NCBI GenBank assembly: GCA_965208675.1
Contig: OZ242351.1
Location: 960,001-1,024,000, forward strand
DNA: 64,000 nucleotides
Reading direction: 5' to 3'
Origin: Candidatus Poribacteria bacterium
GTDB taxonomy: Bacteria > Poribacteria > WGA-4E > PCPOR2b
Below the pieces are notes generated by a model, which saw nothing but the letters and a program-made list of their open reading frames with translations, ran no database searches and was not told the DNA's origin. Below, piece by piece: positions 1 through 64,000 of the stretch. A program made the position numbers and the translations under genes. Each line of letters starts with the position of its first letter. Position 1 is the first letter of the stretch.

Positions 1-548
1 CGATGGGTTCACCGCAGCGTTGGGTCGGAACATTCGCCGGTTGGGCGACTGCCAATGACTTCTTCGCCATCGGTGCAGGTCCCGGCATTATGCACTGCTG
101 CACCGGCAACGGGTCACGGGCGCTTTACTATCTCTGGGAAAATACGCTAGAATACAACGACGGAGAGTTACGGCTCAATCTGCTTCTTAACCGGAAATCT
201 CCTTGGGTGCAAGTCAGCAGCCATATCCCGTATGAAGGCAAGGTTGAGTTGAGGGTCAAGGCGGGGTGTGAAAATATTGCCGTTCGCGCGCCCGAATGGG
301 TGGAAGGGTCAAGCGGCGTACTGTCGTGCCGCGTCAACGGCGCCGTGCGCAAACTCAGTTGGAAGGACCGCTATGTGCACATCGGCGAAGCGGCGCCTGG
401 AGACACAGTTGAACTCGCATTTCCAATATCGGAACGGACGGTCGAGGAAACAGTAGGCGGCGTTCCTTACACGCTTGTAATCAGGGGCAATAACGTGGTT
501 TCCATCTCTCCGCAAGGAAAGAATTATCCGTTCTATCACCGTAATTAA
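1..548 (+). CDS. Glycoside hydrolase family 127/146-like protein, C-terminal part (5'-truncated by window edge)
   Basis: Open frame from the window start; HCCTGNGSRALY matches the GH127 'CC-x-x-N' Zn-Cys motif, followed by a beta-sandwich region (IPYEGKVELRV, VRAPEW, GDTVELAFP). Confidence 0.65.
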   Translation, partial: MGSPQRWVGTFAGWATANDFFAIGAGPGIMHCCTGNGSRALYYLWENTLEYNDGELRLNLLLNRKSPWVQVSSHIPYEGKVELRVKAGCENIAVRAPEWVEGSSGVLSCRVNGAVRKLSWKDRYVHIGEAAPGDTVELAFPISERTVEETVGGVPYTLVIRGNNVVSISPQGKNYPFYHRN

Positions 549-602
549 ATCGGTCCTGAGAACCCCCCGCACTCACCCAAATAACTGAAAAAAAACGTTC
601 AA

Positions 603-908
603 TCAGCACTTAACTTGGATTTCCCCGTCCTCAACGAGGACGTCATAAGACTTCACTTGTAACCGGACATCGGTGCGGCACACGCCGGTTTCGACATCGT
701 ATGCGTAGCCGTGAACCGGACAGATTGCCAATCCGTTTTTAATGCGTCCTCTGCCGAGTGACCCCAGGGCGTGGGCGCATGTATTATTAAGCGCGTAAAA
801 ATTCTCGCCATCGTTGAAAACCGCAACACGTTTTCCGTTTACGGTGAAGGCTTTCCCCCGCCCGACGGGTATATCCGACGTTTTTGCCACGGGCGTATAA
901 GATGACAT
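603..908 (-). CDS. Rieske [2Fe-2S] ferredoxin (NirD/dioxygenase ferredoxin-like)
   Basis: C-A-H ... C-P-V-H-G Rieske ligands, 101 aa, AGGAGGAG RBS upstream. Confidence 0.9.
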   Translation of the reverse strand: MSSYTPVAKTSDIPVGRGKAFTVNGKRVAVFNDGENFYALNNTCAHALGSLGRGRIKNGLAICPVHGYAYDVETGVCRTDVRLQVKSYDVLVEDGEIQVKC

Positions 909-1022
909 AATAGTTCTCCTCCTGTGTTAAGTTTCCATCGGCACTGGAAACACAACAAGTCTGTGCGAAATGTAAGCAGTCGCTTCAGCACATTCTTTAT
1001 TTATATTTACACACATCAAATA

Positions 1023-1060
1023 CCCCCCTGATAAGGGGGGGCTAGGGGGGTTGACACCCC
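1023..1060. repeat. GC-rich palindromic REP-like element
   Basis: CCCCCC-TGATAA-GGGGGG hairpin followed by GCTAGGGGGG and GGGG-TTGACA-CCCC-TTTTTT, intergenic downstream of nadE. Confidence 0.55.
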
Positions 1061-1158
1061 TTTTTTGATCGGATTAATATGTGTAATTTTTAGTTGTAGT
1101 GGCTATACCATCCCCATTTTACATTGATTCACGGCGGATTGTAAAGCGGCACGTCTGT

Positions 1159-3264
1159 TCACGCATTTTTAGCACCTTTATCTTCCATCTTCTCTACCAA
1201 CCGGTCAATCCTTTGAAACTGCCATGTCCAGCGGACATTGTAGAGGAATTGCCTGAGGTCAAATCGGTTGTCATCAGGCGAATAGGATTCCGCATGATAT
1301 GAAGGCGTCAACGTAGTCATCTTATGGCGGTTGAGTGAATAGTGGTAGAAAAAATACTTGACCTTTGCAGCTACTTCCTGGCGCGAAAGATGATGCCACT
1401 CATGAACCAATTTCTCGAACATGTTTACTGGCCCGCACCGATCAATTTTGCGGAGTCTTCCGAACCGGCTAAGTTCCTGGTAGGTCAACCCCATGTCCGC
1501 TTCGTCTTCCTGTGTATACGACTCGGTGATGGGTTCTAGCTCCGCTGTCGGCGGCGCGTCCAAAACATCGTTAAGAATAGTATACCCCAGATTTTCCGCC
1601 GCCCACCGCAAAAACCGGCGGAGATCCGCCTTGCTTATTCCCCCAATCGGATTTATGTCTGCACTGCTGCAGTCGTATTTTGTTACGTAGCCGCGCAGGC
1701 TTTCGTCCACATTCGCCGTTCCCAGCACTAGCAGTACCCCGCGTTTGCCGCGCACCCACGGCAACAGTTGCGCCAATAGATAGGAAAATACCATGCGCAG
1801 GCGTGCTTGGATGTTCTGCAAAGCGGTGTTTTCCGATGCCGTGCCGCCGTCCACCTTGAACCGTGGCGTTTTTTGGGTCAGCTTTATAAAGAGGGAGAGC
1901 ATTGCAGCGACGACGGAATCAATATTGACATTCAGGTGGTACGCCCCAATCTGATCTGCCAGCTTTTTCGCGCGCGTACGTGTCACGTTTGAGCTGTTCA
2001 CAGTCGCTAGATAGCATGTGTGGAGAATTCGGTTGGCGAATTCACGCGCATCGGTCGGTAGATAGCCGCCCGCCTCGTCTTCTCCGGCGATGCGGCGCGC
2101 GTCTCGGATGACCGCACGATTCCCCGCCTTTGCTTCTTTGGCTACCATTTGGCACATCGATCCGACCAAGGTAGCGACCGTGGAACTATCCGCTCCGCCC
2201 GAGATTGGCAGGAAATACCCCGCCGCACCGGAGCGCCTCAGATAATCCCATAGCCAGCAGGCAGGACCGTAGGCAATTTCTCCTTCCGGTGTGTGATAGT
2301 GAATCTCAATCGGCGGGGATGGCGCAAGTCCATAATCCTCGGCGGTAAGGTCGAAATCCACGGCAACTCTGGGAACCAATTCCGATTGGCTCGCCTGCAC
2401 GCCGCGGCTAGTCTTCGCCCCGCGATATGAGCGGACATCTTCCAAATCCAGCGTGGCGGTTAACACTTCAACGTCGTTTAGCGAGAACTGTGTACCTTGC
2501 GCCACAATCTCGCCGTTAACGGCAATCATGGCACAGCCGTCGAAGTAAAGACGTCCCCCATCGCAGCCTTGCTGGTTTGCGTAGAGGTAGACGCCGCCGG
2601 CTTTTGACGTGGCGTTGCGGATGAGATTTACGCGCTGGTCGAGTTTACGAAGTTCGTGATGCGATCCCGAAGCGTTCGTGATAATTTCAACCCCGTTCAA
2701 GCTGAGGTAGATATGCGGGCTATTCGGTGCAAAAAGTCCCTCGCACGTTTCCGCAGCAAGCACAGTGTCACGCGTCGCGACGGCGGCATCGCCGAACGGG
2801 ACGGTATCCTGACCGGTGATTTCCCGAATCATGCGCGGCAGATAGAAGTCTTCTAGTGTCTTGGAATGCTGCCACGCGGCGAACCACCGCATTTCACGGT
2901 AATTTCCGTCCGCCGCGAGAATCGGCTTCGGTATAATCAGGACAATTTTTCGATCCAGCACGAGAATGCGGCAGTTGTACCGCACATTCTTGTGCATCAC
3001 CGGCATCCCGATATCGCAAAGCATGCCTGTAGTCAAATCGCCCTTCAGTATCTCGGCGAGGCACTCCCACGAATGAAGAAAAGTATCCTGCTCCAGAAAA
3101 TGATCTTCGCATCCGTAACCGGAAATCTCTAATTCGGGCCCTACGCGATATCGTGCTCCCTTTTCTTTTGCAATCTGAATCGAGGCAACAATTCGCTCAA
3201 GATTTCCTTCGAAGTCCATCGCCCATTGATTGAGATTACAGGTCGCGAGGGTTACTAATTTCAT
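1159..3264 (-). CDS. nadE: Glutamine-dependent NAD+ synthetase, eukaryote-type (NADSYN1/Qns1-like)
   Basis: Nitrilase-like glutaminase domain ([15 protein letters not shown], catalytic Glu/Lys/Cys) plus synthetase domain ([32 protein letters not shown]). Start set at [14 protein letters not shown] (ATG 3264); the ORF track extends to 3354. Confidence 0.95.
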
Positions 3265-3745
3265 AGTTTTTCCGTTTCGTGCCAGCGATACAGGCCAGTC
3301 AGATGTCAAATGCCCTACCGCCGCAATTCCTGTTTCACTAGTTCCATTTTCCATCGCGCAAGATACGGGTGTCTAGTGTTTTACACGAGGTTGGCGGCGC
3401 AAAACGCCGAATATTTTAGCATAAACCGCGGTTTGTATGCGGTAGATAATGGTTTCACGCAGTGCACCCGAAGCGCAAGAAGCCGGGCAAGACGCTGGAC
3501 CGCTCCATGGTTTTTGTGACAGAATTTCACAGTTTTCACAGTAAACCGAAAGAACCGGCGAACGAAATATGCCCACAAACATAGGTGTGGTGCGGGTTTA
3601 GCCGACTTTTAAGAAAATGTTACTGTGAAATATTCAAAGTTTTTGTAAGGTATGCGTTTGTGATTGTAGAATTAAATTACTCCGCCTAAAGTTGTCTCCG
3701 TCCATGCGTTGGTCCCAACGAGATCGGCAGAGCCCTTGCCGTATT

Positions 3746-3989
3746 TTGTCTGAATCAGGATACTCAGGATTAAAGGATTCACAGGATAGATTATCCATTA
3801 TCCTCATGGTGATTGACGTTATAAATTCTTATTCAGATGCGCACTTGAGCAACTCGAAACTATCGTCCAATCTTTTCCGAATTTAGACTTGCAGGGTTGA
3901 TAAGCTCAAGAGGATTATTAGGATAGATGGTGTTGTTGAGATCTCCTATCCTGAAAATCCTTTAATCCTGGATATCCTGATTCAGACAA
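3746..3989. repeat. 44-bp imperfect inverted repeat pair (3746-3789 / 3946-3989), REP/MITE-like
   Basis: Left arm ttgtctgaatcaggatactcaggattaaaggattcacaggatag vs reverse complement of right arm ttgtctgaatcaggatatccaggattaaaggattttcaggatag: 4 mismatches; arms built of ~9-bp AGGAT units. Confidence 0.85.
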
Positions 3990-4046
3990 TTTACACAGCC
4001 ATCTCCTGAATCATCTTCGCTTCGTGCCTGAATCTGAATTTACGGG

Positions 4047-4418
4047 TTACTCTCTATCGTTGAATATGCGTTTGTATTCCAAACGATTTGCTCCGAAATT
4101 GATGAGAAGCCCGATTTTAAAATCGTAAGCGACGACATAGTTTTTTGCTTGTGCAATATGCACGTCCTCTAGGTGAGTCAACGCTTTTAATTCAACGACG
4201 ACTTGATTGGCGACTATAAAATCCGCTCTTCTAGTTCCAACTTCAACGCCGCGATAAAAGACTGGCTGTTCCACCTCACGACCAAAATTGATACCTGCGC
4301 TTTCAAATTCAATTGCCAGACACCTTTGATAAATCACCTCCTGAAAGCCATTTCCAAGCCTCTTATGCACTTCCATCGCGCAGCCGATGATTTGATAAGT
4401 CAAACTATCTTTTATCAT
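4047..4418 (-). CDS. GxxExxY protein (PD-(D/E)XK nuclease-like)
   Basis: GNGFQEVIY (GxxExxY), RADFIV...VVVELKA, GLLINFG; start uncertain (4418, or up to 4484). Confidence 0.92.
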   Translation of the reverse strand: MIKDSLTYQIIGCAMEVHKRLGNGFQEVIYQRCLAIEFESAGINFGREVEQPVFYRGVEVGTRRADFIVANQVVVELKALTHLEDVHIAQAKNYVVAYDFKIGLLINFGANRLEYKRIFNDRE

Positions 4419-4603
4419 ATTGAGATAATCTTTACCCGGTGTCTCTTGATTCAGACAATTTACTCTGCCGCTCCTTAAATTCACTGTAATGACAGGACAG
4501 ACAAGTCAGTCCGAACGTGGGAGAGGCATACCTGTCTCGATAATCGGGCGAGGGATTGCCGCCCAACAGTGCGTCCTTGTCAGATGGGTTATCTCAATCG
4601 CGT

Positions 4604-5557
4604 TTATTTTTGCACTTCACGCAGCAAATTTACCCAGCTCTGGCGTTCTCGTGCGGGGTCTACAAGCGGTTTAAGCCGTTCACACCACGTCTTGACAGTA
4701 TTGTAAAACGCCGGGTCTGTCTCAATTCGCTCTAGGAGTTTCGCCAATGCGTACGTATCGCCTACCGGAAAGTAGCCCGGATAATCCTCGCCGAGTAGAC
4801 CGATTGATCCGGATATTTGCGACGAAATGACGGGCGCCGAACAGGCGATCGCCTCGCCAACCACATTCGCGCCGCCCTCCATCTGTGAAGTCAACACGAG
4901 CGCGCGGCATCGGGCTAACCGGCGAAGTGCCTTCCAGCGAGGAATTTCCCCTAACCAACGATAGCGCGGATTGGACGCTTCTTCCGCTCTTGCGGTTTTT
5001 TCCAATTCCTGGCTTAGGGCGGCGCCGATATGCACCACTTGGATTCGCGAGTCGCCGCGCAGGCAGCGGGAAGCCATCGCTGTCCTGAATGGGTCCTTCA
5101 CGGGACGCAGATGTCCAATCACTCACACCTCAAAGACATCTTTTTTTGGAGAAAAGACGCCCGTCGGTGTCTTCACAGATTGGTAAATGACGCTAGCCTT
5201 GTTTCGCAAACGCACCGGAAGTTCATCAATACCCACCGCTTGCAGCACGATGAACCGCGACGCCATCTCCAGCGATTCTTGAGCGGACGAATCGGTATGG
5301 ATATCGCTGTACAGATCTGTTCCGGTCAGCGCCAGGATGAGCGGTAGGTCGGGGTATTTTTCCCGAAAGCGTTTAATGGAAACATAACTGCGGCGTGCGT
5401 GAAGCGCGACCATCAAATCGCACCGCTCGCCGCCGTACGCTTGCTGAACCAGGACATCGTGACCCAACTCGCGCAATATGCGAGCCCAGCGCAGCGCCGT
5501 AACACGGTTTCCTTTGCGGGAGCGCGGCGGCGCCGGGGTAACCATACAAATTTTCAT
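4604..5557 (-). CDS. senB: Selenosugar synthase SenB (GT-B glycosyltransferase) with in-frame TGA at 5123-5125
   Basis: MKICMVTPAPPRSRKGNRVTALRW, LTGTDLY, GHLRPVKDP, EGGANVVGEA. ORFs 5123..5557 and 4604..5122 are in the same frame and join as ...DVFEV*VIGHLR... (317 aa on readthrough); directly downstream of senA. Confidence 0.88.
5086..5125 (-). promoter_or_regulatory. Candidate bacterial SECIS element
   Basis: mRNA UGAGUG-AUUGGACAUCUGC-GUCC-CGUGAA-GGAC-C-CAUUCA: UGAGUG/CAUUCA lower stem, GUCC/GGAC upper stem, apical loop 20 nt after UGA with G at loop position 2. Hand-folded only. Confidence 0.35.
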
Positions 5558-5644
5558 AGTGTTCTCTTCAGGAGTTTGAAGTGAAAACGGCGGAAATATC
5601 TCATTTTATTATGTTAGCGTCATGGCGTTAACTGTGGCTGCGCA

Positions 5645-6958
5645 TCAGTCGAGCACGCAGGTGCGAAATCCAGCCAGCACGTCCCGCCGATCCGGCGTAT
5701 AGAAATTGCGCCAGGTGTTGCGCAGCATCCGGGAACGCGTTGTCCAGCACCCGCCGCGCAGTACCTTTCGAGATTCGAACCAGGGGGCGGAATATTCCTT
5801 GTACAGGTCAACCGCAAAACCTGGATATGGGTGAAAACTGCTGCTCGTCCATTCCCACACATTGCCCATCATCTGACGGCAGCCGAAACCGCTGTCGCCC
5901 GCTGGTAATGCGTTTACACTGACACAACCCATCTGATTCCAATCCAAGTTAGCCCGCTCAGGCGTATGCGGTTCGCCGCCCCAAGGGAAGCGCCGCTTCG
6001 CTGACGAAAGCCCCTCACCGTCGAGGCGCGGTTCTGCGGAGGCAGCAACCTCCCACTCAACCTCTGTTGGGAGCCGGCGCTTCGCCCAACGGCAGTACGC
6101 CTCAACCTCATACCAGTTGACATGGATGACGGGAAGGCCGGGTTCGAGCGGCACCCATTCGTCAAAATGCCGCCGCAACCATTCGCCAGCCGTGTCACAA
6201 CGCCAATAGACGGGATGTCGTGCCGCCTCCGATTTACGCCAATCCCATCCGTCCGGACTCCAAAGGTCGCTTCGGCGGTAACCATCATCGTCCACAAATG
6301 CAGCGAATTCGGATTGGGTGACCGCGGTAGGCGCAATCGCAAATGGTTTGACCTCGACAGGATGCGCCCATTTTTCATTGTCAAACACGAATTCTTCAGC
6401 TTGAGCCGCGCCCAACAGGAAGATCCCGCCGGGAATTTCAACATCGCCGTGAAGCGTGTTGTCCTTGCAGTCTTCAGGGTGAGGGGCCATGCCAGTCGAG
6501 AACGCCGGCGGACGATAACCCAGCGTTTGCCGCGTATACGTGAACGCTTCGGTGTGCATATCTTCGTGAAAAACGGCATATCGGGTGAGATAGATTTGCT
6601 CATCACTCAATTCCCCGCTTTCAATAGTTTCGATAACCGCATCGCGGACGTTGCGCATGTACGCCAGCGTCTCTTCGCGAGTTGGAATCGACAGCGCCCA
6701 GCGTGTATCGTGTGCGATAGCTATTGAATCCCAGAGTGCGTCCGCGTCGTCCCGAATCGGTTTCTGTTTGCAAGCGTGCCGCAGCACCCATTTTTCTTGA
6801 AACCACGCCACATGCCCGATCTCCCACAACGGCGGGTTTACGATTGGTAAGTACGGTCCTATTAGCTGCTCGTCATCCAAATCGGTGACCAAATCGATCG
6901 TTCGCTGGCGTGCATCGTACACCCACTCAGCGAGCTGTGCCGTTATATCGCATTTCAT
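5645..6958 (-). CDS. senA: Selenoneine synthase SenA (EgtB-family non-heme iron DinB + FGE-sulfatase domain protein)
   Basis: IVNPPLWEIGHVAWFQE, HEDMHTEAF iron-binding His motif, RLPTEVEWE, GNVWEW, RNFYTPDRRDVLAGFRT; adjacent to senB. Confidence 0.88.
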   Translation of the reverse strand: MKCDITAQLAEWVYDARQRTIDLVTDLDDEQLIGPYLPIVNPPLWEIGHVAWFQEKWVLRHACKQKPIRDDADALWDSIAIAHDTRWALSIPTREETLAYMRNVRDAVIETIESGELSDEQIYLTRYAVFHEDMHTEAFTYTRQTLGYRPPAFSTGMAPHPEDCKDNTLHGDVEIPGGIFLLGAAQAEEFVFDNEKWAHPVEVKPFAIAPTAVTQSEFAAFVDDDGYRRSDLWSPDGWDWRKSEAARHPVYWRCDTAGEWLRRHFDEWVPLEPGLPVIHVNWYEVEAYCRWAKRRLPTEVEWEVAASAEPRLDGEGLSSAKRRFPWGGEPHTPERANLDWNQMGCVSVNALPAGDSGFGCRQMMGNVWEWTSSSFHPYPGFAVDLYKEYSAPWFESRKVLRGGCWTTRSRMLRNTWRNFYTPDRRDVLAGFRTCVLD

Positions 6959-7169
6959 GCCTAAACCTTTTGGCTCGTGTCAAAGATTTTAAACGCAAAA
7001 AGTCTAGCACAACAGAAATAGGGATGCAACTGAAATTAGTCCGCACGAGATGTAACAACGCAACGGTAGATTCGGCATAGTGACGTGGGAAAACGGTTGC
7101 GTTTCAACTTGCAACTGGGTAAAATATTGAGAGGACACGATTTGAAATGATGGACTAAATTTTACGCAC

Positions 7170-9266
7170 ATGAATGAAGGAAAACACAAACTCAGGTTAG
7201 TTGTAATGGGCGATCTTTCACATTCGCCAGAGGCATCGCCCGAATTGGATGAAGCTATCGACGACCTTAACCGGTTGCACCCAGATATCATCATGGTCAC
7301 CGGCGATTTGGACGACACCCGCCACGGTTTCGAGGCTGTCCGCCAAATGCTGCGCGCCTTCGACGGGATTGTGTTGCCCGCAATCGGCAATCATGACCTT
7401 GACTTGGAGGGTTGCGAAACAGACGAGGCAAATATTAAGTTGTTTGTTGACTCATTCCGGTTGGAAAACCACTACTATGCTTATGAACATTCAGGGTTAC
7501 GGTTCATTACGCTCAGCGCAGAACGGCATCGAAGCCTTCCCTGGCAGCCGCATGAGGTTTTTTTGAGCGGTGAACAACTCGACTGGTTTCGCCGAACGTT
7601 GGAAGCGCACCCTGCGACACCAACAATCGTACAGTGCCACGCCCCGGTATTCGGCACACATATTCCGGTCATCCCAACGGTTCACGTCCGTTCAACGAAC
7701 GCCTACATCAATCATAACCATCACCCCGAGCGGATTCTTGAACTCATCGGTCAATACCCACAGATAATCCTGTGGTTTTCCGGACACTCTCATCTCGGTC
7801 AAGGCTATCCCAATTCAATCTGTTCCCATCACGGCGTCTATTTTGTTCACGTCGGAGTCCACAGCAGCCGAGCGACACGTGATGGACGCCGACACTCTCG
7901 CGTTTTGGAAATTGAAACTGACCATATCTTGATTCGGACTTTCGATCATGCGGGTCGAGCGATTGTTCCGCGTTACGACTATGTGCTAGATGAAAGCCCT
8001 GTCGGCTTGATGTCGTGTTGGCAGGCTTATACACGGGCGAATTTTCTGTCAGGACACTTAAAGGGATTTCACGTCGGTAATGACGGTTTATCTCTAAAGC
8101 CAATGCCGACAAGCCGCTATCTGGCATATCTTGACGCACCCGCATCGCCCGGTATCCATGCAATTTGCCCCACCGAAAGAAAAATTTTCGTTGCGACGGA
8201 AGGCGGTTATGTGTGGGAATATGACCGCACCTCGGGGTTGCCGCTCGGGGCAATCTACCTGGATAAATCTCCAACGAACATCCTTGCGACCGATACACAT
8301 GTGTGGATTGGCGGCGGCGACGGGTATCTACGACGAATAGCCATTGATCGCCCTGAACGATTTTTACGAAACAATAGCACTGATGTCCATGACGGCGAAA
8401 TTCCTATCAAGGGAATAATCCGCACAATGCGAATAATAGATGGAGATCGACTGCTTGTGGGCGCGGACCGGCGGCTCTATGAGGTAAACTGTCAAACCGA
8501 GGAACTAAGGCCGAAGGCGATATTCAAAATGAACATCCACGCGCTGATGTCTGATCGAGAGCGTCTCTATGTGCTCACAGCGAACGGCAAACTTGAGGTT
8601 TTCTCCATTTCCGAGCTTCAACTGCAAAAAACACTTCAAATTCCACCGCAACTCCGCAAGTCGGGCTTCCCGTTTGGGGTTGATTTCATCCATATTTCAG
8701 AAAAACGTTGCTTTCTTGTTTCCAAGCATCATCGAACTATCCTTCAATGTAACTTGAACAATATGGAGGTTGCTGATCAGTTCCGCGTGCCGGGAAAAAT
8801 TCGAACCGCTCTGTTTGATGACCGGGAGATATACCTGTTAACCGAGACCGGACGCCTTACCTGCCTAGACGTAAAGGGAATGACAATCAAGATGCAACGA
8901 GATCTCGAGATGGAAGCCGCTTCTACCATGGCGTTAGATAACGAATTCGTTTATGTTGCAACGTGCAACCCCAATAGCGCGCGGCAGGAAGTTCAAATTA
9001 TTGAACGATCCGCGAAAATGATCGGAAATCTCGTTTATTCTGTACGCAGTGTCGAAAATATTTATCCCGAATTAGAACTGGACATGGAGTTGACGGAGGG
9101 CAATTTTTTCCATACCGACCTTCGTGCAAAAGCCGATGAAAAGTGGGTGAAAGTGACCGACGATGAATTGTTGAGCCGAGAGTTTGAAATACGTATGACA
9201 CTCGGGCGCAGCCAAGCAGAGGCACTGCCGTATATCTCACGCATGAAGTTGAAGGGAAAGGGATAA
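7170..9266 (+). CDS. Calcineurin-like metallophosphoesterase fused to a predicted beta-propeller domain
   Basis: GDL-S-H, TGDL, GNHD, H, SGHSH motifs in the N-terminal ~260 aa; C-terminal repeats of 'IFVATEGGYVWEYD', 'VWIGGGDGYLRRI', 'LYVLTANGKLEVF', 'IYLLTETGRLTCLD' resemble propeller blades. Confidence 0.75.
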   Translation: MNEGKHKLRLVVMGDLSHSPEASPELDEAIDDLNRLHPDIIMVTGDLDDTRHGFEAVRQMLRAFDGIVLPAIGNHDLDLEGCETDEANIKLFVDSFRLENHYYAYEHSGLRFITLSAERHRSLPWQPHEVFLSGEQLDWFRRTLEAHPATPTIVQCHAPVFGTHIPVIPTVHVRSTNAYINHNHHPERILELIGQYPQIILWFSGHSHLGQGYPNSICSHHGVYFVHVGVHSSRATRDGRRHSRVLEIETDHILIRTFDHAGRAIVPRYDYVLDESPVGLMSCWQAYTRANFLSGHLKGFHVGNDGLSLKPMPTSRYLAYLDAPASPGIHAICPTERKIFVATEGGYVWEYDRTSGLPLGAIYLDKSPTNILATDTHVWIGGGDGYLRRIAIDRPERFLRNNSTDVHDGEIPIKGIIRTMRIIDGDRLLVGADRRLYEVNCQTEELRPKAIFKMNIHALMSDRERLYVLTANGKLEVFSISELQLQKTLQIPPQLRKSGFPFGVDFIHISEKRCFLVSKHHRTILQCNLNNMEVADQFRVPGKIRTALFDDREIYLLTETGRLTCLDVKGMTIKMQRDLEMEAASTMALDNEFVYVATCNPNSARQEVQIIERSAKMIGNLVYSVRSVENIYPELELDMELTEGNFFHTDLRAKADEKWVKVTDDELLSREFEIRMTLGRSQAEALPYISRMKLKGKG

Positions 9267-9288
9267 TTCAGCAATTAAGTTGCAAAGA

Positions 9289-9747
9289 TTATTTGGATGT
9301 TAAATACATTATGTCAATTAACACGTCGAGTCCTGAGGAAATAAGGTTCAAATATTCCCCTAGTTTCTCAAGGTGTAAACCTCCGTGTTTTGAAGGTATA
9401 GCTGAAGAGGTCTGCGTAACCGTCGTATGAGTTCTTTGTACTAAAAACTTTTCAAGTTCGCCGGTTTCGGGATTTGGTACGTACTCCCACACTTCCTCAA
9501 TTGTTTCAGAGGGAGTTTCTGTAACTATCGTGTGCGATTTGTGTACTGTCAGTCTTTCGAGTTCGCCGGTGTCAGGATTAAGCACGTGCCTGGTTTCTTC
9601 CACAAATGTCTCCGATGTTAACCTAGGTAAATGCCCGTTTGATTCTATTTTGGCAGCTCCCGAACACCCTTGAAGAAGTATTAACGCAAGAACAACACAT
9701 GTGCAGCAACATGTTGCTAAGACGGTACCGAATCTACTCTTTATCAT
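9289..9747 (-). CDS. Hypothetical lipoprotein with two internal repeats
   Basis: Hydrophobic N-terminus ending in lipobox LQGC; two ~35-aa repeats with NPxTGELE core; GGAGG RBS. Confidence 0.65.
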   Translation of the reverse strand: MIKSRFGTVLATCCCTCVVLALILLQGCSGAAKIESNGHLPRLTSETFVEETRHVLNPDTGELERLTVHKSHTIVTETPSETIEEVWEYVPNPETGELEKFLVQRTHTTVTQTSSAIPSKHGGLHLEKLGEYLNLISSGLDVLIDIMYLTSK

Positions 9748-10028
9748 AATGGTCCTCCATTCGCCATCAGTCGTACTCGCGCTCGCCCAAGGTACTTCCT
9801 ACCGCATAGGGTTCCTAATGAAAGCACAGTGGAAACCATCATACTCAAAAAGGCAATTTCAGGTCAAGGGAAAAGAACATGACGTTTTATTTTTGATTCT
9901 CATGCGTTACCTTTGTTGAGTTTTCAGTTGCGTTTTGCCTGCTGGCGTGCTATGCTTTTTCAGTATTTCCGAATAGCCAAAGCCGTTTCGGAAGCGTTGA
10001 CCTAAAAAATTGCCGATGACTGGGGCGA

Positions 10029-10853
10029 ATGTCGACCTTTACCTCCGAAAGACCCAAGAAATTCGACCTAGCAACAAAGATTCTCGCCAACGAACAGGCC
10101 GCCGAAGACCACTATCTGCTGCGCTGCGAATGTCCAGAGATTGCAGAGCGCGCGCTTCCAGGTCAATTCATCCATGTGTTGATTTCAGATGCGTCTGCGC
10201 TGCTGCTACGCCGCCCATTCACAATCTACTCCGTTGAAGGCGATCAGATTACGATACTCTACCAGCGTGTCGGAGCGGGCACGGACTCACTGTCACATCT
10301 CGGCCGCGGCGATTCGCTCCATGTGATGGGACCGCTTGGCAACAATTTCAGTATCCCGCCAAATTTAGATCCGGCAATTATCGTTGGAGGCGGAGCCGGG
10401 ATTGCATCGTTGATGCTCCACGCGGCTGCTCTTCGAAGGGTAGGTGTACGCACGTTAGGGCTAGTCGGATCCATCAACGCTGCTCGGCTGTTGTCCGTTC
10501 CCGATTTAGAAGCAATCGAGGTTGAAACTCACATTTCAACAGACGATGGCAGCATTGGGCATCACGGGTTCGTTACGGAGGTGTTCACGCAGATTTTAGA
10601 ACAGCCGCAAGTTTATGACTTGCACAACCCTGTCACATACGCATGCGGTCCGTACGGTATGCTTCGTGCTGTGACCAAGATTTCTCGTAAATTTCGCGTC
10701 CCGATGCAACTGGCGATGGAGAACCTGATGGGGTGTGCGATGGGGGTATGCCTTGGATGCGTGTGCAAAGTTCGTACGCCGGATGGCGGGTTTGAATATC
10801 AAAGGGTTTGCACTGAAGGCCCGGTGTTTGATGCGGAGGACATCGTCTGGTAA
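10029..10853 (+). CDS. pyrK: Dihydroorotate dehydrogenase B electron-transfer subunit
   Basis: PGQF, LRRPFT, GPLGN, VGGGAGIA, ACGP, MGCAMGVCLGC..., VCTEGPVF [2Fe-2S] motifs; upstream of pyrD. Confidence 0.93.
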   Translation: MSTFTSERPKKFDLATKILANEQAAEDHYLLRCECPEIAERALPGQFIHVLISDASALLLRRPFTIYSVEGDQITILYQRVGAGTDSLSHLGRGDSLHVMGPLGNNFSIPPNLDPAIIVGGGAGIASLMLHAAALRRVGVRTLGLVGSINAARLLSVPDLEAIEVETHISTDDGSIGHHGFVTEVFTQILEQPQVYDLHNPVTYACGPYGMLRAVTKISRKFRVPMQLAMENLMGCAMGVCLGCVCKVRTPDGGFEYQRVCTEGPVFDAEDIVW

Positions 10854-10888
10854 TTGCTCACCTCATCTCCAACCACAGATGAAAAACA

Positions 10889-11812
10889 ATGGAAAACGGC
10901 GCGCCTTCTCTGGAAATTAATGTTGCCGGCATCCGAATGAAAAACCCGGTCATGACGGCTTCGGGGACATTTGGCTACGGCAACGAATACAGCGACTTTA
11001 TCGATTTAAATCAACTCGGCGCAACGGTTGTCAAAGGCATTACGAGCGTACCTTGGCCCGGCAACCCGATGGAACGAATTGCCGAAACGCCGTCGGGGAT
11101 GCTCAATGCAATCGGACTACAGAACGTCGGTGTAGACGGTTTCATCGAAAAAAAGCTGCCCTATCTCCGCAAATTCGATGTCCCCGTTATTGTGAATATC
11201 TGTGGTGAGCGGCGGGAAGAGTATGAGGAGGTCACGGAAAAGCTGAACCTCACTGATGGGGTCGCTGCGGTAGAGCTTAACATATCCTGCCCAAACCTTC
11301 ATTGCGGCGGAATGAGCTTTGGAGTTGACCCCGAATTGACGTATCAACTTGTCAAAGCGGTGCGAGAAAAAACCGCACTGCCGCTGCTTGTAAAACTTTC
11401 GCCCAACGTCACGGACATAACTGTCATTGCTACTGCCGCAGCAGACGCCGGTGCGGACGGGCTCTCAGTAATTAACACAATACTGGGTATGGCAATTGAC
11501 GTAAACACGCGGCAGCCGATGCTACAGAATGTCACCGGCGGGCTGTCTGGTCCGGCGATTAAGCCGATAGCTTTACGCATGGTTTGGCAGGTCTATAATG
11601 CCGTAAAGATACCCATTGTCGGCATGGGCGGTATCATGACTACTGAAGACGCGCTCGAGTTTTTCATTGCGGGCGCTTCCGCGGTTGCAATTGGCACAGC
11701 GAACTTCGTCAATCCACGAGCCCCATTGGACATCATCCACGGCATCCGCACATATTTGGAACAGAACGGGATTAGGTCGATTGCGGACCTGGTGGGAAGT
11801 TTGCAAACGTGA
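10889..11812 (+). CDS. pyrD: Dihydroorotate dehydrogenase (family 1B) catalytic subunit
   Basis: NPVMTASGTFG, NAIGLQN, ELNISCPN, VKLSPNVTDI, GGLSGPAIKP. Confidence 0.96.
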   Translation: MENGAPSLEINVAGIRMKNPVMTASGTFGYGNEYSDFIDLNQLGATVVKGITSVPWPGNPMERIAETPSGMLNAIGLQNVGVDGFIEKKLPYLRKFDVPVIVNICGERREEYEEVTEKLNLTDGVAAVELNISCPNLHCGGMSFGVDPELTYQLVKAVREKTALPLLVKLSPNVTDITVIATAAADAGADGLSVINTILGMAIDVNTRQPMLQNVTGGLSGPAIKPIALRMVWQVYNAVKIPIVGMGGIMTTEDALEFFIAGASAVAIGTANFVNPRAPLDIIHGIRTYLEQNGIRSIADLVGSLQT

Positions 11813-11861
11813 ATCCCGCCGCACATAAAATCATACATGTGCAAAAATTGAGGTTGAAGCA

Positions 11862-12950
11862 ATGCGTCATTTCATAACACTCGATGACTTATCGAATTTT
11901 GAGATTGAACAGATCTTTCGTCTTGCCGATCAGATGCGGACACAGATAGCAACTTGGTCGGGGTTTTGCAAAGGCAAATTGTTGGCAACGCTTTTCTATG
12001 AGCCGAGCACGCGGACTAGACTGTCCTTTGAAAGCGCTGTAGAACGCCTCGACGGGCGGGCAATCGGCTTCGCTGATCCGCATGCCGCATCCGTCGCCAA
12101 GGGCGAAACCATCGCTGATACAGTACGCATGGTCGCCAACTATTCGGATATCATCGTCGTTCGCCACAACTGGGCGGGCTCTGCACGAGTCATGGCGTGT
12201 TATTCTACCGTACCTGTCATTAACGGCGGGGATGGCAGCCATCGCCACCCCACGCAGGCGCTCACGGATTTGTATACCATACTTCAACGGAAAGGCGGTA
12301 TAGAAGGCATAAAGGTAGGCATCTGCGGTGATTTGCGGTATGGCAGGTCCGCCCACTCGCTCGCACTTGCCGTGGCGCGATTCGGCGGGCGTCTCGTCCA
12401 CATTGCCCCCGATGGGTTTCAGATGCCTGAGTGGGTTCTTAGCCGGGTGAAACATCTTTACGGCCAGGAACCGCTTGAGCGGAGCCATCTCAGCGATGTG
12501 ATTGGTGAGCTTGATGTCATCTATGTCAATCGGCTACAGCAGGAACGCCTGCCTCCGGAAATTGAACGGGAAGCGGCGAGTAGAAGCTATCTCGTGAACA
12601 CTGCGGTGATGAGCGGCGCCAAATCTGATGCCATTATCATGCATCCATTGCCGCGAGTCAATGAATTAGCTTATGAATTAGACGCCGACGGACGCGCCGC
12701 TTATTTTGAACAGTCTGCGAACGGAGTTCCCATTCGGATGGCGCTCATTGCGAGCCTGTTAGGACTAGAACAGTTAATTTTGACCCAACCGCCAGAGAGA
12801 AAAATCGCATCTGATAATCGTTCCTGTGATAATCTCAACTGCGTCACTGCCCACGAGCACTATCTGGAACCCGAAACGGAGATGATCACAGACGATTTGA
12901 CGACCGCCGTATGTGCGTATTGCGGCGCTATCAAACCTGAGATGATGTGA
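11862..12950 (+). CDS. pyrB: Aspartate carbamoyltransferase catalytic chain with C-terminal PyrI-like Zn-binding domain
   Basis: FYEPSTRTRLSF, HPTQ, GDLRYGRSAHSL, RLQQER, MHPLPR; tail C-D-N-L-N-C...C-A-Y-C. Confidence 0.95.
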   Translation: MRHFITLDDLSNFEIEQIFRLADQMRTQIATWSGFCKGKLLATLFYEPSTRTRLSFESAVERLDGRAIGFADPHAASVAKGETIADTVRMVANYSDIIVVRHNWAGSARVMACYSTVPVINGGDGSHRHPTQALTDLYTILQRKGGIEGIKVGICGDLRYGRSAHSLALAVARFGGRLVHIAPDGFQMPEWVLSRVKHLYGQEPLERSHLSDVIGELDVIYVNRLQQERLPPEIEREAASRSYLVNTAVMSGAKSDAIIMHPLPRVNELAYELDADGRAAYFEQSANGVPIRMALIASLLGLEQLILTQPPERKIASDNRSCDNLNCVTAHEHYLEPETEMITDDLTTAVCAYCGAIKPEMM

Positions 12951-12974
12951 AGGGAGTACTGCCGACGCAACTCC

Positions 12975-14414
12975 ATGAACCGTGTTTTTGAAAATACTTC
13001 TGCGCTGTTTATCGCCCAACTCATTGGCCGCATCCTGTCATTCGGCTTGGTAGTTATCCTGATGCCCCGCTATTTCACCGAGAAGGTGTTAGGCGGTTAT
13101 TTTCTGGCGATGTTCATTACAAATATGATTGCCAGCATAGCTGAATTGGGCATGCAAACCCCACTGATTCGTGAGATGACGTTGCATCGCCGACAAGCAC
13201 GCCATTTTTTGGGAAATGCGCTAATAATAAGATTTCTCTTGTCGATTGTTGCATTTGGGTTAATGGCCGGAAGCGGTTATTTGCTTGACTATGAGCCAAT
13301 CGTAGTTCGGATGATATTACTGCTCGGTTTTGCGGATTTGATTAACTCAACCGCTCAACTATTTCGATGCGTCTTTCGCGCGTTTGAACGGATGCGATAT
13401 GAAGCGCTCACAGTGGTTGTTGAGCGAACATTGGTTGTCTTCGTTGGCGGCTTGTTCATTGGATTAGGCGGAAATCTTGTTGATTTCTGCGTAGTGGTGT
13501 TGATTGCGAGCATCTTCAACCTCGCCCTCAGTGTTGGCATTGTTGCTAGAAGATTCGTATCACTTCGGTTCCACGTCGATTTGGGAATCTGTCAAACGAT
13601 TGTACGCCAGTCATTTCCATTTGCACTAGGCAATATCTGCAACCTAATTTACTTTAGAATCGACACCGTGCTGCTTTCGAAATTGAGCCCACACGGGATT
13701 ACTGCTAATGCCTGGTACGGAGTAGCGTATTCGCTGGTGAACGCGTTCACGGTTCTTCCGGGGGCATTCATGGGAGCGATGTTTCCAGTGATGGCGCGCA
13801 CATTCTCGAAAAGGAGGATGGAATTCAGTAGCATATACACTGAAGCGCTGCGATGGATGTTTTTGGTCGGCGTCCCGTTTGCTGTAGGGCTGGCAATTTT
13901 ATCGGAAAAAATATCGTCTGTCCTATTTCCACATTATGAATGGACGGAAATTACACCTGCCTTGCGTCTTTTAAGTTGGTCCGGGGGTCTGAGTTTTCTA
14001 ACGACCGTCGTAATTACAGTGCTTCGCGCAACTGACAAACGCCGTGCGTTCTCCCTATTGATGGCGACTACCGCGTTGATTAACATTGTGTTGAATTTTT
14101 TCCTCATCCCTCGCTTTAACCATGTCGGCGCAGCCATGGCGATGATCATTAGCGAGGTGTACCTATTTATCGGGAGTTTTATTTATATAACCCTTCGGAT
14201 TTCGAAATTAACCTACATCAGTTTTGCAATCAAAACGGGCATTGTTTCCGCACTGATGGGGGCAGCCTTAATGTTTCTTCGAGACCGCTTTTCAATCTGG
14301 CTATTGATTCCGTGCGCAATGGTATTTTATCTTGCCGGAATGGCCGCGGTTGGAGAACTCAGACGGGGTAAAATCCCAAAAAGAATGGAACTCACGGATG
14401 AATCGTCTTTTTGA
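12975..14414 (+). CDS. Wzx/MurJ-like polysaccharide flippase (MOP superfamily)
   Basis: About 14 hydrophobic segments; ELGMQTPLIRE, IYFRIDTVLL, LIPRFNHVGAAMA motifs. Confidence 0.88.
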   Translation: MNRVFENTSALFIAQLIGRILSFGLVVILMPRYFTEKVLGGYFLAMFITNMIASIAELGMQTPLIREMTLHRRQARHFLGNALIIRFLLSIVAFGLMAGSGYLLDYEPIVVRMILLLGFADLINSTAQLFRCVFRAFERMRYEALTVVVERTLVVFVGGLFIGLGGNLVDFCVVVLIASIFNLALSVGIVARRFVSLRFHVDLGICQTIVRQSFPFALGNICNLIYFRIDTVLLSKLSPHGITANAWYGVAYSLVNAFTVLPGAFMGAMFPVMARTFSKRRMEFSSIYTEALRWMFLVGVPFAVGLAILSEKISSVLFPHYEWTEITPALRLLSWSGGLSFLTTVVITVLRATDKRRAFSLLMATTALINIVLNFFLIPRFNHVGAAMAMIISEVYLFIGSFIYITLRISKLTYISFAIKTGIVSALMGAALMFLRDRFSIWLLIPCAMVFYLAGMAAVGELRRGKIPKRMELTDESSF

Positions 14415-14442
14415 TCTTCTCTTTTTATAGGGTAGGATTTCC

Positions 14443-14937
14443 TCAGGATTCTCTGTGAATTTCAAAGGTCTGTATCACTTCATTTGCCAGAAGCCGCTGA
14501 GAAATTATTTCCAGCTTTGCTCGATCTAAACAGCCTTGTATCCAGTATTTTTCTCCGGTCTGTGCATCCTGAACGCCCATAATATTCGCATCACGAATTC
14601 CTTTGAGGACGCTATCGCCAACCGCATCTGTCACACCGGACTTAAATCGAATTTCTATCGCCCAGGTGTTTGCAAGTAAAGCTGAACGAACACCTTGCGA
14701 AGGCAAATCATCATCGATTTCCCTGTAAACGTAACGCTGCGTTACCGGATCCGCAAGGAGATTGGCACAGATACGCTCAACTGCTTGTGAATCGATATTT
14801 CCTTCAATCAAATAAATTTGCGCGGTACGAACCGCGGTAACTCCAGCGATGCCCAAGTCGGCAATATCTTCGAGGATGCCACCCCCAACAACATCTAGTG
14901 CATCGGACTTGCCGAAAATTTCAATCTTCCATTTCAA
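14443..14937 (-). CDS. purS: Phosphoribosylformylglycinamidine synthase subunit PurS, tandem double-domain form
   Basis: Two PurS-like repeats each ending LLAD/NxVxQ (LLADPVTQ, LLANEVIQ), KSGVTDAVG motif; TTG start preceded by AGGAGA. Confidence 0.75.
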   Translation of the reverse strand: MKWKIEIFGKSDALDVVGGGILEDIADLGIAGVTAVRTAQIYLIEGNIDSQAVERICANLLADPVTQRYVYREIDDDLPSQGVRSALLANTWAIEIRFKSGVTDAVGDSVLKGIRDANIMGVQDAQTGEKYWIQGCLDRAKLEIISQRLLANEVIQTFEIHRES

Positions 14938-15032
14938 TCTTTAGGTCTCCTGATTGAACATCCAGATCCGCCGGACGCTTGGCTGTTGCTAACCTCGTAC
15001 CTTTAATTCATTGAATCGTTAAGGAGTAAAGC

Positions 15033-15287
15033 GTGCCGACCGAAAAAGCTAACGCTCGAATGCTTATGATTATCGTAAGTGTAATTGGACTAATTTTTGC
15101 CATTGTTATGGTAATCCTGTTCTTCAACGCGGCGCCTGCGCTTTCTGACCTACCAGAACACCGCACCTACACGGACGCCCCCGCGTGTTTGAAATGCCAC
15201 CTAATCGGGGATGAAAAAGAATCGCCTACCATGCCCCACATCAACGTTGGCGCCTGCCATCTCTGTCACAGTCTCGCCGAAGAATAA
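15033..15287 (+). CDS. Small membrane-anchored dihaem c-type cytochrome
   Basis: N-terminal TM helix, two CxxCH motifs (CLKCH, CHLCH), extra His (PEH, MPH) as in NapB-like dihaems; AAGGAG RBS before GTG. Confidence 0.72.
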   Translation: MPTEKANARMLMIIVSVIGLIFAIVMVILFFNAAPALSDLPEHRTYTDAPACLKCHLIGDEKESPTMPHINVGACHLCHSLAEE

Positions 15288-15521
15288 CAGGAAGGTGTGC
15301 CGCAATAACCGATTGCACTTTCCAAATCACATCAACAGCCGTACCCGCACTTTAGCATATTTGCCCAAAGAATGCAAGTGTCGGGCCGCTATTGCATCTT
15401 CGAAGACGAAACCGAAAATCTACCGATTTCACGAATTGCGCGAGACGCGTTGTTCATCGCACGACATTGTACCCATCCTGAACTAGTCGCCGCGGCGGGG
15501 GTAAGCGCGGCAGATTTTCTG

Positions 15522-15549
15522 TTGACGCCGACTTTCAAATGGGTATAAT
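15522..15549 (+). promoter_or_regulatory. sigma70-type promoter for the lsrF-like/dehydrogenase operon
   Basis: TTGACG-16 nt-TATAAT about 70 nt upstream of ATG 15620. Confidence 0.55.
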
Positions 15550-15619
15550 GGACTTGTGCGTTCGACTGTTTCAAATCGTTGAGGAATAAAATAACCAAAA
15601 AACCTGGAGGACACTGTAG

Positions 15620-16477
15620 ATGAATTTTGGAGCCTTGGGTTGGGGCAAAACTAACCGGTTAGCACAGATGTTCAAACCCAATCAGGACGGAGAATACCAT
15701 ACGGTCATGTTGGCAGTGGACCACCCGTATTTTTATGGGCCGACCGAAGGATTAATCGATCCGAGAAAAACAATACGTCCAATTGTCCCCTATGCAGATG
15801 CTATCAGCCCTGCAAAAGGTACGCTTGAATACTGCTTGGACCCGTTCGTAACCACACCCGTAATTTTAAGGGTAACCGGCGGCAATAGTTTGACGAGGCG
15901 CGACGAATTATCTAATGAACATATAATAACGTCCGTGGAAGAAGCGGTAAGGCTGAATGCCATTGGGGTTTCGGTCTCAGTGTACATTGACAGCGATCAT
16001 CAAACGCAAACCATCAAAAATCTTGGGACATTGGCAAACCAAGCCAGTAAATACGGCTTATTGGTATTAGGCATCACCGCTGTGGGGGCAACATTAGAGC
16101 AGCGAATTAAAGGCGAAGGCGCTGGAGATGACACATTCGACGCTGCCAGATATTTTGCCCATGCTGGAAGGATTATCCAAGAAAACGGCGCGGATATTGT
16201 CAAAACATATTATTGCGACAATTTTGAGCAAGTTAGGGAGGGGATTCAAGTTCCCATTGTCATTGCAGGCGGAAAGAAAATTCCTGAACAAGAAGCGTTG
16301 GAATTCACCTATAACGCGATCAGTGCAGGTGCCAACGGCGTCGATATGGGGCGGAATATTTTTCAAGCGGAAGCGCCCGCCGAAATGATACAAGCTGTCA
16401 AGTCAATCGTCCATGAAGGAAAAACGCCTGATGAAGCAATGGTAATTTATGATGAACTCAAACAGGGGACGCCGTAA
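15620..16477 (+). CDS. LsrF-like class I (DeoC/FbaB-family) aldolase/thiolase
   Basis: MLAVDHPYFYGPT, GADIVKTYY Schiff-base Lys, PIVIAGGKK, GVDMGRNIFQ. Confidence 0.88.
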   Translation: MNFGALGWGKTNRLAQMFKPNQDGEYHTVMLAVDHPYFYGPTEGLIDPRKTIRPIVPYADAISPAKGTLEYCLDPFVTTPVILRVTGGNSLTRRDELSNEHIITSVEEAVRLNAIGVSVSVYIDSDHQTQTIKNLGTLANQASKYGLLVLGITAVGATLEQRIKGEGAGDDTFDAARYFAHAGRIIQENGADIVKTYYCDNFEQVREGIQVPIVIAGGKKIPEQEALEFTYNAISAGANGVDMGRNIFQAEAPAEMIQAVKSIVHEGKTPDEAMVIYDELKQGTP

Positions 16478-16481
16478 GAAC

Positions 16482-17519
16482 ATGAAAGTTGGGATGTATT
16501 ATAATAACAACGATGTACGGTTAGAACATATGCCGGTTCCAGCCATCGGCGACGGCGACTTGTTGATGGAGGTGAACGTGAGCGGTATTTGCGGCAGTGA
16601 CATCATGGAATGGTACCGCATCCAGAAAGCGCCGTTGGTGTTAGGTCATGAGGTGACCGGTAATGTTGTCGAACTCGGAAAAGACGTTGCAGAATTCCGC
16701 GTTGGCGACAGAATTTTTACTACACACCACGTTCCCTGCGATGAATGCCATTACTGTTTACGCGGCCATCACACCGCTTGCGAAACTTTCCATGCCGAAA
16801 ACAACTTTGACCCCGGTGGTTTTGCGCAGTATTTAAGAATTACAGGAAAAAGTGTAATGAAAGGAACATTAAAGTTGCCCGATGGAGTCACCTATGAACA
16901 AGGAGCATTTATTGAACCGCTCGGTACGGTGGTCAGGGGGAGCAGGATTGCGGAGGTACAACCGGGCGATAGTATGCTAATTCTTGGAACCGGTCTGGTG
17001 GGATTGCTCCATATCAAATTAGCGCGAGCACAGGGCGCGGGGCGAATTATCGCAACAGACATGCACGAATCGCGTTTACAGTTTGCGGAGGAGATTGGCG
17101 CGGACCACACCATTGACGCTCGTGCGGATGTGCCAAGTCACGTTAGAGAAGTGAATGAAGGGCATCTTGTTGACAAAGTTATCGTCTGTACAGGCGCCTT
17201 ATCAGCCGCAGCGCAAGGGTTAGAATCGGTTGATAAGGGAGGAACTGTGTTGTTTTTCGCTGTTCCCAAACCGGGTGTGCCAATTGCAGTTGACATCAAC
17301 GCGTTTTGGCGAGATGATATCAGTGTCAAAGTAAGTTACGGTGCGGCACCGGCAGATAACGAACAAGCCTTATCATTTATCAGTGCCGGGAAGGTTTTTG
17401 TGACTGACATGATTACACATCGGTTAAGCCTTGATGCCATCGGCGAGGGTTTTAGACTGGCAAGCGAAGGCGCGGATAGCCTCAAGGTTATGATAGAACC
17501 AAACCGGAGTGAAGGCTAA
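16482..17519 (+). CDS. Zinc-dependent (MDR) polyol/sugar dehydrogenase
   Basis: GICGSD, LGHE, CxxCxxC...C structural Zn, GTGLVG; start at MKVGMYY. Confidence 0.9.
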   Translation: MKVGMYYNNNDVRLEHMPVPAIGDGDLLMEVNVSGICGSDIMEWYRIQKAPLVLGHEVTGNVVELGKDVAEFRVGDRIFTTHHVPCDECHYCLRGHHTACETFHAENNFDPGGFAQYLRITGKSVMKGTLKLPDGVTYEQGAFIEPLGTVVRGSRIAEVQPGDSMLILGTGLVGLLHIKLARAQGAGRIIATDMHESRLQFAEEIGADHTIDARADVPSHVREVNEGHLVDKVIVCTGALSAAAQGLESVDKGGTVLFFAVPKPGVPIAVDINAFWRDDISVKVSYGAAPADNEQALSFISAGKVFVTDMITHRLSLDAIGEGFRLASEGADSLKVMIEPNRSEG

Positions 17520-17630
17520 ATCACGGCGCCGAACTAAAGGTTGCTACAATGAAGACATAACGTAAGTCGGTTAGAACCCGGAAATCGATGGAAAAGATGC
17601 CGCACACTCCGCCGCCAAGCCGTACAGTCT

Positions 17631-18869
17631 TCAAATTTTTTCCTGTAGTTTCGGATGGCTATCGAGCACTTTGATGAGCGTTCGTACGAGTTTTTCAGGG
17701 TCGTGGCGGATTACCGTTAGGGGAACTCCATTCTCAACAATAACCGTGTCTCGAATAAGATCTGATTCCACAACACGGATATCACCGAGATTGTCCTGAC
17801 TGCGATCGTAAAAGATTTGCACCTTGGAGGGATCGGCCATCTGCTTCGTCTCATCAGAGAGTTGCGAAATATGTTTGGTGAGATTTAGCAGCGAATCCGT
17901 AACATGTTTCGGATGTTTTTGAAGCGCGGAAAGGGCTTCTTCCGTGTGCATCTTAATGCGTGTAAACTGCTCCATAAGCTCTTTTTGAACATAGTTATTG
18001 ATTAGTGTTTCCGGAGCAGGTTGATTATTGACGATAATAAAATCTATTGAAAGATTTGCATGATTGATGATTGCCTGAACGTGGTCGCTGACTGAATAGC
18101 CGTCAGTTTCGCCGGGCTGAGACATCACGTTGCAGATGTAAACTTTCATCGCTTTCGACGATCGGATTGCTTCGGCGATTCCCTTGACGACAAGATTGGG
18201 CATGATGCTGGTGAATAGGCTTCCGGGCCCGATTATAATGACATCGGCATTTACAATTGCGTCGTCAGCCTCTTGATTGGCAGTGCATTGATATGGTTTG
18301 TTCGGTGGGTGATGATTCATGCCGTTCTCGCGGGGCTCAAGAAATATCCGCCGTATTGGTTCCCGATTCTCACGCACCGGAATTTTGGATTCGCCGCGGA
18401 CTATCTCGCCATCGGCGAGTTCCGCGCACAATACGGTGTAATTCAAGCTAACGGGGATGATTTTCCCGCGTACCGCGAGCAATTTAGATGCTGCGCGGAT
18501 TGCTTTTGGGAAGCTGCCGCCATTCAATTCGGTGAGCGCGGTTAATAGTAGGTTGCCGACCGTATGTCCGCCGAGATGGCCATCATTTGAAAAACGGTAT
18601 TCAAATAGGCTGTCTAGCTCATCTGCCTCGGACAAGGCGACCAAGAGTTTACGAATGTCACCCGGCGGCGGCACATCAAATTCCTGGATTAATCGTCCGC
18701 TGCTGCCACCGTCGTCAGAGACCGAAACTATGGCTGACAGATTGTCAATATCAAAAAGTCCTGTCCGCCCCGGTGTCTTGTCTGTGTATTGTTTAATCCC
18801 ACTTAAGAGAGACGATAATCCTGTTCCTCCACCGATACACACGAGCCTTAGACCGCTTCCGCCTTGCAT
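17631..18869 (-). CDS. yvcK: YvcK/CofD-family UDP-sugar-binding protein (gluconeogenesis factor)
   Basis: IGGGTGLS, DDGGSSGRL, PPGDIR, GHTVGNL, GPGSLFTS, QPGETDG, RHDP; AGGAGG RBS before ATG 18869. Confidence 0.9.
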   Translation of the reverse strand: MQGGSGLRLVCIGGGTGLSSLLSGIKQYTDKTPGRTGLFDIDNLSAIVSVSDDGGSSGRLIQEFDVPPPGDIRKLLVALSEADELDSLFEYRFSNDGHLGGHTVGNLLLTALTELNGGSFPKAIRAASKLLAVRGKIIPVSLNYTVLCAELADGEIVRGESKIPVRENREPIRRIFLEPRENGMNHHPPNKPYQCTANQEADDAIVNADVIIIGPGSLFTSIMPNLVVKGIAEAIRSSKAMKVYICNVMSQPGETDGYSVSDHVQAIINHANLSIDFIIVNNQPAPETLINNYVQKELMEQFTRIKMHTEEALSALQKHPKHVTDSLLNLTKHISQLSDETKQMADPSKVQIFYDRSQDNLGDIRVVESDLIRDTVIVENGVPLTVIRHDPEKLVRTLIKVLDSHPKLQEKI

Positions 18870-19092
18870 AACGCCCTCCTTAAATGAGCTTCGATGATTC
18901 GTTCTATTGAAATGCCGCGCAGCTATACGCCCCAAACAGAAATTACGGTTTCAAGCTACAATCCCGATACAAACCTTTATGGCTTACAATGAAAGAGTGG
19001 CGTATCCTGATACGGCCGAGTATTTGATATTACCAACGTTGCGAAACCCCTTGCGTTTCAGGGATGAGAATTCGGCGGATTATCGATACTAT

Positions 19093-20493
19093 TCATCCGG
19101 ACGAAGAGGTTATTAATCCTCTCAACGAATCAAGTGTTGAATTACAGAGAAATTCAGCCTGTTCGGACGTCGGCGCTTCACTGAAAACGCGAATAACGGG
19201 TTCAGTGCCCGACTTGCGAATGTTGACCCACCTATCCTTCCAAATACGCTTCACTCCATCGGTTAAATCGAGTGAATAATCTTGATTGTCCGGCATGCCG
19301 AGTTCGTCAAGATAATTTTCTCGGGCGCGTTTTATGACCGTATCCGCAGCCCCCTGCGAAGAAACCTCCAATTTCCTTTTGCATATTGAGTAACTTGGCA
19401 TGGCTGCGGCTAATTCCGAAATCTTTAAATCACTCGAATCAGAAAGCAACTGAACGACTGCGGCAATTGATGCCATTCCGTCTGTAGTGTATTGGAGATC
19501 TGGATAGATAACACCGCCCGTCCCTTCACCGCCGATGATTGCTTTGGTTTCATGCATCTTTTCAGCTACATAACCGACACCTACCGCCGTGCGGTGAATT
19601 TGGACTCCATGCCGATCGGCAATATCATCTAACATTCGGCTCGTGGACACTGTGGCAACAATGTCTCCTTTGCGTATTTTCAACATGAATTCAGCCGCAA
19701 ATGCAAACGTATATTCGCCGCTTAAAGGGCGGCCTTCATCTGTAACAATCACAAGACGGTCCGCATCAACATCGTGCGCGAATCCAATATCGGCTTCTTC
19801 GGATTTAACCGCCTGGCACAATTGATTCAATGCGTCGGGCGTTGGTTCTGCAGCGTGAGGAAAATAACCATTGGGTACACAGTTAAGTTGGATGACTTGA
19901 CAGCCTAGTTCTTTTAACAAGCACGGGCTGATTACGCTGCCCGCTCCGTTGCAACAATCAACGACAACTTTCAACCGGCGCGAACGCGTTTGAACGCAAT
20001 TCATCCAATCGCTATTGAGGATGTTGGCGATATGGTCATTAACTGCAGTATTGAAGGCTTCTACGGTGCCTTGTTCAGCCCAATTCGCAAGCCTGAAATC
20101 CTTGGATTCATAGATGCGCATGAGTTCGGTTAATTCGGTAGGATTCAAAAGCCGACCGGATTCAGCCGCGAATTCGAGCCCATTCCAGTCGATAGGATTG
20201 TGACTCGCTGTGATGACGAGGCTGCCTTGTGCGTTTAATGACTTGGAGGTCAATAAGGCAGTTGGCGTTGGGCAAATCCCAGCGTCAACGATTTTGCAGC
20301 CGGTTGCAATTAGTCCTGCAAGCACCGAGTGGCGCACCATTCGCCCAGATGTCCGCGAGTCTCTTCCGATGACGACGGTTTCCCCGCCTAGAAAGGTTCC
20401 AAATGCTGCCGCGAACCGCGTTAGCGTATCCGGGCCCAATGTCTCGCCAATTATTCCTCTCACTCCTGAGACGCTAACGATAAAGTCGCGCAT
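19093..20493 (-). CDS. glmM: Phosphoglucosamine mutase / phosphomannomutase (alpha-D-phosphohexomutase)
   Basis: SVSGVRG, GRDSR, ITASHNP phospho-Ser, DVDADRL metal loop, GGEGTGG, RKSGTEP. Substrate specificity not resolvable by eye. Confidence 0.8.
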   Translation of the reverse strand: MRDFIVSVSGVRGIIGETLGPDTLTRFAAAFGTFLGGETVVIGRDSRTSGRMVRHSVLAGLIATGCKIVDAGICPTPTALLTSKSLNAQGSLVITASHNPIDWNGLEFAAESGRLLNPTELTELMRIYESKDFRLANWAEQGTVEAFNTAVNDHIANILNSDWMNCVQTRSRRLKVVVDCCNGAGSVISPCLLKELGCQVIQLNCVPNGYFPHAAEPTPDALNQLCQAVKSEEADIGFAHDVDADRLVIVTDEGRPLSGEYTFAFAAEFMLKIRKGDIVATVSTSRMLDDIADRHGVQIHRTAVGVGYVAEKMHETKAIIGGEGTGGVIYPDLQYTTDGMASIAAVVQLLSDSSDLKISELAAAMPSYSICKRKLEVSSQGAADTVIKRARENYLDELGMPDNQDYSLDLTDGVKRIWKDRWVNIRKSGTEPVIRVFSEAPTSEQAEFLCNSTLDSLRGLITSSSG

Positions 20494-20648
20494 ATAAATG
20501 CCTAACGGTTAAAATGTTGATGCATACCGGTTGGCTGTTACGATTAATTCCGCCGTTCCAAATGCAACAATTCTTGATTATGATTCATACGGCTTTTAGG
20601 TTTGCAAGCGTCAACGCAAAACTACAGAATTACTGTCACATAAAAACG

Positions 20649-21446
20649 TCAATTGGACATTTTCCGAGATGCTAGGATACAACACAAGCATCCAATCAGC
20701 ACCTGCCAACCGCAAACTTGATACCATGCAGGATAAACAAACAGATACGATGGAATGGGTGTCAATTCATACAATGTAGGTGTTCTAAAAATATCCATTT
20801 CAAGCAGATGGCACACCGCGATCAGCGGATTGATATGCAAGAATGGCGATATTATCGGTTGAAGATTTTCCAGATACCGCTCTAAGGGCGAAAGCAGGAA
20901 AACACCTCCGATAAGAAAAGCCCACAAAAGAAACACGGTTTCAACAGCGAGGAGTGTGTACCGCAAAAAGTTCCAAACCAGCGCGGCGATTGACGCTCCC
21001 GAAAATATGAAAACGATAAACACCAAGTGCAGCAATATTACCTTGTAACGCAGTAGTTCGCCGGCCGAGATTGTGAAAACAAGCAATGTCACGCCAAGAA
21101 AACAGAGGCTGTAAATCTGACTTTCAAAAAGCAAACGCGCCAGAATGGATCGAGAACGAATTGGACTCAATGATAGAATATTGTCCGACATCCTCAAATT
21201 ATGGTGCTGGTTAAGTGTGCGGCATGCGAGGTACGGGGAGACAATCAGAATCAGGAAGGCTTCAGCTAAAAAGATGAGATTGGAAAACTGCCCCAACTTC
21301 GCACGCATCAGCAGCTGGCAAATTACTAGAAGCATCGCGCTCTGTACAATTACGGCGATACAGATTTTCCCAACACGCCTCCATCGTTGGCTCATCGTTA
21401 GGCTGAAAACCGGGTTCTCAAATTGCCGCGCAAAGTTCATCTTCAA
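20649..21446 (-). CDS. Integral membrane protein, ABC-2 permease-like
   Basis: About 6 TM segments; 'ILSLSPIRSRSILARL' resembles the EAA-like loop of ABC-2 permeases; INPL motif. Confidence 0.55.
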   Translation of the reverse strand: MKMNFARQFENPVFSLTMSQRWRRVGKICIAVIVQSAMLLVICQLLMRAKLGQFSNLIFLAEAFLILIVSPYLACRTLNQHHNLRMSDNILSLSPIRSRSILARLLFESQIYSLCFLGVTLLVFTISAGELLRYKVILLHLVFIVFIFSGASIAALVWNFLRYTLLAVETVFLLWAFLIGGVFLLSPLERYLENLQPIISPFLHINPLIAVCHLLEMDIFRTPTLYELTPIPSYLFVYPAWYQVCGWQVLIGCLCCILASRKMSN

Positions 21447-21507
21447 TCCATTTGAAACAACTTAGATCTGACACATCTCTAGTCCGCTATCCGTTGGATT
21501 CAAAACG

Positions 21508-22188
21508 TCAATTTTGTTCGCCTCCGATGTGTTCCTGCAACGCTTCCTGAATTTGGAGGATTGTTTCAGCTATTGCATACAGGTTTGGGTTGAGTTGCAA
21601 AGCTCGTTGATAAGCATCTATTGCCTGTCTAAGGTGCCCTAACCTGAGATGGCAGTGCCCCAACCCAGCAAATGCGCCAAAGTGATAGGGATTAAGCGCA
21701 ATCGCACGCTCACAATCTTCAATTGATTTGTCCCATTGTTCTAGCATAAAGTAAGCAATCGCTCTCTGATTATGTCCTTCGGCGAAATTTGGGGCGGATT
21801 GAATTGCCGCCGTCAACTTCTCTATGGCATCGTCATATCGTTCATCCTTAATGCATCTTGCACCATCTTTAAGCAGTGCATCGACCGATTCATTACCTGA
21901 ACGAAACCAAATCGCCCATAACGCCCGCTGGGCATTCGAGCGCAGCCCAAAATCTTCATGCTGGAGCGACTCAATCAATGGTTTTACCGCACCCATGCCG
22001 CTGAAAATTCCAAGGGAATAGGCCGCTGCGCGCCGGGTTGGCGCGACGTCATGTGATAACATGTCAATTAGAGTCTCCTGCGTGTAATTCTTGTCCTTTA
22101 GGGCGAACTTCAAGTCTTCTTTTTGTATTTGCTTTGAATAACGCAATAACAATTTTGCTAAGTCGGAGTGTCCATTGCTAGCAGACAT
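21508..22188 (-). CDS. HEAT-repeat + TPR-repeat protein
   Basis: RRAAAYSLG and RSNAQRALWAIW HEAT-like repeats, then TPRs (APNFAEGHNQRA, LNPYHFGAFAGLG, ALQLNP). Confidence 0.85.
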   Translation of the reverse strand: MSASNGHSDLAKLLLRYSKQIQKEDLKFALKDKNYTQETLIDMLSHDVAPTRRAAAYSLGIFSGMGAVKPLIESLQHEDFGLRSNAQRALWAIWFRSGNESVDALLKDGARCIKDERYDDAIEKLTAAIQSAPNFAEGHNQRAIAYFMLEQWDKSIEDCERAIALNPYHFGAFAGLGHCHLRLGHLRQAIDAYQRALQLNPNLYAIAETILQIQEALQEHIGGEQN

Positions 22189-22438
22189 TAATGATTCCTT
22201 AAGAAGTTGGATAGCGAAATTTCAGGTTGAAATTCCCCACATGCGCGGCGTAGGCCGGCGCCGCGGAGGAAAGTCAATGCCAACGCGCAGAAAACTCCCA
22301 GATTATGGACGATCAAAACGTTATTTATCTTATCACACTGCCGAAACGATAGCAAGGTTAAAGTATGGAGTGGTGCGTATGGTCCTTGCTGGTCCAACGA
22401 ACTATTTCCGTTACGGTGAACTGAAGCGGCGGTTGTGC

Positions 22439-22468
22439 TTGCGAAGACTCAATGAATTTAGATATAAT
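22439..22468 (+). promoter_or_regulatory. sigma70-type promoter upstream of the GNAT gene
   Basis: TTGCGA-18 nt-TATAAT. Confidence 0.4.
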
Positions 22469-22549
22469 CTGTTGAAGGAGAACCGTTTATCACTCTAACT
22501 TTCATGTCTAACCCATTGCCCAATTCCGTCGAAATTAGCGCATAAAACC

Positions 22550-23584
22550 ATGTACACGCTCGAACCGCTGAAAAAAGAAGACTCAGATGTATGGGATACT
22601 ATGTTGCGTCATTGCCCGAACAGCACTGCTTTTCACTCAGCTACTTGGCGGGACGGGTTAGCGGGTTCTTTCAAACAGTTGACTCCTGCATACTTACTGA
22701 TTCAGGAAAATGGCACCACAGTTGGCGGATTGCCGGCCTTCGTGTTCAAACCTATTCCAAGTATCAAGTTGTTACATTCAATGCCGTGGAATCAATGCGG
22801 CGGGATTCAACTAATCGAGGGAACGTCTGGAAATATCAACCTCCTGTTGCAATCCGTTGAGAGTCATTTGAATCGGATTGTTAGCGTACAAAGCCCTTGT
22901 GAAACGGTTTTCACGCTTTCGCCATGGCAGACAGAAGACTACGGGCGGCGCTTGAACGAATTAGGATACTGTAAGTACAAAGAAAGCTTTACACACTTAC
23001 TCAAAATCCATGCCGATTACGATGTCATTTGGGCGGGTTACAAGAAGTCAATCAGAAAAGCGGTCAGAAAGGCACAGAAATCAGGGGTATCGGTCTACGA
23101 ATCGGACAGAGAGATTGACCTTGAAGCATTCTACGAAATCTACTTGGCAACGCAAAAAAGGGTAATGAGTGTCCCGAAACCACTGTCTCTGATGAGATTT
23201 CTCTTCCAAAGCGGTCTTGCAAAATTAGTCGTTGCGAAACACGGCGGCTTAATTATAGCGGGGGTATTATATCTATACTTTAACCGAACCGTAACGCCCT
23301 GGTGCGGCGGTTCTGTCCCCGAATTCCTTGAGTACCGCCCGAACAACGCAATTCTTCACCACATCATCAAATGGGCATGTTCGGAAGGATATTCGTGGGT
23401 GGATCTTGGGGCGTCCCCCCCGGAAAACCCTGGACTCATTAATTATAAAGAACAATATCGAGCAAAGCGATTTGATTACTCCAGTTATTTGAAAGTCCAC
23501 TCACCCGTAAAACGTGCGGTATGGTTAAAGTCCGAGCCGGCACTCCGAAAATTTTACGCTTGGGTGCAGCACGGGCGAAGTTAA
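22550..23584 (+). CDS. FemAB-related GNAT acetyltransferase
   Basis: STAFHSATW, IRKAVRKAQKSGV, YRPNNAILHHIIKWA, DLGAS, GLINYKEQY. Confidence 0.82.
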   Translation: MYTLEPLKKEDSDVWDTMLRHCPNSTAFHSATWRDGLAGSFKQLTPAYLLIQENGTTVGGLPAFVFKPIPSIKLLHSMPWNQCGGIQLIEGTSGNINLLLQSVESHLNRIVSVQSPCETVFTLSPWQTEDYGRRLNELGYCKYKESFTHLLKIHADYDVIWAGYKKSIRKAVRKAQKSGVSVYESDREIDLEAFYEIYLATQKRVMSVPKPLSLMRFLFQSGLAKLVVAKHGGLIIAGVLYLYFNRTVTPWCGGSVPEFLEYRPNNAILHHIIKWACSEGYSWVDLGASPPENPGLINYKEQYRAKRFDYSSYLKVHSPVKRAVWLKSEPALRKFYAWVQHGRS

Positions 23585-23764
23585 CTGTCGGCCGGTCGAT
23601 TCTGCCCGTAGTATACGGCTGAGTAATTTAGAATTTGCTTTAAATAATTTTTTGTGCGTGCTAAAATAGGTATCGTACTACATAGGCTTTCGTATAGGCT
23701 TCTCAAGCTGTGTTCCTAAAACCGAGCGAAATCCCGCAGTAATCTGAGCGAGGAGGTGTACCAA

Positions 23765-24574
23765 ATGGGAGCCGCGCTGATGAGACTAGCCTTCGTATGC
23801 ATTTGTTCTAGTGTTCTTGTGCATATGGCGGCGATTCCAAGTTTTTCCAAAATTTACCCAAAAACCATCGTTGGACTATGGCTATTTGATGAGGGCCGCG
23901 GCAACATAGCCAAAGACGATTCCGGCAACGGTCATCATGGAGAGTTCATCGGACTAAAGCCGAAATGGGTTGAAGGCAAATTCGGCCAGGCGTTCGAATT
24001 TGACGGACAGGATGATTCCATTTTGTTTAATGCAGCCGAGCGGCCGGAACACGCTTTCATATTTCATCAGCCGACCGACGCGACGTTTGTGTTTTGGATA
24101 AAGAGACTCACGTTACCCCATGTTGCGATATTTTGGACGAGAGGAGATGTCACCGATAAGGGGCGGTTCAATGTCTACGCGGGGGCAGGAGAAAATTTTG
24201 GTTTTACTTATAAGTCGGACGATGGCACTCCACATGGGATTTTTTCTCGAACGGTCGATCTCCCTTTTAAGGAATGGACTCACTTAGCAATAACACGAAA
24301 AGGCAAATCCTATATCGCTTACAAAGACGGCGTTGCAGCAGACCGAGCAGTCGATCCAGAACCCGACCTGCCTAAGGCTAGGCGTTGGATTGCATCGGGC
24401 AGAGACGGTTTTCGATTCAACGGCATCCTCGACGAAATTGGCGCGTTTAAGGCTGTATTGAGTGCGGAGGATATTAACAATATTATGAACAATGGACTCG
24501 AGAAATCCGCACTGGTTGTGCCATCCACTAAGAAACTGGCGACGATCTGGGGCCAGATAAAACACCGGAAATAA
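23765..24574 (+). CDS. Secreted LamG/concanavalin A-like domain protein 1
   Basis: Signal peptide, GLWLFDEGRG...DDSGNG, WVEGKFG, EWTHLA, FNGILDE; C-terminal KLATIWGQIK; AGGAGG RBS. Confidence 0.88.
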   Translation: MGAALMRLAFVCICSSVLVHMAAIPSFSKIYPKTIVGLWLFDEGRGNIAKDDSGNGHHGEFIGLKPKWVEGKFGQAFEFDGQDDSILFNAAERPEHAFIFHQPTDATFVFWIKRLTLPHVAIFWTRGDVTDKGRFNVYAGAGENFGFTYKSDDGTPHGIFSRTVDLPFKEWTHLAITRKGKSYIAYKDGVAADRAVDPEPDLPKARRWIASGRDGFRFNGILDEIGAFKAVLSAEDINNIMNNGLEKSALVVPSTKKLATIWGQIKHRK

Positions 24575-24919
24575 TCTTGGCTTAACGCTAACATAAAACT
24601 GCGTATTTGAATCCTGCTAAAGATTTGAAAGCCAAGATTGTGTTATCAGAACTTCAACGAGGAATTCACAAAACGTCTAGGCAACTCCATTCGATGCCAA
24701 GCGCGTAAGAATTTGGGCGACAGGTTGAGTTGTTCAAGAGGTTGACACGGAAGCTGTCCAGAGATGTTTAGGCTATTCGTTTTAAGAAAAATTAGCTAGG
24801 AAGTGGATTCCTCTGAGATCTAATAGGCGGTGGTCAGCGGGGCTCTCTGTTAGAAACAGTGAAAGAATGTTCAAACGGCAGCAATATTATGAACTCATAA
24901 AAATTAAAGGAGGGCATTG

Positions 24920-25705
24920 ATGTACAAATCATTATGTGCGACGTTGATAATTGCGCTGACGGTTGTTTTTTCCTGTTTAGCATGGGCAGTTGTCAACCCG
25001 GACGCGATTGTGCTTTCGTTGTCGTTTGACGAAGGAGCCGGAGAAAAGGCGGAGGACGTTTCCCCGCTCGGGAACAACGTCTTTTTCATTGATGAACCAA
25101 AATGGGATGAGGGAAAATTCGGAGAGTGCGTACGGTTGAAAAATAACGCACATCTAGAAACCGAGATGCCAAACCTTGAGCTACACAACACTGATTTGTC
25201 GATGGCAATTTGGGCAAAATTCACCGCTGAACCCGGTTGGGTTGCACTCATGAGTCACGATGAAGGCGCGCAAATTGGCGCAAAAAAATGGGCATGGTGG
25301 TTTTCAGCCGGCGCATTCGTTTTTTATATTGATCACGCAGATGCGAAAGAAACGCGCGAGTGGATTCGTTCCGATTTCTTTGGGACACCAGAAATTGATA
25401 GGTGGTACCACCTCGCGATCGTCAAGCAGAATGACCTACATACCCATTATCTTGACGGTGAACCGTTTGGCGAAGAAGAAAAAAAAGCTCCTGTGCCCGA
25501 AGCAATTATAGGTCCGCTATCCATCGGTGCGACAGGCATTAGGTATTTTTTCCAAGGGTTTCTAGACGAAGCCATAATTGTACGCCAAGCGCTAAGCCAG
25601 AATGACATCCGGAATCACCGCGACGGCGGCAATGTTGGGATTTTAGCGGTCGAGCCCGGCGGCAAGCTCGCAACCAGATGGGGCAGCCTGAAGATGAAAC
25701 GCTAA
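24920..25705 (+). CDS. Secreted LamG domain protein 2
   Basis: Signal peptide, LSFDEGAG, WDEGKFG, RWYHLA, FQGFLDE; C-terminal AVEPGGKLATRWGSLK. Confidence 0.88.
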   Translation: MYKSLCATLIIALTVVFSCLAWAVVNPDAIVLSLSFDEGAGEKAEDVSPLGNNVFFIDEPKWDEGKFGECVRLKNNAHLETEMPNLELHNTDLSMAIWAKFTAEPGWVALMSHDEGAQIGAKKWAWWFSAGAFVFYIDHADAKETREWIRSDFFGTPEIDRWYHLAIVKQNDLHTHYLDGEPFGEEEKKAPVPEAIIGPLSIGATGIRYFFQGFLDEAIIVRQALSQNDIRNHRDGGNVGILAVEPGGKLATRWGSLKMKR

Positions 25706-25810
25706 TCGTCCAGTTATCAATGAAACAATCCCTCATTCATACATCAGATTTCCGGCAAGATGGACGATCCATTTCATATTGAATGCTATTCGGCAGTTAA
25801 GGGGGTAACA

Positions 25811-26608
25811 ATGCGTTTTTCGATATCAATGTTCTTAATGATGGCTTCTGCGTGGATCTTTCCATTCGCATCAGAGGCGGCAATAGACCCGGAAGCTATA
25901 GTGCTTGCATTGCCGTTTGACGAAGGGGCAGGTGATGAAGCTAAGGACGCCTCCCCAAGCGGAAACAACCTCTTCCTCGTAGAAGAAGCAAAATGGGACG
26001 AAGGAAAAATTGGCAAATGCGTGCGCTTGAAAAAGACCGCTCATCTAGAGACCGAAATGCCAAACCTTGAGCTGCACAATACCGATTTGACGCTGGCGAT
26101 GTGGGTTAGCTTCTCCGCAGAACCCGGCTGGGTTGCCCTAATGAGTCACGATGTAGGCGCTGGATTAGGCCACGAGAAATGGGCTTGGTGGCTCCAGTCC
26201 GGTACGTTCGTTTTCCACATTGATGATGGGATTGAGAAGCGCGAATGGGTGCGTTCCGACTTCTTTGGGGCACCGGAACTCAACAGGTGGTACCACCTTG
26301 CTTTTGTCAAAAATAAGGACCTACACACACATTATGTTGACGGTGAACCGTTTGGAGGGGATGAAAAGAATGCACCTGTTCCCGAAGTGATTGAAGGGCC
26401 ATTCTCGGTCGGTGCAACGGGTATGAGGTACTATTTCCAAGGATTGATGGATGAAGCGTTGATTGTCAAACAGGCATTGACCCAGAACGACATCCAGAGG
26501 CATCTTGCCGGCGGCGTTGCCCGTATTCTAGCAGTGGAGCCGGGCGGAAAACTCGCAACTCAATGGGGCCGCCTGAAGATGGGACGTGACTTTCCTTTCA
26601 GCCAATGA
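25811..26608 (+). CDS. Secreted LamG domain protein 3
   Basis: Close paralog of protein 2; AVEPGGKLATQWGRLK tail. Confidence 0.88.
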   Translation: MRFSISMFLMMASAWIFPFASEAAIDPEAIVLALPFDEGAGDEAKDASPSGNNLFLVEEAKWDEGKIGKCVRLKKTAHLETEMPNLELHNTDLTLAMWVSFSAEPGWVALMSHDVGAGLGHEKWAWWLQSGTFVFHIDDGIEKREWVRSDFFGAPELNRWYHLAFVKNKDLHTHYVDGEPFGGDEKNAPVPEVIEGPFSVGATGMRYYFQGLMDEALIVKQALTQNDIQRHLAGGVARILAVEPGGKLATQWGRLKMGRDFPFSQ

Positions 26609-26691
26609 TGCATTAACCCAAGAAATCTAATCTGCCTCGATTGACTCGGCCGATAGATTTCCAACACATCCACGACAGTGGAGCGGCAATA

Positions 26692-27492
26692 ATGCGCGCA
26701 TCAAGATTTATATGCATGGCAATTGTGTTGCTGTGGGCGGCATCCATACATGTTAATGCGGGAATCAATGCGGACGAGATTGTGCTCGCACTGTCGTTTG
26801 ATGAAGGAGAGGGTGAAGCAGCCGCAGACTTATCTTCAAATGGAAACGCCGCGGCGCTGGTGCAAGGCGCTAAATGGGGCGCAGGGAAGCTCGGTACATG
26901 CTTGCGCTTGAAAAATACCGCTCACGCATCGGTTGCGAACCACCCGAGCCTCGATTTACACGAGACAGATTTCTCACTGGCAATTTGGATGAATTTTTCT
27001 TCCGATCCCGGCTGGTACAACCTTATGGCACACAGTGAGGGGCCCGGCGGCGGTGACAAGAAATGGTTCTGGATGTTCTCTGGCGGAAAGTTCAAATTTC
27101 ACATTTTTAACCTTGGAGGTGAGCTTGCGTGGATTGATTCGGAATTCTTTGGCTTTCCTGAACTTGACCGCTGGTATCACCTCGCCTTGGTAAAACGGCA
27201 GGAGCAGTACACGTTTTTTCTGGATGGTGAGCCGTTTGGGGAATCAGTAAAAGACCTGCCCGTTCCCAAAGAGATAAACAACGTCCTCACTATTGGATGG
27301 TCACAAGAGGATCGCTACTTTCAGGGACTCCTTGATGAGGTGCTCATTGTGAAACAGGCGTTAACCCAAAACGATGTCCAAAAGCATCTACTTGGCGGCG
27401 TCCGGGGGATATTGGCTGTTTACGCTGGCGAGAAGTTTACGACTAGATGGGGTAGGTTGAAGACAGGAAACGGCTTATCCAATGACCGGTAA
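26692..27492 (+). CDS. Secreted LamG domain protein 4
   Basis: Same motifs; tail AVYAGEKFTTRWGRLK. Confidence 0.88.
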   Translation: MRASRFICMAIVLLWAASIHVNAGINADEIVLALSFDEGEGEAAADLSSNGNAAALVQGAKWGAGKLGTCLRLKNTAHASVANHPSLDLHETDFSLAIWMNFSSDPGWYNLMAHSEGPGGGDKKWFWMFSGGKFKFHIFNLGGELAWIDSEFFGFPELDRWYHLALVKRQEQYTFFLDGEPFGESVKDLPVPKEINNVLTIGWSQEDRYFQGLLDEVLIVKQALTQNDVQKHLLGGVRGILAVYAGEKFTTRWGRLKTGNGLSNDR

Positions 27493-27567
27493 TCCAACCT
27501 CTTAAACAACTCTATCCAAGTTCAACATGGGGAATAACCCTGTACCATAGGGAACGGCAATGCGTGT

Positions 27568-28344
27568 ATGAGATTAACTTTATTTGTGATTGCTGTGTTG
27601 TGGGGGTTCTCCTTCGCCGCGGCGGATGCAATTGACCAAGACGCAATTGTATTAGCATTGCCGTTTGACGAAGGAAAAGGCAGAGAAGCCAACGACATCT
27701 CCACGCACGAGAATCACGGCTTGCTAACAGACACCGCCAAGTGGGCACAGGGCAAAATTGGAATGTGCGTGCACTTGCAGAACGCTTACGTGGAGGTTGC
27801 AAATCACCCAAGCCTCAGCCTGCATAATACCGACTTTACGATGGCGTTATGGATAAAATTTGCCGAGGAGGCAGGCTGGTACGACCTAATGGCTCACAGC
27901 GAAGGCGGCGGAGGCGACGACAAACAGTGGATTTGGCTGCTTTCTGGCGGAAAATTCAAATTCCACCTTCATAACAGAGGCGTTGATATTACGTGGATTG
28001 ACTCCGATTTCTTCGGATTTCCTAAGCTTGACCGCTGGTACCACGTCGCTCTTGTCAAGCAGGGAAACCAATACACGCATTATCTAGACGGCGATTTGTT
28101 CGGTGAAATGATGAATGATACCCCCATCTCAAATGAAATTAATAACCCGCTTACCATTGGCACGGGGCCAGGCGAATTCTTCATTCAGGGATTCGTAGAT
28201 GAGGCATTCATCACACGGCAGCCGTTGACACAGAACGACATTCGCAACCATTTTACCGGCGGCATTCAGGGTGTTTTTTCGGTTGAACCGAGCGGCAAAC
28301 TCGCAACCAGATGGGTAAGTTTGAAAACCGGATATGATCGATGA
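27568..28344 (+). CDS. Secreted LamG domain protein 5
   Basis: Same motifs; tail SVEPSGKLATRWVSLK. Confidence 0.88.
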   Translation: MRLTLFVIAVLWGFSFAAADAIDQDAIVLALPFDEGKGREANDISTHENHGLLTDTAKWAQGKIGMCVHLQNAYVEVANHPSLSLHNTDFTMALWIKFAEEAGWYDLMAHSEGGGGDDKQWIWLLSGGKFKFHLHNRGVDITWIDSDFFGFPKLDRWYHVALVKQGNQYTHYLDGDLFGEMMNDTPISNEINNPLTIGTGPGEFFIQGFVDEAFITRQPLTQNDIRNHFTGGIQGVFSVEPSGKLATRWVSLKTGYDR

Positions 28345-28430
28345 ACCGATGTTTCAATATTCGATTTACCTCCGGCACTACTGAGAGGAAATGTCAATTC
28401 ATAAACGATCAGCGCCTAATGAGGACAAGG

Positions 28431-29261
28431 ATGCGCAATTGGATTTGTACATTGTTTTCGATTACGTTGTTGTGGACGATTCCGATTGGCGTCGAGGCGG
28501 GAATTGACCGGGATGCGATAATACTGGCGTTGCCGTTTGAAGAGGGAAGAGGCAGGGACGCCAAGGACATCTCCCCGCTGGGCAACCACGGCGTTCTGTC
28601 GGAAACCGCCAAGTGGGCGCAGGGTAAATTCGGAATGTGCGTGCGCCTAAAGAACGCTTACGTAGAAGTGGAAAATCACCCAAGCCTCAGTCTTCACAAC
28701 ACTGACTTTTCGTTTGCGGTATGGATTAACTTTTCCGAAGAGAAGAATTGGTATGACCTAATGGCTCACAACGAAGCACCAGCCATAGACGTCAAGAAAT
28801 GGATTTGGATGTTTGCCGCCGCCAGATTTAAATTCCACATTAATGATAGAGCGATTGAGATTGCGTGGGTCGAATCAGAATTCTTTGGATTTCCCGACCT
28901 CGACCGGTGGTACCAACTTGCTCTAGTCAAACAGGGTAACCGATACACGCACTATTTAGATGGAGAAATCTTCGGCGAAGTGACAGACGACACGCCCATC
29001 CCCGATGAAATCAACCACCCGCTCACAATTGGATCGGGGCCAGGCGACCGGTTTACTCAGGGATTCATGGATGAACTTTTTATCACGCGGCAGCCATTGA
29101 CACAGAACGAAATCCAAAACCATTTTGCTGGGGGCATTCAGGGCGTTTTGTCAGTTGAGTTAGGGAGCAAAATCGCAACTCGTTGGGGATTAATCAAAGA
29201 TGCCGCAAATACATTCATTTCTTCGAACCTACCATTAGCAGTAGGTGCAACACGGAATTAA
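28431..29261 (+). CDS. Secreted LamG domain protein 6
   Basis: Close paralog of protein 5; tail SVELGSKIATRWGLIK; start taken at MRNWIC. Confidence 0.86.
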   Translation: MRNWICTLFSITLLWTIPIGVEAGIDRDAIILALPFEEGRGRDAKDISPLGNHGVLSETAKWAQGKFGMCVRLKNAYVEVENHPSLSLHNTDFSFAVWINFSEEKNWYDLMAHNEAPAIDVKKWIWMFAAARFKFHINDRAIEIAWVESEFFGFPDLDRWYQLALVKQGNRYTHYLDGEIFGEVTDDTPIPDEINHPLTIGSGPGDRFTQGFMDELFITRQPLTQNEIQNHFAGGIQGVLSVELGSKIATRWGLIKDAANTFISSNLPLAVGATRN

Positions 29262-29492
29262 TCAACATGAGAGTAATTTCGTAGTTGAAATTGCCGGGTA
29301 AGCCAATTAATCTTGAGTTCTATAATTTTGCTCAACGGTCACAATCGAGGAGTATTCAGGATGTATTCATAAAACTGCCACATAGTATATTGGTGGCGAA
29401 AGGCAGTTCACAAACGCATTGCTATCGTACATTTATTGGGTCAACTTGAGACAAGTGTTTAAGCCCCAGTCTCAATTATGGGAGAAATTCAG

Positions 29493-30335
29493 ATGAGTGA
29501 ATTGTTTACGGCGGAAGAGGTCGACCAGTTCCATCGGGACAGTTTTATCATGGTCGAGGACTTTCTGGATACCGAAGAGACTGAGCTCCTTTATGAGGCA
29601 GCCAAAGGAGACTATGTAATGATGCAACATGCCCACGATGTGAAGGACACGGAAGGAAAGAACTCAAAGCTGGCGCTTTGGGATCATCCGGGCGAGGACA
29701 TCTACGGGCTGATTGCCAGAAGTCACAAGATGGTGAACAGGATTGAGCAGTTGCTCGGCGCCGATGTGTATCACTACCATTCTACCATGATGCTCAAAGA
29801 ACCTCGCGTCGGCGGTGCGTGGGAATGGCACCAGGACTACGGATATTGGTATTACTACGGTTGTCTCTTTCCGGATATCGCCGCGTGCATGGTCGCAATT
29901 GATGAGCAGACCAAAGAAAACGGATGCCTTCAGGTGATAAAGGGATCGCACCGCTTAGGGCGTTTGGATCATACGGAACAAACCTCTGCGGGTAGTACAC
30001 AGACCAGCGTTGATCCAGAACGAATAGAAGCAATTTTGGCACGCATGGAATTGGTCTATTGTGAAATGCCGCCGGGCGCCGGGATTTTCTTTCACGGCAA
30101 TATTCTACACCGCTCCGAAGCAAATCTGAGCGACAAACCCCGCTGGGCTTTGAGATGCGTCTATAACACCGTTCACAACGACCCGTATAGAGATATCAAA
30201 CACGCCCGCTATACACCGCTGCAAAAAGTGCCGGATTCGGCAATTAAAGCCGGCGCCGCCAAAACCAGCGACTCCGCCAAAGAATATTACTCCGGAGAAT
30301 CGCTGCGGACGCCGCGGCCAGACGATTCTGCATAG
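29493..30335 (+). CDS. PhyH-family Fe(II)/2-oxoglutarate dioxygenase
   Basis: WEWHQDYGYW (HxD), ENGCLQVIKGSH, FFHGNILHRS, R-W-A. Confidence 0.92.
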   Translation: MSELFTAEEVDQFHRDSFIMVEDFLDTEETELLYEAAKGDYVMMQHAHDVKDTEGKNSKLALWDHPGEDIYGLIARSHKMVNRIEQLLGADVYHYHSTMMLKEPRVGGAWEWHQDYGYWYYYGCLFPDIAACMVAIDEQTKENGCLQVIKGSHRLGRLDHTEQTSAGSTQTSVDPERIEAILARMELVYCEMPPGAGIFFHGNILHRSEANLSDKPRWALRCVYNTVHNDPYRDIKHARYTPLQKVPDSAIKAGAAKTSDSAKEYYSGESLRTPRPDDSA

Positions 30336-30435
30336 CCGTCCTGATGCTTCGATTTTGAGCGCCCTACAAAACACAAAATTCCTGCCCATTTCGGCATTAT
30401 CGCGCTGAACGCTAGAACCAATTCCACGAAAACAG

Positions 30436-31269
30436 ATGCCGGGATTAGAAATGCTCAATCAAGAACAAACTGACGAGTTTCGCACCAAAGGTTTTCTTCT
30501 CAGTGGATGTGTTGTAAGTCGTAATCAGGTCAATGTCCTAAATGACGAAATTAATCGGGTGATTGCGGAGCAAAATACAGACAAGCCGCAGCCCGTCCGG
30601 CTTGCGAACCTCGCCTCCAATCCTGACAGTGTAACTTGGCAAATCACGAACATCTGGGAAGCTAGCCAGCCTTTTCGAGAGTTGATTTTCAACTCCACGA
30701 TGGTCGAAGAGGTTGCTCAACTGACCCGGGCGCAGCAACTGCGGGTCTGGCACGACCAGGTGCAGTTTAAACTAGCGGAGCGAGGCGGTATCACCGACTG
30801 GCATCAAGATTCTCCCTGTTGGCCAATCCTGACCCCGAAGACATGCCAGGTGACTGCATGGGTTGCGCTAGACGATGCAGATGCATCCAATGGCTGTATG
30901 AGTATGGTCGCGGGTGCATACAATTGGGGCGACCAGATTGAATTTTTGCGCCGCATACAAGATTTCGATGAGATGCCGACAGCTTTCCAGGATCGTAACT
31001 TGCAGGTGGAGTTGTGTCCAGTACCGGCGGGTCATGTCCACTATCATCACGGTTTAGCTTGGCACGGTTCTCACGCGAATACCAGTGCCCGGCCGCGCCG
31101 GGCTATCGCAATCCACTACATGACCGGCGAAACGCGTTACGACTCCAGCGGTAACCACACGATGAAACCCTTTGTAAACGTTATGGATGGCGAAGTATTG
31201 ACAGGAGAGCACTTCCCGTTAGTCTGGGATGACGGTAAACTGGTGCGTCCCAATACGAACCCGCCTTGA
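30436..31269 (+). CDS. PhyH-family Fe(II)/2-oxoglutarate dioxygenase
   Basis: WHQD, WVALDDA..NGCM, HHGLAWHGS..N.S..PRRA. Confidence 0.92.
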   Translation: MPGLEMLNQEQTDEFRTKGFLLSGCVVSRNQVNVLNDEINRVIAEQNTDKPQPVRLANLASNPDSVTWQITNIWEASQPFRELIFNSTMVEEVAQLTRAQQLRVWHDQVQFKLAERGGITDWHQDSPCWPILTPKTCQVTAWVALDDADASNGCMSMVAGAYNWGDQIEFLRRIQDFDEMPTAFQDRNLQVELCPVPAGHVHYHHGLAWHGSHANTSARPRRAIAIHYMTGETRYDSSGNHTMKPFVNVMDGEVLTGEHFPLVWDDGKLVRPNTNPP

Positions 31270-31557
31270 TGCGAATACACACCGAACGAAGACCTAGACG
31301 AAGCCATTTCAGATAGATGACCGAGCCGAAGGACAAAACCAGAAATCTCCCCCAATCCACGTTACGATTAGGTGAACGGTGGCCTAGCCTTACCTACCGG
31401 TATTTCGAAATGTGAAGCATTTTGGAATCGTTTCAATTGAACTTGTACACGGCTTTATACAAATCACTACTGTGAATGTGAAGACTCCCAGATATTGAGT
31501 AACAAAACTATTAAGCCAAAAAGTCCCCCAATTCCCGCATCAGATTGAGGCTTTCAG

Positions 31558-33198
31558 ATGAATCAAGGAAACATCGCGATCAAACCGGCGATGGAACTCG
31601 CTGGCCAGAATCTAATCAACATGCTCCACCCCGATTATGATTATCTTCCCTCCTTTTTGATTGCCGTTGATCGCGATTACAAAGCCGATCGTCAGTTCTT
31701 TTTCATGACGCATAACATTGGGCGTTGGGTCGACGCGATGTATCGGCTTGAGGCAGCCACAGGCTTCGCCGCACCCGAAAAGATTCAGGACGCCATGTTT
31801 TGCCACATAAAGGCGTTCTGTGACAATCCGGACGACCTCTTTTTACGTCCGCTGGACAAGTTGCCCTACGGCGAGGGAGACCTTTTTTGCTTCCATTCCC
31901 TCCGGGAGCATTTAGCCGCTTTTTGCATACTCGGGAAGGTCAAGAAGAATCAATGGGCCCTCGATAGTGCCCACCGAATGCTCGTGAAACTGGAAAGTCT
32001 TCTCCTTCCTCGTGACGAGTGGGTCGCCGAGCAACGGGTCTGGGACATTGAGAAGACGAAACGATACATGCATCTCGGCCTAAAGAAGATACACCCTGGG
32101 TGGAACCTCAACTTACAGGGTTCCGAAGGCAGACTCATTGAGCCGCTGATTTGGTACTATGAGTTGACCGGCGACGTGCTGGCACTGAATCTCGCGGATC
32201 GCTTTGCCCGCTTCCATCTTGACTATTCCACGTCACCGGATGGCGCTTTTTACGGAGGGTCGCTGGCGGGCCACAATCACTCGTACATGGGGACAATTCG
32301 GGGGCTTCTCGCATATGGACGGTTTAGCGGCCAACACGAATACGTCGATGCCGTCGCCAAGACGTATCAGGTAGCTTTCCCAACCATAATCACTCCGTCT
32401 GGATACTGCACACACGATCTCGACAAAGAAATGGGCGGCGACATCTCGTCAGCAGGAGACGTCGCACAGATTGCGCTTTGGCTCGGGATGTATCACGGGT
32501 ACGCAGACTACCTGGACGATGTGCAACGTATTGTGGTTTCCCGTCTACTTCCGTGCCAGATTACGGAAAGCCCGCCTTTACAGCCAAAAGATACGGAACG
32601 AAAGCCGCGTCAAGAGTTCCTCCCGGATGGCCGCTTAGCTTTGTTCGACTACCCGGAAAACATGGAGCACATAATTATCGGCGCGCTCGGCGGAATATAT
32701 GGCCATCCGTACGGAGCCAAGTGGTCAGTCGTGGACGTAACTGCGTCGGCCTTGCACAGTCTCGTTGATGTTTACAACCACGTCGCACAGGAGACTGAAA
32801 ACGAGATTCGCGTCTATTTCCACTTCGACTACGACACCGACTTCGTGAAAATCAGCAGTGAGCGTAGCGAGGACGGTCAGATGGCCACGCTCTCCATTGA
32901 GCCTAAGGTCCGGAAGAACCTTTGGGTGCGCATCCCCGGCTGGGTGCCAGGTGAGTCTCTTCGTGTCACGGTCGACGGTAAAACCACAGCGACGAGGGTG
33001 AGTCAATTTTTGGTCATAAATGCGAACGACCTGCCCGGACGTGTGCAGTTGAAGTATGAACGACCATTGCTCAAGAGCGTGGAGTGCGTTGACGGAACTG
33101 ATTATGAACTCTCCTGGCGGGGCGATGAAGTCGTCGGTATTTGCCCAAATACAGGCTTTTACCCGTTCTATACGACGACATCGGGGTGCGACGGATAG
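31558..33198 (+). CDS. GH127-like (alpha/alpha)6-barrel + beta-sandwich protein
   Basis: Architecture and C-terminus parallel the ORF at 3..548 (LWVRIPGW, WRGDEVVGICP...YPFY vs IRGNNVVSISP...YPFY); GHNHS motif. Confidence 0.55.
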   Translation: MNQGNIAIKPAMELAGQNLINMLHPDYDYLPSFLIAVDRDYKADRQFFFMTHNIGRWVDAMYRLEAATGFAAPEKIQDAMFCHIKAFCDNPDDLFLRPLDKLPYGEGDLFCFHSLREHLAAFCILGKVKKNQWALDSAHRMLVKLESLLLPRDEWVAEQRVWDIEKTKRYMHLGLKKIHPGWNLNLQGSEGRLIEPLIWYYELTGDVLALNLADRFARFHLDYSTSPDGAFYGGSLAGHNHSYMGTIRGLLAYGRFSGQHEYVDAVAKTYQVAFPTIITPSGYCTHDLDKEMGGDISSAGDVAQIALWLGMYHGYADYLDDVQRIVVSRLLPCQITESPPLQPKDTERKPRQEFLPDGRLALFDYPENMEHIIIGALGGIYGHPYGAKWSVVDVTASALHSLVDVYNHVAQETENEIRVYFHFDYDTDFVKISSERSEDGQMATLSIEPKVRKNLWVRIPGWVPGESLRVTVDGKTTATRVSQFLVINANDLPGRVQLKYERPLLKSVECVDGTDYELSWRGDEVVGICPNTGFYPFYTTTSGCDG

Positions 33199-33493
33199 TG
33201 TGTTTCACCGAATTGAGGTCCATCAACTGTTAATATGGACTGCGCCGGAGAGGATGTTACTTTACCGCCGGTCATCTTCCGGTGCGTGAAGCTGGGGCTG
33301 ATTGGCGAATCATCTTCGGCGCGTGAGGTGCGTTTTTTATCACGCTGTCGCAAAAATGAGAATTACCCATACCGGAATTCGGTGAATAGGCAAAGGTAAC
33401 CTATCGCAAGAACTGCGTCGGGCAGTGGTGTACCTTATCCAAGAATTCTCGACTCAGGGCAGCAGAACATAGCACATCAGGAGAGAAATCATA

Positions 33494-33640
33494 ATGGCAA
33501 AAGCTAATATCGGACTCATCGGATTGGCTGTGATGGCGAAAACCCTCTTCTGAATATCGGACAAGGGCTTACGCTTAGCTACATTCTAGCGTGCACTAGC
33601 GGAGGTTACAGGGCTTAATCGAAGGACGAGTAAGAAGGTC
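33494..33640 (+). pseudogene. gnd: Remnant of 6-phosphogluconate dehydrogenase (gnd) N-terminus
   Basis: AGGAGA RBS then ATG MAKANIGLIGLAVM (canonical 6PGDH start); residual EN.., LNI, DKG segments survive only in shifted frames; stop after 19 codons. 3' boundary approximate. Confidence 0.75.
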
Positions 33641-33730
33641 GGACGTTTTGGGCAAAACTACAAGAACAAAGGAGGAAATCGCAAGCCGCTACTAATTTGA
33701 AATCAGGGTGTGCATTGCGATGAGTGAAAT

Positions 33731-34234
33731 ATGATTTTAGAACGTTGGGTTGTATCGTTATCCAAATTTAAGAAACTTACCGTAAAAATTGCCGACCGGT
33801 TAATTGATCGAATCAATCTTGAACCGATGGAGGATGACAACGGAAATGCCGGGGTAAAAGCGGTATGGGTTGGCGAGCCCGGTAAGAATAAGATTGACAT
33901 AAACGCTAAGTCATTGCAAGGAAGCATTCAGGTTGACGGCGATCGTGCTCCAACCATTGAGTATTGGCAAAAAGGGGAAACACGCGGTTTCGCGTTAGGG
34001 TATCCAAAAAGCGTTTCCTGTGAACTTGATGAAAAGACGCTGCGAAAAATTTTAACCCCTAAAACTGCAGGAATCGCCATGGCTGCGGGTGCAGCAATTG
34101 GGTTGGCCGGCTGGCTTGCCACTGCAATCGCTAGCCGGGTGACGCTCGCTAGGCAGGAAGCGGAAATATCTTCGCCTTCGTTACCCAATTCTCAGATAGC
34201 CGGTACAGACGGTGAAGTTGAAGACGATACATAA
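33731..34234 (+). CDS. Hypothetical protein with C-terminal TM helix
   Basis: 167-aa ORF, hydrophobic AGIAMAAGAAIGLAGWLATAIA segment; no family recognised. Confidence 0.55.
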   Translation: MILERWVVSLSKFKKLTVKIADRLIDRINLEPMEDDNGNAGVKAVWVGEPGKNKIDINAKSLQGSIQVDGDRAPTIEYWQKGETRGFALGYPKSVSCELDEKTLRKILTPKTAGIAMAAGAAIGLAGWLATAIASRVTLARQEAEISSPSLPNSQIAGTDGEVEDDT

Positions 34235-34312
34235 TTCACACCCCATCGGCTTAAAGTCGAGATAGCATTTCGCGCTGCGCCCAAGACGGGACGACTCGTC
34301 ACATCTAAATTC

Positions 34313-35233
34313 CTACCAATTGGGATCGTAGTCCCAATCTACTTGCTGTCTTCCGTACCGCTTGTCATTGTAAACAGTCTGATGGCAATCGAGGCACCTG
34401 TCATAGAGACTCACGCCGTGAACCTCATGTGCAAGCTGAATTTCCGGCGTGCTGTGAACGTGGCAGGTTCGGCAGGTGTATGTTCTGTAGTTTACATCGG
34501 TGTAAATGTTCATTTGGGAAGCCTCTTTCCGCACGAAGTATTTCCGCCCGTTTTTTGTGTCGGTCATCAGCCACTCACTACCCTTCGTTTTCATCGAAAT
34601 CCCCGTATCCTCAGATATAGGAATCCCGCGAATGTCAAACTCCCATTGCACATCTTCCGGAAGCCTATCCGCTTTGTCTAACTCTTTCTGCAATCCTGCA
34701 TCGAAACTGAACAACCGTGAATCCGCGGCGTGGCAGCGTACACAAGGAACGTCGTGCACCCGCGCCAAAGGAAAGAATTCGTCGTGATCGAGCTTTTCAC
34801 GGCCGTGTACGACGATTCCAAGCATTAAGATTGGGGCAAGTGCAAGATGGACGCGCAGTAGATTTCGTCTTGCCCGGTGCGACGTTAGACTCACCCCGAT
34901 TCCCGTTCCAAGGTTGAGCAAAGCTAGAATGAATGTCAGCCAAGAGTGCCACGCGAGCGGGTCAAATGCGGAGTGAATAACGACAAGGCACAGTCCAAAT
35001 GACGCCAGCCTTTGATGGAATTTCAGCCAGGTTTGCCGTTTACCCCATTGAATTAGGCGTGTTCGCAGGATGTAACAACTTGCAATCAGTATGGCAATCG
35101 CCCCAATGATACTGAGTGTATGCCGTACTTCGCCGAATCCCGATTTCCATAACCCAAAGGGTGACATTATCGACACGAACGCGACGACAACTGCTGCGGC
35201 GACTCCGTAGCCAATCTGTATAAACGGGTTCAT
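34313..35233 (-). CDS. Membrane protein with cytochrome b-like His helices fused to a trihaem c-type cytochrome domain
   Basis: About 5 TM helices with His pairs (WLKFHQ...VVIHS; LRVH...VVH); CVRCH, CRTCH, CLDCH. Confidence 0.75.
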   Translation of the reverse strand: MNPFIQIGYGVAAAVVVAFVSIMSPFGLWKSGFGEVRHTLSIIGAIAILIASCYILRTRLIQWGKRQTWLKFHQRLASFGLCLVVIHSAFDPLAWHSWLTFILALLNLGTGIGVSLTSHRARRNLLRVHLALAPILMLGIVVHGREKLDHDEFFPLARVHDVPCVRCHAADSRLFSFDAGLQKELDKADRLPEDVQWEFDIRGIPISEDTGISMKTKGSEWLMTDTKNGRKYFVRKEASQMNIYTDVNYRTYTCRTCHVHSTPEIQLAHEVHGVSLYDRCLDCHQTVYNDKRYGRQQVDWDYDPNW

Positions 35234-35311
35234 AATGTGGGATTGCCCATTTTAACGAACGAAGAGTCAATGATGAATGGATTATCGATAATTCATTCAT
35301 TGTGTCCCGCT

Positions 35312-36259
35312 TCAATTTTCGTCAACGATTTCACCGGAGCTTGCGGGAAGCGTTAAATCCAAGAATAGGTCATCCAACCAGCTTTCGGTCTTTTGAAAAC
35401 GCAAAATCGCGGCGCCTGCCTGAATCAAATCTTTGAGCAGATTGGAAACTTCAACCTCTGTCATCTGTGAATCTATCAGAATCCGCGAGTCCGTCACCTC
35501 AAAGGACATTAAATTAGACCTGTTATGCAAGAGGGATTCTGCTTTATCAATACCCTCCAATACATCTATTTCGAGCCGATGGCTTCGTGTAATCTGACCG
35601 GCGATTTCAGCAACGTCTCCATACAGTGCAAAATTACCTTTATACAGAATTGCCAACCGGTTGCAGGTTGATGCTACATCTGCGGGCCGATTCGTACTTA
35701 AGACCACTGTTTTTCCCATTGCCCCAAGCTCAACAATTAACGCCTGCATCTCTATCTGTCCGCGCACATCTAACGCCGAGAGCGTCTCATCTAGAATCCA
35801 GATTTGCGGATCGTGCAAAAATGTCTTTGCGAGGCAAAGCCTGCGTTTTTGACCCAGAGAGAGTTGTGCGATGTTCTGTTTGCGGAGTTCACCCAAATCC
35901 ATCAGATCCATGACGTCTTTCATGCACCCAGCGCGCAACGCCCCGTCTAATTTGTAAGCGGAAGCGAAAAATTCAAGATACTCCCAAACGGAGAGGTCCG
36001 GATAGCCGTCAAAGGTTTGAGGTACATACCCGATTAACGGACGGACTCTATTCAGGTGGGCAAATGCATCATAACCCGCAATTTCGACAACGCCAGAAGT
36101 AGGTTTGACAAGCGTCGCAATAATCCTCAGCAGAATCGATTTGCCGCAGCCATTCACTCCTAGCAGCGCAAAACAATCTCCTTCGGCGAGATTCATATTG
36201 ATGTCCGTAAAAATCTGCCTTTGTTGGAATGATTTGCACAACTGTTGAACACGAATCAT
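35312..36259 (-). CDS. ABC transporter ATP-binding protein (DrrA/ABC-2 type)
   Basis: GVNGCGKS Walker A, LSLGQKRR signature, ILDE Walker B; H-switch appears replaced (STN). Confidence 0.88.
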   Translation of the reverse strand: MIRVQQLCKSFQQRQIFTDINMNLAEGDCFALLGVNGCGKSILLRIIATLVKPTSGVVEIAGYDAFAHLNRVRPLIGYVPQTFDGYPDLSVWEYLEFFASAYKLDGALRAGCMKDVMDLMDLGELRKQNIAQLSLGQKRRLCLAKTFLHDPQIWILDETLSALDVRGQIEMQALIVELGAMGKTVVLSTNRPADVASTCNRLAILYKGNFALYGDVAEIAGQITRSHRLEIDVLEGIDKAESLLHNRSNLMSFEVTDSRILIDSQMTEVEVSNLLKDLIQAGAAILRFQKTESWLDDLFLDLTLPASSGEIVDEN

Positions 36260-36349
36260 GATTTGTCCATCTTAGAGACTATGGCAAAGGGAATACACAC
36301 AAATTGAATTGAATTCTTCATCTACCGTGTGTTCATTCCGTTGCAAGTT

Positions 36350-37450
36350 TTAGATTCCACGGTTGGCGTTTAGGAGTTTTGTATGGATGGGCTTCCAGTC
36401 ACTGCGTCGATTACCGATGAGGATTAATCTATCTGTCGGTTGGATTTCAAATTCGGGAGGCGGGTTGATCCAGTGCTGGCTGCTTCGGATTATCCCAACT
36501 AAAATGACCTGCGCGCCCAATTCCATGAGAAGAGACTGTAGTTCGAGAAAGCGTAATCCAGGAATCTCGACAGGTTCAGTATACAACTCACTTCCTTCAG
36601 CCTGAGTCAGCAGTTCTGCAATGGCGTGAGAAAGCCCATGATCCCGGACCTCTTGTGCTAATACTTTGGCTGCGATGTTACGTGTGGGAATGACCGCATC
36701 ACAGTTGAACGCTCGGAAGAGTGCTAGATGTCCAATGCTGCCGCACTCAACAATGGTTCTGACTTTGGGGTTGAGGGTTTCAATGAGGGAAACAATTGAG
36801 GACGTGATGGCGTCTGCCGCATGTTCGTCGTTTCCCGGTGTAAGAATTAACGACGCATAAGCTCGCGCAACATTCGCTCTAGTCAGCGATTCGTCTTGCA
36901 ACGGAGATCCACGGACAAAATAGACATTCGGGTTGTTGAAAGGGATTTCCTCGATGTTATCCGTCAGGATTACAACAGATCTATCGGACGTTACCGAATC
37001 GGATGCAAGCTGGTCTATGATTGCGGTAACCTTCAATTCGGAGGGAAAATTCACAATGACGATATGGTCATCGACTAAATCCCGGCAATCAATGTGTCCG
37101 AATCGCCGGTTATTCTGTCCTTCGACGGCAAGGTCCACAATCTGAGTAATGACATAAGGGAATGATGCTAACCCAACAAGATATATTAGGATAATTGTAG
37201 TAATCCTCCCCCCTACAGTTGCCGCAGAGTAATCCCCGTACCCAACTGTTGTTATTGTTGTAAAAGTCGCCCAGACCGAATCCCATAGCGATAGCTGACC
37301 ACTCTCTTTACGCTCAAATAAATAAAATATCATAGAGTGTAGAATAATACAGAGCATAACTATACCGAGAACCGCTGCAATGCGTCGAATATGACGATTG
37401 AAATACGCACGGCGCAGGCGGCGGTATAATCGAAGGCTAATTGAAAACAT
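36350..37450 (-). CDS. Potassium channel with RCK (TrkA-N/TrkA-C) domains
   Basis: TTITTVGYGD selectivity filter between two TM helices; DHIVIVN and GSPL...RANV RCK motifs. Confidence 0.92.
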   Translation of the reverse strand: MFSISLRLYRRLRRAYFNRHIRRIAAVLGIVMLCIILHSMIFYLFERKESGQLSLWDSVWATFTTITTVGYGDYSAATVGGRITTIILIYLVGLASFPYVITQIVDLAVEGQNNRRFGHIDCRDLVDDHIVIVNFPSELKVTAIIDQLASDSVTSDRSVVILTDNIEEIPFNNPNVYFVRGSPLQDESLTRANVARAYASLILTPGNDEHAADAITSSIVSLIETLNPKVRTIVECGSIGHLALFRAFNCDAVIPTRNIAAKVLAQEVRDHGLSHAIAELLTQAEGSELYTEPVEIPGLRFLELQSLLMELGAQVILVGIIRSSQHWINPPPEFEIQPTDRLILIGNRRSDWKPIHTKLLNANRGI

Positions 37451-37672
37451 TGTTTCTCCTTTACACAGGAAATCAATTATTGGGTTATTCTACCATATAA
37501 GGAATCCCTATCATAACAAAAAATTGCGCCCATTGAATTTCCAGATTTCCCATGCGAGCTAGGCGACCACCATGAGCAATACGCCCCTCGCAATTTCCCT
37601 TTATATTTGAAATTAACTATAGTAAAATATACACTGCGATCGTAGAGTAATTGCAGGAATAAAGGACATGTG

Positions 37673-39361
37673 ATGCCAAAAATGACCGGTTCCAAATTTA
37701 TCGCCGAAACATTGAAGGGGTACGGCGTTACGACGATCTTCTTCGTGCCGGCGATTTTGAGAGGCGTCCTTGTTGAAGCCGAGAAGTTAGGTATAAAGCG
37801 AGTGCTCTGCCATTCCGAGAAAGCTGCGGCATACATGGCGGACGGCTACGCTCGTGCATCGTATGGACCGGGGGTCGCCATGGCGCAGTCCGTAGGTGCG
37901 GCTAATCTTGCCGCCGGGCTGCAGGATGCCTACCTCGCGTTGTCACCGGTGCTTGCCATTACCGGTCGGTTGCCGCCGTACTACCGGTACCGCCGCGCAT
38001 ACCAGGAAATCGACCATTGGCCGCTCTATGAACCAGTAACCAAGTATAACGCTTTCGTTGATGCGGTTGACCAGTTGCCTGTCATGTTGCGTCAGGCATT
38101 TCGAGAGGCGAATTCCGGCGCGCCAGGTCCGGTTCACTTGGAATTGTTGGGATTTCAGGGCGAAACGGTTGCGGACGCTGAAGCCGACTTAGAAGTGATA
38201 ATTGAGGAAGCCTTCACGCATTGTCCGCCGTTTCGCACTGAACCTGAACCGGAATTGGTGAAACAGGCGTCCGCGCTTCTCGCGCAGGCTGAACGGCCGG
38301 TCATCGTTGCCGGCGGGGGCGTTGCTGCGTCCCATGCGGGTTCAGAGATTGTCAAATTGGCAGAGATGCGTTCTATACCCGTGGCAACGTCTCTGAACGG
38401 CAAGGGGAGTATCCCGGAAAACCACCCTTTATCTGTAGGAGTCGTCGGTTCTTACTCGCGTTGGTGCGCCAACCAGATAGTCTCAGAAGCCGATCTAGTC
38501 CTTTTTGTAGGAAGCCACACGGGTGGACAGGTTTCCCATTTCTGGCAGGTACCAAAACGCGGTACCGCGGCTATTCAGATTGACATAAACCCGTCAGCCA
38601 TCGGGCGAAATTATCCGACGCAAGTGGCTATGCTTGGCGACGCCAAGGTGTCCGTACAGCGTCTCATTGAGGCCATTGCCCTAACCCCCGCACCTACCGA
38701 TGGGCGTAATACTTGGACGGCTCGAGTAATCCAATTGGTAGCACAGTGGTGAAAAGAGCTTGAGCCGCTTTTCAACTCCGAATCATCACCCATCCGACCT
38801 GAGCGGCTGTGCAAAGAAATATGTGATTTCCTTCCTTCCGATGCCGTACTAGTATCTGATACGGGGCATGCCGGCATCTGGTCAGGAACAATGATTGACC
38901 TTGAAGCACCCGGCCAGCGATATCTACGATGCGCCGGCTCCCTAGGTTGGGGTTTTCCGGCGGCTTTGGGTGCGAAATGCGCTGTCCCCGAGAGGCCTGT
39001 GATCTGCTTTACTGGTGATGGGGGTTTCTGGTACCATCTCAGCGAGTTAGAAACTGCGCTTCGCTGCGGAATTAACACGGTGACCGTGATTAACAACAAC
39101 CATTCGCTGAATCAGGACAAAGCGGGTGTAGACCGTGCATACGGCGATGCGCCCACCGGCAACCGCGAGGAGCTTTGGGTGTTTGAAAACGCGGATTTCT
39201 CGAAAATTGCGCAGTCCATGGGCGGTTTCGGGATTCGAGTGGAGCGTCCTGGAGATATCCAGTCCGCTTTGGAACAGGCATTGGCTTCAGGCAAACCATC
39301 GGTGGTGGATATATCAAGCGACATCAATGCCTTCGCACCATTGCCCTACGTTCCAGATTAA
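37673..39361 (+). pseudogene. Thiamine-diphosphate enzyme (acetolactate synthase large-subunit-like) interrupted by in-frame TGA at 38750-38752
   Basis: HSEKAAAYMADGYAR, PGPVHL, GSLGWGFPAALGA, GDGG...NN TPP motif; frame continues through TGA (QW*KELEPLFNSESSPIRPERL...SDTGHAGIW) into ORF 38891..39361. Confidence 0.8.
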
Positions 39362-39465
39362 TTATCCCCGCGGACCTGGCCATAAATCTCGATTATTCGT
39401 CTGTTTTTTTTGACGCGAAGAGATGAGTTCGTTACAGATTACCTCATCGTTTACCGGGTCTGAAA

Positions 39466-40731
39466 ATGTACAAAACTGAAATTCTATCGCGAATACCCTC
39501 CCAAATCCTAACCGTGCTGCAGGAGATTGGGCAACTCGCCGGGGAAACCGGCCTGTCTGCTTACGCCGTTGGCGGCATGGTCCGAGATTTCCTGCTTAAT
39601 CGTGAGAATTCGGATTTTGATGTCGCCGTGGAAGGAGATGCCATCGGCTTAGCCCAATGTCTATTTGAAAGATGGGAGGGCAAAATCCACGTGCACAGCG
39701 AATTCGGCACCGGAACGTTGACCCGCAGCGATGGGCTCAAAATTGATTTTGTCAGCGCACGACGCGAAACTTATCCGCGCCCGGGTGCGTTACCTTTGAT
39801 TAGATTCGGTACGATATTGGACGACCTCCGCCGCCGCGATTTTTCGATTAATACGCTCGCTGTTTCACTCAATCCTGCCACCTTTGGAGAACTTGTAGAC
39901 GGAACAAACGGCTTGAGAGACTTGCAAACCGGACAAATTCGCGCGCTGCACGATAGGAGTTTTATAGACGATCCAACCCGCATATTTCGGGCGATTCGGT
40001 ACGAAGGACGTTATGGTTTCCAAATCGTGGATAGCGATCAAAAACATATGCGCGATGCGATAGACAAAGGAGTTTTGGATTTAATCAGCGGCCAACGCAT
40101 TCGAAACGAAATCAGCCGCATCTTGCCGGAAGCATCCGCGCCACAAATGATTCGCCGAATGCAAGATTTTGATATCTTTCATGAAATTCACAGAGGGTGG
40201 GAACCTACGCAAGACTTCGACACACTCTACCACACTGCCTTTCAAGCCGTTGATTGGGCTGATAGGCATCTCGTAAATGATTCAGTTGATAAGGTGTCGC
40301 TGTTCTGGATGGCGTTGCTGCGTGACATATCTGTCATTGAATCAGTAAAAGACCGATTATCGTTGGAAAATCAATTGGGTAAAATTCTAATTGCAAAGGC
40401 GCGGCTGGAAAATGTGCTAGCTACGTTACCGGAGAATTCTAAGCGGAGCGAAGTTTATAAATTATTGAAATCGTTCCCGATAGAAGCATTGGCTTTTTCT
40501 ATTGCGGAACCCAATCGACCTCAATGGTGTAAGGAAAAGATTAAAGAATATTTGACAGATTTGAGGTTGACTCGTCCATTGATTAACGGATCGGATCTTA
40601 TTCGATTAAATTTGAAACCGGGGCCAAAATTTGCGGAGATGCTTTGGAATACGTTTGCAGCGCAATTAGATGGACAGATACATAGTAAACAGGAGGCTTT
40701 CCAATTTTTAGGAAGATTCAATGAGAATTGA
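39466..40731 (+). CDS. cca: Class II tRNA nucleotidyltransferase (CCA- or A-adding enzyme)
   Basis: VGGMVRD, DFD, RRETYPRPGALP, DDLRRRDFSIN, SFIDDPTRIFRAIRY. Confidence 0.88.
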   Translation: MYKTEILSRIPSQILTVLQEIGQLAGETGLSAYAVGGMVRDFLLNRENSDFDVAVEGDAIGLAQCLFERWEGKIHVHSEFGTGTLTRSDGLKIDFVSARRETYPRPGALPLIRFGTILDDLRRRDFSINTLAVSLNPATFGELVDGTNGLRDLQTGQIRALHDRSFIDDPTRIFRAIRYEGRYGFQIVDSDQKHMRDAIDKGVLDLISGQRIRNEISRILPEASAPQMIRRMQDFDIFHEIHRGWEPTQDFDTLYHTAFQAVDWADRHLVNDSVDKVSLFWMALLRDISVIESVKDRLSLENQLGKILIAKARLENVLATLPENSKRSEVYKLLKSFPIEALAFSIAEPNRPQWCKEKIKEYLTDLRLTRPLINGSDLIRLNLKPGPKFAEMLWNTFAAQLDGQIHSKQEAFQFLGRFNEN

Positions 40732-41398
40732 TCCGGCTGAAGCAATCTTACGAGTAGTGCAATTTATTATTTTGCTCACTTTTCACGAATGGGGCCATGC
40801 GAAATCCGCGAACATGCTAGGCGATCCCACCGCGGAGGATGAGGGCCGAATGACATTCAATCCTGCGGCGCACATTGACATTATTGGGACCGTGATGCTG
40901 CCGCTGATTGGCACGCTCTTTGGTGGATTGTATTTTGGTTGGGCGAAACCCGTGCCCGTTAATCCTTACAATCTGAGAAATCCCAAACGTGATTTGATGA
41001 TAATTGCCGCCGCGGGACCGATTATGAACATTCTCTGCACAATCGTAATTTTAGGATGCCTATCACTTCTGTCCATAGCGATTGGCTTCCCTGATAACAG
41101 TTCGGCAATACAATCTCTAATCTATGAACAGCTGGAAATTTCGGCAGTTATTAGTGTATTTTTGGCTGTATTCAATATGCTCCCGATTTTCCCGCTTGAT
41201 GGATACAGCGTATTATATGGTCTATTGCCATGGAAGCAGGCCCGATCGTTTGAAAGGTCCCGCCCTTATGGCATGATGATATTAATGGGAATCATCTTTA
41301 TCCCCAGCCTATTGAGAATACCAAATCCGGTCTTTGAACTTATGAGGTTTGTTACTGCAAGCATCTTGTACCTAGTTCAAATTCTTGTCAGATTGTAA
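40721..41398 (+). CDS. Site-2 protease family (M50) membrane metalloprotease
   Basis: HEWGH, GWAKPVPVNP, AAAGP, FNMLPIFPLDG. Confidence 0.93.
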   Translation: MRIDPAEAILRVVQFIILLTFHEWGHAKSANMLGDPTAEDEGRMTFNPAAHIDIIGTVMLPLIGTLFGGLYFGWAKPVPVNPYNLRNPKRDLMIIAAAGPIMNILCTIVILGCLSLLSIAIGFPDNSSAIQSLIYEQLEISAVISVFLAVFNMLPIFPLDGYSVLYGLLPWKQARSFERSRPYGMMILMGIIFIPSLLRIPNPVFELMRFVTASILYLVQILVRL

Positions 41399-41421
41399 TG
41401 AGTCCGGAGGAAGCTACAAAC

Positions 41422-42402
41422 ATGCAAAAAACAAGACTAGTGAGTGGTGTCCGTCCAACCGGACTTCTGCATCTAGGGCATCTAGAAGGGATGTTGAAGA
41501 ACACTGCAAGCCTGCAAGACAAATACGAGTGTTTTCCCTTTATCGCCGATTGGCATTCACTTACCGATGTGACCGACACATCAAACCTTCCCCACTATAA
41601 ACTGCAGGCAGCAATTGATTGGTTGAGTGCGGGAATCGCCCCGGAAAAAAGCACGCTCTTCATTCAGTCCCACGTTGCGGCACATGCAGAATTATCGACG
41701 CTCCTCACCATGGTTACACCGGTGTCTTGGCTTGAGCGTTGCCCAACGTATAAAGACAAAATTCAAGACATCAATCAGCGCGAGGGACCTTCAACCGGAT
41801 TACTAGAATATCCAGTATTGATGACATCGGATGTCATCGTTTACAAAGCCGCCGTGGTGCCTGTTGGCGCGGATAATGTGGCTCACCTCGAAATCTCACG
41901 TGAAATCGTTCGCAGATTTAATCACGTCTACGGCGATGTTTTCCCCGAGCCGCAGCCGCTGTTGACGAAAACCGCGGAGTTGCCTGGGCTTGACGGCCGC
42001 AAGATGAGCAAGAGCTACGGTAATACCATTCAGCTATCCGATCCACCTGAGACCACAACGAAAAATCTTATGAAAATGGTAACAGATCCTGGCCGAGTAC
42101 GCCGCAATGACCCCGGCAATCCAGAGGTATGCCCCGTATTTGCGTATCATAAAGTTTACAATCCCGATGAGGTTCCACAAATTGACCGGGATTGCCGTTC
42201 CGCTGCGATAGGATGTGTCGATTGTAAACGTAATCTTAGCGATAATTTGATTGCTGAACTGACTCCATTCTATGAAAAACGAGCTGAATGGGCGTCAAAA
42301 CCGGAAGTGGTTCGAGAAGTTCTCGGTGATGGCGCAAATCGGGCACGCGGCGTTGCCCAAGAAACTATGGCAGAAGTCAGAGAGGCAATGAATCTAGTCT
42401 GA
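41422..42402 (+). CDS. trpS: Tryptophan--tRNA ligase
   Basis: SGVRPTGLLHLGH (HIGH), KMSKS, VPVG; GGAGG RBS before ATG 41422 (alternative start 41398). Confidence 0.96.
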   Translation: MQKTRLVSGVRPTGLLHLGHLEGMLKNTASLQDKYECFPFIADWHSLTDVTDTSNLPHYKLQAAIDWLSAGIAPEKSTLFIQSHVAAHAELSTLLTMVTPVSWLERCPTYKDKIQDINQREGPSTGLLEYPVLMTSDVIVYKAAVVPVGADNVAHLEISREIVRRFNHVYGDVFPEPQPLLTKTAELPGLDGRKMSKSYGNTIQLSDPPETTTKNLMKMVTDPGRVRRNDPGNPEVCPVFAYHKVYNPDEVPQIDRDCRSAAIGCVDCKRNLSDNLIAELTPFYEKRAEWASKPEVVREVLGDGANRARGVAQETMAEVREAMNLV

Positions 42403-42440
42403 CCGCCTTTAACAGAAATTGTTAACGCTAATGAGACCGC

Positions 42441-43199
42441 ATGGAAAACAGTGTTGAGTTTAATGACTCTCAGGTAAAGCCCGTATATGCCATCAAACTA
42501 GATTTCTTTGAGGGCCCTTTAGATTTACTGCTCCATCTCATTCAGAAAAATGAGATGGAGATTACGGATATCCCAATCGCCGAAATCACCGAGCAGTACC
42601 TAGAGTATCTCAACTTTATGGAACTGCTGGATCTTGATGTCGCGTCAGATTTTTTGGTGATGGCTGCGACTTTGCTTTATCTGAAATCTCAAAGCATTCT
42701 TCCATCTCTACAGGTGGACGATCAAAAACCGTTTAAGGATAGGGAAGATCTTGTCAGACAACTGTTAGCGTATAAACAGTTCAAGGAAGCGGCTCAGGCA
42801 TTAGATTATCATGCAGCTAAGCGGGAAAAAACCTATGGCAGGAGCGTCCATCCGGTTACCGATACGTCCGACTCGCGTGAGATTCAGATTAAGGCGACAC
42901 TGTTCGATCTCCTGTCTGCCTTCAAGCAGGTGATTGAAAGATCGGAGTTTACAGCGGACGACGATCATTACGAAGAAATTCAGGAAGAGCCGATTACCGT
43001 CGAGGAAAAGATGGAAATTGTGCAGCGTAGACTCAGTGAAGAACCGATGAACTTCAATGAGCTGTTCTCAGAATTCGCGAGCAAGATTGAACAGATTGTG
43101 ACGTTTTTGGCAATTCTGGAATTGATTCGCCTTCAGCGAATCTCCGCGGTACAATCCGGACACCTTGAAGACATCTATATTGTGAGACTTGACACGTAA
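42441..43199 (+). CDS. scpA: Segregation and condensation protein A (kleisin)
   Basis: FEGPLDLLLHLI, FLVMAATLLYLKS, VTFLAILEL. Confidence 0.95.
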   Translation: MENSVEFNDSQVKPVYAIKLDFFEGPLDLLLHLIQKNEMEITDIPIAEITEQYLEYLNFMELLDLDVASDFLVMAATLLYLKSQSILPSLQVDDQKPFKDREDLVRQLLAYKQFKEAAQALDYHAAKREKTYGRSVHPVTDTSDSREIQIKATLFDLLSAFKQVIERSEFTADDDHYEEIQEEPITVEEKMEIVQRRLSEEPMNFNELFSEFASKIEQIVTFLAILELIRLQRISAVQSGHLEDIYIVRLDT

Positions 43200-43250
43200 T
43201 AAAAAAACGCCAAAGTTCATCACCTACACCAACGGAACTAATAGAAAACC

Positions 43251-43838
43251 GTGGCTGAAGAACACTCCCTTGACATTCAGGATTCCGAGTTTAGCCCAGA
43301 CGATATAAAATCCATTCTCGAAGCGGTGCTGTTCGCCGTCAGCGAACCAATTTCGCTTAAGCAGTTTAGCCTGATGCTGAATGGGATTTGCACGAGGCAG
43401 ATTCACCAGGTACTCAAGCAGCTGCGAGATGAGTACCGAAATACAAACCGTAGTTTTGATCTCATCGAAATCGCCAACGGGTTTCAAATCTGTACACACC
43501 CCAAATATCACACTTGGATTGAAAAATTTTACACCCGCCAAGTGCGCGTCAAACTCTCACCCGCTGCACTTGAAACTCTCACCATTGTCGCCTATAATCA
43601 GCCTGTTACGAGAAGCGAGATGGAAGAAATCCGCGGCGTTAATAGCGACAGCGTTCTCAACTCATTAATCGAAAAAGGACTGGTTCGCATCGCGGGAAGG
43701 AATCCCGGTCCGGGGCGTTCACTTTTGTTCGCAACGACCGACGAATTTTTGCAACTTTTCGGATTTAAAGATCTTGCCGAATTGCCCTCAATGGAAGAAA
43801 TTGAACAGATTTTAAATGAAACGCAAACGGAATCATAA
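43251..43838 (+). CDS. scpB: Segregation and condensation protein B
   Basis: ILEAVLF, LSPAALETLTIVAYNQPVTRSEMEEIRGV, TTDEFL..FG...L.ELP. Confidence 0.95.
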   Translation: MAEEHSLDIQDSEFSPDDIKSILEAVLFAVSEPISLKQFSLMLNGICTRQIHQVLKQLRDEYRNTNRSFDLIEIANGFQICTHPKYHTWIEKFYTRQVRVKLSPAALETLTIVAYNQPVTRSEMEEIRGVNSDSVLNSLIEKGLVRIAGRNPGPGRSLLFATTDEFLQLFGFKDLAELPSMEEIEQILNETQTES

Positions 43839-44233
43839 GTAATCCCGTGTTCCATTCCCTTTAAAGTCCCTGCACACCCCTGCACATGGGAAATTTATCA
43901 CTAGCGGTTGGGCTAAACTGTTACAACATACTAGGCTAGTCCGAGTATTTCTAGGCGCTGCTACTACGCTCATCCTCGAAAACCTAATAATCTATTGAGA
44001 AATTCCTGTCGAGGCAAACTTAAATCACACACGGGACGCATGTCGGCTGCACGCGTTCCGTGCGCGCCGCCGAGCCGTAAAATGTGTCAAAATAAAGATG
44101 CCGCAAGCATCACTTGAATGGATCGGGGTTACGCTTGGAGGCACCTTCGTAAGAGATTCAACCGCGCTTTCTTATGTTGGCCGCCGCGTCAATTTGGTGA
44201 TTATCGTTTGACCAACAGTGTGTGGAAATTCTA

Positions 44234-44263
44234 TTGACTACGAAACGGGTTGAGGGGTACAAT
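44234..44263 (+). promoter_or_regulatory. sigma70-type promoter for thrC
   Basis: TTGACT-18 nt-TACAAT, ~65 nt upstream of ATG 44330. Confidence 0.5.
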
Positions 44264-44329
44264 TGTTGTTTAAGGACCTTGAGAGGGTTAACGCTGTTGA
44301 ACAGTACGCGATTCTGAAGGAGTGCGGCG

Positions 44330-45664
44330 ATGGAGTATCATGCATGGTTTCAATGCAGTCAAGGCTGTGACGAAAAGTATCCTCTCAATGAGGTCATATA
44401 CCGATGCAAGCAGTGCAATGGTTTGTTGGAGGTTAGACACGACATAGACCTGTTAAGGCGTCGAAGCGGCGCGGCGTGGAAGAAACTGTTTAATGAGCGG
44501 TACATGCGTACGCAATACCCTTATGGCAGCGGGGTCTGGGGAAAGAAGGAGTTGGTGTGCCCGAATATTGACGATGAAAATATAGTATCCATGTATGAGG
44601 GGGGCACCAATCTATTTTGGGCTGAACGGTTTGGCAAGGAGATAGGTCTTTCCAATCTTTGGATAAAGCAGTGCGGGAATAGTCATACCGGTTCGTTTAA
44701 GGACTTAGGGATGACCGTATTGGTGTCCATGGTGAAGCAGGTGGTAAAACGCGGCGGCGACATCAGCGTTGTCATGTGCGCTTCTACCGGCGACACTTCC
44801 GCCTCACTAGCCGCCTATGCCGCTGCGGCAGGCATTCCGGCTGTAATCCTTTTACCGCGGGACAAAGTTTCTCACGCGCAGCTCATTCAGCCGATAGCCA
44901 ATGGCGCAATTACGCTTGCGTTAGAAACCGATTTTGATGGCTGCATGTCCGTAGTCCAGCAGCTTGCTGAAAGGAAAGATTTCTACCTAGCTAATTCCAT
45001 CAATTCGCTCCGAATTGAAGGGCAAAAGACAATCTCGATTGAGCTAGTTCAGCAGTTTGACTGGGAAGCACCAGATTGGGTCATCATTCCGGGCGGGAAT
45101 TTGGGTAATGTAACAGCGTTGGGTTTGGGATTTTTAATCATGCGAGATTTAGGGATTATCGATCGGCTGCCCCGCATTGCTTGCGCTCAATCTAGCAAAG
45201 CGAATCCGTTGTATCAAAGTTTCCTAAATGATTTCAAGACGTTTGACCCGGTCACGGCGCAAGCAACGATTGCAACAGCGATTCGAATTGGCCATCCAGT
45301 TTCGGTAAAAAAGGCGATAAATGTTTTGAAAAAATTCGACGGCATTGTGGAGCAAGCCACGGAGGATGAGTTAGCTAATGCCGCGGCGAGTGCAGATCGG
45401 ACAGGGTTATTCAACTGCCCGCATACAGGGGTTGCACTCGCGGTGCTACTGAAAATGGTCGAAAGCAGATTAATACAACGCGATGATAGGGTAATCGTTA
45501 TCTCGACAGCCAACGGACTCAAGTTCCCGGAGTTTAAGATTGACTACCACCAAAATAAATTGAATGAAGTTCAGCCTCAACATGTTAACTCGCCGATTAC
45601 ACTAGAACCAAGCTATGACACTGTGATGAAAACGATTTCCCATCACCTGAAAACCTTGAACTGA
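44330..45664 (+). CDS. thrC: Threonine synthase (plant-like subfamily)
   Basis: EGGTNLFWAERFG, SHTGSFKDLGMTVLVS, CASTGDTSASL, LRIEGQKT, PGGNLGN, CPHTGVAL. Confidence 0.92.
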   Translation: MEYHAWFQCSQGCDEKYPLNEVIYRCKQCNGLLEVRHDIDLLRRRSGAAWKKLFNERYMRTQYPYGSGVWGKKELVCPNIDDENIVSMYEGGTNLFWAERFGKEIGLSNLWIKQCGNSHTGSFKDLGMTVLVSMVKQVVKRGGDISVVMCASTGDTSASLAAYAAAAGIPAVILLPRDKVSHAQLIQPIANGAITLALETDFDGCMSVVQQLAERKDFYLANSINSLRIEGQKTISIELVQQFDWEAPDWVIIPGGNLGNVTALGLGFLIMRDLGIIDRLPRIACAQSSKANPLYQSFLNDFKTFDPVTAQATIATAIRIGHPVSVKKAINVLKKFDGIVEQATEDELANAAASADRTGLFNCPHTGVALAVLLKMVESRLIQRDDRVIVISTANGLKFPEFKIDYHQNKLNEVQPQHVNSPITLEPSYDTVMKTISHHLKTLN

Positions 45665-45701
45665 CGGCGCAATCATTCAGATGCGCTTTTTCGCGTCGCA
45701 T

Positions 45702-47696
45702 CTAATTTTTCAACACCTTTTTTCCCGCTTCCAGCGTATTGATTATTGCCTCGGCGTCATAGACGCATCCTCCCCATGTACCGCCGCCGATGCTCTGGAG
45801 CGCCGCCCACAGGCGGGTATCCGTCGGAAGCATCTCGTCGGGGGCAAGGTCTGGACGCGGTAGTCTCTCAGCTAAAACTCGCCCTCCTTCTTCTTGCGCA
45901 AAGACGTCGCCGCCATGACCGACTAAATCTACACTGCCTTCCAGTCGATTCCTATCAATCACAATCCGAATAAGATCGCCGTCGATTACCTTGCCTATAG
46001 GCCCGCCAGCCAAGGCTTCAGGTCCAATGTGCCCAATGCACGCACCGGTTGACACACCGGAAAATCGGGCATCGGTAATCAGGGCGATGTGTTTACCGAA
46101 GGACAGGTGTTTTAACGCGGCGGTAATCTGATATACCTCCTCCATGCCAGTGCCCATAGGGCCGCGGCAGCAAAGCACCATTACCTCGCCCGGCCTGATT
46201 TGGTGCTTATCTCCACGCTTAATGGCGCGAATTGCATCGCGTTCCCGAACGAATACACGCGCGCGGCCAGTTATTCGGTAGACGCCATCGGGGTCAACTA
46301 CGCTGGAATCGATAGCGGTACTCTTGATGACTGAACCTTCAGGCGCAAGGTTTCCGCGCGGAAATGCCAGCGTACTCGTCAATCCACTCTCCCGCGCCGT
46401 TTCAGGGCTCATAATCACGTCGTCTGGGGAAACACCGTCACTCTCCATCAGGAAATCCCGTAGGCGTTGGCGCCTCTCAGACTTCTCCCACCAATCAAGG
46501 TTTCGCCCAAGGGTTTCACCCGTAGCGGTGACAACATCTTCCTTCAGCATGCCCAATCCTCGTAGACGAAGCATGACTTCAGGAACACCGCCAGCGAGAA
46601 AGACACGAACTGTTGGATGACCTATAGGTCCATTTGGCAATACGTCCACGAGCCGGGGTGTATTTCGATTGATACGCGTCCAATCTTCGATGGTAGGGCG
46701 TTCCAAACCCGCCGCGTGTGCAATCGCGGGGATGTGCAGGAGCAAGTTGGTAGAACCACCGAAAGCGGCATGAACGACCATCGCGTTTTGAATTGATTCG
46801 CCGGTGAGGATGGATTGCATTGTGATGCCATTCGCTTCGAGGTTGACAAGGGCGCGCGCTGATCGCTTTGCCATATCCAACCAAATCGTTTGGCCAGACG
46901 GCGCGAGGGCAGAATGGGTAAGCGTCATTCCCAAAGCCTCTCCGACGACCTGTGAGGTCGCAGCCGTACCTAGGAATTGACAACCGCCCCCCGGTGTCGC
47001 ACACGCCCTGCAACCGAGGTCAGCGGCATCCTGTAAGGAAATCTCTCCGTGTGCGAAGCGGGCACCAATCGTTTGTATTTTTCCCGCGTCCTCGCCATCA
47101 ACAGGCGGGAGCGTTACGCCGCCGGGCACTAAAATACATGCCAAATCGGACATCGCTGCGAGCGCAATCATTGTCGCAGGCAACCCCTTATCGCAGGTTG
47201 CCACACCCATCACTCCATTGCGTGTCGGCAGCGATCTGATAAGTCTGCGGAAGACCAGTGCTGCGTCGTTGCGGTATGCTAGGCTATCCATCATTCCAAC
47301 CGTGCCCTGTGTGCGCCCGTCACAAGGATCTGAGCAATAACCCGCGAATGGAATTCCGCCGAGGTATTTAAATTCATTTGCGGCAGCTTGCATAAGCAAA
47401 CCTACCTCCCAATGCCCTGTATGGTATCCAAGCGCAATCGGCGTACCATCGGGCGCACGAATTCCGCCCTGTGTGCTCAAAATGAGAAACTGTTTCCGAT
47501 TCAAGTTGGCGGGCGACCAGCCCATTCCGACATTCTGGCTTAGCGCAAACACATCTCCACTTCCCCAATTGAGTAGCATGTCCTCCGTTAGCGGTAAACT
47601 GCCTTGGGGGCCGGGTGAACTCGTCTGTAATTCGTAGATTGCAGAGTCGTTAGAGGCAACTATTTTGTCAAATTCAATGTTTCCATCCGAAACCAT
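45702..47696 (-). CDS. YjhG/YagF-family D-xylonate dehydratase (IlvD/Edd superfamily)
   Basis: [71 protein letters not shown]; start uncertain (47696-47744). Confidence 0.9.
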
Positions 47697-47912
47697 GCCG
47701 ATTTTCCCCTTTTCCTGTTTTCCTGTTTTCATCTTCATTTTCATGGTACATTCCGTAGGGCAAATCTTCCCCGACGTTTCTCACACCTCGTTATGTTTGC
47801 GATTCAGAGTTTACCTAGGTTAGATTTATCATTGCGGGGCCATTGATGCCTTTGTTTCGGCGTTAAGACTATCAGAAGTTTCACCGCCATGTCAATTCAA
47901 TTGTCCTTTTGC

Positions 47913-47941
47913 TTGACAATATTGGATGGTAGTGATAATAT
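47913..47941 (+). promoter_or_regulatory. sigma70-type promoter of the thrC2-recD2 leader
   Basis: TTGACA-17 nt-TAATAT. Confidence 0.55.
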
Positions 47942-48035
47942 AAAAAAGTTTAAGGGCACGGCGAACACTGTGTGATGAATTGACCGTGGGCAGAAAACGT
48001 GTTTTCTCGACGTGAATAAAAATAAAAAACCTTCG

Positions 48036-48137
48036 ATGACTTTAACAAATGATGTAGTGAATCACCCAAATTGTCGTGGAGCATTGCTGCCGCATTATTC
48101 TAATCAATGCGTTGGAGTGAAAATAGGCAAATTCTGA
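48036..48137 (+). CDS. Putative leader peptide (33 aa, two Cys)
   Basis: MTLTNDVVNHPNCRGALLPHYSNQCVGVKIGKF*, located between promoter and terminator; no strong SD. Confidence 0.3.
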   Translation: MTLTNDVVNHPNCRGALLPHYSNQCVGVKIGKF

Positions 48138-48174
48138 TTTTAACTGACAGTGCTTTTTGATCGTATGTTCCTTT

Positions 48175-48214
48175 AAAAGCCTATTGTCGCATAAGTGATG
48201 GTAGGCTTTTTTTT
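48175..48214 (+). terminator. Intrinsic terminator in the 5' leader of thrC2 (attenuator-like)
   Basis: aaaagcctattgtcgc-ataa-gtgatggtaggctttt stem (four G.U pairs) with a run of 8 T, 24 nt before the ATG. Confidence 0.8.
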
Positions 48215-48238
48215 CACGGTTACCGATTGGAGAGAAAA

Positions 48239-49474
48239 ATGGAAGAAAAGGTATTGGGATTGAAGTGCCGCGAATGCGATAGGAAATATCCTAAAGAGCC
48301 AATTCACGTTTGCGAATTCTGTTTTGGGCCGCTGGAAGTGGATTACAACTATGAATCAATCCAGAAATCCATTTCAAGGAAATCCATTGAACGAGGTCCT
48401 GCCAACCTCTGGCGATATATCGACCTGTTGCCTATTGACGGCGAACCTACCGATGGATTGAACACGGGTTTCACACCGCTGATTCGTGCGAAAAATTTGG
48501 AAGCAGCCCTAGGTGTCAGAGAATTGTATGTTAAAGATGACTCCGTGTGCCATCCGACGCTGTCGTTCAAGGACCGGGTGGTTTCTGTGACGCTGAGCAA
48601 AGCGAAAGAGTTCGGCTTCGATACCGTGGCATGCGCCTCGACCGGAAACCTCGCAAACTCTGTCGCAGCGAATGCAGCCGTCGCCAATTTCGACTGTTTC
48701 ATATTTATCCCGGCCGACCTCGAAATGGCGAAAATCGTTGCATCGCTGGTTTACGCGCCGACGGTGGTCGGCATTATGGGAACGTATGATGATGTCAACC
48801 GGCTCTGCAGCGAGATTGCGGGTGTATATCCGTGGGCATTTGCGAACATCAACACCCGTCCGTTCTACTCGGAGGGGTCGAAGACTTTCTGTTATGAAAT
48901 CATTGAGCAACTCGGCTGGGAAACACCGGATAATATTGTTCTACCGGCGGCGGGCGGATCACTTGTCACCAAAGTGGGAAAAGCACTTAAGGAATTCCAC
49001 ATATTGGGATTGATTGATGAGCCAAAAACAAAGATTCATGTTGCTCAAGCTGAAGGCTGCGGGCCAATTGTCACAACACTGAAGGAAAACAGTGATTTCG
49101 TCAAACCGGTTCGCCAGCCTAATAGCATTGCAAAATCACTCGCAATTGGAAATCCTGCGGACGGAATATATGCCGCCGCAACGGTACGCAATTCAGGCGG
49201 GCGCGGGGAACATACAACTGATGAGGAAATCGTCGACGCAATTAAACTCCTTGCAGCGACCGAAGGCATTTTTACGGAGACGGCGGGCGGCGTCACGCTC
49301 GCAGCAACTCAGAAACTAATTGAGACTGGGCATATAGGCCGGGACGAGTCCATCGTTGTCGGAATTACAGGGAATGGGCTGAAAACCATCGAAGCACTCG
49401 ACGGTAAAGTATCGGAACCGCATGTGATCCAACCTCAACTCAATGCGTTTCGGAAATTGATGAAAACACTATAA
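48239..49474 (+). CDS. thrC: Threonine synthase-family PLP enzyme (second paralog, N-terminal Zn-ribbon)
   Basis: CREC...CEFCFGPL, PTLSFKDRVV, CASTGNLANS, YDDVNRLCSE, SEGSKT, AKSLAIGNPADG, ETAGGV, TGNGLK; GGAGAG RBS. Confidence 0.82.
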   Translation: MEEKVLGLKCRECDRKYPKEPIHVCEFCFGPLEVDYNYESIQKSISRKSIERGPANLWRYIDLLPIDGEPTDGLNTGFTPLIRAKNLEAALGVRELYVKDDSVCHPTLSFKDRVVSVTLSKAKEFGFDTVACASTGNLANSVAANAAVANFDCFIFIPADLEMAKIVASLVYAPTVVGIMGTYDDVNRLCSEIAGVYPWAFANINTRPFYSEGSKTFCYEIIEQLGWETPDNIVLPAAGGSLVTKVGKALKEFHILGLIDEPKTKIHVAQAEGCGPIVTTLKENSDFVKPVRQPNSIAKSLAIGNPADGIYAAATVRNSGGRGEHTTDEEIVDAIKLLAATEGIFTETAGGVTLAATQKLIETGHIGRDESIVVGITGNGLKTIEALDGKVSEPHVIQPQLNAFRKLMKTL

Positions 49475-49493
49475 TCCTCAGCCAAAAATAGAC

Positions 49494-51752
49494 ATGGAAA
49501 CGCTAAACGGCATTCTAGAACGTATCGTCTTTGAAAATGCTGAAACGGGATACGCGATTGCAAGACTTTCCTCGCGTGAATATCCCGGTGAACTAATTAC
49601 TGTCGTTGGGCATGTTGCGTCAATCAACGCTGGAGAAAGCCTTCTTCTAAAGGGGTGGTGGGGCAACAATCCGAAATACGGCAGGCAGTTTCAGATTGAC
49701 TCGTATGAAACCGTACTGCCTGCGACAATTGTGGGATTGAGAAAGTATCTAGGTTCCGGGTTAATCAAAGGAATTGGGCCCGTGATGGCGGCACGGATTG
49801 TAACCCATTTCGGCATGGACGCCATGGATGTCATTGAGAAATCGCCTGAGAAGTTAAAGTCGGTTCCCGGTATCGGCAAAAAACGCGTTGATATGATTGC
49901 GCGCGCATGGGATGCGCAGCGAGAAATCAAGAACGTGATGCTGTTTTTGCAGTCTCATAACGTAAGTACCGCCCATGCCGCCAAAATTTACAAGACTTAC
50001 GAGAATGAAGCTATCCCAATTGTCCGTGAAAATCCTTATCGGCTTGCCGATGACATCTACGGCATCGGATTCAAAACAGCGGATACAGTCGCTCAGAAAC
50101 TCGGTGTAGACTCCGAATCTCCAAATCGCGTCCAGGCTGGAATCAAATATGTTTTGAGTGAAAAAGCCGACGATGGCCACGTGTTTTTGTATAACGATGA
50201 ATTAATCTCAGCGTGCCAAGATATGCTCAATCTCTCAACCGATGCCATTGAGGCGGCAATCACAGAACTCACCGAGAAAAAAGAACTAATTACGGAATAT
50301 ATATCGTCGTTGGACCCTAAAGAAAACCGGAAACTTATCTATCTTGCACCATTTTATTATGCGGAAATCGGCGTCGCCAATCGATTAATCAAGCTACTCA
50401 ACAAGGATGCGCCTCAGCCGGATATCGGATTTATTGATTCTTCCATAGATCAGATTGAGAAAAGCATGGGAATGTGTTTTGATGAAAATCAACGGGATGC
50501 CATCAGAACAGCGCTAACGAGTCGAGTTACTATTTTGACGGGCGGACCAGGCACAGGAAAAACGACGACGACCATCGGCATGCTTCGTCTGTTTGAATCT
50601 CTTGGGATGGAAGTTGTGCTAGCCGCCCCCACTGGACGTGCAGCGAAACGCCTGAGTGAAACAACTGGACGTGATGCAAAAACCATCCATCGCCTGCTGG
50701 AGTTCTCGCCGCAAGGCAATGGATTCAAACGCGATTGGAACAATCCTCTAGAGAAGGATGTCGTGATAATTGATGAGATGTCAATGGTCGATTTAGTGTT
50801 GATGAATAGTCTCATGAGAGCAGTACCGGCGGACACAACTTTGATTATGATTGGGGATGTGGATCAACTGCCATCAGTCGGCGCAGGAAATGTGTTGAAA
50901 GATTTGATTGACTCCGGACGGATATCTACCGTGAGGTTGACGAAAATATTCCGTCAGGCGCAACAGAGCATGATTGTCACGAATGCGCATCGTGTCAATC
51001 GGGGTGAATTTCCACAAATTACCGGGCCGCCGGACCGCAATTTTTTCTTCATTGAGGAAGAAGTTCCGGAGACCACAGTTGAAGTCATCTGCGACCTTGT
51101 GCACCGGCGATTGCCCGAGCACTACGATTATCACCCAATGGACGACATTCAGGTGTTGTGCCCGATGCGCCGCGGCGTAATTGGATCAGAAAACTTCAAT
51201 AAACGGTTGCAAGAGAAGCTCAATGGAAATCCTGACGGGGTCATTCGAGGCGGCAGATCTTTTCGGAGCGGAGACAAGGTGATGCAGGTTCGCAACAATT
51301 ACGATTACGGGGTTTTCAATGGGGACATTGGACGAATTACGGACGTAGATAACGTTGAGCGGCTGGTAACTATCACATTTCCCGATAAGGCCGTCCCCTA
51401 TGACATGGCAGATCTGAACGAATTAGTGCTTGCATATGGCATCACGGTGCACAAATCTCAAGGCAGTGAGTATCCGGCTGTCATCATCCCGCTAATGACA
51501 CAGCATTACATGATGCTGCAGCGAAACCTGCTTTACACCGCAATCACCCGGGCTAAAGAACACGTTTTGGTTGTCGGGACGAAGAGAGCACTCGGCATAG
51601 CGATACGAAATAACAGAGTTTCCGAACGCAATTCGTATCTTGCAGAACGACTTCAAGCAACGCTCCAACAGAAATCGGAAATCCCCGAGAGTTACCTAGA
51701 AATCAACGGCGGATTCGCTCCGAATATCCATGTACCAGACCATTCCCTGTAA
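49494..51752 (+). CDS. recD2: ATP-dependent RecD2-like DNA helicase
   Basis: YLGSGLIKGIGP HhH, GIGFKTAD, TGGPGTGKTT, APTGRAAKRL, DEMSMVD, GDVDQLPSVGAG, FRQA, TVHKSQGSEY, LYTAITRA. Confidence 0.95.
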   Translation: METLNGILERIVFENAETGYAIARLSSREYPGELITVVGHVASINAGESLLLKGWWGNNPKYGRQFQIDSYETVLPATIVGLRKYLGSGLIKGIGPVMAARIVTHFGMDAMDVIEKSPEKLKSVPGIGKKRVDMIARAWDAQREIKNVMLFLQSHNVSTAHAAKIYKTYENEAIPIVRENPYRLADDIYGIGFKTADTVAQKLGVDSESPNRVQAGIKYVLSEKADDGHVFLYNDELISACQDMLNLSTDAIEAAITELTEKKELITEYISSLDPKENRKLIYLAPFYYAEIGVANRLIKLLNKDAPQPDIGFIDSSIDQIEKSMGMCFDENQRDAIRTALTSRVTILTGGPGTGKTTTTIGMLRLFESLGMEVVLAAPTGRAAKRLSETTGRDAKTIHRLLEFSPQGNGFKRDWNNPLEKDVVIIDEMSMVDLVLMNSLMRAVPADTTLIMIGDVDQLPSVGAGNVLKDLIDSGRISTVRLTKIFRQAQQSMIVTNAHRVNRGEFPQITGPPDRNFFFIEEEVPETTVEVICDLVHRRLPEHYDYHPMDDIQVLCPMRRGVIGSENFNKRLQEKLNGNPDGVIRGGRSFRSGDKVMQVRNNYDYGVFNGDIGRITDVDNVERLVTITFPDKAVPYDMADLNELVLAYGITVHKSQGSEYPAVIIPLMTQHYMMLQRNLLYTAITRAKEHVLVVGTKRALGIAIRNNRVSERNSYLAERLQATLQQKSEIPESYLEINGGFAPNIHVPDHSL

Positions 51753-51898
51753 CTTTTTAGGACTTCCCCATTGCCACCAATAATTCAGGTAATCGTTGCC
51801 ATGAAGCCCGAATTTGGCATATAACGCCTTTATTGAGAGCCAAGTTTCTCGGAGGGTTTGCCGCCTTTGAGATTCAAATTTAAAATTTGGAGATTTGC

Positions 51899-53287
51899 AT
51901 GAGCAATAACAACCCATATTTACAAATTGACCGTCAGATGGTCGGTGACATCTATACATCCCGCGAAGTGATAGACAATCTCACGGTATTGTGCGACGAT
52001 TTCGGCTCGCGTTTCGCAGGGACACCAGAGGAACGGAAGGCTGCAGATTTCATTGCGGAAACATTTGGACGCTATGGACTTAACGATGTGCGGTTTGAAT
52101 CCTACCCTTATGCGGGCTGGTCACGCGGGGAAGGTACACTTGAAATAGTCGAGCCGATTCAGAAGCCGCTGCACTACATCTCACTTCCGTATTGCCCTGC
52201 GAGTGAGGTAACGGGAAAACTCGTGTCCGTCGGTTACGGTAGTCCTGAAGAGTATGACCGATTGGGCGAGAACATGACAGGAAACATCGTTTTGGCGGGT
52301 AGTGCTTCGAAACCTGGTTTGGGCAGATGGGTGCATCGAAAGGAAAAATATGAGCGCGCAGTACTCGGGGGCGCAAGTGCGTTCATCTTCGTCAGCGAGC
52401 ACCCGGGGGTCGGTCCGGAAACAGGCAGCTTGCAAGACGACTGTGCTGCGCCAATACCGGGCATTTCAGTTTGTAAGGAAGATGGCGAGTTTCTCCAGCG
52501 GCTGATGGCTCGAAACAGATGCGTACAACTGCGCATTTGCACATCCGATGTAAACGAGCCGCGAACATCTTGGAACATCATTGCAGACCTGCCCGGAACG
52601 GAAATTGCGAACGAGATGGTAGTTCTTGGTTGCCACTACGACGGACACGACATCTCACAGGGCGCTGTGGATCCGGCATCTGGAATGGTGCTTGTAATGG
52701 AAGCTGCGCGGGTGCTAGCGCAGTACGCCGCAAGTCGGATTAAACGAACGGTGCGGTTTATCGCCTTCGGTACGGAAGAAATTGGACTCACTGGCTCGTT
52801 TCGATACGTGGACGCTCATGTTAGCGATCTAGACAACGTACGGTTTGTTTTCAACCTTGATGCGGCTGGCGGCTCAAGCCGGAAAGGGGTTGTGCTGCAT
52901 CGGTGGCTGGAGTTGGAACCGTTCTTTCACCGCGCTGCAAACGAGATGGCGGCTGAAATCCCTGTTGGCCAAAATGTGCATCCGTACTCCGACCACTTTC
53001 CCTTTTTCCTAAAAGGTGTGCCGACCGCTCATATGGGCGATCCGGAATCCGCACCGTCAGGCAGAGGATTCGGACACACTGCTTACGACACCCTCGACAA
53101 GGTCGAACTTGTAAACCTTCGCGCGGGGAGTTCAATTGCTGCCCGATTGGCGTTACGGATAGCCGACTCCCAGGGATTTCCTGCTCAACGCCGCAGTATC
53201 AACGCAGTGCAGGAGTTGCTCGACACCGATACCGGTATGGAAGGCTACCGTGTCGCGGCGGCGTTAAAGAAGCGCTTGCAAACATAA
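51899..53287 (+). CDS. M28-family aminopeptidase with PA domain
   Basis: GSRFAGTPEE, GCHYD, GAVD, FGTEEIGL, NLD, SDHFPF, HTAYDTLDKV. Confidence 0.9.
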   Translation: MSNNNPYLQIDRQMVGDIYTSREVIDNLTVLCDDFGSRFAGTPEERKAADFIAETFGRYGLNDVRFESYPYAGWSRGEGTLEIVEPIQKPLHYISLPYCPASEVTGKLVSVGYGSPEEYDRLGENMTGNIVLAGSASKPGLGRWVHRKEKYERAVLGGASAFIFVSEHPGVGPETGSLQDDCAAPIPGISVCKEDGEFLQRLMARNRCVQLRICTSDVNEPRTSWNIIADLPGTEIANEMVVLGCHYDGHDISQGAVDPASGMVLVMEAARVLAQYAASRIKRTVRFIAFGTEEIGLTGSFRYVDAHVSDLDNVRFVFNLDAAGGSSRKGVVLHRWLELEPFFHRAANEMAAEIPVGQNVHPYSDHFPFFLKGVPTAHMGDPESAPSGRGFGHTAYDTLDKVELVNLRAGSSIAARLALRIADSQGFPAQRRSINAVQELLDTDTGMEGYRVAAALKKRLQT

Positions 53288-53354
53288 TTGATTAAAACTC
53301 GGAAATCCCACTCCAAAGGAACATGCAACTGTTAGTCAGAAAGACCACAAAATC

Positions 53355-54368
53355 ATGACGAAAACAGAACCCGTCCAAACAGCGTTCATCGGGTGCGGCG
53401 ATATGGGGCGCCACCACATTCGAGCCATGTTGCGGCAGCTGGACACAACCCACATCACCGTGGTCTGTGAACCATCACAGACGGCTTACGAATTGACGAT
53501 AGACCTTTTCCAACAGGCGAATCTGGCGCCGCCGCCAAATCAACCGGACCTTGAGCGGCTTCTAGCGGACTATGGGAATCGCCTTGACGCGGCCTTTATT
53601 GTTACGCCGCACGCGTATCACCATAATCAGGCCGGGGCTTGCATGGATGCTGGGCTTGATGTGCTGGTCGAGAAACCGATGGTAGTATCCGCTGAGGAAG
53701 CGAAGAGCATAATTGACACCCGCGATCGCACAGGGAAGCTACTGGTCGTGGCTTTTCCTGGCAGCCTTTCACCGCAAATCCGCACCGCTGTCACGATGCT
53801 TCGATCGGGACAGCTAGGTCAAATATTGACCATCAGTGCGATTGCTTGGCAAAATTGGCGTACCGCTTTTGCCAAAACCTGGCGGCAACAGCCTGACGTT
53901 TCAGGCGGCGGTTTTCTTTTCGACACGGGGGCGCACATGTTGAATACCGTCGTTGATTTGGCCGGTGAGGATTTCGTGGAAGTTGCTGCTTGGTTTGACA
54001 ACCGCGATTTAGCCGTAGACGTACTGGGAACGGTGATGGGGCGTTTAGCGTCCGGTGTGCTAGTCACGCTGCACGGCTGCGGAGAGACCATTCCCTCATG
54101 TGCATCCGATGTGCGTGTATTTTGCCCAAACGGTATTCTGCGCACCGGCATCTGGGGCGAGCGTTTAGAGGTTCAATACCCCGGTCAGGAACAACCAAGT
54201 GCGGTCGAAGTGCCCCCTTCTCAAGGGCCATGGGAGCAATTTTTGGCTGTTCGTAATGGTCAGATACCTAATCCCTGCCCGCCCGAGGTAGGTTTGCGCA
54301 TGGCGCACCTTTGGGATGCCATTAAGGCGTCTGCATCGCAAAATGGGATGTTTGTAAGGTGCGGCTGA
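53355..54368 (+). CDS. Gfo/Idh/MocA-family oxidoreductase
   Basis: [30 protein letters not shown]. Confidence 0.92.
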
Positions 54369-54519
54369 ACCGGAAGGCATTTGAACTAATACCTGAATAA
54401 AAGGAAGCTACAAACCTTTCACGTAAGTAACTCACTGCTTTCGATGGATATATTGTATCAAACTCCCTCAATTCCCGCTTCGACTACAATTCAACGCAAA
54501 AAGATGAAGGGGTGAAAGT

Positions 54520-54861
54520 ATGAAAGAGAAATTACCAGATTTCCTAGAAAGGGTGATTGCAGAATATCCCGACGTGTGGAAATCCTACCAAAATCTGGGC
54601 GAATCCTGCCACAACGCTGGGCCTCTTGATGAGAAAACCACGCGACTAGTCAAACTCGCCTTGGCGATTGGCGCGAAATCAGAAGGCGCCGTACATTCGC
54701 ATACACGCCGCGCGTTAAAGTGCGGAATAACTCGCGAGGAACTGCAACAGGTGGCTCTGCTTGCGATAACATCTGCCGGCTGGTCTCCGAGCATGGCTGC
54801 GCTTTCGTGGATTCAAGATGTCATAGACAGCAGCGAGGTGGAAATGGAAACTGTTCAGTAA
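54520..54861 (+). CDS. Carboxymuconolactone decarboxylase (AhpD-like) family protein
   Basis: GPLDEKTTRLVKLALAIG..SEGAVHSH.RRAL..G.T.EEL. Confidence 0.88.
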   Translation: MKEKLPDFLERVIAEYPDVWKSYQNLGESCHNAGPLDEKTTRLVKLALAIGAKSEGAVHSHTRRALKCGITREELQQVALLAITSAGWSPSMAALSWIQDVIDSSEVEMETVQ

Positions 54862-54926
54862 GCCGGAACGGAATACCTTTTTCGTGAGTAGTGTGTAGCG
54901 TGTGTAAAGGCTAAGTGTGTATATTG

Positions 54927-56441
54927 CTAAGATTCTAACTTTATCCTTAACCCTTTTGATACAACGCCGCGCTCCGCCAACTCAAACAACCCTTGAACGA
55001 GAAGCGCTAATACAGCCGCGGGAACGGCACCTTCAAGTATGAGTCCGATATGGTCTTTGCGGATGCCGGTTAGAATTGGTTGACCGAATCCTCCCGCGCC
55101 AATTAACGCGCCGAGGGTCGCGAATCCCACGTTTATGACAGCAGAAGTCTTGATGCCTGCGAGGATTGCCCGCGATGCCATCGGTAGTTCAACAAGCCAA
55201 AGACGGCTAAGCGGCGGCAGCCCGAGCGCTAATGCAGATTCACGGACTGGGGAGGGGATGTCATGGAGACCGGCGTATGTGTTCCGAACGATTGGGAGCA
55301 GGCTATACAAAAAGAGCGCAGCAATCGCCGGCGGGGCTTTAATGCCTAAGAGCGGAATCATAAATACGAGCAGTGCGAGTGCCGGAATAGTCTGGATAAT
55401 GCCCGCGAGTCCTAAAATAACTTGTCCGACCCGTTCCTGACGTGCTGCAATTATGCCCAGTGGAATAGATATAAGGATTGCCGGCGTAAGTGAAATACAG
55501 ACAAGGAAGAGGTGGGCTAGTGTATTTTTGAGCAAGCGTTCAAGCATAGTTTCATCGTATACTTGTGTTTCAAGCGAAAGGATGGCCGCCAGGAAGTCAG
55601 CCGCAACACGATTTTCAGGAACTTTGTCTAATTTCGCACGGGCATTCATTTTGACCATTTCCGCTTCGGGGATACTATCTTCCAACTCTAGTAGAGCAGA
55701 AACTACCTTCGGTGCCCGCACTTCCAAATCATCCCGATACAGCAGCACCGCATAATATTTGGGGAAAAGGTTCTCATCGTCCTCCAAAACCCTCAAGTTA
55801 TAATACTGAATCTCTGCGTCCGTCGAATATAGGTCTGTCGCGTGGATTGAGCCGCTCTCCAGTCCGCGGTATGCGAGATCGTGGTCCAGCCCGCGCACAT
55901 CGCGGTGGGTCAAATTATAGCGAACGCGCAAGGAGGGCCAACCGTCCGCTCGGTCCATGAATTCACTTGTAAAACCAAGCTGAAGGTCAGGGTGGCGGCG
56001 TAAATCAGAGATTTTCGTGATATTATGCTTTTCGGCAACTTCCTCCTTCATGCCAATGGCGTAGGTGTTGTTAAAACCGAGAGGGCGACTCATACGGATC
56101 CCTTCTGCTTCAAGAGCACCGCGAATCTCCGCCTCGCTGCTTAATCCACTGCCTGAAAGAATTTCGTGGCTAATTGTCCCGGTGTATTCGGGATAAACAT
56201 CAATGTCCCCCCTTAGTAACGCCTTCCACAACACTTGTGTCCCGCCCAATTCCTTTTCATGAACGGCTTTAGCCCCGGCATTCTGAGTCAACAGCGCAAC
56301 GAGTTCACCGAGAATAACCGATTCGGTGAATTTCTTTGAACCAACCTTTACCTCTGTCATCTGCCTGGTATTTTGGCATGCAGGCAACACCAGTACAGTC
56401 CAAACAGCCGCTAGGAGTGGAATCAATTGCCGCAATCTCAT
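54927..56441 (-). CDS. Quaternary-amine ABC importer, fused substrate-binding domain + permease (OsmF/OpuBC-like)
   Basis: Lipoprotein-like N-terminus (LPAC), VGSKKFTES, YPEYTGT, GFNNTY, YSTD, FPKY, then MetI-like TMD (QTIPALALL, LLPIVRNT, LGALIGAGGFG). Confidence 0.9.
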   Translation of the reverse strand: MRLRQLIPLLAAVWTVLVLPACQNTRQMTEVKVGSKKFTESVILGELVALLTQNAGAKAVHEKELGGTQVLWKALLRGDIDVYPEYTGTISHEILSGSGLSSEAEIRGALEAEGIRMSRPLGFNNTYAIGMKEEVAEKHNITKISDLRRHPDLQLGFTSEFMDRADGWPSLRVRYNLTHRDVRGLDHDLAYRGLESGSIHATDLYSTDAEIQYYNLRVLEDDENLFPKYYAVLLYRDDLEVRAPKVVSALLELEDSIPEAEMVKMNARAKLDKVPENRVAADFLAAILSLETQVYDETMLERLLKNTLAHLFLVCISLTPAILISIPLGIIAARQERVGQVILGLAGIIQTIPALALLVFMIPLLGIKAPPAIAALFLYSLLPIVRNTYAGLHDIPSPVRESALALGLPPLSRLWLVELPMASRAILAGIKTSAVINVGFATLGALIGAGGFGQPILTGIRKDHIGLILEGAVPAAVLALLVQGLFELAERGVVSKGLRIKLES

Positions 56442-57190
56442 CGGGGTGCCCCTTCAAAAATTGCCAGCGGGTCACGCTGTGCATTGATAAAACGGCTTAC
56501 GAATTCGTTTTCGGGCGAGGAATACAGTTGCTCCAACGTTCCCTGTTGGACGATTCGCCCCTCACGCATGAGGATAATATCGCGACTGAAGAACCCGGCT
56601 TCACCTATATCGTGCGTTACCATCAGTACCGTTTTGCCAAGTGTTTGGAAAATTTCGCTAAGATCGGCCTGCAGTGATGCACGAACCATAGGATCTAGCG
56701 CACCAAGCGGCTCATCCAGCAACAAGACGTCAGGATTTAACATTAACGCGCGCATTAGGCTAACACGTTGCTGCTGTCCACCGGAAAGTTCGACGGGGTA
56801 TCGGCTCAAACCGTCTTCGGGAAAATGGGTTAGCGTGCAAAGTTCTTCCAACCGGGCATGAATTTTTTCTGCAGACAGTTTTAAATACTTTGCCATGAGC
56901 ACAACATTCTGTGCAGCGGTTAGGTGCGGAAACAGGCCGCCATCTTGGATGACGTAACCCATACGGCGGCGCATTTCAAGAATGTTAGCGGGCGAAACGC
57001 GCTCACCGTTAAGCCGGACGTATCCACTTGTGGGTTCCAGCAAGCCGACAATCAACCTCAGAATCGTAGATTTACCGCAGCCGCTCGGTCCGATGAGTAC
57101 GGTTGTCTGCCCCTCTTTGATGTTGAGGTCGGTCGGGTGGAGCGCAGCCACAGCTCCAAAATGCTTACTGATGTTTTTCAACTGAATCAT
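56438..57190 (-). CDS. Quaternary-amine ABC importer ATP-binding subunit (OpuA/ProV-like)
   Basis: GPSGCGKST, RRRMGYVIQDGGLFPH, LSGGQQQR, LLDEP, VTHD. Confidence 0.93.
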   Translation of the reverse strand: MIQLKNISKHFGAVAALHPTDLNIKEGQTTVLIGPSGCGKSTILRLIVGLLEPTSGYVRLNGERVSPANILEMRRRMGYVIQDGGLFPHLTAAQNVVLMAKYLKLSAEKIHARLEELCTLTHFPEDGLSRYPVELSGGQQQRVSLMRALMLNPDVLLLDEPLGALDPMVRASLQADLSEIFQTLGKTVLMVTHDIGEAGFFSRDIILMREGRIVQQGTLEQLYSSPENEFVSRFINAQRDPLAIFEGAPR

Positions 57191-58196
57191 GATGAATCCC
57201 TAAATGAACTTGTTTCTGAAGTATGGCGATTGCGAACCAAGCATTTTTATCCAGCCATTGCGCGTGCATTTCCAGCCCGGCGGCGCGGCAAATGCCTGCA
57301 AAACTTTCGATTGTATATTTATGGCTATTCTCCGTATGGATGAACTCGTCGGCCTCAAAATGAAACACCTGATCGGGCGTCGCGATATACGCCGTCTGAT
57401 GACGCCGGCTGATAAGACGCATCTCAATGCGGCTGTGTGCTTCAACAAATGGCGCGGCATGCTCAAAGTCATCAATGACAAAGGTACCTCCTAACTCGCG
57501 GTTAATCCGCGCCAACAAGTTCTTGTTGAATGCGGCGGTTACGCCAGCGGCATCGTTGTAGGCGGCCTCAATGATGCCACGATCTTTCAACAGATCAAAA
57601 CCGACTAACAGCCTATCTTCTCGATTCATCTGATTAACGATTCGCTCCAAGAATGCAACCGCTTCCCCCGTGCCAAAATTCCCAATATTGCTCCCGAGAA
57701 ACAGCATGAGTCGAGGGCCTTCATGGTGAGGCAAGATTGGGATGGCGTCGTTGTATTCTGCTGCAATGGCAGTAATCGACAATCGTTCGTACTCATTCAG
57801 AAGGGAAAATGAAGCCGCACGGAGGACATCCGAGGAAATGTCAACAGAAGTATAGTGAAGATTCTTCTGACAATTGAGGGTCGCGTTGATTAAGAGGCGT
57901 GTTTTGACCGAACTCCCGCTGCCAAATTCTACTAGCGCCAAGTTTTGCCCCACCGTATCAATCATCTCGGAGCCATTGTCTTCCAGAATTTTCTGTTCAG
58001 TGCGTGTGAGGTAGTATTCCGGAAGCTTACATATCTGCTCGAAAAGTTGGGAACCAGCCGCGTCGTAAAATAGGCGGCAAGGTAGGATTTTTTGCAGCTG
58101 CGAAAGCCCTTCAACAACCGCGTTCGTGAAATTCCTTTCCTCCTGATCTCTAGGCAGTTCAATAAAGTCGACTCCAGAGATCATATATTTTCTCAT
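57165..58196 (-). CDS. egtD: L-histidine N-alpha-methyltransferase (hercynine synthase)
   Basis: FYDAAGSQLFEQICKLPEYYLTRTE, EFGSGSSVKT, FLGSNIGNF, AYNDAAGVTAAFNKN, IHTENSHKY. Confidence 0.93.
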   Translation of the reverse strand: MRKYMISGVDFIELPRDQEERNFTNAVVEGLSQLQKILPCRLFYDAAGSQLFEQICKLPEYYLTRTEQKILEDNGSEMIDTVGQNLALVEFGSGSSVKTRLLINATLNCQKNLHYTSVDISSDVLRAASFSLLNEYERLSITAIAAEYNDAIPILPHHEGPRLMLFLGSNIGNFGTGEAVAFLERIVNQMNREDRLLVGFDLLKDRGIIEAAYNDAAGVTAAFNKNLLARINRELGGTFVIDDFEHAAPFVEAHSRIEMRLISRRHQTAYIATPDQVFHFEADEFIHTENSHKYTIESFAGICRAAGLEMHAQWLDKNAWFAIAILQKQVHLGIHHDSVEKHQ

Positions 58197-58383
58197 ATAC
58201 TATGCTCCGAAATCAGCGATGGCTGACCCAATTTTACACTCCCGGCAACCTCATGATACTCATGATAGATGGGTGAGGGTATTTACCTACGAGAATCGGC
58301 TGGAATTATGCAACTCACGACCCGTTAAGCCAAGCGCAGAACCGTCGCCACGAAATACAATCTCAATGGTGCAATCCGCTCAC

Positions 58384-58812
58384 TTACAAATCAAAAATTA
58401 CCTGCGCAATCCAACTACCATCCGGCATTTGCTCAACACTCAACTGATGGTAAGTAACACTCTTGATCTCCGTATACACGACATGTTTATTGAAATTTAC
58501 CGGCTCGCCGCGAGCGACCGCGGACAACGCTGGCGGCTGCTCTGAAATTGACCGAATATCGACTCGCCTGAAAAGCATCTCCTCAACTTCATGCCTAAAA
58601 TTCAACTCATCCAACCACGCCACCATCAAATCTTCGAGCGATCCCGCCGTTAACTCAATTTTGATTTGAGTCGCCTCATCAATAGTATTAGCGTCAGCAA
58701 TACTCTCAAGAAGTCCGTGCGCCGCATGGGTGAAAAGTTGTTTCAGTGTCCTGCCGTACGCGCGAATGCCGAGATCGCCGGTATGATCTAAATAGGTATA
58801 GGTTTCAGTCAA
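58384..58812 (-). CDS. Archease
   Basis: YLDHTGDLGI...EIKSVTYHQL...VIFDL; TTG start after GAGGA (ORF track extends to 58836). Confidence 0.92.
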   Translation of the reverse strand: MTETYTYLDHTGDLGIRAYGRTLKQLFTHAAHGLLESIADANTIDEATQIKIELTAGSLEDLMVAWLDELNFRHEVEEMLFRRVDIRSISEQPPALSAVARGEPVNFNKHVVYTEIKSVTYHQLSVEQMPDGSWIAQVIFDL

Positions 58813-59127
58813 ATTTTCCTCATTGGCCGCACACAACTAGGTCTCAGTTTACCAGAAACTTTCTCATACATCAATGAAAAATTCAACCGCTACGCCGCCG
58901 CAATTTTGTGTCTTTCAATTCATGCGTTGATGTGCTAAAATAGTAACGTCTTGTTGTTCAAACCCTGGCATTCGACCCAATCGGATGTGCGGCACGACCA
59001 TTTTTTGGCTGCAGATTGAAAGTTTATCTTAGCCCCTCAGTTGACAATTCGGTAGGATGTGTCGTTTTAACCAAATCGCGGACCTATAACCCGTTGTAAA
59101 ATCCTAACCAAGGAAGCGTGCGAAAAG

Positions 59128-59994
59128 ATGAAAAGATTAAACCGAGCGATTGAACTGCTTGAACAGGGACAACCAATTTATTACACCGGCGTTGGAGAGC
59201 CAACTTATTACGGAGGCATTAAAGCCTCCCAAACATGGGCAGACTATATCATCTTTGAAATGGAACACGAGATGTACAACATCCGGGCGTTGGATGAATT
59301 CATGCGCGGTCTTACGGCGGGCGGACCAACCCGGAGTGGACATCGCACGCCGGCGGTGCTAGTCACGCTCCCGACCGACGGAATAGATGAAACCGTAATT
59401 CGTGCGAATGCTTGGATGATTAAGCAGGTGCTCGCAAGAGGCATCCATGGAATATTGCTTTGCCATGTAGAAACATCGGGCGCGGCGAAAGCATTCGTTG
59501 AATCGGTTCGCTACCCCTTCCATACGATAGGTGTCGGTGACGGGGTGAATACGGGGCGTCGAGGAAATGGCGGGCAGGGGAATGCGGCATCAATTTGGGG
59601 GATATCGGTCGAAGAATATTTTGAGAAAGCGGATGTCTGGCCTTTAAATCCGGATGGCGAAATAATGCTAGGTTTGAAGATTGAAAATCGCCGAGCGCTC
59701 ACTCACGCAGAAGCTACCGTAGCCGTGTCCGGGATCGCCTTTGCCGAGTGGGGCCCAGGGGATATGGCGTTTTCGTTCGGTTACAGAGATCGCCCTTCGC
59801 CTTATCCGGAGGAATTGCAGCACGCTCGGACGCGTGTTCTATCAGCTTGCAATTCTGCGAATGTCGCCTTCTTGGATGGCGTGACGCCAGAGAATGTAAT
59901 TGATAAGATTGAAGAAGGCGTTCGCGTTTGCGCTGGAGGTGAGGAATCGGCGGAAGTTGGCCGTAAGCACACCAACCGCGAAATGCCTTGGTAG
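59128..59994 (+). CDS. HpcH/HpaI aldolase/citrate lyase-family protein
   Basis: EMEH, IKQVLARG, RYP...G.RG, LKIE, EWGPGDM. Confidence 0.82.
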   Translation: MKRLNRAIELLEQGQPIYYTGVGEPTYYGGIKASQTWADYIIFEMEHEMYNIRALDEFMRGLTAGGPTRSGHRTPAVLVTLPTDGIDETVIRANAWMIKQVLARGIHGILLCHVETSGAAKAFVESVRYPFHTIGVGDGVNTGRRGNGGQGNAASIWGISVEEYFEKADVWPLNPDGEIMLGLKIENRRALTHAEATVAVSGIAFAEWGPGDMAFSFGYRDRPSPYPEELQHARTRVLSACNSANVAFLDGVTPENVIDKIEEGVRVCAGGEESAEVGRKHTNREMPW

Positions 59995-60150
59995 AAATGA
60001 AACGAGTACCATGAGGAAGTGAACCTTTCCGATGATTTCATTCGAAAACATCTTATTTTTCAGTTGTTTTACGCAATCGGTGCACTGTGTTGCGACGCGG
60101 ATAAAATTTCTAATTGGATTACGCCCAGTTCTATCGTTTGACTTTGCATA

Positions 60151-63100
60151 ATGCGTACGCTAATTACGTTTTTTCTTACCGGTATTTTAAGTTTGTCTGG
60201 CATCCCCTATCCAAACCCATTTCATGCGCAGTCGGAAATGAAAGTTGATAACTCTCACCGTAAACATGGTGAGGTATCTGCCTCACAATTTCCTGTTAAT
60301 TTACATTCTGCCTCCGAACAGGTCATCAGTTATGACGATGTCTACGGTATTGAGATAACACTGCCATTTAATGGAGATGTAGCAGTTAGCGCATTAGAAG
60401 GCAATCGAATCGTAATAAAACTCGATAAGCAAGCGATTGGGATTAATGAAGAGATAGTCCAAAGGTATCTTGATGCCGTCAAGCTGGGAATTTCTAGGGT
60501 AGAGGACACCGTGCAAATTACACCTCAACTCCCGGACAGATTCGAAACCGAAGCGAAATTGACGCGCATTAACTGTCTAATCGAAGTTCCGCCCGACATC
60601 GCGGTAAAAATCAATACTTCGAACGGCAACGTTCGTATTGGCGGACTCCGGGGCGTTTTGAACATCGCGGCAAATGTCGGCGATATTCAGTTCAGCGAGA
60701 CAATGGGACAATACCAAGTGGCTTTAACCGAAGGACGCATTTACGGCCATATTTTTTTGACGAAGGGTAAAAACTCCTTTGAAACACAGTCAGGATCCAT
60801 TGATCTCACCATCTTGGATTCAGTCGCAGCGCCAATGGATTTCACGGCAGTTAACGGCGGAATTCGACTACGCTTACCGCAAAATTTTCCGGCTGACGTG
60901 GAAATTAACAATGATAAACGCGATCGACGTACAATTTTCATTGAGGTGCCAGCAGAGATTGACCATTCCCTTACCGGTGATGTCCTGCATGGTGCGATCA
61001 ACGGCGGCGGTCCGTTAATACGGTTGCACGCTAGCGAACAGGTTGCGGTTTTAGCGCGTGAATCTCCGCTTCCAGATCGGACGGAGGCCGGTGAAGACAA
61101 CCTACCTAGCAATGAATTAGCGCTTGACGACAACGACAGCGCCACAGTTCCAATTGTGGCGCTGTCCAAAACTGAAGTCCCCCCAACAATTGACGGCAAT
61201 CTGTTTGAGAAAACTTGGTCGAACGCTGAATCACTGCACGGCTTTTACGAAGCGGATGGAATTCACTCGGCGCGGGATCCGACCCAAGTGTTTCTGATGT
61301 GCGACGAACAATTCTTTTACATCGGCGTGCGAGCTTACGACTCACAGATGGCGGAGGTGCGCGTTTCTCAAAGGACTAGAGACTCGGCAGTAGGGACTGA
61401 CGACTCCATTGAAATACTTTTGGATCCGAATCCACAGACACACCGTTACTATCACCTCATTGTTAATCCCATCGGGGCAATCCTCGATCAGATTGTGCAA
61501 TCCGACTATCCCCCTGATGCTCGGATTTCATCGACAGCGGGCGGGACGAATCGCACTGAGTTATCGTGGTCGAATGGAGTTGTCGATTTGCGTTGGGATG
61601 CGAATGCTAACATCAAGACCCAAATCTCTTCGACCTTTTGGAGTGTGGAAATTGCTCTACCCCTCGCTTCACTTGAATCCGCTGCATCGGACCAATGGAG
61701 ACTAAATGTACTACGCAAAGTCCACCGCCATGATGAGTGTAGTTATTGGTCGCCGACTTACGATGTAGACAGCCCTTGGTGGCCGCATTGGCGGGAACGG
61801 ATGGGAATATTGAATCTAGTCTCAGCCCAATCCTCTCAAAACACGGCAGAACACGAACTTGAAGAAAAGTTCGAGATTGCCGGAGTTGAGGTTCACGGAA
61901 ACGCCGAGATTTCGACGCCCGAAATCCTGCATCTGCTCCCCTTTAAACGAGGCGATGTTGTCACTGCCAGCGAACTATCTTGGATGACGGCAGAACTTGA
62001 AATCCACGACTGGTTTCTTCAGGTACATCTGGAAACCTCAGATGCGCCTTCGGATGGTGATGAAACGCAACTCGATCCGCAAATCAATTTGGAGCCAATT
62101 GTTTTCGAAGTGGTAATTTCCATTCGTGTGACAGAGATGCCGACGCGGTATGTTCAATTAGTCAGCCTGCACAACAATGAATTTCTACAATCAAACGTGC
62201 TGCGCGCGTTATTTGGATTAAAAAACGGGCGCACTTCAATCGAAGAATTAGAAACTAAATGTCAATTAATCGCAACACTTTATAGAAATAGCGGCTACCA
62301 ACTCGCATGGACCAATTACCGGTTTGTTGGAGACAATTTGCAAATTGACATTGATGAGGGACGTCTAGACGAGATTCGCTTCGTAGGAAACCGACGTATC
62401 CAAACCGACGTGCTGATTGATGAATTTGAATTCAAACAGGGCGAAATTTATAACGAAACACGTTGCCAATCGCTTATTGATGAACTGGATGCAACGCTTA
62501 AAACTAACAGATCCTATGTGTCGGCGGTTAAACAATGGCAGGTGAAACACTATGAAGAGGCAAATGCGGTAAAGAATGTGCTGGAGATAGAAGTTGAAGA
62601 ACGGACCATCGTCAATTGGGACTTGCTGCCGGTTGCAGATTTTAATCGTGTTCATGGGGTAATTCTGGGAGGGGGAGGCGAGGTTCAGACGAAGGACTAT
62701 GGGGGTGGACGAGTCTTCGGAAATCTTAGTTACGGACTATCGAGCGAAACCTTGAATTTTCACTTAGGTGCAGAAAAACGCTGGTTTGACCGTCATACCA
62801 TCCGTGCCGGCGGAAGGATTCACAAACTGACGGAAACGATCCACGGCATGACGCTATCCGAAAGCGAAGAGCTACTCGCGGCATTAGTGGTTGGCGATGC
62901 TTACATGGATTATTACTTGCGGCGGGGTTATCAGGCTTGGTTAAAGGGCGAATTGACGCCTTCCGCAAGCATAATGCTCAGATTTGACGACGAAAGACAG
63001 GAGATCCTTTTTACTTCGACGGATTGGAGTCTGTTCAATGGGAAAACACCCAAAAAAAGCAATCTCCGGATAAATGAAGGGCATCTCCGAAGTTTCTCGG

Positions 63101-63702
63101 CGTCTTTTGACTTCGATTCCCGCGATCATAAGTCGCATCTCAGCCGCCATTTTCAACAGTATCCTACACCCAACACCCGAACTACCCGCGGTTGGCAGGG
63201 AAATTTTGCTTTTGAATACGCCGGAAAACACCTTCAAACTGACTTCGATTTCACCCTATATCGCTTTAATCTAACTCGCTACAATAAATTCTCAAAAAAA
63301 CACTTTTTTGACTTCCGATTGGCAGGCGCCTTCTCAGATGCCCCGTTGCCGCGTCAGCGCCAATTCTATCTAGGCGGTCTTGGAACACTGCGCGGGTACG
63401 GCTTCAAGGAATTCGCCGGCGACAATATGCTGCTTTCGAATTTGGAATACCGCTACCGTCTGGCGCAGAGTAATCTCCTTGCTATTGCCGCGATGGCGTT
63501 CCTCGACACCGGATTCACCTGGCATTATCGTGAACGCATGATTCTGAATCGTTTCAACACATCGCTCGGCATTGGCTTGTCTCTCGGCTGGTTGAATTTG
63601 CCCGATACTGTTCAGATGGACACGGTTCGGATTGAGGTTGCACGTGCTATTCGTAAATCGCGAAACGTCAACTTCATTTTGCGCCTTTCACGGATGTACT
63701 GA
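60151..63702 (+). CDS. Large Omp85/BamA-TamA-family outer-membrane protein with DUF4097-like and CBM9-like N-terminal domains
   Basis: Signal peptide; 'INTSNGNV', 'ETQSGSID', 'TAVNGGI', 'GAINGGGP' beta-repeats; 'PTIDG...W', 'YIGVRAYD', 'DDSIEILLDP', 'WSVEIALP' CBM9-like; POTRA-like 'VEVHGN', 'IDEGRLDEIRFVGN', 'IEVEE'; barrel with LGGLGTLRGY, NLEYR, FLDTG and terminal aromatic (RMY). Confidence 0.8.
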   Translation: MRTLITFFLTGILSLSGIPYPNPFHAQSEMKVDNSHRKHGEVSASQFPVNLHSASEQVISYDDVYGIEITLPFNGDVAVSALEGNRIVIKLDKQAIGINEEIVQRYLDAVKLGISRVEDTVQITPQLPDRFETEAKLTRINCLIEVPPDIAVKINTSNGNVRIGGLRGVLNIAANVGDIQFSETMGQYQVALTEGRIYGHIFLTKGKNSFETQSGSIDLTILDSVAAPMDFTAVNGGIRLRLPQNFPADVEINNDKRDRRTIFIEVPAEIDHSLTGDVLHGAINGGGPLIRLHASEQVAVLARESPLPDRTEAGEDNLPSNELALDDNDSATVPIVALSKTEVPPTIDGNLFEKTWSNAESLHGFYEADGIHSARDPTQVFLMCDEQFFYIGVRAYDSQMAEVRVSQRTRDSAVGTDDSIEILLDPNPQTHRYYHLIVNPIGAILDQIVQSDYPPDARISSTAGGTNRTELSWSNGVVDLRWDANANIKTQISSTFWSVEIALPLASLESAASDQWRLNVLRKVHRHDECSYWSPTYDVDSPWWPHWRERMGILNLVSAQSSQNTAEHELEEKFEIAGVEVHGNAEISTPEILHLLPFKRGDVVTASELSWMTAELEIHDWFLQVHLETSDAPSDGDETQLDPQINLEPIVFEVVISIRVTEMPTRYVQLVSLHNNEFLQSNVLRALFGLKNGRTSIEELETKCQLIATLYRNSGYQLAWTNYRFVGDNLQIDIDEGRLDEIRFVGNRRIQTDVLIDEFEFKQGEIYNETRCQSLIDELDATLKTNRSYVSAVKQWQVKHYEEANAVKNVLEIEVEERTIVNWDLLPVADFNRVHGVILGGGGEVQTKDYGGGRVFGNLSYGLSSETLNFHLGAEKRWFDRHTIRAGGRIHKLTETIHGMTLSESEELLAALVVGDAYMDYYLRRGYQAWLKGELTPSASIMLRFDDERQEILFTSTDWSLFNGKTPKKSNLRINEGHLRSFSASFDFDSRDHKSHLSRHFQQYPTPNTRTTRGWQGNFAFEYAGKHLQTDFDFTLYRFNLTRYNKFSKKHFFDFRLAGAFSDAPLPRQRQFYLGGLGTLRGYGFKEFAGDNMLLSNLEYRYRLAQSNLLAIAAMAFLDTGFTWHYRERMILNRFNTSLGIGLSLGWLNLPDTVQMDTVRIEVARAIRKSRNVNFILRLSRMY

Positions 63703-64000
63703 AGCTGGGCTATAGCAAATTGATTCCGTGATGATTGCTGGACTGAATATCTGTTGATTGCATTTATGCGCCCTGCGTATTGGTTAAATAGCCCGTTATG
63801 ACTCATAATGAAACGATTTGAATAATACTTAACCCAATTCTCCCCACAAACAACCCTTCCCTTAACAAAGTGACACTTCTCTTTTATCAAATTGACACAT
63901 TTGTGTCTTTTTGAGACACATTTGTTTACAATCGCAGAACCTCGCATCTGGCAAGGATTTTCACGGTTGTAGTGTACCATTATTGCGATCGTGAGTAAAC

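What the first reader, a model, noticed from the sequence alone, without database searches (positions are those of the whole stretch)
4604..5557. In-frame UGA with SECIS-like hairpin in senB: candidate selenocysteine-containing selenosugar synthase or selenium-sensing switch
Seen: minus strand reads GAG GTG TGA GTG ATT GGA CAT CTG CGT = E-V-*-V-I-G-H-L-R; both halves are intact and in frame (317 aa total). The downstream mRNA can fold as UGAGUG/CAUUCA plus GUCC/GGAC with loop CGUGAA 20 nt after the UGA; a competing hairpin lies at 5060-5087. Known: SenB makes selenosugars from selenophosphate for SenA-catalysed selenoneine synthesis; bacterial SECIS elements lie just 3' of UGA with a G near the start of the apical loop; I recall many SenB homologs having Cys here (F-x-V-C-V-x-G-H-L-R). 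I am not aware of SenB being described as a selenoprotein. Inference: UGA is decoded as Sec, placing Sec just before the conserved GHLRxxK motif and/or making full-length SenB dependent on Se supply. Alternatives: nonsense mutation or sequencing error (another in-frame TGA and a decayed gene occur in this window), or stop/restart (GAGG lies 5 nt before the following GTG), though that split would cut a beta-strand.
Basis: partly seen in the sequence, partly recalled or inferred. Interest (0 to 1): 0.9.

Follow-up and report, generated by a model that had tools for sequence, protein, structure and literature searches.

The report
Selenocysteine codon inside selenosugar synthase senB
The stop-like TGA in the middle of this sponge-symbiont gene for the selenosugar synthase SenB is most likely read as selenocysteine, so an enzyme that makes the selenium antioxidant selenoneine would itself be a selenoprotein in some bacteria.

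Summary
On the minus strand, 5557..4604 is a full-length senB (TIGR04348, 405.9 bits, cut-off 300) with one in-frame TGA at 5125-5123, directly downstream of senA.

The TGA is not an error or a decaying gene. In the phylum (Candidatus Poribacteria by record titles), 10 of 45 genomes with senB carry one TGA. I read the column in 45 distinct full-length gene rows: TGA 16, Cys 24, Ala 3, Ser 2. A senA-senB pair in a MAG labelled Planctomycetia has TGA at the same column.

Both halves are under equal purifying selection (dN/dS about 0.07-0.17). The genome has selA, selB, tRNA-Sec, a Sec-type selD and at least six more TGA-containing genes of known selenoprotein families.

In TGA forms only, synonymous sites 18-32 nt after the UGA are frozen, which is the lowest synonymous variation in the gene. 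They encode a small hairpin, GUCC-CGUGAA-GGAC (5106-5093), that fits the bacterial SECIS model.

Weak points: the hairpin is short, no more stable than shuffles, has no covariation and no Rfam match. The residue lies in a core beta-strand where other SenB proteins have Ala, Leu or Val, so Sec is not needed for catalysis.

Verdict: a selenoprotein family not reported in the literature I could read. What Sec does there is open.

The parts
4604..5557 (-). senB, selenosugar synthase of the selenoneine pathway; 317 codons plus a TAA stop, with one internal TGA
   Evidence: TIGR04348 scores 405.9 bits (cut-off 300) over residues 3-313, across the TGA. Solved V. paradoxus SenB structures match at E 1e-63. 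The AlphaFold2 model has mean pLDDT 96.1.
5123..5125 (-). In-frame TGA, proposed Sec codon (U145)
   Evidence: All TGAs found in senB lie at this column. The 45 distinct full-length rows read TGA 16, TGT 13, TGC 11, Ala 3, Ser 2. Residue 145 lies in beta-strand 142-147 of the model.
5093..5106 (-). SECIS-like apical hairpin: GUCC (5106-5103), loop CGUGAA (5102-5097), GGAC (5096-5093). It is made of the codons for R151-P-V-K154-D
   Evidence: Synonymous codon variation is the lowest of the whole gene here in TGA forms (0.29 bits) but ordinary in Cys forms (0.98). The exact hairpin is present in 15 of 16 TGA rows against 8 of 29 non-TGA rows. It meets the loop, stem and spacing rules of the bSECIS model quoted in PMC13188914. 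Seven other TGA genes of this genome have similar hairpins.
5645..6958 (-). senA, selenoneine synthase, upstream in the same direction; it ends in TGA used as a true stop
   Evidence: NF041186 scores 516.1 bits (cut-off 420). The stop codon is seen.
5060..5087 (-).
   Evidence: Codons +13 to +22 vary freely at synonymous sites in TGA forms (1.3-2.0 bits). The pairing is not kept in relatives.

Best explanation
The TGA at 5125-5123 is a selenocysteine codon. SelB carrying Sec-tRNA(Sec) is recruited by a short hairpin (GUCC-CGUGAA-GGAC) that starts 16 nt after the UGA. The hairpin is built from the codons of the conserved R-P-V-K-D motif, which holds the catalytic lysine. Full-length SenB therefore carries Sec145 in place of the Cys of its closest relatives. 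What is shown: the TGA recurs at one Cys column, both halves of the gene are selected, the Sec machinery is present, and there is an RNA-level constraint specific to TGA forms. What is inferred: actual Sec insertion, SelB binding to this hairpin, and any role of the Sec. My reading of the role is that Sec replaces a non-essential core Cys. The motif codons happen to form a usable SECIS, so a TGC/TGT-to-TGA change gives a working gene, and this has happened or reverted several times. A side effect, possibly a selected one, is that SenB synthesis depends on the selenium supply.
For: 1. Identity. senB scores 405.9 bits across the TGA and senA lies beside it.
2. Recurrence. 9 of 31 senB genes among 41 related genomes have exactly one TGA, and 10 of 45 in the phylum scan of 176 genomes. 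All those I read lie at the same column.
3. Pattern scans. 10 of 10 hits in genome contigs are senB with this TGA, including a 48%-identical senA-senB pair in a MAG titled Planctomycetia. That genome has selA. 7 of 8 metagenome hits are the same.
4. Sec/Cys pair. 24 of the 45 rows have Cys, and the same-genus genome G002 (90% identical) has TGC.
5. History. The tree needs at least 5 changes of the TGA state, of which 3 are forced by well-supported branches.
6. Selection. dN/dS is 0.07-0.17 downstream of the TGA, the same as upstream, with synonymous sites near saturation.
7. Single copy. Each TGA genome has only one senB-level match.
8. Machinery. selA, selB and tRNA-Sec lie together, and selD has its own Sec TGA. 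selA is present in 40 of 41 relatives.
9. Selenoprotein-rich host. Four AhpC/TSA genes, one molybdopterin oxidoreductase and one Rdx gene each have one TGA. Each carries a small hairpin with G[G/U] in the loop, 16-22 nt from the UGA.
10. RNA constraint. The 6-codon window +5..+10 ranks first of all windows for low synonymous variation in TGA forms, and first for the deficit against Cys forms.
11. TGA is not reassigned. senA ends in TGA.
12. Internal control. The other in-frame TGA in this window (38750-38752) is found in 1 of 15 orthologues only.
Against: - The hairpin is weak: -3.5 kcal/mol for 4 bp.
- The 51-nt region folds no better than shuffles (z +0.93; 171 of 200 shuffles fold at least as well).
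- With the hairpin forced, 5 of 16 TGA forms miss the -7.5 kcal/mol rule of the bSECIS model.
- RNAalifold prefers a different, overlapping small hairpin.
- There is no covariation. The stem never varies, and the one variable lower pair is no better than shuffles (85 of 500).
- No Rfam family matches, even at E up to 10.
- 8 of 29 non-TGA genes have the same hairpin, so its presence alone is not diagnostic.
- The residue is not conserved across SenB: C 74, A 22, L 19, V 16, S 8, T 5 among 150 representatives. It is Val in the characterised V. paradoxus enzyme.
- It sits in a core strand with no co-varying partner Cys. That is unusual for a Sec site.
- There is no protein-level evidence.
Confidence: 0.87

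Rival explanations
1. The UGA and hairpin work mainly as a selenium-supply gate. When selenium and Sec-tRNA(Sec) are scarce, translation stops at codon 145. SenB is then not made, and selenophosphate is spared for selenoproteins. The chemical nature of residue 145 is secondary. This accepts Sec decoding and differs only in the purpose.
For: The column tolerates Ala, Leu, Val and Ser in other SenB proteins, and no redox partner Cys exists, so a catalytic need for Sec is unlikely. SenB uses selenophosphate, the same donor as SelA (PMC10891094 and PMC11237966, passages read). The only selD of this genome is itself Sec-dependent. The TGA form is kept over deep divergence in one family, in all 3 genomes of genus g10.
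Against: There are no expression or selenium-response data. The state flips between TGA and Cys among close relatives, for example G000 against G002, and 1 of 20 senB genes in genus g5. That pattern fits near-neutral exchange as well as a selected switch.
Confidence: 0.25
2. Sec145 has a direct chemical role in this SenB subfamily, for example handling selenium or protecting the active site, and Sec performs it better than Cys.
For: Cys is nearly fixed in the close subfamily (110 of 111 scorable among the 120 closest full-length homologs). The residue is 3 positions before the G-H-L-R-x-x-K loop, which holds the catalytic lysine (K154, equal to K158 of the V. paradoxus enzyme).
Against: Characterised SenB enzymes with Val at this column are active. 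Half of the diverse representatives lack Cys. Two Poribacteria genes have Ser and three have Ala. The model puts the residue inside strand 142-147, whose neighbouring positions are hydrophobic. I could not measure the distance to the active site because no coordinates are available.
Confidence: 0.12
3. The TGA is a true stop. The gene is either broken, or expressed as two polypeptides by stop and restart at the following GTG.
For: In the window the TGA is followed by GTG, with GAGG 5 nt upstream. Public gene callers split the gene into pieces of 144 aa and about 171 aa, named 'hypothetical protein' and 'glycosyltransferase'.
Against: The codon after TGA is GTC, GTA or GTT in 6 of 12 distinct TGA forms, and the GAGG is not kept. 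A cut there would split strand 142-147. Downstream dN/dS equals upstream. A break would not recur only at the Cys column across two phyla. There is no second senB copy.
Confidence: 0.04
4. Sequencing or assembly error in this genome.
For: Another in-frame TGA in the window (38750-38752) is unique to this genome.
Against: The same TGA appears in 9 other species genomes, 7 metagenome contigs and a second phylum. Contigs from three other sponge metagenome studies, and one contig of an RNA library, span 5123-5125 with no difference among the 40 listed. Another 46 differences were not shown. A 144-aa product at 94% identity was called on a 44,222-base contig, the same length as the contig from run X5 that spans the whole stretch.
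Confidence: 0.01

Closest known systems
SenB of Variovorax paradoxus (TIGR04348; PDB 8FBX, 8JJN, 8JJQ)
   Same: Same family and full-length match (E 1e-63). The active-site residues named for that enzyme are kept: N17, H53, T78, R151, K154 and the EGGA-x-V motif. The gene sits next to senA.
   Different: The V. paradoxus enzyme has Val at the column where this gene has TGA. No selD/senC lies in the cluster here; the only selD is 3.7 Mb away. None of the three SenB structure papers I searched mentions a Sec or Cys form.
Bacterial selenoproteins with Sec/Cys orthologue pairs and an in-ORF SECIS (for example FdhF, SelD, peroxiredoxin-like proteins)
   Same: There is an in-frame UGA aligned to Cys. 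The Sec machinery is present. A hairpin with G in the first two loop positions lies 16-37 nt from the UGA. Sec and Cys exchange patchily among relatives.
   Different: Sec is usually in a redox motif at a conserved catalytic Cys (statement in PMC13188914). Here it is a lone residue in a core strand of a glycosyltransferase, at a column that is Ala, Leu or Val in many homologues. The SECIS is unusually short.
Sec-containing SelD (selenophosphate synthetase)
   Same: It is a selenium-pathway enzyme that itself needs Sec, which gives a feed-forward dependence on selenium. It is present in this same genome.
   Different: In SelD the Sec lies in the conserved N-terminal motif next to the lysine (KCAGUASK here). 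I take that motif to be the glycine-rich active-site loop from recall. In SenB the Sec is not at a known catalytic position.

Membership tests
SenB / TIGR04348 selenosugar synthase | Full-length match to the curated family model above its cut-off | tested here: met
   405.9 bits against a cut-off of 300, residues 3-313, profile 1-309 of 310.
SenB / TIGR04348 selenosugar synthase | Catalytic lysine and substrate-binding residues (K158, R155, N20, H58, T83 in V. paradoxus numbering) | tested here: met
   K154, R151, N17, H53 and T78 align. R151 and K154 are present in 149 of 150 representatives. Their roles are taken from PMC10891094 and PMC11237966.
SenB / TIGR04348 selenosugar synthase | Genomic association with senA, and with selenophosphate synthetase | tested here: met
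   senA is adjacent (516.1 bits, cut-off 420). selD is present in the genome but not adjacent.
SenB / TIGR04348 selenosugar synthase | Se-glycosyltransferase activity with selenophosphate and a UDP-sugar | not testable with these tools
   This needs an enzyme assay.
Bacterial selenoprotein (UGA decoded as Sec) | In-frame UGA aligned with Cys in homologues (Sec/Cys pair) | tested here: met
   45 distinct rows read TGA 16, Cys 24, Ala 3, Ser 2 at one column. Cys is found in 110 of 111 scorable close homologues.
Bacterial selenoprotein (UGA decoded as Sec) | UGA-containing orthologues in other organisms, with the downstream frame conserved | tested here: met
   10 Poribacteria genomes, 1 Planctomycetia-labelled MAG and 7 metagenome contigs. 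dN/dS downstream is 0.07-0.17.
Bacterial selenoprotein (UGA decoded as Sec) | selA, selB, selC (tRNA-Sec) and selD in the genome | tested here: met
   The genome of L061 has selA; I did not search it for selB or selC.
Bacterial selenoprotein (UGA decoded as Sec) | bSECIS geometry: apical loop of 3-9 nt, upper stem of 4-16 bp, G in the first two loop positions, 16-37 nt from the UGA (PMC13188914, Fig. 2 legend) | tested here: met
   Loop CGUGAA (6 nt), 4-bp stem, 20 nt spacing. Kept in 15 of 16 TGA rows in the same register. The 16th (L061) has loop CGUGAAA with a 4-bp stem shifted by one base.
Bacterial selenoprotein (UGA decoded as Sec) | bSECIS stability: MFE at or below -7.5 kcal/mol | tested here: inconclusive
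   With the hairpin forced over 48 nt, the window gives -7.8. 11 of 16 TGA forms pass and 5 fail (-6.0 to -7.3). The region is no more stable than shuffles.
Bacterial selenoprotein (UGA decoded as Sec) | RNA structure supported by covariation | tested here: inconclusive
   The stem is invariant in 12 distinct sequences, and 85 of 500 shuffles reach the covariation score. Support comes instead from frozen synonymous sites.
Bacterial selenoprotein (UGA decoded as Sec) | Selenium in the polypeptide at the UGA position | not testable with these tools
   This needs 75Se labelling or mass spectrometry.
Rfam SECIS families | Match to a curated covariance model | tested here: not met
   No match at E up to 10 in window 4950-5250 on either strand.

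The most novel reading that the evidence does not exclude
The UGA and mini-SECIS in senB form a translational selenium gauge. The hairpin is written into the codons of the catalytic R-P-V-K-D motif. A harmless Cys-to-Sec change in a core strand then ties selenoneine synthesis to the charge level of tRNA(Sec). Selenium flows into the small-molecule pathway only after the needs of the selenoproteome are met. Sec would be used here as a regulatory device rather than a catalytic residue.
Probability: 0.25. Interest if true: 0.8.

Novelty: new member of a known kind. Interest (0 to 1): 0.62.

Why it matters
Selenoneine biosynthesis (senABC) was described in 2022, and SenB is the only characterised Se-glycosyltransferase. 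If SenB is a selenoprotein in Poribacteria, two routes of selenium use are coupled: protein Sec and a selenium small molecule.

It would add a glycosyltransferase to a selenoprotein list dominated by redox enzymes. It also gives a natural case in which Sec occupies a position that is not needed for catalysis. That bears on why Sec is used at all, and on how new Sec sites arise: here a SECIS appears to pre-exist inside codons fixed for protein reasons.

In practice, public annotations split these genes into a 'hypothetical protein' and a short 'glycosyltransferase'. Selenoneine capacity in sponge symbionts is therefore under-called.

Tried and rejected
- Longer SECIS folds. The lower variable pair forms in 7 of 12 sequences and is no better than shuffles.
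- The hairpin at 5060-5087 is rejected because its synonymous sites vary freely.
- RNAalifold on 16 TGA forms returned a different 4-bp hairpin (GG-N-C with GUCC). Its variable position pairs only when it is A or G, and that side shows no synonymous constraint. I did not adopt it, but it competes for GUCC.
- Rfam gave no match.
- A partner Cys for a redox pair: none co-varies with Cys145.
- selA presence cannot separate TGA from Cys genomes, because 40 of 41 relatives have it. The one without, G009, is a 90%-complete TGA genome in 730 contigs.
- Distance of residue 145 to the active site could not be measured. The structure tool returns no coordinates, so only the secondary structure was used.
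- Literature, as far as I could see it:
  - The three SenB structure papers: PMC10891094 and PMC10702425 as passages; PMC11237966 as passages and section 13.
  - The bioRxiv version of the discovery paper (passages).
  - The 2026 review PMC13188914 (passages, including part of its family table), BSepDB PMC13326102 (passages), deep-Sep PMC12013277 (passages) and PMC5322559 (one passage).
- None names SenB, TIGR04348 or a glycosyltransferase as a selenoprotein.
The claim 'not in print' is limited accordingly.
- RNA evidence: one contig of a metatranscriptome library spans the UGA. This does not prove transcription.
Full report
**What is in the window.** Read on the minus strand, 5557..4604 is one frame of 317 codons ending in TAA. 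It holds a single TGA at 5125-5123. Under table 11 it falls into pieces of 144 and 172 residues. Read through, it matches the curated model for the selenosugar synthase SenB (TIGR04348) end to end, at 405.9 bits against a cut-off of 300. It also matches the solved SenB structures of Variovorax paradoxus at E 1e-63. Upstream on the same strand, 6958..5645 is senA (NF041186, 516.1 bits, cut-off 420). senA ends in TGA, so TGA is an ordinary stop in this organism.

**The host and its Sec machinery.** The window lies in a 4.89-Mb single-contig genome. Related records are titled Candidatus Poribacteria, and the DNA is found in sponge metagenomes. The genome has selA and selB side by side with a tRNA-Sec next to them. 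Its selD carries its own in-frame TGA in the motif KCAG-U-ASK. Four AhpC/TSA genes, one molybdopterin oxidoreductase and one Rdx-family gene each contain one TGA. The organism therefore uses Sec widely.

**The TGA recurs at one column.**
- Among 41 related genomes, 31 have senB above the cut-off and 9 of these contain exactly one TGA.
- Over the 176 genomes of the phylum that are held, 45 have senB at E 1e-60 or better, and 10 of these have one TGA.
- I extracted the genes and read the column. Of 54 full-length rows, 45 are distinct. They read TGA 16, TGT 13, TGC 11, Ala 3, Ser 2, all at the position before V-[IL]-G-H-L-R. Four partial rows (L060, L062, L067, L068) were left out of that count.
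- A degenerate pattern for TGA plus the following motif found 10 stretches in the species-genome collection. All 10 are senB with this TGA.
- Nine of these are the Poribacteria genomes already seen. I matched L054 to G069 only by elimination.
- The tenth, L061, is a MAG titled 'uncultured Planctomycetia bacterium'. Its senB is 48% identical, sits behind its own senA (462.9 bits) and scores 385 bits when read through. That genome has selA.
- The same pattern found 8 metagenome stretches. Seven are senB with the TGA and one is a chance hit in AT-rich DNA.
- The pattern can only find TGA forms that keep this motif, so these are lower bounds.

**It is not a broken gene.**
- Each TGA genome has a single senB-level match.
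- Between TGA-bearing genes, dN/dS downstream of the TGA is 0.07-0.17, the same as upstream. Synonymous divergence is 0.6 to above 2.
- A DNA tree was built without the codon and the 11 codons after it. It needs at least 5 changes of the TGA state, 3 of them forced by well-supported branches.
- Examples of the exchange: the window's genome has TGA while the same-genus genome G002 (90% identical) has TGC. One of 20 senB genes in genus g5 has TGA. All 3 genomes of genus g10 have it.
- As a contrast, the other long in-frame TGA in this window (38750-38752, in a thiamine-pyrophosphate-type enzyme) is found in this genome only, 1 of 15 orthologues.
- Contigs from three other sponge metagenome studies span 5123-5125. 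No difference at those places is among the 40 listed, though 46 further differences were not shown.

**It is not stop and restart.** In the 12 distinct TGA forms aligned, the next codon is GTG in 6, GTA in 3, GTC in 2 and GTT in 1. The upstream GAGG is not kept. A cut here would divide beta-strand 142-147 of a confident model (pLDDT 96.1).

**The SECIS: support.**
- I measured synonymous codon variation per column, separately in the 15 Poribacteria TGA rows and the 24 Cys rows.
- In TGA forms the 6-codon window at +5..+10 has the lowest value in the whole gene (0.29 bits; gene mean 1.07). It also has the largest deficit against Cys forms (0.98 bits).
- Codons R-P-V-K are invariant as CGU CCC GUG AAG. 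D is GAC in all but one sequence.
- These bases form GUCC-CGUGAA-GGAC (window 5106-5093), a 4-bp stem and 6-nt loop with 20 nt between the UGA and the loop.
- The hairpin meets three rules of the bacterial SECIS model as quoted in the 2026 review PMC13188914 (Fig. 2 legend). These are a loop of 3-9 nt, a stem of 4-16 bp with G in the first two loop positions followed by G or U, and a spacing of 16-37 nt.
- 15 of 16 TGA rows have exactly this stem and loop, against 8 of 29 non-TGA rows.
- The 16th, the planctomycete-labelled gene, has different codons (CGG UCC GUG AAA GAC). They give GGUC-CGUGAAA-GACC, a 4-bp stem in a register shifted by one base with the same loop start.
- The seven other TGA genes of this genome have comparable hairpins. 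Their loops are GGUCU, GGU, GUC, GGG, CGGGAU, AGUUA and GUU, lying 16-22 nt from the UGA, with stems of 4-7 bp and energies of -3.2 to -11.0 kcal/mol. The senB hairpin, at -3.5 kcal/mol, is at the weak end of that range.

**The SECIS: weaknesses.**
- The region is no more stable than dinucleotide shuffles (z +0.93).
- With the hairpin forced, 5 of 16 TGA forms miss the model's -7.5 kcal/mol rule.
- RNAalifold picks an overlapping alternative.
- The stem never varies, so covariation says nothing. The one variable lower pair is no better than shuffles.
- Rfam has no match.
- The case for the element rests on the frozen synonymous sites specific to TGA forms and on likeness to the genome's other Sec sites. 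It does not rest on thermodynamics or covariation.

**Where the residue sits.**
- U145 aligns with Val149 of the V. paradoxus enzyme, three residues before the G-H-L-R-x-x-K loop. Lys158 of that loop (K154 here) is reported as the catalytic residue and Arg155 as a selenophosphate contact (PMC10891094 and PMC11237966; passages and section 13).
- The close subfamily is nearly fixed for Cys. Of the 120 closest full-length homologues, 111 could be scored: 110 have Cys and 1 has Ser.
- Among 150 representatives at 50% clustering the column reads C 74, A 22, L 19, V 16, S 8, T 5.
- Neighbouring positions 144, 146 and 147 are hydrophobic, and the model puts 142-147 in a strand. From general knowledge of the GT-B fold I infer that this is the first, buried strand of the C-terminal Rossmann domain.
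- No second Cys co-varies with it.
- Sec is therefore not needed for SenB chemistry in general, and there is no classical redox motif.

**How I think it works.**
- Shown: the TGA recurs at one Cys column, the frame is selected on both sides, the Sec machinery is present, and there is an RNA constraint specific to TGA forms.
- Inferred: SelB with Sec-tRNA(Sec) reads the UGA with the help of the mini-hairpin and yields full-length SenB with Sec145.
- The hairpin is made of codons that the protein needs anyway, and it exists in 8 of 29 non-TGA genes. A single TGY-to-TGA change can therefore give a working Sec gene. That would explain the repeated switches.
- I cannot decide whether Sec is selected for a chemical reason (about 0.12), selected as a selenium-dependent gate on a pathway that competes with SelA for selenophosphate (about 0.25), or nearly neutral. 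I lean towards opportunistic replacement, with selenium dependence as a consequence.

**Novelty.**
- In the papers I could read, SenB, TIGR04348 and glycosyltransferases are not named as selenoproteins.
- Public gene calls split these genes. One example is a 144-residue 'hypothetical protein' and a 171-residue 'glycosyltransferase' in Candidatus Poribacteria. Of the 120 short homologues listed, 24 end exactly at residue 144 and 27 start at 146 or 147.
- Two papers by Haft and colleagues and all supplementary tables could not be seen. Prior mention cannot be excluded.
- The decoding mechanism is the known one, so this is a new member of a known kind, with an unusual Sec position.

Noticed in passing
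Not in the window: proteins P0157-P0242 (for example P0158, P0229): 31 of the 120 short SenB homologues listed are N-terminal pieces of exactly 170 residues. All end ...LLP[GE][SA]S (query residue 170), some on long contigs (up to 3.76 Mb), and one is named as from an Acidobacteria bacterium. They carry Cys at column 145. This suggests a second recurrent in-frame stop at SenB codon 171 in another clade. The aligned column is R or K in other SenB proteins, not Cys. I could not see the DNA.
   Followed up: partly
window 37670-39361 (+), TGA at 38750-38752: A 563-codon thiamine-pyrophosphate-type enzyme frame holds one in-frame TGA (..LVAQW-TGA-KELEP..). Among 15 relatives with the gene, only this genome has it. 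G001 has a partial match with a TAA. It is probably a recent nonsense change or an error, not a Sec site. I used it as a contrast to senB.
   Followed up: partly
Own genome outside the window: C1:1464681-1465049, 4351412-4351753, 4575962-4576351, 150211-150594, 1610732-1612003, 2490796-2491011, 4649539-4650462: The genome is rich in selenoprotein genes. Four AhpC/TSA genes, a molybdopterin oxidoreductase, an Rdx-family gene and selD each have one in-frame TGA followed by a small G[G/U]-loop hairpin.
   Followed up: partly
Own genome C1:2131405-2134883 (-): selA, selB and tRNA-Sec lie next to one another.
   Followed up: yes
L041 (G006), L043 (G029); L046, L048, L051 (G050-G052): Some Poribacteria senB genes have Ser (TCA, AGT) or Ala (GCC, GCG) at the Sec/Cys column. 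TCA is one change from TGA.
   Followed up: no
window 4047-4484 (-): Directly downstream of senB is a GxxExxY / PD-(D/E)XK_3 family protein (TIGR04256, 138.7 bits). I see no evident link to the sen genes.
   Followed up: no
window 5645-6958 and whole genome: There is no selD/senC next to senA-senB here, unlike the three-gene cassette described for other phyla (bioRxiv 10.1101/2022.04.13.486033). The only selD is the distant Sec-containing one.
   Followed up: partly
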